DNA of 64,000 nucleotides, from the NCBI RefSeq assembly GCF_964355755.1, contig NC_092672.1, positions 2,852,001 through 2,916,000 of the forward strand. Direction: 5' to 3'. Below, in pieces: positions 1 through 64,000 of the stretch; the stretch's first letter is position 1, and the number at the start of each line of letters is the position of its first letter. Below the pieces are notes generated by a model, which saw only the letters and a list, made by a program, of their open reading frames with translations, was not told the origin of the DNA and did no database searches. Both the position numbers and the translations under genes were made by a program. The DNA comes from Antedon mediterranea (lineage: Eukaryota > Animalia > Echinodermata).

Positions 1-175
1 CACTTTAGTCACTAACAACAACAAAATTGTTCAGAGGGACAATATATTTTTAACCGACCGATTATACATGCTTTTATTGGTTACCGCAAAATATATTAAA
101 ATGATTTTTTATAATTATTCATTTTCCTTTTTATGTCATTAGTATGAAATGATTTTACCTCTTTAATTAATACAG

Positions 176-678
176 GATTATGAGACAAGTTGGTGTCAAC
201 ACAGCGGTGCCTGTATACGTTGTTGGGATATATTGCGATAAAAAGTTACTTGGATGGGGTACGTAGTTTGTGTTTTGTCACCCAATGATGACGATTCTCT
301 ATCAGGAGTGCATTCCTGAATAAGAGTGTCCCCTGAATAAGAGTGTCTCCTTAATAGTAGTCTCCCTTGAATAGGAGTGTCCCCTTAATAAGAGTGTCCT
401 CTGAATAGTAGTCTCCCCTGAATATGGTTGGAGAGTCTCTACTCTATCTCAAATCATCTTCATCACTAGTAACTGATTTTTTTTTTTACATTACAGCGGC
501 AGGAGAATCTGTTTTAGTCGCTGAAGACGAAGCTTCCAGAGTTGTGTTGCGTAAAATGTTTAGGATAAGCGAAGGAAGTCCGCCCCTACCGTTAGATACC
601 AACAAACATCCGCAGATTAACTCAACAGTTGTACAACATTTACAGATTTCACAGCGAGCACAGATTGCTGCGTCATGA
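176..678 (+). CDS. MRPL44: 3' end (last two coding exons, 176-258 and 497-678) of mitochondrial ribosomal protein L44
   Basis: Spliced translation IMRQVGVNTAVPVYVVGIYCDKKLLGW|AAGESVLVAEDEASRVVLRKMF...IAAS* closely resembles the MRPL44 C-terminal dsRBD-like region as I recall it ([38 protein letters not shown]). AG/GT junctions are phase-compatible. Confidence 0.88.
312..425. repeat. Degenerate ~18-bp tandem repeat (CCCTGAATAAGAGTGT-like) in the MRPL44 intron
   Basis: About six imperfect copies are visible directly. Confidence 0.7.
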
Positions 679-777
679 TCAATGTATTTTTGGACTTTTA
701 AATGCTGGAGTGCTCAAGTTAATGAGTAATGTTATAAGACGACCTCTTAAATATAACAAAAGGATCGATATGTAGTG

Positions 778-870
778 GAGCTGTAGCTTGGTAGTTAACA
801 TGATTGCCTTCCGATACCAAGGTTCAGGGTTCAATCCTGACCTAGTGCCAGGGCTGTAATTCTTTCAACT
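778..870 (+). mobile_element. tRNA-derived SINE head (degenerate)
   Basis: A-box-like GTAGCTTGGTAG and B-box GGTTCAATCC at tRNA-like spacing; no intact cloverleaf. Confidence 0.5.
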
Positions 871-1904
871 CTGGAGACCCACTTGATAGTTTGATTTAGT
901 TCGCTTTTGGGAATCCTGTCTCTCTCTATTGTTTTTAATTTTTTTGTTATAATTATGTGAGACGAAATAAATGAAACGAAATGAACTCCACTCCACTTGA
1001 AGATTTGCTCGCTGTTGAATGCATATGAAATTAAAAATATGTAGGCAATATTTTGCATTGTGCTAAAAAAAAACAGCCACAGCATCCATTATGCACCACT
1101 TAACATCCCATAATAAACTCTCCGAAGCTACAGAAAAAATGTCTGCTTTCTGTAAAGTTTGATCTTTTTAGAATACAATTAAAAGAGTAGAATCAGAATC
1201 AGTGGGATAGTACCTGGTTTTTTTTTTAATGCTGGAACAATAATATTATATTAAAGTTTATATACTAATGATAGAGGGCAGCATATGATATTTTAAAATG
1301 TTAAAACAAACTATTACGTCAACAAGTCGAGTGGCGTTTTTGTAAGAAATATTTCTTGTTGCTGGAACATAAATAAAAGTTTACTTATATACTAATGATA
1401 GAGGGCAGCATAATACATTTAACAGGTTTTAAAATCTGAATACAATGTGATAGTTTGACTCGTTTAAATGAAATCAGTGATGATTTTACTGTCTGGAATC
1501 CTTGCCAGATTTCTTGTCTGCATTTTTATATATTGATGTTTCAAAAAATTGAGTTTACTTACTTTACATATGATTGAAACTTTACAAGAGGTTTTTAAAA
1601 CATTGCATATTTTCTTTTTTAGTAATAAATTACTTTACTTAAAATTTAAAGAATTTAAATTATTGCTGTGTAGAAGTTATTCATAGAAATCATATAAAAG
1701 AAACGGTCTGTTTTTACATAATTTCTTATATAATTCCAACGTCGTCATATCAGAAATTGCGTAAAGGGCGTTTCTTAACGATAAATGCGTGAACCGCGTT
1801 CCATACTATCTCATAAAAGAAAGAGGGAAATTCCATTTCTAATTTCATTTTGGTCGTTTCCAGTAATTTCCTACGATTTAAAAAGCTGGTTTCTTGTTGT
1901 AGCC

Positions 1905-4453
1905 ATGTCGATACAAAACAGCAAATACGTTTTCTCTGTATATTTTTGTTTATTGTATTTACTAGTAGGCATACAACAAGGATCTGCAGGTGAGTAGGCC
2001 TAGGCTGTCCTTATTATTTATTTTAAATGATGATGTAGGCTAGATGTATTGTACTAATTGTAGGCCTAGGCTAGTCTTAGTAGCTAGGCCTATTACTCAG
2101 CAGGCGGCAGGCCTAGCCCAGCCCATATTACGTTTGTAGATTTACGAATAGAGAAATGATGTCAACACAGTTATGATTGGTTGGTTAAAATGCCTACGTA
2201 AAATATTATAGTGATATTAAATAATAATATCTCTGGTAAAAGGAACTAGGCCTAGGCCTACTAGTACTAGGCCTATAATAGGCCTATATATTAGAGGCCC
2301 TAGTCTATAGGCCTATAAAAGGCTATTAATTAATTAAGTATTATGCTAGTCGAATGGCTCTTGAGAAAAAACCATAAAATTAAAAACACTAAGAATTTAT
2401 TAGTTAGGCCTAACTAGATAGATAGTAGGCTAGGCCTATTAAGTTTTATATTAATATATTAGTATTAGCTGTAACTAGGTCCAAGGACAAAAGGTACTAC
2501 TGGCTAGATATAGGCCTACCCCCATAACGTGTCCATTTTTATTAGTGACTGTTGGGTTGAAAAATACTTTTCAGTGTGGCTCAAAAAGTCATACTAAAAG
2601 CCATATTGAAGAAAGTGTTTTAAAAAAACTACATCGCACGAGACTAAGTAATTTTTTTAATAAAATTTCTATGTAAATTCAGGATCAGATATTACATATT
2701 CTGTAACAGCTTCAAGCATTGACATTCAGTTGAACGGCAATGTGACGGCATCCTTAAGTGAGGTAAGTTGCGTCACTTTATTATTAAATTATGCGTATAT
2801 CTATAAATTATGCGTATATCTATAACTTAATATAAATTGTATTAATCTCATTCTTGTGCACATAAAAATAACATAATAATAATAATATAGAAGATTTCTA
2901 TAGCACATACCATGCAAGAGTGTTCAAGGCGTGTTAAAAAAAATAAATATAAAATATTAATTGTTCTCAGATTATGTACACTACTAACGAGTCACCTGTC
3001 ATCACCATATTGCGTTTCCCTGATGAAACATATTCGTCGTACAAGATTAATGACTTGGAAAGCAATGTAGAGTACACGTTTAACATCATAAAGCGGATAC
3101 AAGGTCAAGATTCCCCTAAAACAGTTCTTACACTAACTACAAATGCGGAAGGATCAACAAATGATAACTCAGATGGCGTAAGTAAAGGTAGGTGTGGCTA
3201 GATTGTGTTGTGGCTTGGTGGTTATGATGCTTGGCTACCACTCCAAGGGTCATGGGTTCAAGTCCTGTCACATGTACTCCACTCCCAAAGACTTTATAAG
3301 ACTTTGTTTATGTAGAGCATCTTGTGTATATGTTTGTCTTGTGAACCTAGGGTCCCTAATGATCAGCAATTACTGGATGGATCACCCTCATTAAATATGG
3401 TAAGAAAAAAAAAAAAGTAAATATGGGTTCCTACCCACCATAGGTACCGATATTAGTACCCATACAACCAAACTTACCCAGGTTTCTACCTTTGGTGGGT
3501 AGTAACCAATTTACCCAGGTAAATACCTTGAACAGTCTTTTAATTCGTGATTCATAATCATATCCATAGAGTAATAACATAGTATTTGAGAAAAGAAATT
3601 ACACAAAAGCTGTTTAATACTACTGTAATAGTATTATTTTTAAAAACTCTACTCTGCTTTATACATTTATTGGTCTATTATTGATTATTATTATTGATTA
3701 TTATTATTGATTATTAATGTTCAATAACTCACTGTACTGGTTTTTTCTCCTTTTTTTAGCGTTTCGTGGTGCAACAATTGCCCTAAGTGTGTTTTTAGTT
3801 ATAGCACTCATTGCTATAGTAGTCATGGAATGGAAGCTGTCCAAGATGTAAGGTACTTCTATAATTATTATGTAACTATGTAGATTCTTGTCATTTGGAT
3901 GATTGTGGATCATATGACATTCAATAAATACTCCATTGAACCTACATCAAGAGTGCAATTTTTTGTTATATGCATGTGAAAATATGTATTTTGAGGGTTC
4001 AGGCACGTTATATACAGTGAACCCTTCAACCAAATGTCAGACATCTATTTATATAAAACATCGATTTTTATCTGTAAAACTAATATATACTAAAACATTT
4101 TTATTTGGTGAAATGTTTTATTTTTACCCTATGAAAATATTTGTACCATTGTACTCATAAACATTCATTATTTGTACTGTATAACATCTCACTGAATTTT
4201 CCAATGTACTGCTCATGTCAAAGTGCATTTTCACTAAATTATGATGTAGGCCAATAGTGTGTACTTTGTTTGTTATCCTTTTATCACAGAATAAGTATAA
4301 ACTTTTTTTTTTTTCAGTTCAAATTCAACAAAGGATGCCGCAAAATCCGCCACAAAGTTGTCAAATGAAAGAGATGACAATGAAGCATCCAAAGAGACGG
4401 ACAAGTTGAAAAAAGCATTTGAGATGAAGATATCCCCAAATGATGCAACTTAA
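1905..4453 (+). CDS. Single-pass membrane protein: signal peptide + one FN3 domain + TM + ~50-aa tail (paralog A). Exons 1905-1989, 2683-2762, 2971-3187, 3760-3847, 4318-4453
   Basis: All introns GT-AG with phases 1,0,1,2 and a continuous frame of ~200 aa. Hydrophobic N-terminus; FN3-like strands (SDITYSVTASSIDIQL...YKINDLESNVEYTFNI); TM ATIALSVFLVIALIAIVVM; stop at 4451-4453. Confidence 0.85.
3205..3417 (+). mobile_element. tRNA-derived SINE with conserved 3' tail and poly(A)
   Basis: A-box-like TGGCTTGGTGG, B-box-like GGTTCAAGTCC, tail GATCAGCAATT..GGATGGATCACCCTCATTAAATATGGT plus A-run. The same tail lies on - at ~20150-20212 and a related one at ~18722-18786. Confidence 0.75.
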
Positions 4454-5756
4454 TCCTAATTAAAGATGTATTGTCCCCCTGAAAAACTCTGAACACAATT
4501 TTGTTGAGTATGCCATTTTAATGTAACATAACAGTTATCTACTTCAATTAGCAAAAATTGGTCAAATTGGCTGCCAGCCAATGAGTTTTTGGTTGAATTT
4601 AACCATTTATTTTGTCATTTTATAAGTGAAAACATTTTTTTTTTCAGTTTTTTTTCTACTGAAGTGATTAACTACAAAATAACATATTAAAAGTGGTCTG
4701 ATTTAATTAATCTTCATTTTTAATGTTTTTGGGGGACAATATATCTTTAAGCCTACTAAAATGTACAAATGGCTTGAGCAACATGTTTTGGTATTAACTC
4801 TGGTTTTCAATAGAAATCATGTAACATAATCGCTTGCTGATTTCGTTGCCTTTGAGTTTTATATAATATATATTAATCATGATTTTGAATTATTTATACT
4901 GTTGACCTAATGTAAATTTATACTGTTATCCAATTGTTTTTTAGTTTTATTTACTATGTATAAGTTTTTTTTTTCTGTCAGACATTTTGTAATGTGTAAA
5001 GTGTATTTACTACTGACCTATTGTATCTGTATATTGATTGAATTGTTATACAAATGTTTTTTTTAAAGTATTTCATCAAGTGTACAATTACTACTGTACA
5101 TTGTATTAGGTTTTTTTTTTTTTTGTTCAATGTAAGTAAATTATGTAAGTTTAATCATCATTTACCTTTTATATGTTGTTGTGTATATTTGTATGGACGC
5201 ACCACTGAAAGGTGTGTACCACTGATTCGAAAGTGAGTACCAAGTCTTTAAGCTGGACACAAAATAGCTTAATATCTTTTTTGACACAATATAACAAAGA
5301 TAACACAAAATTCATATGACTATAACACATTATGTTATATAGATGTAAATACTTATAGCTTATCAAAAATACTGTAACAAACGGATTGGTCTGTTATAAA
5401 TGGTGCCAAATTATTTATTTGTTTTTTTATAATAAGTCTAAAGCTAGACATAAAATAGCTTAGTTTTTTAAAGGTTATTCGCGATACTAGCAAAGTATAG
5501 TACCATTTATTTTTTTATCACCAGAATAATTATGTATATACCGTATTTCTTGTACAAGAATATTTCTATAAGTTTAATCTAAATCATAGTGAATGGTATT
5601 TGACTCAATGCAGGTGCTTTGTAAAATGTGAATAGCATCTACAACAAAAATTCACTGTTTCAAAGCTTTTCAATTACAGCAAAATATATGTTGTAATGTT
5701 TGCATAGTCAACAAAATGAATAAAGGTTTGTGGTACATCATGTGTTTTTTGAAAAA

Positions 5757-7120
5757 ATAAGAAAGTTGAGAATACTGTATCTCTCAGATTCTGAGGAAAT
5801 CAGAAAGTTGAGAATACTGTATCTCTCAGATTCTGAGGAAATCAGAAAGTTGAGAATACTGTATCTCTCAGATTCTGAGGAAATCAGAAAGTTGAGAATA
5901 CTGTATATCTCAGATTCTGAGGAAATCAGAAAGTTGAGAATACTGTATATCTCAGATTCTGAGGAAATAAGAAAGTTGAGAATACTGTATCTCTCAGATT
6001 CTGAGGAAATCAGAAAGTTGAGAATACTGTATCTCTCAGATTCTGAGGAAATAAGAAAGTTGAGAATACTGTATCTCTCAGATTCTGAGGAAATCAGAAA
6101 GTTGAGAATACTGTATCTCTCAGATTCTGAGGAAATAAGAAAGTTGAGAATACTGTATCTCTCAGATTCTGAGGAAATAAGAAAGTTGAGAATACTGTAT
6201 CTCTCAGATTCTGAGGAAATAAGAAAGTTGAGAATACTGTATCTCTCAGATTCTGAGGAAATAAGAAAGTTGAGAATACTGTATCTCTCAGATTCTGAGG
6301 AAATCAGAAAGTTGAGAATACTGTATATCTCAGATTCTGAGGAAATAAGAAAGTTGAGAATACTGTATCTCTCAGATTCTGAGGAAATAAGAAAGTTGAG
6401 AATACTGTATCTCTCAGATTCTGAGGAAATAAGAAAGTTGAGAATACTGTATCTCTCAGATTCTGAGGAAATCAGAAAGTTGAGAATACTGTATCTCTCA
6501 GATTCTGAGGAAATAAGAAAGTTGAGAATACTGTATCTCTCAGATTCTGAGGAAATAAGAAAGTTGAGAATACTGTATCTCTCAGATTCTGAGGAAATCA
6601 GAAAGTTGAGAATACTGTATCTCTCAGATTCTGAGGAAATAAGAAAGTTGAGAATACTGTATCTCTCAGATTCTGAGGAAATAAGAAAGTTGAGAATACT
6701 GTATCTCTCAGATTCTGAGGAAATAAGAAAGTTGAGAATACTGTATCTCTCAGATTCTGAGGAAATAAGAAAGTTGAGAATACTGTATCTCTCAGATTCT
6801 GAGGAAATCAGAAAGTTGAGAATACTGTATCTCTCAGATTCTGAGGAAACAAGAAAGTTGAGAATACTGTATATCTCTCAGATTCTGAGGAAATCAGAAA
6901 GTTGAGAATACTGTATCTCTCAGATTCTGAGGAAATCAGAAAGTTGAGAATACTGTATCTCTCAGATTCTGAGGAAATCAGAAAGTTGAGAATACTGTAT
7001 CTCTCAGATTCTGAGGAAATCAGAAAGTTGAGAATACTGTATCTCTCAGATTCTGAGGAAATCAGAAAGTTGAGAATACTGTATCTCTCAGATTCTGAGG
7101 AAATCAGAAAGTTGAGAATA
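5757..7120. repeat. 42-bp minisatellite, ~32 near-identical copies (GAAAGTTGAGAATACTGTATCTCTCAGATTCTGAGGAAATMA)
   Basis: Directly visible; it generates ORFs 5730-6905 and 6902-7129. Confidence 0.97.
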
Positions 7121-8440
7121 TCCCTTTAGAATTCTGGGATTGAGGAAATGTTCTTACCAAAATTTACCATCATCTTTATCTTGGAGATCTAGAGCTTTTT
7201 TGTTATCAGGCTTTACTCTGTCCCATGAATTTTCTAAAAAGAGTGCTCTATAAAATAACATACTAAAATGTATATAACAGAAAGTAGAGGAGTGTAATAT
7301 CCAGTCCTTAGATCTCTTCTGACTAGTTTGATAGTGTAGACAGAGCTCAGGTACAAGCATACATTTTAAATATATTATCTGGTTAATTGTACATAAATCA
7401 AATATTTGTAACAGAAATCAATGACGAAAAAACAAGAATTTCCCTTAAAATGGTCAAATACAAAATTTGGCAAAATTTTGCTATAAAAACCAGGAAGACT
7501 TTTTTTTCAGAAGTTAATTAATGTAATAACATGTCTGGTGACTTCCTAGAAGGTGAAATAAGATGGTGGATAATTTTTGCTATAGCATGAAAATAAAACA
7601 CTGAAGTTGAATAAAAATACCAAAACGTAAAATTGAAGTTATATTTTTACCACACCGTTTATTTTTCATAGTTTTTTTAGAAATGCCTCTCTATTTACAA
7701 CATTTGTGTACAAAAGAATAGAGATTATAGGCCTACTGTGTAATTAGAACTATCCCCCACTAATAATAAAGTGCTTATTTTCAACAAGCTCCTGTAATAC
7801 AAATAAAATCCCAAAAATTATGAAACATAGGGGAAACTATAGATCGGTAATTATTGGAGTGTATAATCAATAGACATTTTTTTTCCCGCATCTGACCTTT
7901 AGCGAACACTTTCAACATTGGGAAAATAAATATGATTCGTCCCGAAAATCTTCCCCTTATTATCATAGCTAATCCGGTAAAGATATACGCCTCTTACTCA
8001 TTGTATTATTATTGTAAATTCCGGGTTTACGTTTGTTTCTATAAAAATATAAATACAATGAGTGGGTTTATGAGTCCTTATTGTCTATAATGTTGTTCTA
8101 TATACAAAGCAGCATTTCACACCACTGAATCGATGTTTTCTGAAACGTAATAATTCGTTGCATACACGTCCACAAACCAGAACTGGGTTTTGTATTAAAT
8201 TTTCAAGTTCACCGCCGCCAACGTGTTTTTAATAATCATCAATAGTCGTCTGCTTAGAAATCACAACCCGGATGTAAAGATCGCTGAAGAAGGAAATCAT
8301 TAAACTAGAGTAGATATTGGAATAGATTCCATAAAATCACAAGGCTAAATAAAAGCTGATAACTCGGTGAAAAGCTACATTTTAACCAACCGAGCCTTTA
8401 GTTTCTGATATTGTCATTCCCCAGTTAGTATGTTGTGGTC

Positions 8441-11234
8441 ATGGCGACGCAGAAGTATCAGTGTATCTTTGTATTGTCATTATTTTATTTATTCAAGGGA
8501 TCTTACGGTGAGTCGAGTTTTACTGAAATCTAGTTATTTCTAATTTACAATAGAAAAGGCATGTATAATAATTAGTTAGCCGTCCAGCATAGTTATCGAT
8601 TTTGTGTAAATGTAGATCAGTATATAGGCAATGTAAACAAAATATTCAACGCCGCCGCCGATGGTAGGCCGAAACTAAGTGGTTTTTGTAGAAAATATAA
8701 TTTTTTTTCTTGTTTTAAACACACCGAATTACTCTTAAAGTTGTTTTGTTTATAGAAAACCATTATCGCAAGGACCTAAATCCACTTGAATGTCTACAGT
8801 AAGTAGGCCTAGTAGGCGCGGCATACTTAAACATTTGCGGGTCCGTAATCTCTAAATTCCTCTTAACGTCACTAAATATTAATTAGTCATATTTTACAGC
8901 TTCAATTATTTTGTAAAAGTTCTTATACAGTTACACAAAGTCATATAAATGAAGTTATGAACTAATGATTTAGGCGCGCATACACGCGCATACACACGCA
9001 TTTACATCAAGCTCTACAAGTTTATCAAACTAGTTTGGCAACAAAAGTTTGATGTGTCCAAATATGGTATTGATATGCCCAAATGTGGTAGTGATATGGA
9101 CATCATCATGTCCACATAGGTACATCACATTTATTGTCACATAAAGTTTGATAGTGTAGACAAGGCTTTATTCATTTTTCTTCTTTTTCTTTTTAGGAGT
9201 GTCAGATATTACCTATTCTGTAATGTCAACAAGCATTGGTTTTCTTTTAAGAAATGATCAAGCGTCGTTAGTGGAGGTATGGCTACTTTCATGGTTCATG
9301 TATTGACTCTATTAAAGTTGATAACGGCATTATATATTACTACTACTAGGAATGTGCTATTACTGCCATTTGCTTTCTCGAACCATGCTGTAACTTTATG
9401 TTTGAACAATGTGAAAGATTAAAAACCATAATGATATGCCTGTAAATAAAAGTAAAGTTTATAAACAAATATTTGGTTTTGGTCATTATGATAATATCAT
9501 TTCTAGACTTCAAGTCTGTATTTATCGTCTTTCTGTATGTTTTTTGTCTGGAAAGTAACAGCTCAAGTAGTATATGTATGAAACGCCATATATGCCAAAC
9601 ATTTATCTTTTTACTTATATTTTTAAGTCAAAACTCCGTCTGGGACCCAGACTAATCATTGTCATGATTTCTTCCAGATAACATACAGTGTTGACGCGTC
9701 GTCATCCGTCATCCTTATATTGCGTTTTCCTGTTGAAACATATTCAACATACACGATTAACAATCTGAAAGCGAATACACCCTACACGTTTAACATTACA
9801 ATGCGTGTACAAGGTGATGACGTAAACGAATCGGCCATTCGCCTAACTACTCTTGAATATGGTTCGGTAGACGATGACGAACGAGTACATGCAGGTACTG
9901 TAGTTTTGGTTGTCTGTGACGCTATAGAGGGCGCTACTTTGTTTTTGTTTGGCAGACAAATGTTTGTTGGTGACGATATAGAGGGCGCATTTGAAACTTG
10001 AAACTTATTGTGTGTAGATATATATTACATTATGTAATATGTAATTAATTTGTCTCTTGTGACCCACAGTCGGTTATGCTTCAAAGCCCAGAATGGTATT
10101 AAAGTCCTTATTTGACCAATACTTGTCCAATTTCCCTTCAAAAACGTTTACAGATGTTGCGTTTACTTAGTCATATGGCAATGTGTTCCAGTGATTCGGC
10201 ACTTCTATTTAAAACGTCAACTTAAAACTTTTTAATTAATTACTAAGTATTGTTAGGCTCTCTATTCTTTGTAGAGGGCCATATAAAAACTTGTATAGAA
10301 TAGTGATTAATTATTCTCAAGCTAAAAAAGTCTCAGTTACAAGCCCTTCTTCATTTGTCAGACATATTGTTTGTGTTAATATGCAATTTATTGTTTTCAT
10401 TTTCACTCACTGAGCATGGTTTGATATATGTATTCACTCATCATCCATCGTTTTTTTTTTGTTTTTTTTCTAGTATATCTTTACCTAACGATCGTCATAG
10501 GTACGATGTTTGGTATCTCACTCATCATCCTTTTTATCATGACATACACCGGATGCTGCTGCACACGGTATGTTTAATGTTTATGTTTAATCGTCGGTTA
10601 ATGGTATTGTAAATAGGACTGGCTATACGTCCAGCTGCTGTACGTATAACTATCTTTATCCTCGTCCATTGTAAATAGCCACATATAAATATCAGATCTC
10701 TAGTTAGTTTACCCCAGCTCATAAAGTGTTATCTATCTGCAATAAAGATAGGTCTAATTAATAAGACGTTGGTTCCTACTTGAGTAACGCAAGCACCCTA
10801 AACGCGACACAAGTATTTTGACCAATCATGGCGACACGATGGATCATCCGAAGTGTCTCTTGTGATTGGTGTTGTTGTGCCAATACGTCGATACGTCACC
10901 AACCAGCTTTCTACTAATAGCGAAAACGCGCGAATAGAAAAACCGGCAGCATGCGTATTTGTGATTTGGAAGATCGAAACACGAATACGCATGTGTATAG
11001 GCTGACGCTTTATATTTGCGCGAACAAATTCGATTAGTGGAAAATAAGATTAATTTGCATTTAACATTTTCTTTCAGCCAAAAGCCAAGGGCGCACAATG
11101 CAAAGTCGAGTAAATCAAGTATTGTACAACGAATGAGGAAACGGCAGAGGGATCGAGACAGACAACTTGATAATGTTCCAAGTGAAGATATCACCAATTA
11201 TACAAACAGTATTCCAGGATGGAACGCCAAATAA
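8441..11234 (+). CDS. Signal peptide + FN3 + TM + basic tail protein (paralog B). Exons 8441-8507, 9197-9276, 9678-9894, 10474-10567, 11078-11234
   Basis: Same exon number and phases (1,0,1,2) as paralog A. Shared motifs SDITYSV, ILRFPxETYSxYxINxL, YTFNI; TM YLTIVIGTMFGISLIILFIM followed by CCC. Confidence 0.85.
9010..9167. mobile_element. MITE family 1 (TIR AGCTCTGTCTACACTATCAAAC), PIF/Harbinger-like
   Basis: Other copies at ~7322-7348 and 21182-21225 (partial), 31120-31225, 31613-31691, 33983-34112, 42453-42586, 49390-49549, 54457-54583, 56362-56539, 56777-56922, 63512-63651, 63911-64000. Some copies are flanked by TTA on both sides. Confidence 0.88.
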
Positions 11235-11789
11235 ATCTTAAACACGTCGTGTTTAGTTACAGTGTGAACAGCACTCATAGTTGTAGTTGGATGTGGAATA
11301 CAGTACTGTAGTAGTATAGAGAGATTATTAGAGGAATATTTAAGAGTTATGTGATAGCGTTCAGCAGACACTGCGTGATGTTTGCTAGGAAACGATGGGG
11401 TTTAACAATACTAATTTGGATCAAGAAGATACCTAAAGCTCAGCGCGCACACTATAGCTATCATATTAAACACGATAGATATTTTTCCTCAGCGGCACGC
11501 GTGGCCGATTCCTTACGAATTGTCTGGCGCACACATACTGTGAGCAAAGTGTGTTACTTGTGTCAGCAGTTGGGTCATCAGACGATAGAGCAGACCTAAC
11601 TTATAAACAATTGGTTCGCGCGCGCACGTACGTCCAAACGCGTAGTCTGTGTCCAATCTGATGGATACAAGCAAGCGCCTGCTCTGCTTCAAAAGACATG
11701 TAATGCAAGTTCAGCTGTGATTGCGGCACGCCTCTTCTAATCTATCAATTTTGAATTTATTAATTCATTACCTACACATCTTCCATCGT

Positions 11790-11870
11790 AGTCTGGGTTC
11801 CAGACGGAGTTTTGTCTAATATTAGTTAAAAGATAAATATTTTGGCACATATGGCGTTTCATACGTATAC
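11790..11870. repeat. Dispersed repeat end TAGTCTGGGTTCCAGAC...GGCACATATGGCGTTTCATACGTATA (unclassified DNA element)
   Basis: Reverse-complement copies at ~9572-9655 and ~32345-32425; diverged copies at ~24912-24966 and ~28818-28888. Confidence 0.7.
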
Positions 11871-12008
11871 TACTTGATTTTGGATACTCCGTCTGGGGAA
11901 ACACGCACAAGTCACGTGGTTTGACACCAAGAATTCTTGGTGCATACGATTATCCGGTTGACTAGTTTCAGCTGCATGCGATTGGCTACTCTCTCGTACA
12001 CCGTTTAA

Positions 12009-15000
12009 ATATTCAGAGCCATTGTCTGTAAGAATCAAAGAAATATCAAAAAGAGTGGCAGACTCAAAAAAATGGATTTCTTTCAAATTTTGCACATGGC
12101 TATATGTGTTGAGAGAAATCAAATATGAAGTATTTTTTATTCCACACGTATATTTCCATGGCAACGGCCAAATTTGTGTTTTTGACAAATTTTGTCCTTT
12201 TTTAAGGTTTTTTAAAATGGATATTGGTACTACTTTGATGAACGATATTTTTGTTTTGTTCATTTAATTATAAAAAATAATTAGTGTATGCATAATAACA
12301 ATGCATTGTGCACCTGTTTCAAATTTTTTTTATTTTTTTATTTCATACTTTGGGAGATACCATTTATTTAAAAAGGGGTGTTTTTCACTTTTTTTTAATT
12401 GTTCAATGCAACTAAACTTTACTTCACCATAACGCCCAAAGTGGTGTATTTTTTTAGCTGATTTATTACAAATAGGTAGTTCCAATGTTTAATAATTGAT
12501 TTCTAAAATAAAATACTGGGGTAAATTTAAAATCTGCAAGCAGTGTTGCGAGAAACATAGGCATTTTTATATTAAAAAAAACATGGTATATTAGTAAAAA
12601 CATTTTATTTTCTTTGATTATTTGATTTGAAACTCATTGGTCAGAAAAATTCTTAATGTTTTATATAGTTCTAGTTGTGTTGTGAGAAAAAACTTTTTTT
12701 TTTAATTATAGATTCTGTAATTCCCAGTTTTAATGTCATTTTATAGGTTATATCCTCGGGAAATTTGAATAAATTATCAGATCGTTGTGAATTTTAATCT
12801 TTGCAACAGATTACTCCTCTCTTATTTTGAAGCTCCTCTTTCATTTGTTTACTTGTTTTATTTGCTAACCTAAGCAGATCCCACATGCCCATCAACCACC
12901 ATTTTCGACTACCATCCCTCCCCTCCCCCCCGCCCCCCACCCCGACTATAACCACAAAAAGATAAACTGCAACACTTTGGTCGATCATCCACTATAGAGT
13001 GTCAAATGCATGCATTCAAGCACCACCCACACTGCCGCTACTATCGCCCCAATGAATAGACAGATTCAAACTCCTTCATCCCACCCCCTCCTCCTTTCTC
13101 CAAGCCCCACCCACCCCAAGTTAACAATTGCAATGCAAAAGATAGAACATAAAGTTAAGTTTTTAGACCCTCGCCTTCAACCTCCTAACTATTTAAAAGT
13201 CCTGGATCCACCACTTTTCCCTCCCCAAAATAGAACCAATCAAAAGTCAATGATATACTCAGGTATGTTAATGCTACATAACAAATATAGAAGCCCTGAT
13301 TTGAAATTTCATTTCATTTAAGGTCAGCATGTAAAATATCACACTTTATTATTAAATATTGGTTTTAAATTCTATATTTTTTTAACGGTGTGTTTGGATT
13401 CAGTATTAATTATTAATTAATAATTATCTGATAGTTATTTAATTTCCCTTAGTTATGCATAGCAACAGTTACTATGGTAACTAAAATTGAGATATTCTTT
13501 AGATTTTGCATATTTATCTTATACAAATTTAATTTTAATTTGTAGATTATTAGCAGGCAATACCTTATTTGCATTTTTAAATTACCGTTTCACAAGGTCA
13601 TATTCGTAAGCACTTTCTTCTGTGATTATTTTTATTCATGAAAACCCCATATTTTATTTACAGCGGCCACCTCCCTTAACGGACGCACTTTGAAAAGCCT
13701 GTTTGTTCTTCCTATCTAATTAGTGCATTTGGTGCTTACCGTAAGCAGCTGCGGGCACCTTTTTATACAAAAAATGAGATTTTTAGTAAGCGGCCAATCG
13801 AAAAATGCAATACTTATTGCATGGACCTATGAATTAGAGGTGCATGTTTATTGTATTTCTTTATATATTAGCTTTATTTTGAAGAGGTTTTAAAAACATT
13901 ACTGTGAAGAGATGAGAAAACTACACTGATTTTGACCGACCATTTTTCATATGATAAAAGTTTTTAAAATTTGTCTGAAAATGCTAAAAAATACTAAACC
14001 ACCTGATTATAAATAATAATAGGCCTACAATTATAAGCGGCCACTTTTCCAGGTCCCGAGGGTGGCCACTTACGGGAAGTTCTTGAACTGTATTTAAACA
14101 AGAATATTTCTTACAAAAAACGCTGCTTGCTTATTGTTATTGCTAAGGTCAAGTCTGGGGGTCACTTCATCAAGCCTAGATACTTCAGGTATCCTATTAC
14201 AAACAAAAACTTCAATGGACTGTTTTGATAATAATTCAATGATTATCTGACAGTGAATTATAGTAATATCATGGGACTCATAAATACCAGAAATGCTTTA
14301 TGATTTGTCATTAGACTCTTTTCTCAGCCGTTTTTTGGATTCAACAGGTGGTAGGCCTACCTATAAATTATAGTCGAGTTTCCATTTTTAACAAAAATGT
14401 CAAAGTGTAGTACTATACTGCTGCTTGATTTCATCTAATGAATGAGTCATCTCGTGTGACGTAGCGGGCTAGAGCAGCAATTATCCTTAGTTATGCATAG
14501 AAACAGGTTCTAAGATAACATAAATAATACATTTTGACATAACTTGACCCAACAAATGACCCTTTCACATGGTCAGACATTTTCTGGGATTCAGTAGATA
14601 AGTAAATTTGGGAAAAGGTAGTAAAGCTATGTAATCAAATGTTTGTAGTCATGAAACCCCATATTAAAAATATTGTACTTAGTTAGTATAGAAACAGTTG
14701 CTACAATCAATACACTATAGGTAAAATGTTGATGTCATTTGACCTCAATATGTAATTTTTTTTTTTCATGAAAACTCCATATTTTATTTTGTTTACCTTT
14801 ATTCATATTCGTCAAGACTTTCTTTCTGAGATTATTAGGATTCAGTATTTAAAGTAAATTTGGCAAAAAGTAGAAATGTAAAACTATGTAGAAAAAATGT
14901 TTTGTATTTATGAAAAACCCCTTTTCGCATAGAAACAGTTGCTATGGTAAAATGTTGAATGAATTTACAAAGTCAAGTTTGTCATTAATGGAATGCAGTA

Positions 15001-16129
15001 GAAGTAAAATTGAGAAAAATTACAAATGCAATCAATTCTTTGTATTTATAAAAACGCCATTTTTTACATTTTTTTAAAAATTACTTTCCTTAGTTACACA
15101 TAGAAATGGTTGCTAAGGTAACACATTAGGTAAAATATTAAAATTGTTGAGAATTGTTATGAACTATCTTGTAAATGTTGATCAAACATTAATAGTTGTA
15201 GTAAAGTGGAGACCTGTCCTGTTTTGCATTCTGACCCCTTTTGACCTTAAATGACCTATTTACAAGGTCAGATTTTTTGGGAGGTCTTTCTGTATCTCTT
15301 TACACAAAATAGATTTAAAAATTTATAAAAACCATTGACGCAATTATTTCCAAGTTTAACATTATTTTCCATCAACTAAATATTTCAATGCAAAATACTG
15401 TTTTTCTGGCAATTAATTGAAATAAACCTGGCAACACATTCTCCTATTTTATCTAAACTATTCGTATGACTCTAGTAGCATTATCACAAGCCACATATAC
15501 ATTTTATTATTGGATTAGCCATATTTAAATTGTGTTTCATGTGTTTTGTTTGTTGATATTTTATTATATTTTTTGTATTTTTCGTATTTTCCTGGCAACA
15601 CAAAACCTATGTACGAAATTTACCCCAGTGTTTTTTCCGTGATTATTGTTGACAAACCTATTGACTATCAAATTAAAAAACCTCATTGATTTAAAAACAC
15701 CACTTTGGAAGTTATAGGTACGTTTATGAGGTATACTTTTATAAAAAAAATATTTTTTAAAAACACCCCTTTTTAAAATAATGGTATCAACCAAACTCCA
15801 TTTTGTATTTTTTTTTTTTTTTACATTAAATGGAACTCAATACATGTTGTTTACACTGCTACAAACAAAAACTGTATACTGTAAGTATTTTGGTTAAAAT
15901 AAGTATACAAGTTTGTACTTTTTCACTATAGAAAATCTGTGAAAAATGGCAAAAACATCAAAATTTGGATAATTGACCGTTGTCATGGCAACGGAGGCTA
16001 AAAATTCAAATGAATGATGTAGATATGCTTTTTAGTGAAATGTCTATTCATGGTAAAAATTTGAGAGAAATCCATTTTTTTACATCTGCCACCAAATCTT
16101 TGATTTTTACAGACAATGGCTCTTCATAT
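12009..16129. mobile_element. 4.1-kb non-autonomous DNA transposon with long imperfect TIRs, flanked by TTAA
   Basis: Left end ATATTCAGAGCCATTGTCTGTAAGAATCAAAGA is the near reverse complement of right end TCTTTGATTTTTACAGACAATGGCTCTTCATAT. Inverted similarity persists in blocks to about 12560/15585. TTAA at 12005-12008 and 16130-16133; no transposase ORF. Confidence 0.85.
13660..14093. mobile_element. Tc1/mariner-type MITE remnant nested in the 4.1-kb element
   Basis: Repeated AGCGGCCA subterminal motifs; begins TACAG and ends GAACTGTA. Confidence 0.5.
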
Positions 16130-17171
16130 TTAAGAATTTCAAAGACTCAACAACTAAGATGATGCGCATGCGCTATGTTACGTTTAGACAATGTGTACTT
16201 GGGTACATTTATGAAAGTTCTGAAGGCTAGAAATTATTTTATATGCCTAGTAGTCTGGTAAACATTTGATGGGATCTTTGAAACATGAAAACTCGTCTTG
16301 ATATATGATAGGCTAGCTTCTCCGCAAATCAAACATTGAATGGATCATTTATTACGCGGAGATAATTTTGATTTAATTCCCACCCAGACCCTGTCCTGTT
16401 CTGTGTGGTGGTGTAGCCCTGTTGTGTGCCGGTGGTATGTAGGCCTACTTCATTGGCGTTTTATTTGGCAGGTCATACGTGCGAGTTGAGTAGGACCTAC
16501 GAAAGAGGCCTAGGCCAAGGACTAAACAATTAATAAACAAAACAACTTGGCATTACTATTTTATATTTCAACAGTCTCGATCGTACATTAAGCACTGGTA
16601 GGCCTACGTACTCGATCTCTTTCATTTTGAAACAAAATGATCATTGGTTGATTCGAAATCCATATTTACATACCGCCCGCCCCATATAGCCAAATACGGT
16701 ATGATAACCTACGTCATTCTTATCGTATGTTTGCGGTCTGCAAATCGATTTCTATACGTGTTTCACAAGTCTGTATTTTCAGACAAAAATCGCGGTCGAA
16801 ATAAAAACAAATAAATAAAAAAAAAAGATAATACAGACTTGGGGCAAGTCTACTTCCATCGTAACATTAAGTATTTTATTACACATAAGAATATATTATA
16901 GTAATGTAAAAAATAAGTAAAAATACATTGAATAATTATACATTTTATAAAATTAATACATTTTTTAATAGTTAAAATACATACTTTTATTCATGCGTGT
17001 AACCCGACATATAAAGTAGTACATTTATAGTTTGTCTGTTATTTGCATTGATTTTAAAACTGTACACTGTATGGTACTACAATCAGGATAAATCGTATCT
17101 TATTTTAAGCTTGAACCGCCAAACGAAGCACGTACGTCACAAAATACCGCCACCATTCACATTAATCACGT

Positions 17172-20100
17172 TCATAAAACAAACTTGTCGAAATTTAAAT
17201 CTGTTTCTTGTAACTTGTCTTTGTATAGGTTGTTAAATATCTCATTTTGGGCTACAGTAAGTTGATTCTTCCAGTCTCCAACTTTTCCTACAAATAATAA
17301 CAATATAATATGTGTTAATGATAAATCACGTGCTATTTAATATTTTGGCCCATATTGAAGATACAAATAACTCGAGATTTTTTTATAAGTTTTGTAACCT
17401 CACTAATATATTACTTTTCCTAAAAATCATTAAATATCATTCTTACTGTTGGTATAATAGATATTTGGAAAGGAAAACAAAGTTTCCTGCAACCAAAAAC
17501 GTGCTTATACACAGAGCAGCAAGTAGTATACTTGGCAAATGGCATTTTGGCAAACCCTGTTTTACACCATTAATGCGTCACGTGTTATGGCAAGTAGACG
17601 CATGCGCATGCTTACCCTTTCTCATAAACTGCACAGTATTACCAGTGTCGCCATTAACCGTGTCTTTCATTAAATTCTGTGATTTATTTGCTTGTGGGTT
17701 TTTCTTCATTTTACCAAATGAACAATGATCTGCAATGCGTTCGATTGTTTCTTTATCTAAGTCTTTGCCCAGGAATTTGCTAACATCACTAACAACCTTA
17801 ACCAAATCCTGCAGTATGGAAAATACATGAATTAGAGACATTGTGAATTGACATTTTGTGGTAAATCGTTCTTACACCTCTAGTGGAAATGGAAGTTGGG
17901 ATAAATAAGTATAAGTATAAAGCATTTCAACAATAATTGTCATTTTTCTTTTTGTACATAAGTTGGGGACCCGTCATGAAACGTCACAAAATAAACATGA
18001 ATATTCATTTAGTCATGTCTATAAGGCGTGTGACGTAAGGATTGGCCCAACTACAATATTCTAATGCAAACGCTTTCCGTCGAGCCGTCTGTGTACTAGG
18101 GTCTATAAATGGACTTTACATTTCGATGTATGGGGTTCGAATCCCAACGAACTTATTTTTACATTATAATGACAGAATAATTTGTTTAGAGGGTTAGGTT
18201 TAGTTATATTTAGGAAGTAGTTCAGCTATCTTTCACAAGGATTGCACAACTTATGTACGAAAAAAAATCTGGGCCCGCGTCACACTCTCATTGAACAACG
18301 TAGTAATTTTTAATAATAGGTCAGTTGCCAGACACTGTACTAAATGAGCCGACGCAGAAAAACAACACAATTCAGTAAGAGTAAACGTTATACACATTTA
18401 AGATTGTCTAAGATTATATTAATTTAGATATAAGTAGGGTATCTGGAAGAAGGTAAGCTAAGTACATGTTCATAGTTTAAAACTGCAATATATGTCGTTT
18501 TGGTAGGGCTACTAGTAAGTAACTAAGATTTACAGCCAGCAAACGGCGATTATACGTGTACATGTTGATTTCACCTCGCGTCTTTTGTTTTCTGTCACCG
18601 TGTCTATTGTCTCCGTGTCTATTGTCACCGTGTCTATTGTCACCGTGTCTATTGTCTCGATTGTCTATTTTCTCGATTAAGTACCTTTTTATGCTTTACA
18701 TTCTTTCTTTGTATACAACGAGGGCCCTGAATGATCAGTTCTATTAGGAACTGGATAGGCTACCCTCAGTAAATATGGTAATAAACATTCTTTGCTTTTA
18801 AATGGCCGTTTTAGGTTTTTGAAAAAACACCGCAAGCTCCATAACAGAAGAAGAAGCATTTTTTTTCTGTATTTTCGATTTCGGAGTTATTCCTCTTTCC
18901 CGTTGTTTATTTTTACCGTACTTATTATGCTAGTCGGCACTGGGATTCGAACAAATGGGATTCGGCAGCTGGACTCTCGGAAAATTGGAATTTGGTACAC
19001 TTGGATTCGGCAAACTGGAGTCGTGGCAAATTGGAATTCGGTACACTTGGATTCGACAAATTGGAATTCGGTACACTTGGATTCGGCAACCCTTAGTCTA
19101 GTCCTAATTAAACAATAGCCATTAAGGCCTGTTTTACTACCTGTTTCATTTCTTCAAATGTAACAAACATAACGTGAGATTCGTGCCTCCTATTCCACCA
19201 GTATAGATTGTGATCAAACCAGGATCCCCATGGAACTAAATAAAAAAACAAAACAAAATGACAAGTTGTGAAATGTGTCGTGTGCATTAATAAAAGTATT
19301 ATAAAAAGGCGCATTTTGCTACAAGATGTCTACAACAATAACATTTTATAACAATTATTGTTTATTATTATTTAGTTCAATTTCATTTCATTTAGCATAA
19401 TGTGTTATTTGTGCAAATCTATTATAGTATTGACCAATATGGCGAGTCGGGCTAATTATGAAATTGTTACGGTGAAATTTGAATAATGTTATGTAGGCCT
19501 TATTCACAATACAATTATGCCTTATTCATAATAATATTAGGCCTTATTCACAATAATAATAGGCCCTATTCACAATAATATTAGGCCCTATTCACAATAA
19601 CATTAGGCCTTATTCATAATAATATTAGGCCTTATTCACAATCATATTAGGCCTTATTCACAATAATATTAGACCTTATTCACAATAATATTAGGCCTTA
19701 TTCACAATAATATTAGACCTTATTCACAATAATATTAGGCCTTATTCACAATCATATTAGGCCTTATTCACAATCATATTAAGCCTTATTCACAATCATA
19801 TTAGACCTTATTCACAATAATGTTAGGCCTTATTCACAATGCAATTAAGCCTTATATTCACAATGCAATTTAGCCTTATATTTACAATCATATTAGGCCT
19901 TATTCACAATCATATTAGGCCTTATTCACAATCATATTAGGCCTTATTCACAATAATATTAATTAGGCCTTATTCTTATATCTAAATATAACTTTTAATC
20001 CGTGAGTTATTTCACACTTCCATGCATATAACTGAACTTGCTTTAACAACAAATCCCGTAAGTAGTTCTTTGTAACTCGCAGTTAAGGTTCATCAGACTG

Positions 20101-22469
20101 GAACGTATCTTACGTTAATTGTTTTTATTATTTCTTAAGCTTTTATTTTATTTTTTTTGGACCATATTTAATGAGGGTGATCCATCCATCAATTGCTGAT
20201 CTTTAGAGACCAAAACTTGGTAACCACTATGACGCAACGCAAGAACGTAAACGCAACGCATACGTGTTGATCAATGACAAGCGACAGTCGAATAAATCCA
20301 TCGCTTGTGATTGGTAAAATCACTTACGTTGCGTTACGTCCTTGCGTTGCGTCTCTAGTGGGAACCAAGCTTTACTCTCAATCGGGGGATTTTCAGCATT
20401 GTACATTCAATACTGTACACTGCTTACATTCACAATGGATACTATTAGAATCTTAATTTTGTCAGTATTGGGACTAATAATAATACAGATGAATGTTTCA
20501 TTGTTTTGATTCTTTTACCGAGCATGTAATCCCGTTGAGCGTTCTTAAGAAGTGACGTAAGATAATCGAATTACTCTTTTTAGCTACCCTGGGATTAGTC
20601 CTAGAATAGCCCCAGGGATTATCCTTTCTTAGATAGAAGATAATTAGATTTCAAACTGTCTTCAAACAGTATTTATTAATTGATTTTTATTTCGTACACA
20701 GCACGTTTTTTTGTGGCTTATGTTATTTGTAATTTTGTCTGTAAAATGGATGCACCATTGACTGATTAATGTGTGCCACCGATATAGGCCTAAATAAATA
20801 AAATAAAAACAAATCGGATAATTATCGGATAAATGCGATAATTTTTACCTGAACAACAAATTGTTGCGATACGATTAGGCATCTGCGTTTTTTGGCAATC
20901 CCTAATGACTTTATTGTTAAAATTATTATTTATTTAAATTAAGCGATAATTTTGTTTGGGCTTCAGAAACACGGCCCAAGTATTAACAAACATACCGTTA
21001 TTAGTAATAAAATGTTGAAAGAATTCATCCCATTTAACTTTTGGTGCGTTTCGAACGAATGCGTTGTAGAAATGAAAACACGAAACCATGACGTCTTTCG
21101 GATTACGTGCCACATAGATTACCTGGAAAAGATTAAGAAATGAACAATGTTACATTTATTGTCAAAGCTATCTTATTCTTAAGCTCCGTCTACACTATCA
21201 AACTTTATATGACAAAGCAGTGTGAACCCTAACCCTAACCCACCTCTATCACCCAAATATCACACTAACCTTTGGATTCTTTGTTAAAACACCTTGAGGA
21301 ATCAGTTGATGCGGAAAATGAGTTTTGATGAACCGTGGCGAAGCTGCTTCTTCAAGTTCTTGGAATCGCGGTCTTATATCAAATGGGAAGATGCAGTCGA
21401 TGAATGGAATACGATCATCTAACGACTTCTTACTAATCGACTCTAAATCGCCGTCAGCACTCACTGCCGAAACCATCTCTTGCATCCACGTTGTGCCTTA
21501 GAGTGAAAAGAGTTTATGATGGTAATACAGTAATTCGTAGGGCTCGAAAGACCCGCCCCGCTCCATCATTTTTTTTCTTGAAGTGTCCTTTTTAAGGTTT
21601 CAAGAGCAGTGTATGTACGCCTAAGGCCAACTCAGTCAGCACCGTACGACGAGGCCCGACAAAACGTCTTGACTCGACTCGTCGGTGCTGCTGTCTGAGT
21701 TGAATCCCGACGAGACGAATCACCGGGCGTAGTTTTTAGCTCGTCGCGAAAACTTTAAACATGTTTAATTTTCTCCCGACGAGACGACTCGTCGTACTAC
21801 TGTACGCTTTCTGAGTTGGCCTTAATACGAAACTCATGAATCCCGACGTGAGACGGGTCATGAGATAGCGCGTTTTTAGCCATCGACGTCGTCGCGAGAA
21901 CTGTAAACATGTTTAATTTTCACCCGACGAGACTACTTAGTCGTACGACGTTGTCTCTTGACAAGTTTTTGGCCAGCTGGAAAATTTGTTTTAATCTTAA
22001 TTGGCTCATGATGATGGATATATTGAAATTAGGCTAGGCCTTTCCTAGATGTTGCTTAACAATCCCCCTGTAAAATTTGTTGCGGCATTATTGATTGTAT
22101 AATCATATACTCGTGAATCTCATTTTCACCGTACGATCGATCGGTATGATGTATGCATACCTGTTAATATTAATAAGCCATAAATCGTTGTCATATACAT
22201 TTCAATTGAGATGTACCTGTTAATAGGCCATAAATCATAAATACGAATGAAGTTAACTTATTATCTTTAGGCTTAACGCAATGTCATGAAACATTGAAAC
22301 ATCAACTTATTATTACGGTATCTAAAATATTACCTGATTTAGGATATGTTACGATCCAGACGTCATCATCTCTTACTTCGAACGTCTTCATAGCGTCTAT
22401 AATTTCTGTAGACGTTGCATAGTCTAGTGTGAATCCACTTTCCTTGTGGAACCAAGTTATTGTCTCCAT
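17172..22469 (-). CDS. Cytosolic sulfotransferase, SULT1-like. Coding exons 22469-22334, 21496-21270, 21122-20996, 19235-19141, 17808-17616, 17287-17172; probable non-coding exon with donor near 22856
   Basis: 5'-PSB loop TYPKSGTTW, catalytic IKTH, 3'-PB motif [18 protein letters not shown], and C-terminal [18 protein letters not shown]. All junctions GT-AG and in phase. Confidence 0.95.
18594..18668. repeat. 15-bp tandem repeat (CCGTGTCTATTGTCA)
   Basis: About 4-5 copies visible. Confidence 0.8.
19494..19976. repeat. 22-bp minisatellite (TTAGGCCTTATTCACAATMATA), ~21 copies
   Basis: Directly visible in a SULT intron. Confidence 0.95.
20214..20371. mobile_element. MITE family 2 (TIR AGCTTGGTTCCCACTAG, internal CGCAACGCAAGGACGT and GACCAATCACAAGCG)
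   Basis: Other copies at ~10768-10870 (diverged), 39450-39570, 40843-41014, 46133-46290, 46762-46920, 47500-47651, 53370-53575, 53943-54103. TAA/TTA flanks suggest PIF/Harbinger. Confidence 0.88.
21624..21822. mobile_element. MITE with TIR AGGCCAACTCAG, followed by a partial internal duplicate (~21830-21960)
   Basis: AGGCCAACTCAG...CTGAGTTGGCCT termini and internal CGACGAGACG repeats. Confidence 0.8.
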
Positions 22470-23704
22470 GACTGGCGTTTAAAAATCTACAGAGAAATAA
22501 ATTAATATTACTATTGGCCTACATAACAAAAGAGAGGAGTTTTTGTTTTACAAATCACCGTCATGTGAACGGAGAATATACATTGTGGGCGAGAGGGCGC
22601 GGGGGGGGGGGGGGTGTGATCGCGTGACCCCCATCTTTATCGTGCTACGTTTTACCATGAATTTGACACAGAATACATTTTTGAAATGCTCAAAATGGTA
22701 TTCGTTGATTCGGAATCCGCGATAGTAATATTTATTTTGAACTAATTTATTCTATAATGCAACGAAATGCGTGGTAATTGCTGTACTGCGGAAAGCATGA
22801 CATATATTTTCAATTATAAACAAACAAGCATTAGGCCTATGCTAGTGACTACTTACGTTTAAGATTGTGATCACCAGTACATTGTACAACTGGGACTACT
22901 TATTACTGCAGTGGTTTTATGAAATGCATCAAACCCACCTTGAACCAATGTTTCAATAGAAATGGCTAAACGAAATGCTAAACAAAACAGGGTAGGATCG
23001 CTATTATAGGCTACTAATCTCTACTTCTTTATACAACGCGATAGATTGTATTGCTTTTGGCTATGTAATGGAACATCGAGTTACATAAGGTTAATTATTC
23101 ACCCAGGCGTGAAATTACCTTGGGGGAAGTATGAATTTTGAATACTTCAAAATTACAATAGTTTATTGCGTTTCGTTCACCAGGAGACGAGAGACGTGTA
23201 AAGCATTTGTTAAAACAGCTGTTTCTGATACAGTATATACAGTATGATGTTTAGTATGAGAGGCGATACTCGATTCGCAAAAGAATTTATCATACATACG
23301 GACCGAGCAAAAAACCTAGATGTTAGTCTGTGTATGTTTAAGAGAGACAAATACGCGTTACTTAAATTTAAACCAGTTGATATGATCCATGGTTAAATAA
23401 TAAACATTATGATTTGTCATGGACCTACTGTTGCCTGTGTAACGCCAAATTAAGTGAAATTTCCAAATTAGGTTCGCATGGTCTGTATCACGCAAACCAA
23501 GGCAAGGCACCACTTTTGCAGTGGAAACTAATTTGGCGTGAAACCTGTCCAGCAGTTAAAATAGCCAAATCAAGAACCGAATGAGATAATTTGGTTGTCC
23601 TTATTACAACTACGTGTACCCCATAGCTTTTGGAGGCGTGCCTTTATAACTATGCCTTTTGTTTGTTAACATCTTTGATTGGCTGATTTGTTTTATTATG
23701 TAAT

Positions 23705-23870
23705 TTTGTGACTTATATATGTTATCCTTTGTTACAATTCTTTTCACCTGATGATGGGCTATGCCCGAAACATGTCGTTAAAATAAATCTATATTGAGGC
23801 AGTTTTAACTTATTTGATCTTGATTTTTTTCTATATCCTGCCTATGCAGCTCTTTGATTTATATGTATAC
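23705..23870 (+). mobile_element. Penelope-like terminal repeat remnant containing a minimal hammerhead ribozyme core (copy 1)
   Basis: CTGATGA-T-GGGC(TAT)GCCC-GAAAC-AT-GTC at 23748-23776, then AATAAA. A highly similar ~165-bp copy lies at 34443-34605. Confidence 0.7.
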
Positions 23871-25780
23871 GTGTATATGTATTTGTCTACACGATGGTTC
23901 AAAGCCGTCTATACAGCGACAAAGCCTTTTCTTTTAACAAGGTTTTTTCAATCCTATAATGAACATTTACATAACAAAACAAAGTCATGCATGATACAAC
24001 AACATCTAATCGGATGATCTTTAAATTCTTTACAAACTTGAATTGATAATTGATAAGACTAAGACTAACTAAGAGGCTAAATGTGAATGACCGAGTATAT
24101 AAAAAAAAACAGACTGACTTTTAAAAAACAAGTTATAACATTTGGAATCAGATGACCTAAATTTATAATTATTTAAAACCTGGAAGCGGAACGGAATCAG
24201 GTGAAATTTGGATGAGTAGGCCCACCTATACTATGTAGGCCTATAGTCTAGACTGTAGAATAAATGAAATTTGGAAGAGAATCCCTGACTGTATAACACT
24301 TAAAATGATTACGAGAACGTTATTACAGGCTAGCTGACTTGAAATTTAGTAGACCTTAGTAGAATCAGAATCAGAAATTACTAACTAAGGAGAAATTGGA
24401 ATACGACAAATTTGGAAAACTTCAGAATCCGTTATCATTATACATAGATAGGGCGTTATACCTCCATGCGTTATGTGTACAATACTATCCATCCGAAGGT
24501 GTAGATATCATAACAAAAAATGTCCAAACGAAAGACTAGAACACTAAATATACTTACAGTTACATGTGCAGCAAAAAATGTGACGCGCACTGTAGGCCTT
24601 CGATGCAACGGCCAGTAGAAAATGTCCTTATAACTTCGTTGTTTACCGTACAATTTAAAATGCTTCTGCTGGTTATTTAGGCCTACTGTGCTGCACTGGT
24701 GATTTCCGATAGACCTATTAAATAATACTGTATTGACATTTCGGTTTGAATTATGCAAATGAGATAAGGAATCTGGAAATATCGTTGACCCGAACATTGT
24801 CCAATGTCATCAATCCATTCGTGTTATAGCTTCCGACGTTTCATTGGCTGGATTCCTATTGGCTCAGAGTGATTGGTGTATTTTCGTTACGGAATCATTT
24901 ATTGTTGTCTATGGTTCTAGACGACGATTACAATAATAAATATGTTGACACATGGCGTTTCATATAACTAGAGAGCAATTTTTAATTATGCCTGCTCCAA
25001 TAATGTAATTGTCTAAATTGTCTTCTAGTTACGTTTGATCATTATTTCTTCATGGTTTGATTGAAATTTAATTTTGGGCGGTGTGTAGACCCTTGCTGTA
25101 TTATTGAGCATGCTTCATTATCGATCGTTACAGTACTAAAGTATTGTGTAATCCAATTATCAAACATCTAAAATCAATTAATGGCAAATTAATTGCAGTA
25201 CAGGAGTAACACATTTCTCATTAATTGCCCCTTGATGCTATAGACCATGCTGTTAAATGATCTTGCATATAATAGCTCTCGTGGCTTTGTTTCTACTACA
25301 CCAGCTAAAAACTCAGAAACATCATGAAATAGAAAAATATCGTCACCCTTACCCAATTACAATGTCCCTAAAATTCCTCATTTTGTTTTGTTTACTTTTA
25401 GGACATCCACCATTGTCTTTGGTTATTTGCCTCCTAAACTTTATACCAATTCTTATTAAAAAGAATGTTTCAGCTATATGTTATAGGCCTAACATTTAAA
25501 TCTAAATTTAAACTATATATTTTACTAGGCCAATATTATTATAAAACAAACTTATATTGTAAACTATGTTCTAGCACATTAATGTGTATTTTTTATTTGA
25601 ATTCAAGAGGACCACTGGATATCAACTGACATTTTTATCCCAACTGGCACTTGGGATAACCTCTGTAAACATTGAAATAGAAAAACCAATCATACCGTAA
25701 AGAAAACTAACCATGCCCTCTCGATGAAATGCATTATTATCCTATTTCTCTTTATAAAAAGTTAAAATACAGACTCATGT

Positions 25781-26460
25781 TAGTTGGGGAGCCAGGGTTC
25801 TTTTGTTAGACCCAGAAACGTGATTTATATCAAGTTTAGACACAGTGCCGGTTTTAAGTGGATCCGCTCTATAGGCTACATAGTTAAAATCAAAATTAAA
25901 GGTTTATTGACAGTTTTATGATTTCTATTACATTAGAACAAATATAAACATATACTTTGCGAGTAATTTGAGACCACAATTGTCACTTTCTGACCAGTGG
26001 TTGCTGAGATACATAATATGTATCTCAGCAATCACTGGTCAGAAAGTGACATATTATTATGTCCAATTTCTTGACCAGTGGTCAGAAAAGGGGTTTACGT
26101 TCACTTTTCGCAAAAGTTGCCCATTATAGTGAATAGAAATATGAGAGTTGTTTGGCCAAAAAAATATTCCAATACACCCAGTAGTTACAAAGTTACAAAA
26201 GGTCTTAACTTTGACCATATTGACATTTTGGCCCCTGTTTTGACTAAGCATCCCAATTTGTTTCGGCCAACAGCAAAAAAATTGATTTGTATTGATATAA
26301 GGAAGCAATAAAACATTGTTGGTATAGTTTGCTAGAGGGTGCAGGTGAATCCTTTCTGGCTCCCCAACTATGTAGCCTATAGAGCGGATCCACTTACCGG
26401 GTACTAAACTTGTCGATATAAAGAATCACGTTTCTTATATGGGTCTACAAAAGAACCTGG
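25781..26460. mobile_element. Element bounded by ~105-bp inverted repeats, with an internal 71-bp hairpin
   Basis: 25793-25885 is the approximate reverse complement of 26366-26460. TAGTTGGGGAGCCAG (25781) pairs with CTGGCTCCCCAACTA (26356). Confidence 0.7.
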
Positions 26461-28249
26461 ATTTTAGACGCCGACTATTAAACTCGTTTTTGGTTTTTAT
26501 GACAGATTTATTTCCGGAGATCCAATGCGTTTACAGTATAGTAAGATCCAAATACTATTAAGGCCTTGGAATAAACAGCATCGTAAAACTTAATGAAGTA
26601 ATACAATTATTCGCTGGTAGGGCCTACTACTTTAAATTAGCTATAGGCCTACATTAATAATCAATTATTCAATATGATTTTTTTTTTAAAGTCGTTTTTA
26701 TTTTTGTAAAGTCATGATGAAAAAATACTGTGAGAGAGAAACGTGTTATGTATAATCAAAGCCAGTAGAATGTTTTTTTGTTTATTAGATTATTCGTAGT
26801 GACGTTAGTTGGGCCTAAATATTATTGTTTTGATTTTGAGAAAAACGGATTCGGACGCCTCTAAAAATCACCACAATTTAGTGCATGTAAACAAACATAT
26901 AAATATGCATTTATAATAGCTTTTATCTGCTGCCAATCGGGCACTAAATGTTAGTATACCGTATGTAATTGTTTTTGTTTTTAATTTATCTGGTTGTTTT
27001 TGTATATCTCGGAGCAAACATAATTTCTATGTATATTTTATATCATCATCATTTACGCTATTCGTCTTGCGTAGACATTGCGTACGCTAATCGTCTTGCG
27101 TAGACATTGCGTACGCTAATCGTTTCCATTACTCTCTTTCGGTGGTCTGATGGTCTGTCATTAATTTTGCGATCGATGTATTTGCTTTTTTTATTCTTTA
27201 TATTTTATATGCAAATGACAATAAATGAAAGTAATTTTCAACTGATGAATGAATGAATGAATACGAAAAACATGAATAAACGCACAAAATACAATCAAAT
27301 GTTTTCATTTATTCGTTTAAAATAACTATACTTTATAGTACAGTATTTAATTTAACAATTACAAAATAATTATATAAATAGTGGTGTAGGGTTAAACACA
27401 CAATATAAACAAATTGTTGAACCTAATATTTAGGCTATAGTCGTTTTGTAAGAATTTGATACAATCTTACTACTTAGTAATACATTTAATTGCAAGCGGT
27501 TAACGTTTGTAATATTGTATTACCTGCGTTCAATAAATAACTTACTTAATATAAATATAATAAATTACTGAATGCTCATTATTTACAATAAGAAATTCTA
27601 AACCAGTATTTCCAAACTGAAATATAAACTTTTGAGGCGATAAGAGTGATAAATCAAAGTAGAAGTGAGAATATTTTGGATAGTTTTTGTAAAAGCTACA
27701 TAAAAAGAGCATGGACAAGTAAATTGAAAATGAGTGGGAGGAGGACTGTGGGGAGGGGGATGTGGGGAGGAGGGCTGTGGGGAGGCGGGATGTTTTATCA
27801 GTTGATTTTATTTAACACACTAGTACTATATTTTGTTTTGTATTCATTTGTGTAAAGTAATGATCTACTGTATTTATCGATTAAAATTGGTCGGGGTGGT
27901 GCGGAGGGGTTGGGATAGGATAGGGGTTGATAGTTGTTTTTGCCTGCCTTTTACTTTTCTGTATTTAAATTAATTAATTGTTATATTTTATATTGTGAAG
28001 GATGCACCTTGGTGCTAAGTGTGCCACCGATCTAAAGGTGTAATTCCAAATAAATAAATAAATAAAGAGGGCGCAATGAAAACTTTTAAGGCGACGACAG
28101 CAAAGATCTTTGATGACGATACAGCAGCGATAATTATAGAGGGCGCAATGTTAGAAAAATGTTATACTCTACTACTTAACGAGTTTAACTTTTGTATTGT
28201 TTGTTTTCAATTGACTGGTTTTATAAAAAGTAAGAGTACAGTGGAATTT

Positions 28250-31200
28250 TTACAAACAAATCCACCCTCTTTTTATTGGTCTGGGATATTCCTCTGCAAC
28301 CTTTCCAAGGATTTTATCAAACTTATAAAATTTGTCCTTTTTAAAGAAATATGTGTGGTCATTTCGCCAAGTTAGCGCGCCGTTAGTTCCTTTTGGCACC
28401 CCAGGGAACGTGTGTTGAAGTTTGGTACTAGTATGTTTAAAAGTTTTTTGTTGTTCTTCATCAAATATGTACACTTTTTTCTTCTTTATTATGTAGATGT
28501 GGCCGTCTTGTTCGAATGCACTATCTACGTTATCTGGCAATCCAGTTTCGATTATCAGTTTTGGGTAATCTTTGTCCATTTCAAAGTTGCTGTTGAATCT
28601 CCAAAATTGGTTATCTGTTAAACATAAATAATATTTATACATTATAAAAATAAATTATAAATAATAATAAACTATATTTAGTCAATTTGAACATTTGTTT
28701 GTTATCATTAAATCATGTTTTTCCCGCCAGTTTTCTTCTTTCACCTCTCCAGACTAATATGTTAAAGTTACGGATCATCATCTGTTGTTGGCTATCTTTT
28801 TATTAATATTTCGTCGTGAGGTGGTTTTCGATTAATCGTACGATCAAAACGGTAAATATATTGGCACACATGGCGTTTCATATGTATAAACAACGCAAGA
28901 CAATGAACATTTTTTATATATTATTATTATCGCCATGCTCCTCTTTGTATTACGTCATTGTTTATTGTGTTTCGCTACATTAAAATAAAGGGCCCGGTTA
29001 TCCACTCTGATCTAATACATCACTGTGCATTATCCATTTATTTTTTAATTTAAAAAACACATACTGTACCTTTAAAAACGTAAATTTTTTTGGTATTTGA
29101 AGAAAAGACAATGGCATCCATACCAGTCATCTCTTTTGCTTCTTCAACGTCCGGAAAAAGTTCGAAAAGAAGTTTGGGATAGCCTTGCTTGATTCCTGAT
29201 GACACGATTTCCCAGTAGTAGATCCCTGAGAAGAAGTATGTTCTCTCTTGCGGCCCTAAAGGAAAATTAAATAACAACATTAGTTCATTAGTTCATAGTT
29301 CACATACAATTGCTTAAAATTAGTTAAAGTTTAGCAATATACAGAAAAAGAAAAAAGCATTTGAAAAATACAACAGTTACAATATTACTCTGATAACAAT
29401 GAATTAACTTAATTGATTAAAAAGTCTGAATGTGGAACAAAAGAATTAAGGTAATTAATTATTTATGTGTTGGAGAGACACACCTTACCAGTGACAGCGT
29501 TTGTTTAATGCTTATTGTCTTTCCTCGGCCTCGTGTCTTGTTTTTCATATATATATATATATATATATATATTTTTATGTTTTTTTTGTAATTATTATTT
29601 TATGTTTATTGCCGAAATGAATAAAATAAAATAAATAAATAAAATAAAAAAGGAAGCGTTTTGTTCTACACCTCAAGCAGTCCTCAATCGCCTTCCAGAT
29701 CTTAACCATTGATAATTACTATATGGAGTGATTGGGCCTTGTCTTTCATTATGCTACTAACTTTATCATAAACTTTAACTTCAGGGCTGACCAATATTAT
29801 TTGCAATTGTGTTTGGTTCTCACCGCAATAATAGAGTACTAGATGCAACAATAGAAGGGAGTATTTATGTTTCGAATGTCTGTCTATATTTGAATTTCTG
29901 AGTCTATTTAGAAAATAAATTAATCAACTTACCTTGGAGTACTGCATCAAATTTTATTTTGCTTGTATTACATAAATCCAAACGCATTTCGTTCTGTGAA
30001 TTTCCTAGAAATAAATAAACACACGTTATTTTTTTTTTGGTTAACATTTTTTTTTCTGCTTGGATTCGTTGTTATGTGATTGGATGAAAGTTGTTCCGTT
30101 AATTGTCATTATTTAATTTGTGATTAGAATTGCTACTAACCCTAGAAAATTACCAATGATCTCTCATGTCTATACTTTAAAAAACTAATGGTTATATAAA
30201 CGGTTGAAAAACTACTACAGTACTTACTGTATAAGGTTTGAATTGACGTGATGTCATCGGATGGCAGTTCAAAGTTCTTATAATATTTTACTGGCCATGG
30301 TTTCATTATTGATTTGGTTTCATTAGACGTGTGTTCTAGGCCTAGGACATGACCGATCTCGTGAGCTGCAAGAACCATGATGTTGTATTTCGTTCCACTA
30401 GGATCGTGATACTGTTTCGGGCCTAGCCAAGTTTCGGCTTCGTCGAAGTGAACTTGTCCGCGTCTTTCTTCATTTGGAAAGAACGCGTGGGCTAAAACTT
30501 TCCCTATATAAGAAAAAAAATAAATGTTTTCACTTATAAAATTACAAAATAAATAGTTAAATTCAACCAAAAACCCATTGGCTGGCAACCAATTTGACTA
30601 TTTTCTTTCTTTAAATTACAGTTTTTTAGGTAAATACATTTTTCAATCCAATTTTTGGTCAAAGTGGCGAACTATAAAGTGACATTAAAATGGCATATTC
30701 ATCAAAAAGAATTATAATTTCAGGGGACTTCAGGGATACATCCAAAATAACGAAAAAACGAGTATTACATTTAGAACGCAGACAAGATTATTTAGATGAT
30801 ATATTAAGCCAGTTCCAAATGTCTTTCTTTTTGTTTAACCGACTTATTCAAAACAAAACCTTACCTGGTCCATCGAATTCCTTCTGATCTCCGTGGATCT
30901 TGTTTACAAAATCAAATCTAACATCTGAAACAGCGGCATCGTCTACTTGCGTGAATGTCAGTCCACTATTGTCAGACCATAGCTTCACAGCATACTCAAT
31001 ACCATCCTGTATTTCAGATGGTTTTAGATCAGTCGTTCGATTACCAATGTAATATTTCAGATTTCTTTTCTCCCATGCTGATCCTTAAAAAATGACTTAG
31101 AATTAGTTTTTTGTTATCAAGCTCTGTCACAAAAAAAGTGTGATATCCCCAAATATCGTAGTAATATGACATCATCATGTCCATACATTTTTTGTCACAT

Positions 31201-32730
31201 AAAGTTTGATAGTGTAGACAGAGCTTAAAAGCAGATTCACATTTGTTCCGATTATCTTACAAAACGGAACAGATGTGAATGGCGTTTCATACGTATAAAC
31301 AACGCTAGACGATGGTTTGTACAAACATGTAATGTAATAAACACGTTTGTTTAAAACTTTAGTTTAAAAAATAATTAAAAAAAATAACTTGGGGGGAAAA
31401 GTATAACTTCAGTGATGGCCTTTAGACCGCTAATTTCATTATAGGCCTAAACTAAATTCTTGATAATTATTTGATTAATTTTGCATATGCTGCTTTTCAA
31501 TTTAAATTTAAGAAATAAATGTTTTTCTCAATGATATATCGCAAGTTCGTAGGAGAAAAGAAGACACTTCTCTGTCGACAGATGCTTTAGTTTACTTTGG
31601 GGGTAACTCTAAAGCTCTCTCTACATTATCAAACTAGTTTGACATCATGTCCATATATGAGCACATCACGTTTGATAATGTAGACAGAGCTTTAGAATAC
31701 ATAAAGGCTTTTTAAGGCATATTTACCTTGAAAGGCGTTTCGTCTTCTACGTGTTGAATGCGCTTCATTTCCGGATATTTCGTCCGGAATGCCGCATCGT
31801 GGAGCTTGCATCTTAGAAATTGTTGGTTCGTCAAATTTACCAGTCACTTTTAATCCAGCAAATTCTTGAAATTCTCTATAATAAATTGTAAAAAAAAAAA
31901 ATTTTAGCTAACTAAATAATTATATAAAACGTATCTTTCATTCGTAGAGACCTAAGTTTACTAAGTATTTATAATTACAATTATTACTTACTCAATTTTT
32001 AAACTTAATTCAACATCATCATCAATATCGTCTGTCCCTCCACTGTACCAACCAAACTGTTTAAGGTACTCTATATTAGGCTAAAAGAAGAAAGAAGAAA
32101 GCACACGTTTTGTTTTACATATGTGTACTGTATTTAATTATTTTAATTTGTTCTTTCTTTAAACTGAAATACACTTTCAATACAAATGTACTGATTTTAA
32201 AGTGGTTACACAACATATACAAAAAACAAATATTAAAATTTAAAGAAAAACAAATAAAGAAAGTCTGTATTTATTTCTTTTTTTATGTTCCACCAGTCGG
32301 CGTTGCGATTTTTGTCGGGAAAATTTATTGAGAGCTAAAGTATTATACGTATAAAACGCCATATGTGCCAAATTATTTAGCTTTTGCTAATATCAATTCG
32401 AAACACGGTCTGAAACCTAGACTAACATATAAAAACTCATAATTAAATGTTGGTATGTGATAAACAGACCGTAAAATGTTTTTTATAGCATGAAGGATCT
32501 GATACGAACCTGAAGTTCAATTGTTCTTTTAATCGGAATTACGGAACGACATCAGCCTATAATATTATCCAGACTCACTGGAATATTCTGATGATTTGGA
32601 TAATTATCAATAGAAAAGTTTAAACAAATAAAAATGTACTTACATTTTCACCAGTTCCATCGTGTGTTGCTATTGGTAACGCATAACAGCAGTGAAACAT
32701 TAAAAGTATAAACACAAACATTTTTTCCAT
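28250..32730 (-). CDS. Matrix metalloproteinase A (secreted, furin-activatable, hemopexin domain). Exons 32730-32644, 32080-31992, 31875-31727, 31083-30865, 30503-30228, 30004-29933, 29255-29070, 28614-28250
   Basis: Signal peptide, prodomain YLKQFGW, cysteine switch PRCGIPD, RRRR site, [14 protein letters not shown], zinc motif [11 protein letters not shown], Met-turn SIMKP, and four hemopexin blades ending WIC. Confidence 0.95.
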
Positions 32731-34442
32731 AATAACAATTATTCAAAGACTCTAATTCTAGCAGATGTTTTTTTTTATCAAGTCAGTCAATATCTGAAAC
32801 TATGTATTGAAACTTTTTATTTATAGTCTGCAGCACAGTGTGACAAAATGTACCAGGACTATTCTTGGGAATTACATAAGAGGATTTGATTGGTTAATAT
32901 CTGGCGCGGATTTCCTGTTCCTTGGCAACGGGGCTACTGTACTTGTCCTTTTAGCTGCATCACGACCTTTACGTCGTAACAAAATATTATGAAAACGTTT
33001 ATTTAATATTATATAGATATATTCTATATCATAACTATCATCATTATTATTATCATCGTCCTCGTGGTTGCCATCATCTTTCATAATCATATCGTCATAA
33101 TAATCAGTAATATGGTCACTAATAATTTAAAAATAAAGATTCTTCAACTTCATTGCCAGAAAACAACAAAGAAATTAACAGATATGATAAATTAGAAGGT
33201 TGAAAACACATTTATCTGGTCTAGTTTAACCCTCTTTAAATGAAAAAAATATATAATTGAATACAAACTTATTTTCATTATATCCATTAATCAAGTTAGT
33301 TAAGTTGTATTATAAATAATTCTATAGCTCTCAGATAAATAAAATATATATTGTACAATAATAACATAAACATTCATGCATTGATGTTTTTTTAAACTTA
33401 AAAATAACTGTTTCGAATGCCTTAAGGGTCTAGACGTTCGTTGGTGGAGAGGGACGATTCTTAGAAGTCTTGTTATATAATACGCAGAAACAACCAACAA
33501 CTCAGAAAATAAGACAAATAGAGCATAACGTTTAACCACTGGAAATCTAATTTTAAATAACACTTCCTTTATTTATGAATTAATCTCCGAAAAAGCAGTC
33601 AAAATCTGACCAAAATGACGATTTCAATTAGTTTTATCGTCATCATTGTTGACGTTTTTCTTCGAAAAATTCTCTGACAATTAGCCTAATAACAAACAGT
33701 ACGTACGTGTTTATATGTATATACAAATATTTATTCAGCCATAGTAACAGTAACAAACATTTATTACAAAAATTCCATCTTGTTTATTTTATTTTAGGCC
33801 TAAAACGATTTATAATAATGTTATTATTCATTATTATTTTCCGTTTTTTATGATTTTCTTCCAGGAAGAATAAAGTAACAAGATAAAGGTTGCCAGAATA
33901 CAACTTGTTTCCCATAATCCATCACTCCTATGTACGTTTTCGTAGTTACAGTTCAAATGAGTTCATATACTCTTCTTAAGTAAGCTTTGTCTAACAAGTT
34001 TGACAAAAAAAAGTGTCATGTGCTTTAATATGGTAGTGATATGACATCATCATGTCCATATATGGACACATCACATGTTTTCGTCACATAAACTTTGATA
34101 GTGTAGACAGAGTATCACAAGAAAATGGTATTCCGAATGAAGTATAGCTTGTTTCTCCATCACATTTTTAAGTAATTTTTATAAGTTATTAAAGCTCAAA
34201 TGACGTCATAGTCTTTAGCCTAATTGATCAAATCGCGTCGTGGTAAGCACTCCAAACATTTCAATTCTTTGCATTACTATAATATATATAAGATATAGAA
34301 TAAATTTAAGTAGTATAAATACGTTTTTAAAGCATAGGCTACTTTTATTGCATTCAGGATACAGTATATATAAGTGATTTTAACTACTTTATTGAATTGT
34401 CCTGTGTCTATATTTTTACATATATGTATAATATAGTATATA

Positions 34443-34605
34443 TTGTGACTTATATAAATGTTATCCTTTGTTACAATTCTCTTCATCTGATGATGGGCTA
34501 TGCCCGAAACATGTCGTACAAATAAACTTATATTGAGGCCGCTTTAACTTATTTGATCTTGATTCTTTTCTATGTCCTGCCTATGCAACTCTTTGATTTA
34601 TATAT
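34443..34605 (+). mobile_element. Penelope-like terminal repeat remnant with minimal hammerhead core (copy 2)
   Basis: CTGATGATGGGCTATGCCCGAAACATGTC at 34487-34515, identical to the core of copy 1. Confidence 0.7.
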
Positions 34606-36147
34606 AGTATGTATTTGTATAATGTACCATTGTATGGCAAAACAAAAAGAATAAATGCAGGTGAACCCAGCAAAAATATCTTTTGCATTATACTATTGCC
34701 TCTATTGGATTAACTAAGAATTAAAGCGGAACCCATGACATCCGTTATCATTGCCTAATTGTACACCGACATAAGCCTAATATCCTACTATAAAGTACAA
34801 CTTAGAGTCACGTAGGATACAAATCATGGTTTTTATGTCGGAAGAACCTTGCCAAAATACCAATAACACTTTTCTAAATCCTGTTATAAGAACATTTAAA
34901 TGTAGAAACAGATGAGGAATGTGGATTTTCCTTGCCACAAAACACATGCCGCAAAAACAAATGACGTAATGGTTGTGTACATATTTTCCAAAGATTTTAG
35001 TATAAAATATTAAGGTACATGTGCACTTACTGTAATAATAAAATGAACGCGTCTACTACCACGAGTAGATTTATGTTTTATTTTTATACTCGATAAATAT
35101 TTAAGCAGTTACTTCATATATTAATAACAATTGAACAAACACAAACACAAATTGAGTTTCTTCTTCCTAGAACTTTTTGTGATTGCTTTCTTTGTATCAG
35201 TTTGCTTTGTCATCATCGACGTCTCAAATTAAACCCGCATGTCTACAACAACCATAATAGTGAACTAATAAGTGTAAACACGTGAGTCGTTTCCCTTCAA
35301 CAGGTAAAAGAGAAAACAGTAATTACGATGAACATCAAGGCCTCCTCTGTTTGGTCAAAATGACTCACTAAGATCCGGGGACCCCGTTGAATAATGTTAT
35401 TGTTTATTAGTTGATTTTAGCAAAGGAATGTTTAATAATAATGCGTCATAAACACAACAAGAATGTCATGGTTATAAACTATATTTACAATGAGGTGTAA
35501 AACTATGCACAGTAAAGAAATATGTATTTACTCTGCGTAAACATTGTGGGGATAATACAGTACTGTATCTGTTTTCAAATTAGACGGAGGACCAGGTGCG
35601 TCGCAAGTCCATATTTGAGAAAATTCCATGTACAGGAACATTTTTGAAAAATGGCCAACTTCGATCTTTCCTTTATATATATTGATTACCATGACTCTAT
35701 AAGAGTGGTAAAACAATATAGGCACATTACCAATTTTATTATCGCATTTTAATTTAATTTAAAAGTTTAATTTTTTTTTTTAAATTTCGAAAAATATATT
35801 CTTCTTATTTTCTTGTCTTGTTGGCAATGGCATTATGTGCGTCTGCGCATGCTAATTTATGTTATATATATGTCAAAAAATAAAAAGGTCAACATTTTGC
35901 CAGGGTTTTTGGTCTTTTAAAAACAGGCCTATATATTGAGGTAACATGCATTATGTGCGTCTACGCTTGCCAATTTATGAATGGTCAAAATATCAGGTTT
36001 TTAAAAATTAAATTATTATGCGATAATATTGCTGTATATGACCATATATTGCATAATCATCATCTTATAGTGCCATAGAAACCAATTTTGTCACAAAATA
36101 AAAGGTACGAAATAATATTGCCATTTAAAAAAAATCCCTGTACTATA

Positions 36148-37680
36148 CTGCCCGTCATGAAAGAACGACTCAACTGCATAAAGCAAAGTTTTGAGATAAT
36201 CAACAAAACGTGTTCTTGTTTTAGCTCTTCACGTGTGTAGATAATATTATTTTGATTAGCATAATAAACATGCGCAGAGGCGAATAATGGGTTCTGCGCA
36301 TGTCAATTTTGCTATAGTAACCAGTTTTATCGAAAAATAAAAAGGTCGAAAATTTGCCATTTTTTGAAAAATGGCCGATTTTCGACGCTTTTATTTTTTG
36401 ACATAAATGGTTACTATTGCATAATAAACATGCACAAAGTCGAATAATGGGTTCTGCGCATGTCAATTGTGCTATCATCCATAACCATATTTGACATAAA
36501 TGGTTACTATTGCATAATAAACATGCGCAGAGACGAATAATGGGTTCTGCGCATATCAATTGTGCTATAGTAACCAGTTTTGATATAAATGGTTACTATT
36601 GCATAATAAACATGTGCAGAGACGAATAATGGGTTCTGCGCATGTCAATTGTGCTATAGTAACCAGTTTTATCGAAAAATAAAAAGGTTGAAAATTTGCC
36701 ATTTTTTGAAAAATCCCTGTACTATAGTACATGGAAATTTTCGAAAAATGGCCGATTTTCGACCCTTTTATTTTTTGACATAAATGGTTACTATTGCATA
36801 ATAAACATGCGCAGAGTGGACTAATGCGTTCTGCGCATATTAATTGTGCTATAGTAACCAGTTTTATCGAAAAATAAAAAGGTCGAAAATTTGCCATTTT
36901 TTGAAAAATCCCTGTACAATAGTACAGGGAAATTTTCGAAAAATGGTCGATTTTCGATCCTTTTATTTTTTGAAATAAATGGTTACTATTGCATAATAAA
37001 CATGCGCAGAGACGAATAATGGGTTCTGCGCATGTCAATTGTGCTATAGTAACCAGTTTTGACATAAATGGTTACTATTGCATAATAAACATGCGCAGAG
37101 ACGAATAATGGGTTCTGCACATGTCAATTGTGCTATAGTAACCAGTTTTATCGAAAAATAAAAAGGTCAAAAATTTGCCATTTTTTGAAAAATCCCTGTA
37201 CAATAGTACAGGGAAATTTTTGAAAAATGGTCGATTTTCGACCCTTTTATTTTTTGAAATAAATGGTTACTATTGCATAATAAACATGCGCAGAGTCGAA
37301 TAATGGGTTCTGGGCATGTCAGTTGTGCTATCATAACCATTTTTGAAAAAATCCCTGTACTATAGTGCAGGGAAATTTTCGATTTTCGACCCTTTTATTT
37401 TTTGACGTAAATAGTTACTATTGCATAATAAAGATGCGCAGAGTCGAATAATGGGTTCTGCGCATGTCATTTGTGCTATAGTAACCATTTATGTCAAATA
37501 TGGTTTTCGAAAAAAAACTTGAATGGGTTTCCTATGACATAATAGGTGTTAATATGTCAATTGAGTGATTCTGTCATGGCATTTGTAGTAGAGGTGTATC
37601 ATTCCCTAAATAGCCCCAAAAGCTAAACAAAGTGATTTTTTAAAAATGTGTCAGTTGAGTCGTTCTTTCAGACAGAGCAG
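36148..37680. mobile_element. TA-flanked non-autonomous DNA transposon carrying an internal complex tandem array (~80- and ~180-bp units, ~36255-37500)
   Basis: TIRs CTGCCCGTCATGAAAGAACGACTCAACTG and CAGTTGAGTCGTTCTTTCAGACAGAGCAG, with TA on both sides. It sits within a related repetitive tract spanning ~35600-38300. Confidence 0.78.
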
Positions 37681-38773
37681 TATTACTGCTTTTACTTTTT
37701 TTTAATACCTTATTCATTTGTTTTATTATTGATTGAAAGAAAGAAAATAAATGTTTACGTTGAATTGAATTGAATTGAGTATAGTACAGATATTTTTATC
37801 AAAAAATGGTTAAAATATCAATTTTTTTTTAATTCAATTATTATGCGATAATATTGCTATATATTAGCATATATTGCGTTATCATCTTATATTGCCATAG
37901 AAACCAGTTTTGTTAAAAAATAAAAGGTTCGAAATTTGGACATTAAAAAAAAAATCCCGTACTATAGTACAGGGGTTTTTCGAAATTGGCCAACATATAA
38001 AGTTTTTTTAAATTCAATTATTATGCGATAATATTGCTATATATATGATCATATATTGCGTTATCATCATCTTATAGTGCCATAAAAACCAGTTATGTCA
38101 AAAAATTAAATGTTTGAAATTTGAACATTTAAAAAAAATCCCTGTACTATACTTTGTCTAAAAATTGCCAAAATATCGACATTAAAACAACAGGCCTATA
38201 CATTATATTGAAGAAGAATTTTACGGAAAACGGTCAATTTTCGAATATCGAAAAAAAAAATTCCGAAACATTTTTTCGTCACATCGATCAAACGGTAAAC
38301 ACGTCAGTCATATACATAATGGTTTTGAAAATGAAAGCTTGGCATAATGTGACAATAACTAAATATTTACATTTCGATTTAATTATAAAAACAAGCTACT
38401 TACTGGTATAAAATTGGTTCAATTTTAATTCTAACGTGTGTGTGAGCATTTTGAATTAGTATTTTCACTGGTAGACGTATATTCTCTATAGTCTCTGCCT
38501 CATTGGATTGTATAGTACGTTCATTTTCTATTATTTACATCGTTCATAAATTAAAGTGAAAAAGGTCGTTTTATTTTTCTAGCTACGGATTATATGGTTA
38601 GAACATTACGACAAAGAGAAGAGTGACTATTTCGTTCACTATAGAAACATCATTTCAAACAAATATTATTTTAAAAAACATTTCCCAGGAATGTTAGATT
38701 TAATTTATATATGTTTAGTATTAAATTAATATAAATTAAGTGTGGGATAACGTCAAGTAACGACCACGTGTGT

Positions 38774-45102
<6,329 letters not shown>

Positions 45103-45150
45103 CTTGTTCGATCGCAATCTCTAATGCGTGTTTCCTCTAACAAGACTTCG

Positions 45151-45158
45151 TTTATATA
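45151..45158 (-). promoter_or_regulatory. Probable TATA box of MMP B
   Basis: TATATAAA on - about 50 nt upstream of the ATG. A CRE-like TGACGTCA lies at ~45384. Confidence 0.55.
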
Positions 45159-46444
45159 TTGTTGTTTGTCTCAGCTGGTTACTAATTAATACTTGAAACT
45201 GTATACCAAGCCCCGTCAGGCGAACGCTGAGAGAAAAGTCAAACTTGAATCTTGTTATTCGTAAGATAAACCTGTGTACCTTACGAGACCATAAACCGTT
45301 TGCTTGTTCCCTCTTTGTGTTTTGTTTGAACTGCACTTGATTGAGAATTCCATTGGTTTTTTATAGGCTATCAAACTTTGTTGTGACGTCATTACACTTT
45401 CTAAATAAGGAGTGATAAATGTATTGTTTTTCTTTCAACATTTAAAGGCGTCAGTGGTGTGTAATTTATTCATTGTTTATGAGGCAGTTTCCTTTATTTG
45501 ATAGTAGGGAGAAGAATCATTCTTTTATGTCTGAATGACCAGGGTTGATTACTTTCACCATCCGTTTGTCAATAAACTTACCGGATCTTTCGTCTTCGTC
45601 TGTTGCTTTCTTAACGATGTAGACTTCCTCTGCTGGTCATCATGATCATCATCATAACACGGACATTGTATGGAACCCGGTTAGATCACAGACACAACTT
45701 TGCGCTGATTACTATAGCTGCATTATGGGAGTTATGTTTCCATACATGTTTGATCAAGAAACATGACTGGGGTAATAATGTTCAGCGCTTTATAGTTTCA
45801 CATATTAGGCGCTATATAAATCAAGGATATTATTATTATTATCATTAAGTTCATTATTACTGTATTAAGTTTATAAAATGTTATTCTGCAGTTAATGAAT
45901 TTATAAAAAATACTTTTCATTCTTTGAAATTAATATTTGAATATTATTAATATCTCTGTTTCAACCAACCTTACCGTTTATACGTAATTATTTAATTTAC
46001 ATTCAACACGAGGATTTATTGACAGCGCTAACTTAGGGATTTCCATAGTTTGCGACCTGTATTGTTATGGTTAAAATAGTTTTAATTGGTTGTGATGGAT
46101 GTAGGTTATATGTAAATATCAAAAATCGATTAAGCTTGGTTCCCACTAGACACGCAACACAAGGACGTAACGCAACGTAAATGATTTGACCAATCACAAG
46201 CGATGGATTATTTGAACAGTCCCTTTCATTGGTCAACTCGCGTGTGTTGCGCGTACGTCCTTGCGTTGCGTCTCTAGGGGGAATTTACGCTTTACTTGTG
46301 CAGTTATTGTGAATTGAGCTATTATATTTGATGAGATTTTTACAAACATTAGTAGGTAGAGAATAGAATTTAAGGCGGCATAAAAGAATGTACGTTGTGG
46401 AAGAGAATTAATGTAAGGCTTTTTGAGGATGAGTATGGAATAAA

Positions 46445-46982
46445 GGCCAATTTGCACAGACGAGCGGTAGCGTTAAGCTTGTCCAACGTAAAATCTGTAT
46501 ATATCCTGAGCGGAAACCGGCTGTCCGCTCTGCGTTGTGTGAAATGGTCATAAGAAATAACATAGATTCTATAATTATTTCTATTAGTGTTACCGCTCGC
46601 TTAACGGTAGGCGGAAAACCGCGTAGCTTGTCGTGTCACCCGTAAAATAAGTATCTAGCTATCATGAGCGGAAAACGCGCGTAGCTTGACCCCGTAAGTT
46701 CTTTATTCTGAGCGGATCGGAAACTACCCGTCCGCTCCGCGGTGTGTGTAAATGGCCATAAAGCTTGGTTTCCCGTAGAACGTAACGCAAGGACGTAAAC
46801 GCAACGCAAGCGTATTAACCAATAACAAGCGACAGTTCGAATAATCTATCGCTTGTGATTGGTCAATTCAGTTACGTTGTGTTACGTCCCTGTGTTGAAT
46901 CTCCAGTGAGAACCAAGCATTAGGAATAACACAGATTCTATATTTTGTATTACGGTTGCCGCTTATCTGTGTAAATTGGCAT
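46445..46982. mobile_element. MITE family 3 (GGCCAxTTTxCACAGACGAGCGG...TGTGTAAAxTGGCC) cluster with an embedded family 2 copy; another copy at 57801-57975
   Basis: Matching termini at both loci. Confidence 0.7.
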
Positions 46983-47659
46983 TACGGTCAAACTGCACTT
47001 GTACAAACACATGAGTATATAAAAGAAATAATACCCAACGTCTAAACATTATTTATTCACTGGATGGCACGGTATTATAATTAACTAATCAGTATCATAG
47101 GCAAGTTCTGTAATACAGTGTCACATAAGGGCCTTTTATTATGTTACAGTATATGGTTGGTTATGTTATGCTTATGTACTAACATACAGGCGTCAAATGT
47201 AATACACTATGCGAAACTATTACATCATTTTCCAGTGATACTCGTCAAACTAAAGTACCGAGAATAGGCTAATATTATTATTTAATTTTATTTAATCAAA
47301 GTTGTGACTACATTACATTTATTGCGACAACAATTACTATATATAATAACACATTCTTAACACTGTGCGTCATTAGGTTAACATACATACAACGTATAAT
47401 ACATCTGAATTATATTTATATCTTTAGAATTTGTTTTGGTGAAGATTTTGTACGAATCCACTTTGAAGCCGTCACACGAGTACAGTAACTGTTCAAGAGT
47501 CAACTCAAGCGAGTTGACCAATGACAAGCCACTGTTTGCATAATCCATCGCTTGTGATTGGTCAAATCAATTACGTTGCGTTACGTACTTGCGTCGCTAG
47601 TGGGAACCAAGCTTTAAGTTGCGTTGCGTCTCCCATGTGAGAACCAAGCCTAATGCAGA

Positions 47660-48573
47660 TCAAGAGTAACACGCAACGGTTCTTGTAATGGTTCTTCGAA
47701 AACCCTCTCGAAACGCTTTCAACATAAAATTATAAATAATGGGATTTATTGACAAACTTAAAATGCTTGTAACTTCTGCAAATGTTCTAAATATATTCAT
47801 AGGGTAATTTGTAGGTTTATACCCAACGTGAATCGCCATATATAACAACATTGGCGACCAGCATACGAAAAAGCCAATCACCACTGTCATCGTAGTCTTT
47901 ATAGTTTTACGCAGCGACGTTCTCGCTCTCCACTTGGCATATTTTCATCTTTAACTTTTTCCGAAATAGAAAATATTTTTCTGTAAATCACTGCAATAGT
48001 ACAAAATGTCAATACGATACCGCAAATTCTCATTACTTCGTAAACACGGTACGCTGAATAGCTGTATGTTTGACAAACGCTTGGATGGCTGCAATCCTGA
48101 TCTTCCTCCAGGCCACCGAATAGGAGCACGAGACCCCAAATCACTCCGATTGTCCACGAAAAAATACCTACATAAACCGCGTAAATAAGACGCGCATGCT
48201 TTTTGTATTTATACGGATATGAAATGGCAAAAAATCTATCAAGTGTGATAAAAAATAGATGCCATACTGAAACTGGACAGCAGATATACAATGGGATGTA
48301 CCAGATATCTCCCTTTAAAGCAGTGTCGCTAAAACTTGTTCTGGAATATATATTAACGTATACAGCCAGCGGTACACCAATAATCGATGATAAAAAGTCC
48401 GAACACGTCAGGCTCGCGAGAAGTATTAAAATGACTAATAAGTTACCAAAAGCTCCAACAAATGCGAATAAAGATGTTAGTCCACAACAATTGAATAACA
48501 TATAGTAATAAAAACTGTCCGATTCAATTTCTTTCGTGCGTTTTTCCTCCATTATCCTTTCAAAATAAAACAT
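47660..48573 (-). pseudogene. Intronless rhodopsin-like (class A) GPCR with a frameshift before TM6 and an apparent ICL1 deletion
   Basis: GNLLV, LTCSD, TLDRFFAI, CWSP and NPIIY motifs are split over two ORFs. The frame changes at ~47900-47945 (the second frame reads RKTIKTTMTVVIGFFVCWSP). TM1 runs directly into TM2. Confidence 0.8.
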
Positions 48574-49878
48574 GACAAAATTAGGAACCGAAATGTATTG
48601 ATTTCAGAAGCAATATAGGTCTACTATAAAATATAACTTCGTGGTTACATTAATCAACAACAATTGTTTTGTAACAGGGGTTTCTACTTATTATAAGCTA
48701 TGTTTCAGAGATTCCCCTTTTCCATTCTTTTGTTTTGTAATAACTAATATGATTATGTGTGTATCATTTTGTGAATGGAAATAAAGAAAGAAAGAATAAA
48801 CTCTCACGAAAGTGTAAAACTATGACCGAGAGACAAATCAAGTATGAAAAGACTAAATCACCTAACTGATATCTGATTTGATATTTTTAAGCCTATGCAC
48901 TGCAATAATAATAATCTCCTAAAGTCGATGCGCAAGTAATACAATATAAAACGTCTACCAATGACAGAATAAAAGTGATGAAACCAATGTATGACAAAAA
49001 AATGTCTTTTTTATATTTTCAATAATCAATTTCTCATTATATTACTCGATATTACAGTTAAAACTTGCCTAGCAGAAACAAATCAAAAAAAAAAAAATAG
49101 AAAAAGAATTACTGTACTTCAAAAACGTTTGACGTTCCAACTTGCCTTAAATTATGTTAAATTGGCCCTCAGAGACTTTCTTTACAGCAGCACTCCTGTA
49201 CATAAATAATAATATAACTTATCGACAGTACATGTTTACACTTGATGCCGTTACCATCCAATTGCTGGACTTAAGAACATCTGAGGAGCACAGTGTATCT
49301 ATGACAGCGCATCGATCAGTGACTAAAGGCAATCCTATTGGTACCAACCAATCAGATTATGTTACAGGATAACAATTTCCAATATTTTGTTTGTCACATG
49401 AAGTTTGATAGTGTGATAGAGCTCTGTCTATCTACACTATCAAACTTCATGTGACAAACAAATTTGATGTGCTAAAAATGGACATCAATGATGATGTCAT
49501 GATGGGCACATCACACTTTTTTGTCAAACCAGTTTGATAGTGTAGACAGAATAGGATCGCCCTTTCAAACAACGTATACGTACGTCTCATTTGAGGCTTA
49601 GGGAGTGAAAGAGTCGGGATCATCGGCACTAGGTCAGGATTGAACCCGTACCTTGGGAATGGAAGGCAAGTTTGTATCAATTTATCAAAACTAAATAGCG
49701 GATGCTAGTTTTGTGTTTCCATAAACTACACAAAAGCATTAAAAATAAATGATCGATTGATAAATTCTGTTTTCCTGTATTTCTTATACCACTAACATGT
49801 ATGATAATTGTAAATAAGAATGTCAATATTGAAAAAAAAATAACTATCTATTCTATCTAACAATAACAAACAGAAACA

Positions 49879-51131
49879 CTAGACATGAAACTCGTCACTT
49901 TGACGAGTTAGTTATCCGCACCACGACAAACGCCACGTGCACGTCATACGTTGGAATATTGCACACAGATAAAGATTATGGCATTATGACAAGAACTGAA
50001 GAATATGATATGCTGTTAGTGCTGAATTCTGTCAATTTTGTGTCATATAGTATATACATGCAAACACTACAGTATAATCTGTATACATATTACATACAGT
50101 GTAGAATAGGTGAAATTACGGGACCCGCCATTTATTCCAATTTTTAACATGGCGACGGTATCAAAATGAAACACTTAGATAGCAATTTCAGAAGGAAATT
50201 ATCTTAGGAACAACATATTAACGTGTAGAAGAAATTTGAATACGTAAAATATAGATGCGCACCCTTTTAAATGTGATGAACTATTACGCAAAATATGAAA
50301 ATACAACTTTTTTTATTCAACTGGCCATATGATGACGTCACAACATCCGATTGGCAAAATGTTTACATGAATTCGTATCTACAATCCAATAGCTTCCAGA
50401 AAACGTTTTAATCGTGATTATCACATTTTATTCCTACGAGCTATTACAGAATAAAATTTACTGTAAAGATGAAATTAATGACCCACGTAATTGAAATTTT
50501 TAGGCATGATGACGTCATAAAAATTAAAATATTTTTATCTCATGCTAAAGAAAGTTGATTGACCTACACAATATATAAATGTAGGAGAAAAAGGAATACA
50601 GATAAGCGTGATGCGCTCCATTGAATGTGATGAGCAATAACGAAACAGACAAAAATCCTATATTTTACATTCGTGTGGCCATACGATGACGTCACAATGT
50701 TTTTTTTAGCCTTATCGATGCATGATCCGTTATCTACAACTCATCAACTTCTAGATTTTGTAATAAAAATAAACGGTTCACGGTTTACTTTAGAAACTAT
50801 GACTGTTTAAAAAAAGACAAAATTTTGACGATTTTTTAAGCTTTTTCATAAAAAACGCGCATGAAATGTTTAATTCAACGTGTTCGTATGGCGTTATTTA
50901 AATTGGAAAAGGTCTAAATTGTTTTCAAAATTACTAGGAAAGGCTTGAAAAATATAATTCAATTCGTAAATGCCCATATATTGTCAAAGTTATGAAATGT
51001 TATGTGTACACATTTTAGAGAAACGCGATCCACAAAAAGGAAGGATGGAAAGAAGAATAATACAGAAAAAAACTGTTGATCTCATACAATAACAAGGAGT
51101 TATCCGCTTGGTATACCAAGCGGATAACTAA
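49879..51131 (-). mobile_element. Non-autonomous Helentron/HINE-like rolling-circle element
   Basis: On -: 5' palindrome AGTTATCCGCTTGG-TATA-CCAAGCGGATAACT, TTC-rich tract, 3' subterminal repeat GCGGATAACT, hairpin AACTCGTCA-AAG-TGACGAGTT, and CTAG terminus. Confidence 0.8.
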
Positions 51132-51454
51132 TTATTATTGTCTTATATAAGTCAAAAATGCTCTCCAGGTGGAATGCCATCCTGAGATGAGTAGTAGTAA
51201 TTAGTACAGTCTTCTTTTTTATTTTTTATTGAATTAAACAATCATATCTTAATGGAGATTCATGTCCTAAATTTAGGTAGTTTTCTGACCTGTGTCTTTT
51301 TGAATTTTGATTGTATTTTAAAATTGTACATACATTAGCATGTTGAACATTACCTTTGTATATATGTTGGTGTAGGGATTCTGCTGTAATTTTTCTTTTA
51401 AATTTGTTCTTTCTTTTTCGTATTTATATGGTGTTGGATTATTTTGTAATATCT

Positions 51455-51565
51455 ACACTCTACAATGTCTACATCTACAGTTAAGTTGTCGATTCATCAA
51501 ATTCTACAACTAAACCACTCGTCGAACACGTTTAATACAGTACCTGCGGAGACTATACACATCAT
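51455..51565 (+). pseudogene. Truncated duplicate of the 5' end of the downstream GPCR
   Basis: Aligns to ~52455-52563 (CTCTACAATGTCTAC...GTCGAACACGTTT..TACAGTACCTGCGGAGACTATAC), with an indel and TGG>TAA. Confidence 0.85.
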
Positions 51566-52261
51566 TTTTTTATTTCATTATTTTTAAATTAATTTAATAA
51601 CTTTATACGTATTTATTTTTTCATAATTTTCTATTTACAAGTAATTTATAAAGGCAATCTCGTCACAAGATTCACATCTTTTTGGGATCTGCCTTGGTCC
51701 ATTTTCTTCTTTATCTCTTGCCATTGTTGTTTTTTGTTACTTTTTGTCTTTTGGACGTTAATAAATGTTCTTTGAATTGAATTGAAAATAATTAAATTAT
51801 TTGGAATTATCTAGCATCCATTGTTAATCGTCGACAAAAGCAGGCACAGTGAATACTGTAAACATGACAAAGGTTGATCGTCGCAAATCGAAAGCTAGTA
51901 ATATAATACGATGTCAACTCTTCCCATTGGCTATATCTTTTTGTATACGATTCTCTAGATGTACAATCACCGCGGTCTTGTAGGTATAATTGACTAAACG
52001 TCAACGTTCAAGATGACCTGACATTTAATATCGAATTCTCATTCCAAAATATATCACTAAATAAACATTAATATCATATATTGCTACTCTTGAGTGTTGC
52101 GACTTGTAAGCCAGGTTTAGTTATGTTTTTGACACCACCAATAAGGAACGACATTATCATGCTTTACGCGAACACAAGAAGACTGCTTGGCTCACGTATC
52201 AATTATACACAATTTAACCGCCGATTATTTTATAATATATAATTTTCTATAAACGTTTGGA

Positions 52262-52428
52262 CAGTGGCGTAACGCAGAGGCCCCTGGATTAGGAACCATA
52301 AGGAGTCCTCCAACGCTAGATGTTTTTAGCCTTTTTCGACATATTTTAATGCCTGTTTTTTCCTCTGGGCACACTCATAAGCCCCTGGGTTTAGCCAGTG
52401 AGCGTTCATAGACGTTACACACACACTG
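52262..52428. mobile_element. hAT-like MITE remnant upstream of the GPCR ATG
   Basis: Starts CAGTGGCGTAAC, ends GTTACAC..CACTG, with GGCCCC motifs inside. Confidence 0.45.
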
Positions 52429-52463
52429 CGTTTGGACGAAGCTGCGGTGTAACCCTCTCTACA

Positions 52464-53369
52464 ATGTCTACTACGTCCACTACAGTTTTCGATTCTTCAA
52501 ATTCTACGACTAAACCGCCCGTCGAACACGTTTGGTACAGTACCTGCGGAGACTATATACATCTGTATATCCTGACAATAGGTTATGCTATTTGTTCGAT
52601 AATAAACTTATTATTTTTGCTAACAATCGCGAGATCTTCACAGCTTCATACAAAAACAAACGTATTCGTATCAAGCTCAACTATTTCCCGAATTATTTGC
52701 TCAGTTATGGGCTGGATGTACATAGGACTGTTTTTATCAAGCGCAATACTATTTGATTTTCAGATTGTTGTTTTATGGGAAAATATGGTGACTATAGAAA
52801 TAGTTCATATTATAACAATTGCGTTAGACAGATACCTAGCGGTGTTTAAGCCCGTGTTGTATATTAGAATCAACCCAATTCACTATAGACGCATTTGCTA
52901 TGCACTGTGGCTTGGAATGGCGGCAAACATGTTGTTGGGAATATATTACGAAGAAACTGGACTCGTTACAATGTGCTCCTTGGGTTTAATTACTATAATA
53001 CCGTCTAGTATTATATATGGTCTCGTCTACAAAACGTTGATCAAAAAAGAAAAACTGTGTACGGAACAAAGTAGGAAGACACGACTTATAAAATCACGCA
53101 AAGTTTCACTGACATTATGTCTGGCTGTTACGACAAACATGTGTTTCCTTTTTCCGTATGTCGTTTATATCATCGTTGCCGCCGTTATATCTTCATCGCT
53201 CGATTATAAAGATCATTATTCGATTATATATATGTGTTACACGGATTGGTTTTTAATTATGTATTTGGTATGCACGCCTATTGTATTTTGGATACGTTTA
53301 CCGGTATACCGCAACTGTACAAAAAACGTATTACGTTGTAGACAACGAAGTTTAACGGTTAACCCTTAA
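52464..53369 (+). CDS. Intronless divergent class A GPCR (~301 aa)
   Basis: Seven hydrophobic segments, Ser/Thr-rich N-terminus with NST sequon, LHTKTNVFV in ICL1, IALDRYLAVFKP, CFLFPY in TM6. First ATG is at 52464. Confidence 0.9.
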   Translation: MSTTSTTVFDSSNSTTKPPVEHVWYSTCGDYIHLYILTIGYAICSIINLLFLLTIARSSQLHTKTNVFVSSSTISRIICSVMGWMYIGLFLSSAILFDFQIVVLWENMVTIEIVHIITIALDRYLAVFKPVLYIRINPIHYRRICYALWLGMAANMLLGIYYEETGLVTMCSLGLITIIPSSIIYGLVYKTLIKKEKLCTEQSRKTRLIKSRKVSLTLCLAVTTNMCFLFPYVVYIIVAAVISSSLDYKDHYSIIYMCYTDWFLIMYLVCTPIVFWIRLPVYRNCTKNVLRCRQRSLTVNP

Positions 53370-55031
53370 AGCGTGTTCCCACTAGAACGCAACGCAACGA
53401 CGTATTGACGCAAAGTGCTGTATTTCGTAATCACAAGTGGGAACCGACGACGCAACAGTGATGCAAACATCGCAGGTTTGATTTCACGCAGGCGGGGGCA
53501 AACACAATTACTGGAAGGGCATTTTCTTACATTGCGTCGATTGCGTTACGCTGCGTCGCTAGTGGGAACCAAGCTTTAAAGCTTGACGCCACCAGAGACG
53601 CAACCGCGTTCGCCAACTGTTGCGGCGTTTTGTTATGTCGCGAATTTTTTAACGACAAATTACTATCTATAAAGCACCTTAATACAAAAATCGGTTATAC
53701 AAATAGTTTAACATAAAATGCATTTAATTACCGTACTTTAGATATTAAACATTAATTACAATTGGATCTGACCTCTTCGATAATTTAAAATCTGATTCTA
53801 GTACAAATGGTGTAAACATTTAATTATCCTTAATATCAACATACATTTTAGTACTGTACTAGTCAGTATTAAACATCGTAGTATTTACTTTAAACTTGAT
53901 TGTCAGTATTGGTATTGAGCTAAATCATAAATCATAGAAATAAGCTTGGTTCCCAATTAAAAAAAACAATGCAATGATGTAAGCGCGCCACGTACAATTT
54001 GACCAATCACACCGCGGTGAACAACTGAACTGTCGCTTGTGATTGGTCAACTCACTTGAGTTGTGCCTACGTCATTGCGTTGCGTCCATGTATAAACCAA
54101 GCTTTATAAAGAACAGAAATTCATAGTATTTTGACCAAAAGAAACAATGGTTTGGTCAAATTTATAATAGAGTTGAAATTTCTTTTAGAAAAAATTATAG
54201 AGCATATTATTAAAAATAAGCAGAAACCATATTGTGGTATTTTTTCTTCATGGTATTATACTACCATATTGATCACATTTTAAAGTGAAACAGAATGAAT
54301 TTAATAATTTTGTTCAATGTTGGGGAAACAGTTTAAAGTGGTTTTCTTACAAAAGTGGCACAATAATACCATGGAATGAGGAAATTGGCTCAACATACTG
54401 TAGGCTTATCAACACTTTTACAACATGCACAGTCAATTTAGTGAACACAATCTTTAAGCTCTGTCTTCACTATCAAACTTTGTGACAAAAAAATGCGATG
54501 TGCCCATATATGGACATGATGATGTCATATCGTTACCATATTTGGGCACATCACACTTTTTTTGTTTGATAGCGCAGAGAGCTTTAGATTTTGTTACTAC
54601 AATTTAGAAACATAGAAATTGCACACGTAATAGTGATAAATAAAGCCCATGATTGGGTCATCATAATATATACAGGACACACACACACACAGTCAGCCAG
54701 GCTGGACACCTTATGAGCCGGCACCCGGTTAGCTTCAAACTCAACAAGACCTCTGCAGAGACTGATATTTATAGGTCACAAAGTGTGATTTGAGGCCTAG
54801 AAAAATTGTCTACATAAATCCTACTTTTAAGCTAATATTTAGAAAAAAGATATTAGAAACCGTAATATTATATTGAATCTTACTGAAATTTATCCCTAAT
54901 TATTAATAAAAATGTTATCACACTACTTAACAAATACTGTGTATTATCAAGCTAACCAGGTGCCACCCATAACTACAAATATATTTTCAATTTAGCATTA
55001 CAAATTTAATAAATAAATCGACAGCCTGTTG

Positions 55032-58000
55032 TCAATGCCGATGCGTGCTATCCCTACTCCAGCTGCGACTGTATCGTGTGAGTGAGGGCGTCCTGCTGCT
55101 ACGTGAGCGACTGGTATATGAATAGTAAGAACTGTCAGATCCTGAGGGGCTTGTGACTGGTCTCGAGTATGGTATTGGACGTTTTCTGGCACTGCGAACA
55201 AAAATGATAAATTAGGTGTTAGAACATACAGATTGTGAACTTTATACAAAATCACATATGCCTACTGTAATTTCTGGAAATACTTTTACTTTTTATCATA
55301 TTCTCTTTTAAATAATGTACAAGTAATATGATTTGGCCTTTATTTGTTGTTGCTGTTGCTACTAGATTTTATGGTACTAATCTCACTGCAATACTGTATA
55401 CATTAATAACTAATACATATGCTACTTTAGCGGTTAAAGCCTGTTTTCCTGTCGACGTTATTCGACGCTATCGTCGTTGATAGTTAACAGTTCAACGACG
55501 ATCGTTTGAAAACGATCAAGTTGAAATGATAACGATAGCGAGTACCTTTTCCTGTAAATCGTTACCATTTCAATGTTTACGTAGAAGATCGCCGATTATT
55601 GTTAACGATAGCGTTGAATAACGTCGACAGGAAAACAGGCTTAATGAATCAATTTTACCTAAAAAATTCCCTATATTCAACTAAACATGCTCTATGTTAG
55701 TTAATTCTATACTTTATATTAGTAGTGTGTAAATAGAGAGATAGCTGAATTATTGATTGTGAAATTTAAAAAAAATTAGTTTATCTATATATTTCTGAAT
55801 AATAGACAGGCATTCAGTATTATTCAACCAATAATTTATAAAATATTAAAAAAATTAACATTGTTAATAGTAAATTATAAATGTGTTATTCAGATTGTTA
55901 GCAAAATAATACACCAGTAAAATTAGTATTAAAAGCATGATTTTAAACTGATTGTAGTAGCATTGACAACAAAACAATAAGTAAAGTTATTAGTATGATA
56001 ATTGTTAGTTATTAAACATGATAATCTGTAAAAACAGTGAAATGCGTTATTTGATTAAATACATAAAAAAAAAGAACTCGGAAACGCTGAAATGATGATT
56101 AAATGTTAATAGATAATACTCTAAAAAAACAATATGTGATGAGATCAGTCTTTTACATAAGTAGCAGAATAAGAATGATCAGATTGTTTTCAACAAATTG
56201 GAATTGAAAATGTAATACATTAACATTTAGTAAGTGAAGCATAGGAATTGATTAAAGGTACAGGGCGACAGGTACAGGGCGACAGAACAAGCGGATAGAA
56301 GGGCGTCCGTCATGAATTTAACACAATAGACTGATTTGATATTTTATTGAAACATTAGTAAAGCTCTATCAACACTACACTAGTTTTAAGTGTGATATGG
56401 CCGAATATGGTAGTGATATTCCTAAATATGGTAGTGATATTCCTAAATATGGTAGTGATATTCCTAAATATAGTAGTGATGTGACACAGGTCACAACACA
56501 TTATTTTGTCACATAAAGTTTGATAGTGTAGACAGAGCCTTAGCTTCTAGATTGTATATAATTGGGAGTATTTAACTTGGGATGACATATGACCTCAACT
56601 CAAACACACAATAAATTAATGTGATGTCACAGGTCGTAGGTCATCCCAAATCACTAAAATCCTTAATAAAACAAACACTTCAAATATTCTGTCTAAAGTT
56701 ATTAATAAACAAAGCAGAAGATTCAAACAAAACATCACAAATACAAACTCTACAAGCTCAAACATAACATCTCTTAAGCTCTGTCTACACTATCAACTAG
56801 TTTGACAAAAAAGTGTGATGTGCTCAAATAGGGTAATGATATGCCCAAATATGGTAATGATATGACATAATCATATCCATATATGGGCAAATCACATAAA
56901 GTTTGATAGTGTAGACAAAGCTTTAGTTAAAGATTGTTATACATAATGAACACATTTCATTGCATACAATATGAAAACAGACAGTACACTATATTACAGT
57001 AAAATAAAACAAATAATCACAATACAGTATAATACCAACAGAGAAACAACACAGTATATCAATAGCGTTGTACAATACCACCATGATCACAAATACTACA
57101 TTTTAAAGTAAAATGAAAACGTTCATGTAAAGAATGGAAGACATTAGCAAGATAGATAGATGTAAACCATTGATCGCAAACTTTACAGATCAATTAAATA
57201 GCAATCAATTTTTCTCTCAATCTATCAATCAATCATCAACCAATCAAGGATCTAATTACACCACACAAAAATTAACGAGGATCGCTAACACTTACTGCGC
57301 AATCAGTGTTCTAATTAGCCACATGGCCATGTGGCTGCTTGATTAATGAAGCTATTATTATGACTGGTGAGCATGTACAGATGTTATGCTCTCCTTCTTT
57401 GTAGTATGTTTTGCATATTGAAAGTTCCACGACAACATAAAAAATGAGTAATGCAATTTGTTTGAAATAAAAAAAGCCAATATAAACAAAGCAATATATA
57501 GAGATATGAAACGGACTAAATAAAATGATTGATGCAACATGGAAAACACCAAAAAATGTGGAAGAGAGAGCAACGTTAACAACACCCAAAAGTATGTTTA
57601 AAAAGCTACAAAAAAGCAAGATGCAATAACAAATACAAAGAAGCCACAGATCCCATGCAAAAAAACAAAATTATATTCCATTCTAATGCAATTCAAAGTC
57701 TATTCCATGGCATGCATGTAATAGTACAGCAACTATTTAGTTATAGGGACAATGTCAAAATTGTTCTACTTCACTTACTACTGTACATTTTACTCTTTAA
57801 GGCCAGTTTACACAGACGAGCGGTAACGGTAAGAAAAAAAAAAGAATCTATTCCTAATGACTATTTATACACAACGCGAAGCAGATATGCGGTATCTGCT
57901 CAGGATACAGATTCTACGTGGGACAAGCTACTCGGTTTTCCGCTTACTATTACTGCGTATCTGTGTAAACTGGTCATTCAATTATTAAGGCAGCTTTTCT

Positions 58001-61000
58001 TGGTAAACATACACACTGTATATGCAGTTCTGCAAAAACTAAAATCATGTTTTTCTAGTTGAAATAATATAGAATAATTTTGACATGATCACTAATAATT
58101 TAATATGAAAACTCATTCTACACGGCAACGTCATCTAGCAATGTTTTAACGACGTGTGATAATCTGTGCCATTCCATACTGGCACCCTGTGTAATGTATT
58201 AACATGGGTTTGCTGTTGTGAAACCATATCATATTGTCATGCTCAGCTGATGTTCACATGAGATGTTTTTTTATGAATCAAAATTACGTCAAGAACACAC
58301 AATGTATTGTGCTATCATAATAGGTATGGAATGTGAACTGAAGGTAATTGCACCAATTTTAGTGTACCTACAGTAATACCAATTGTCGTAATAATTAAAC
58401 GATAAGGGTTTAATAACACAAGACAAAGATAATGGCTGTATTAAGGAAAATTATCACTTTTATATGTTGTTATTCGAAAATGTTTTCTCAATGGAGAGAA
58501 CTTCTCTTAGATTAATTGTTTGCTATTAATTTGTTTAATTTTGCTGTTTAAATTTGTTTATGAAAATCAAATTCCTTTTAATTCTGAAACAATATCAATC
58601 AATCAATCAATCAGACTTATATAGCGCCGGTATCCATAAAGGTGCTAAACAAAGTTAAACAGGAAATTAGATATGAATTGAATTTGAATTAGATTTGGTT
58701 AATGTGTTGACCTATAGGAACAATAAGCTTATAGGGTTCTAGATCCAAGGAGATGGGTCATATATATTACTGAGTACAATATTTGCAAGTTTAATATTCA
58801 TTTAAGAAAACCAAGAAAACGATAAAATTAATAAGAAATAAATTGTCAGGACTACTGCAGCGTATGTTATATTTCTAAAAGCGGGTAGTGAAATGCATTG
58901 TTGGTAATCTAGTGTCCGACTTAGACCTTAGTGAATAAATTAGAATATGTGTTAGTAAACAACAATATCAAGCTATGACAAATAGTAAATTTCACAGATA
59001 ACAATATTATTAATGTAAATGTTGTATCTAAAATCAATATTTCAGATGCAAAGTCAACCTTTGATTTGGAATATTTGCAGATTATATATATATTACTTTT
59101 CTTTCTTGTTATACTATTTTTTTGGAAATTAAAATGGTTTATTAAAAAAAGTAAAAAAAAAATATAGTTTCTCATATGGATAGCTGACAGATAGATAGCT
59201 ACAGTTGTAGGTACCAACATTAGGTGCCACAGTCCTTTATACAAGCATAGGAAAATAAATGTTGATTGAATATAAAACAAAGCATTGTCACTGGGATGTT
59301 TTAGAATTGTGTCTATTGCTTATCATCATCTAATTATTAATCTTTGCTCATTCAATTTCTTATTAATGATTGACAGATGACAATACAAGATGATGGCAAA
59401 GAAGACGATAGTTCATTAAACATTGACTGCACAATTTATTGATTGTTATTATTATCTGTGTTTAACAATTTGTTTCACTATAGCTTGAAATTGTTATATA
59501 TGTTATATATATATATTTATATATCTTCTACATTAGTGGAACAAAGAGAAAGGGTTTTGAGGGACAATATGCAAATTGATGTTAGAGAGAAATATGGTGA
59601 CATTAGCGAGAAATTTGATGACATTAGGGAGAAATTTGATTACATTAGAGAGAAATTTGATGACAGCGAGAAATGTACAAAGGAACTTCTCAGTAAATAA
59701 TCAATGTAGAGATATATACATATATATTTTAAAACATAGCCTTATATGTAGCTGAATGTGAGATTGCATTTAGATGCTTAAAACAAGCTGTCATACACAC
59801 TGATGCGATGGCTCAACGTCTGTAGTAGTCCCGGTTCTCTTCACGGTGATCCCTGCGATCGGGAGAATGATGGCGATCTCGATGATCACGAGATGAGTAA
59901 TCTCGTGAGGAGTGCACATGGCTACGGTGCTCACGACCCCTATATCTGTCAGGTGATCTTGAAAAAATGGTTTGCAAAAATACATTTATATGCATATATA
60001 TTATTCACAATTGTTTACCAAACATTGATAAAATAAAAGTATATCTACCATCGAATTAATCTTTTCATTCACCAATTCCCAATATTTTGGGGTTGATAGA
60101 ATTAAAAGATTATCACCATGACTACTAAATGATAATTACATGATAAAAATATTAAAAATCATAAATTTATTGCAACATTAAAACTTAAAAAGCCATTATA
60201 AAATTTCCACCATGACAAAATGATTTCCCAAAAAATATAATTCAACATATCATGCTTAAAAATGGCGGACTCATGCATTCGATAATGAATAAAAACACGA
60301 ACAAAAATTTGCTTATATTTAAATTTAACTATCAACATTTAAAGAAGACTGCCTTACAACACAAACATTGAACAAGTTTAAGTTGTGCTTTCATCTTTAT
60401 ACACTGCAAGTATACGTTACCATATATTGCCTTCATCCTTATTTTTCTGAAAGCAGATACTTGGGAAAAATCAATTTGTTTATATATTTATCAACATCTT
60501 TTCAGATGTGATCTGTACCTTGTTATTCTACGGGCATCTAAAAAGCTGGGCGAGTCCCGTCGTTTGCGGATTGGAGACCACTGCTTGCCGTTTTCTTTGC
60601 TGTTACTACGTGAATGCCTTCGTTTTTCCTTGTCTTGTGAGTATGATCTTGAACGACGATAAGTTGGGCTGAAGAAGAAAACAAACTTTAATTAAATATA
60701 ACAAGATAAGTAGTAAGCGCAATAATTTTTATATATTTCAGGTGATGATATTTTTTTGGGATAGAGTTACTTGTGGTAAACTGCATTCACAGTTGAATAC
60801 AGTTATTAATGGTTAACATAAAAATCACTGAACAAAAACTTTTTGAACTCTTCAATTCCAGAAATTTAAAGACTGTATTATTTCGTTATTTCATAATAGA
60901 ATGATACACATACCTATTGCTTCTAGAACGAGAGAAGCTTCTGGACTTTGAACGTCTACTGGGGCTATCAGAATGTCCGCGAGACCTGTAAATAATAATT

Positions 61001-62715
61001 AAACACAGGTAAAAAAGATTTAATTCAAATACAGAACAAAATAAATCAAAGCATTTTATTACCATAGAAACTACTGACCTATGCTTCTTGCGAGGTGTAT
61101 GACTACGACTATGTGATCGGCTTGACTCGGACGAGTAATCGGACACGGGTGAACGGGATTTGTGCTTTCTTCTCCTCTCATCAGATTTGTTGTAATCATG
61201 ATGCTCCTTTCTGCGGGATCTTTTGGATGACTGCGATTTTTGATGATCGGAAGTGTGGTCTACCTCGTGGGCAGAATCAGCGGCAGATTCAGACTCGTCA
61301 TCGTTTCTATGATGTTTTCTAAAGATACAATAAACAACAACAAATTATACATTTGATTGATTGTATCTGAATATAATATATTAAACACCTCAGATAAATA
61401 TATAGCAGTAAGTGTCTATGTTGAATACAGCAAGTGTCGAAGTTGAATATAGTAAGTGTCTAAGTTGAATATAGTAAGTGTCTAAGTTGAATATAGTAAG
61501 TGTCTAAGTTGAATACATGTGTCTAAGTTGAATACAGTAAGTGTCTAAGTTGAATACAGTAAGTGTCTAAGTTGAATTCAGTAAGTGTCTAAGTTGAATA
61601 CAGTAAGTGTCTAAGTTGAATACAGTAAGTGTCTAAGTTGAATACAGTAAGTGTCTAAGTTGGATACAGTAAGTGTCTAAGTTGGATACAGTAAGTGTCT
61701 AAGTTGAATACAGTAAGTGTCTAAGTTGAATACAGTAAGTGTCTAAGTTGAATACAGTAAGTGTCTAAGTTGAATACAGTAAGTGTCTAAGTTGAATACA
61801 GTAAGTGTCTAAGTTGAATACAGTAAGTGTCTAAGTTGAATACAGTAAGTGTCTAAGTTGAATACAGTAAGTGTCTAAGTTGAATACAGTAAGTGTCTAA
61901 GTTGAATACAGTAAGTGTCTAAGTTGGATACAGTAAGTGTCTAAGTTGAATACAGTAAGTGTCTAAGTTGAATACAGTAAGTGTCTAAGTTGAATACAGT
62001 AAGTGTCTAAGTTGAATACAGTAAGTGTCTAAGTTGAATACAGTAAGTGTCTAAGTTGAATACAGTAAGTGTCTAAGTTGAATACAGTAAGTATCTAAGT
62101 TGAATACAGTAAGTGTCTAAGTTGAATACAGAAAGTGTCTAAGTTGAATACAGTAAGTTGGTAAGTTGAATACAGTAAGTGTCTAAGTTGAATACAGTAA
62201 GTGTCTAAGTTGAATACAGTAAGTGTCTAAGTTGATTACAGAAAGTGTCTAAGTTACTCATGTTATTTAAATTATTTATATATTCATCGAGCAGATACTA
62301 GTATTTGATTGAATGCTCACATGTAAACAATACATTTAAATATTCTCTTTGAAACAATTATTTCCATTTTGCCATAACAATTTTATATCTTAATTCACTG
62401 ATTTTTACACAAACTGATCACATGAAATAAAAAAAAATACTAGTGCTTGAATTTTAAAGTAAAAATATATCCATCCATCATTTTAAAAGTATAAATAATC
62501 ATTTTTGTAAAAGTAAATGTTTTCCACTGACGCCAAAGAAATGTGATGCTTGTAGGCGACTGTTTTGGAAATTGCTTGAAGGAATTTACATAATGACGTG
62601 CAAGTTTATTAGGAATTTGAGAATTCATTTAATCAGCATTCATTAAATTATGAAATGTCAAGTGTATTAATGTTCTTACCTTCTATGGCTTCTATGCTTT
62701 TTACTTCTATGTGAT
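55032..62715 (-). CDS. Srrm234: 3' part of Srrm2/3/4-family (Srrm234) splicing factor, eMIC-containing isoform. Exons 62715-62680, 61318-61079, 60985-60914, 60668-60519, distal terminal exon 55191-55032; 5' part lies beyond the window
   Basis: RS-rich phase 2-2 exons. The spliced junction reads RKRRDSPSFLDARRIT|SARKRPIPYSRP, matching the SRRM3/SRRM4 eMIC signature as I recall it (RRRDSPSHLEARRITSARKRPIPYYRP). Confidence 0.92.
55438..55641. mobile_element. Near-palindromic 204-bp MITE with TAA target duplication
   Basis: AGCCTGTTTTCCTGTCGACGTTATTCGACGCTATCGT...ACGATAGCGTTGAATAACGTCGACAGGAAAACAGGCT, TAA on both sides. Confidence 0.9.
58594..58650 (-). mobile_element. 3' tail of an L2-like LINE/SINE
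   Basis: On -: GGCGCTATATAAGTC followed by (TGAT)n. A similar tail is on + at ~45783-45845. Confidence 0.5.
59813..59957 (-). CDS. Srrm234: Proximal alternative terminal exon of Srrm234 (eMIC-truncating isoform)
   Basis: Acceptor TTTTTCAAG is phase-compatible with the 60519 donor. Reads (R)SPDRYRGREHRSHVHSSRDYSSRDHRDRHHSPDRRDHREENRDYYRR*. Confidence 0.82.
61405..62256. repeat. 22-bp minisatellite (CAGTAAGTGTCTAAGTTGAATA), ~38 copies, intronic
   Basis: Directly visible. Confidence 0.97.
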
Positions 62716-62992
62716 CTGAAATAAAAATTTCAAAAGTAATATTATTATATAATGGGTTTATCATAAAAAATAATAACTAGTCTATATAAATACGTAGTAA
62801 GCTACTAAGAAAAAAAAACATAAAACCTTAATTTACTGAATCTAGATTTGATGTAAAAACAACATAAAGATTTATTTCGTATGTTTATCTAGGTACTTTT
62901 TTTTATTTCTACTAACATCATGCACTATGATATGTATATACTGACTATTTCTATTTAAATGTGTCAAATTTTGTTTCTAATATACCAACAAC

Positions 62993-63510
62993 TACAGTAC
63001 TGAATAGGGTATGAGGTCACCTAAAACATGGATCAATGAGGGGTATGTACAGTACTGACTAGGGTATGAGGTCACCTAAAACATGGATCAATGAGGGGTA
63101 TGTACAGTACTGACTAGGGTATGTACAGTACTGACTAGGGTATGAGGTCACCTAAAACATGGATCAATGAGGGGTATGTACAGTACTGACTAGGGTATGA
63201 GGTCACCTAAAACATGGATCAATGAGGGGTATGTACAGTACTGACTAGGGTATGAGGTCACCTAAAACATGGATCAATGAGGGGTATGTACAGTACTGAC
63301 TAGGGTATGAGGTCACCTAAAACATGGATCAATGAGGGGTATGTACAGTACTGACTAGGGTATGAGGTCACCTAAAACATGGATCAATGAGGGGTATGTA
63401 CAGTACTGACTAGGGTATGAGGTCACCTAAAACATGGATCAATGAGGGGTATGTACAGTACTGACTAGGGTATGAGGTCACCTAAAACATGGATCAATGA
63501 GGGGTATGTA
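62993..63510. repeat. 55-bp minisatellite, ~9 copies, intronic
   Basis: Unit ACAGTACTGACTAGGGTATGAGGTCACCTAAAACATGGATCAATGAGGGGTATGT. Confidence 0.96.
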
Positions 63511-64000
63511 AACCTTTGTCTACACATCAAACTATGTTGACAAAAAAAGTGTGATGTGCCCAAATATGGTAGTGATATGACATCATCACGCTCATATATG
63601 GGCACATCACATTTTTTTTGTCGCATAAAGTTTGATAGTGTAGACAGAGCTTTAGAGGATCAAAAATAAGTAGAGTGACCTATAAATAATAATAATTTAT
63701 TATGAATTTGGAAGACTGGCTTACTGTATATACCAGAGTGGGCTTATATTTGAAATATAAAAAGGATGGGCCTATACCTGGGTCAGTAAAGTAATAAAGA
63801 AAGTGAGATGAGTTTAATGCCCAGGGGGGGGGGGGGACCCATCAAAAACAAACACACATACATAGAATACAGTTAGAATAGAAATACCAAATACCAAAAA
63901 CCATAGATAAAGCTCTGTCTACACTATCAAACTTTATGCGACAAAAAAATGTGATGTGCCCATATGGACATGATGATGTCATATCACTACCACATTTGGG

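What the first reader, a model, noticed from the sequence alone, without database searches (positions are those of the whole stretch)
55032..60668. Srrm234 with a split eMIC domain switched by alternative terminal exons
Seen: exon 60668-60519 ends ...RKRRDSPSFLDARRIT in phase 2 and can splice in frame to two terminal exons. The proximal one (59957-59813) is RD/RH-rich and truncates the motif. The distal one, ~4.6 kb further (55191-55032), begins SARKRPIPYSRP and completes it. Known: this motif is the eMIC domain of vertebrate SRRM3/SRRM4 that drives neural microexon inclusion; in amphioxus and Drosophila it is supplied by an alternative last exon of the single Srrm234 gene. Inference: this animal has a regulated, probably neural, microexon programme. 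The ORF track misses the distal exon in the correct frame, so automatic annotation could too.
Basis: partly seen in the sequence, partly recalled or inferred. Interest (0 to 1): 0.85.

Follow-up and report, generated by a model that had tools for sequence, protein, structure and literature searches.

The report
Feather star microexon-regulator stop-exon switch
This feather-star splicing-factor gene makes its microexon-activating domain whole only when a stop-carrying middle exon is skipped, a switch already described in flies that likely confines the active form to nerve cells here too, so it is real but a known kind.

Summary
The window holds the 3' end of Srrm234 of the crinoid Antedon mediterranea. 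The eMIC/SRRM_C domain is split by a phase-2 intron: exon 60668-60519 covers Pfam positions 13-55 of 67, the protein with the distal exon covers 1-67, and 55191 is the best of 2,945 downstream acceptors. Contigs of one RNA-like run show 60519>55191, 60519>59957 and, unexpectedly, 59801>55191. The 'proximal terminal exon' is thus used as a 157-nt internal exon with a stop 12 nt before its donor, so both forms share the last exon, like fly isoforms G and C/F. Use as a true terminal exon was not seen. RefSeq already annotates the eMIC form, as 'uncharacterized'. A fish-like srrm4 locus has the same intron. Neural bias, regulator and microexon activity are inferred from flies, untested here. The scan noted this switch earlier in an arthropod.

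The parts
62680..62715 (-). 36-nt coding exon of Srrm234 (upstream, H/R/S-rich)
61079..61318 (-). coding exon, RS-rich
   Evidence: spliced contig record 6 in X1, joint 60982/61076 cut +3
60914..60985 (-). coding exon, RS-rich
60519..60668 (-). exon with the first part of eMIC/SRRM_C; common phase-2 donor after 60519
   Evidence: PF15230 33.6 bits, profile 13-55 of 67; joints to 59957 and 55191
59974..59976 (-). UGC at -19 of the stop-exon acceptor (role untested; chance about 0.16)
59801..59957 (-). 157-nt alternative internal exon: R/D/H-rich tail, stop TGA 59815-59813, 12 nt to a weak donor TCA|GTGTGT
   Evidence: one 217-nt contig in X1 = 30 + 157 + 30 with GT-AG joints on both sides
59435..59440 (-). 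AATAAA 360 nt behind the stop exon: candidate proximal poly(A) signal, use not seen
   Evidence: 1 found, 1.03 expected in shuffles
55032..55191 (-). coding part of the shared last exon; completes eMIC only when joined directly to 60519
53552..55031 (-). 3' UTR of the last exon (likely; end not known)
   Evidence: three X1 contigs of depth 241-359 cover 53552-54051, 54029-54470 and 54553-55191; they are separate contigs

Best explanation
This is the 3' end of the crinoid Srrm234 gene, in which skipping a 157-nt stop-carrying exon yields the full eMIC domain and including it yields an eMIC-less protein, and skipping likely happens mainly in neurons to switch on microexon splicing. Shown: the domain is split at a phase-2 intron; RNA-like contigs hold both the skipped and the included form, both ending in the same last exon. 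Inferred: the included form is likely a stable protein rather than decay substrate, because its stop lies only 12 nt before the last junction (50-55 nt rule, recalled); it would keep cwf21 and RS regions and so act as the general SRRM2-type spliceosome factor, with an R/D-rich tail that may favour nuclear speckles. [quoted passage not shown]
For: Domain split and completion. Three GT-AG joints around the exon in X1, while contigs of X2-X4 run unspliced across these places (records 10, 15, 19, 23, 27, 31). The X1 last-exon contig ends exactly at 55191, not 2 nt further, as expected if a path ending in ...CA also enters there. RefSeq proteins carry the skip junction. The exon's donor matches the U1 consensus at 4 of 9 places against 7, 7 and 5 for three neighbours. 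Fly Srrm234 has the same design: poison-exon isoform G, skip isoforms C/F, neural bias, Elav/Fne dependence. eMIC core differs from the commonest vertebrate form at 1 of 11 residues after the junction.
Against: The inclusion form rests on one contig of one run of unknown tissue, whose RNA status is a guess of the tool; the three joints have 29-30 letters on the short side, just under the tool's 31-letter rule for bridging. The skip contig is about as deep as the inclusion contig (76.7 against 91.2), which does not look like a rare neuron-only form, although contig depth is no isoform ratio. Elav-type motifs are not enriched beyond the window's own range (6.7 per kb against 1.1-8.2), nor Rbfox, Nova or PTB motifs. 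No protein with the R/D tail was found. No tissue data and no microexon target were examined.
Confidence: 0.7

Rival explanations
1. One reading: the proximal exon is mainly a true terminal exon with its own poly(A) site (fly isoform A type), and the onward splice is a side product.
For: Weak donor and an AATAAA at 59440; the fly exon is used both ways; other tissues or stages were not seen.
Against: In X1 the whole exon lies in one contig joined to 55191 at depth 91.2, while sequence behind it (59531-59697) has depth 8.1, within the 6-18 of other intron pieces. The AATAAA count equals chance.
Confidence: 0.12
2. The switch is real but not neural: the eMIC form is broadly made in this crinoid, and the exon tunes its dose by tissue or stage.
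For: Similar depth of skip and inclusion contigs; all 4 RefSeq isoforms seen carry eMIC; the sea urchin and sea cucumber representatives found also carry it; no Elav motif excess.
Against: Those proteins were found by searching for eMIC, so the set is biased. In flies eMIC outside neurons is harmful and the review literature gives neural restriction as the ancestral state. X1's tissue is unknown.
Confidence: 0.13
3. The included form is a decay-coupled poison transcript that lowers Srrm234 output, not a working protein.
For: No matching protein found (weak); no similar exon in the 2.1 kb held behind the same donor in an echinoderm-like locus.
Against: The stop is 12 nt from the last junction; the exon is open for 47 codons with an R/D-rich, splicing-factor-like make-up; its contig is as deep as the skip contig.
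Confidence: 0.05

Closest known systems
Drosophila Srrm234 3' end, isoforms A/G versus C/F (10.1101/2021.02.24.432780 = PMC8797185)
   Same: [quoted passage not shown]
   Different: Only the G-like and C-like forms were seen here; an A-like terminal use was not. Neural bias and Elav/Fne control are shown in flies, untested here. Homology of the two proximal exons was not tested.
Vertebrate SRRM3/SRRM4 (PF15230 SRRM_C)
   Same: Near-identical eMIC core; a fish-like srrm4 locus has the intron at the same place and phase (L002).
   Different: Vertebrates restrict eMIC by transcription of dedicated paralogues; the 627-nt L002 intron shows no comparable charged in-frame exon. Mouse and zebrafish Srrm4 have their own 16-nt truncating microexon.
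Human SRRM2/SRm300 and yeast Cwc21
   Same: N-terminal cwf21 region, E 3.6e-50 to SRRM2 in spliceosome structures.
   Different: SRRM2 lacks eMIC; the stop-exon isoform here would be its functional counterpart.
Sea urchin XP_003726265.1 and sea cucumber XP_071849279.1
   Same: Full SRRM_C match in annotated echinoderm proteins.
   Different: They have LP in place of RP in the distal part and RRRIT before the junction; their exon structure was not available.

Membership tests
Srrm234 (SRRM2/3/4 pro-orthologue) | N-terminal cwf21 domain | tested here: met
   PF08312 54.3 bits on P0001; these exons lie outside the window, linked through the RefSeq protein
Srrm234 (SRRM2/3/4 pro-orthologue) | C-terminal eMIC/SRRM_C domain, complete in one isoform | tested here: met
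   PF15230 51.5 bits, profile 1-67 of 67
Srrm234 (SRRM2/3/4 pro-orthologue) | Single-copy gene in the genome | not testable with these tools
   no genome held
Invertebrate eMIC 3'-end switch (fly type) | eMIC split over two exons with a common donor | tested here: met
   fly methods passage
Invertebrate eMIC 3'-end switch (fly type) | Proximal exon used as poison exon; eMIC needs its skipping | tested here: met
   joints 60519>59957, 59801>55191 and 60519>55191 in one run
Invertebrate eMIC 3'-end switch (fly type) | Proximal exon also used as terminal exon with its own poly(A) site | tested here: inconclusive
   no sign in X1; contigs cannot show ends
Invertebrate eMIC 3'-end switch (fly type) | eMIC isoform biased to neural tissue | not testable with these tools
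   one RNA-like run of unknown tissue
Invertebrate eMIC 3'-end switch (fly type) | Control by ELAV/Hu proteins | tested here: inconclusive
   UUUNUUU exceeds shuffles (31 against 12.07) but not the window's own range
eMIC microexon activators | Promotes microexon inclusion when expressed in non-neural cells | not testable with these tools
   needs a cell assay

The most novel reading that the evidence does not exclude
In crinoids the eMIC switch has no poly(A) arm at all: it is a pure cassette whose inclusion swaps the eMIC end for a stable R/D mixed-charge tail, and, through the UGC at -19 of its weak acceptor, the eMIC protein itself promotes that inclusion, giving a self-limiting loop that allows eMIC well outside neurons.
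Probability: 0.1. Interest if true: 0.6.

Novelty: new member of a known kind. Interest (0 to 1): 0.3.

Why it matters
It places the fly-type poison-exon design of the eMIC switch in a crinoid, a deuterostome with a radial nervous system, and shows that the intron splitting eMIC sits at the same place in a crinoid, an echinoderm-like and a fish-like locus. That fits an ancestral bilaterian switch, which the literature already proposes. Practically, one RT-PCR across 60519-55191 (two bands 157 nt apart) would report eMIC state by tissue in Antedon, and the RefSeq 'uncharacterized protein' can be named Srrm234. It opens no new mechanism.

Tried and rejected
Whole genome: none held. RNA holders on record: none listed; one run guessed as RNA. 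The 2019 paper that defined eMIC is not held; its figures and supplements may already include echinoderm sequences. The search of 1.84 billion representatives never ran, nor the atlas search, so eMIC-less tails in other invertebrates remain unsurveyed. Protein search with the stop-exon peptide: 0 of 5 candidates scored (weak). Metagenome scan with the single exon: 0 of 595 stretches confirmed; with an alignment 2 of 38. L001 ends 2.1 kb behind the donor with neither distal exon nor a charged in-frame exon among 10 candidates: inconclusive. Motif counts for Rbfox, Nova, PTB, MBNL and poly(A) signals did not clearly exceed shuffles around the stop exon; ACTAAY did so weakly in the long intron (9 against 4.26, 10 of 300 shuffles; one of 80 tests). 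Elav motif excess rejected by the window control. Intron read-through (9 residues, then stop) and an in-frame acceptor at 55185 had no joint among the 15 of 17 rows shown. Parts of the introns without cover reflect the 98% filter and were not used.

Full report
Observation. Exon 60668-60519 ends in ...DSPSFLDARRIT plus AG before a GT donor. Joined to 59957 the split codon is Arg, followed by 47 residues (14 R, 7 D, 7 H, 7 S) and a stop at 59815-59813. Joined to 55191 it is Ser, followed by ARKRPIPYSRP and an RS-rich tail to the stop at 55032.

Identity. The exon peptide matched one protein, P0001, at 100%: a RefSeq 'uncharacterized protein' of the crinoid Antedon mediterranea. Its isoform P0004 maps to five exons of the window. 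P0001 carries cwf21 (54.3 bits) and SRRM_C (51.5 bits, profile 1-67 of 67) and matches human SRRM2 at E 3.6e-50. It is Srrm234. A zebrafish preprint defines eMIC by this Pfam family (10.1101/2024.11.29.626094, passages). The upstream exon alone covers profile positions 13-55; the distal and proximal exons alone match no family.

Chance control. With a profile from 119 non-crinoid proteins, the exon alone scored 43.6 bits, the distal join 79.5, the proximal join 42.9 and intron read-through 45.3. Among 2,945 AG acceptors downstream, 55191 ranked first (80.4; mean 45.5, SD 2.0), an in-frame site 6 nt inside the same exon second (65.3), and 59957 ranked 2,574th. Of 125 stored proteins 123 hold the RIT motif; after it 78 read SARKRPIPYYR, 39 ...YFR, 4 (the crinoid isoforms) ...YSR, and 2 echinoderm variants differ more. 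That set was found by searching for eMIC and is biased to it.

RNA. Five runs hold the stretch, none on record as RNA, one (X1) guessed so. Four of the five were laid. Contigs of X2-X4 (one sample) run unspliced across 55191, 59801, 59957 and 60519. X1, laid alone at 98% likeness, gave five GT-AG joints among the 15 of 17 rows shown: 61079>60985 and 60914>60668 (depth 135.4), 60519>55191 (76.7), 60519>59957 (91.2) and 59801>55191 (91.2); the other ten rows lie in repeats. The last two joints belong to one 217-nt contig, 30 + 157 + 30 letters. So the proximal exon is 59957-59801, carries its stop 12 nt before a donor TCA|GTGTGT, and splices on to the distal exon. Limits: the three joints have 29-30 letters on the short side, under the tool's 31-letter rule; the inclusion form rests on one contig of one run; depths are no isoform ratio; contigs cannot show 3' ends. 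In support, the last-exon contig stops exactly at 55191, which fits a third incoming path not ending in AG, and RefSeq proteins hold the skip junction independently. Sequence behind the stop exon has depth 8.1, like other intron pieces (6-18), so terminal use was not seen.

Annotation. The cluster has 5 members: four Antedon isoforms (X1, X3, X4, X5), all ending in the eMIC tail, and one unrelated 45-residue peptide. The worry that annotation misses the distal exon is thus refuted. No protein with the proximal tail was found (0 of 5 candidates; weak). Isoform X2 is absent from the cluster; whether it is the stop-exon form is unknown.

Related loci. An alignment scan of metagenome contigs gave 2 loci of 38 stretches. 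L002, fish srrm4-like by sequence, has the intron at the same place and phase, 627 nt long, with no charged in-frame exon among 2 candidates; L001, echinoderm-like, has the same donor but ends 2.1 kb later. The split is therefore old and is itself no sign of regulation; the regulated element is the exon inside the intron.

Mechanism. Shown: two spliced forms sharing the last exon, one with full eMIC and one without. Inferred: the included form likely escapes nonsense-mediated decay (stop 12 nt from the last junction; the 50-55 nt rule is recalled) and serves as the general SRRM2-type factor; its R/D tail resembles the arginine-rich mixed-charge domains that target speckles (10.1101/771592, abstract). 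The exon's donor is weak (4 of 9 against 7, 7 and 5; a fifth donor was mis-set by one base in that script and is left out) and its acceptor is AAG, as suits a regulated exon. Inferred from flies: neuronal ELAV/Hu proteins cause skipping. Sequence gives no support of its own for that: UUUNUUU exceeds shuffles in the long intron (31 against 12.07) but lies within the window's range (6.7 per kb; 1.1-8.2 in 20 control stretches). A UGC at -19 of the stop-exon acceptor is the only one among six acceptors checked, but 79 of 487 pyrimidine-rich AG sites in the window have one too.

What is known. In Drosophila the proximal exon is either terminal (isoform A) or a poison exon spliced to the distal exon (G); eMIC needs skipping (C/F), is biased to brain and eye, and depends on Elav/Fne (10.1101/2021.02.24.432780, abstract, sections 3 and 5 and passages; PMC8797185, passages). 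A review gives the neural distal isoform of a single gene as the ancestral bilaterian state (PMC10551640, passages); another dates eMIC to early bilaterians (PMC12992808, passages). Amphioxus Srrm234 is an efficient activator in human cells (10.1101/2024.09.17.613571, passages). The 2019 source paper was not available, so its species list and supplements were not seen. Searches for echinoderm cases showed no dedicated paper in their listings (one search listed 15 of 2,911, none with Srrm234), which does not show that none exists.

Verdict. Real feature, known kind, new taxon, with a corrected anatomy: a stop-carrying cassette rather than two terminal exons. Interest 0.3.

Noticed in passing
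window 52395-53369 (+): Single-ORF rhodopsin-family receptor (7tm_1, 40.7 bits) converging on the Srrm234 3' UTR, whose X1 contigs reach 53552, under 200 nt from the receptor's stop; the UTRs may overlap.
   Followed up: partly
window 48603-47660 (-): Second 7tm_1 receptor split over two overlapping frames near 47900-47944 (profile 20-203 and 196-260): frameshift, pseudogene or assembly error.
   Followed up: partly
window about 42100-38800 and 30600-28250 (-): Two tandem matrix metalloproteinase genes (Peptidase_M10 and hemopexin exons).
   Followed up: partly
window 17578-17871 (-) and 9627-10001 (+): Sulfotransferase exon and a weak fibronectin type III match.
   Followed up: no
upstream of the window, P0004 residues 194-202 and 225-236: RefSeq isoforms differ by optional 9-residue (27 nt) and 12-residue (36 nt) segments; the 27-nt one could be a microexon in the regulator's own gene or an alternative splice site.
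   Followed up: no
window 55185 (-): In-frame second AG 6 nt inside the last exon would drop two eMIC residues; no RNA joint seen.
   Followed up: partly
window 62260-61420, 63500-63000, 5700-7100: Long tandem repeats, two of them in Srrm234 introns; a dispersed high-copy element recurs near 54500, 56500, 56850 and 63600-64000.
   Followed up: no
P0011: The sea cucumber isoform has SRRM_C but no cwf21 match and an N-terminus that looks out of frame: probably an annotation artefact.
   Followed up: no
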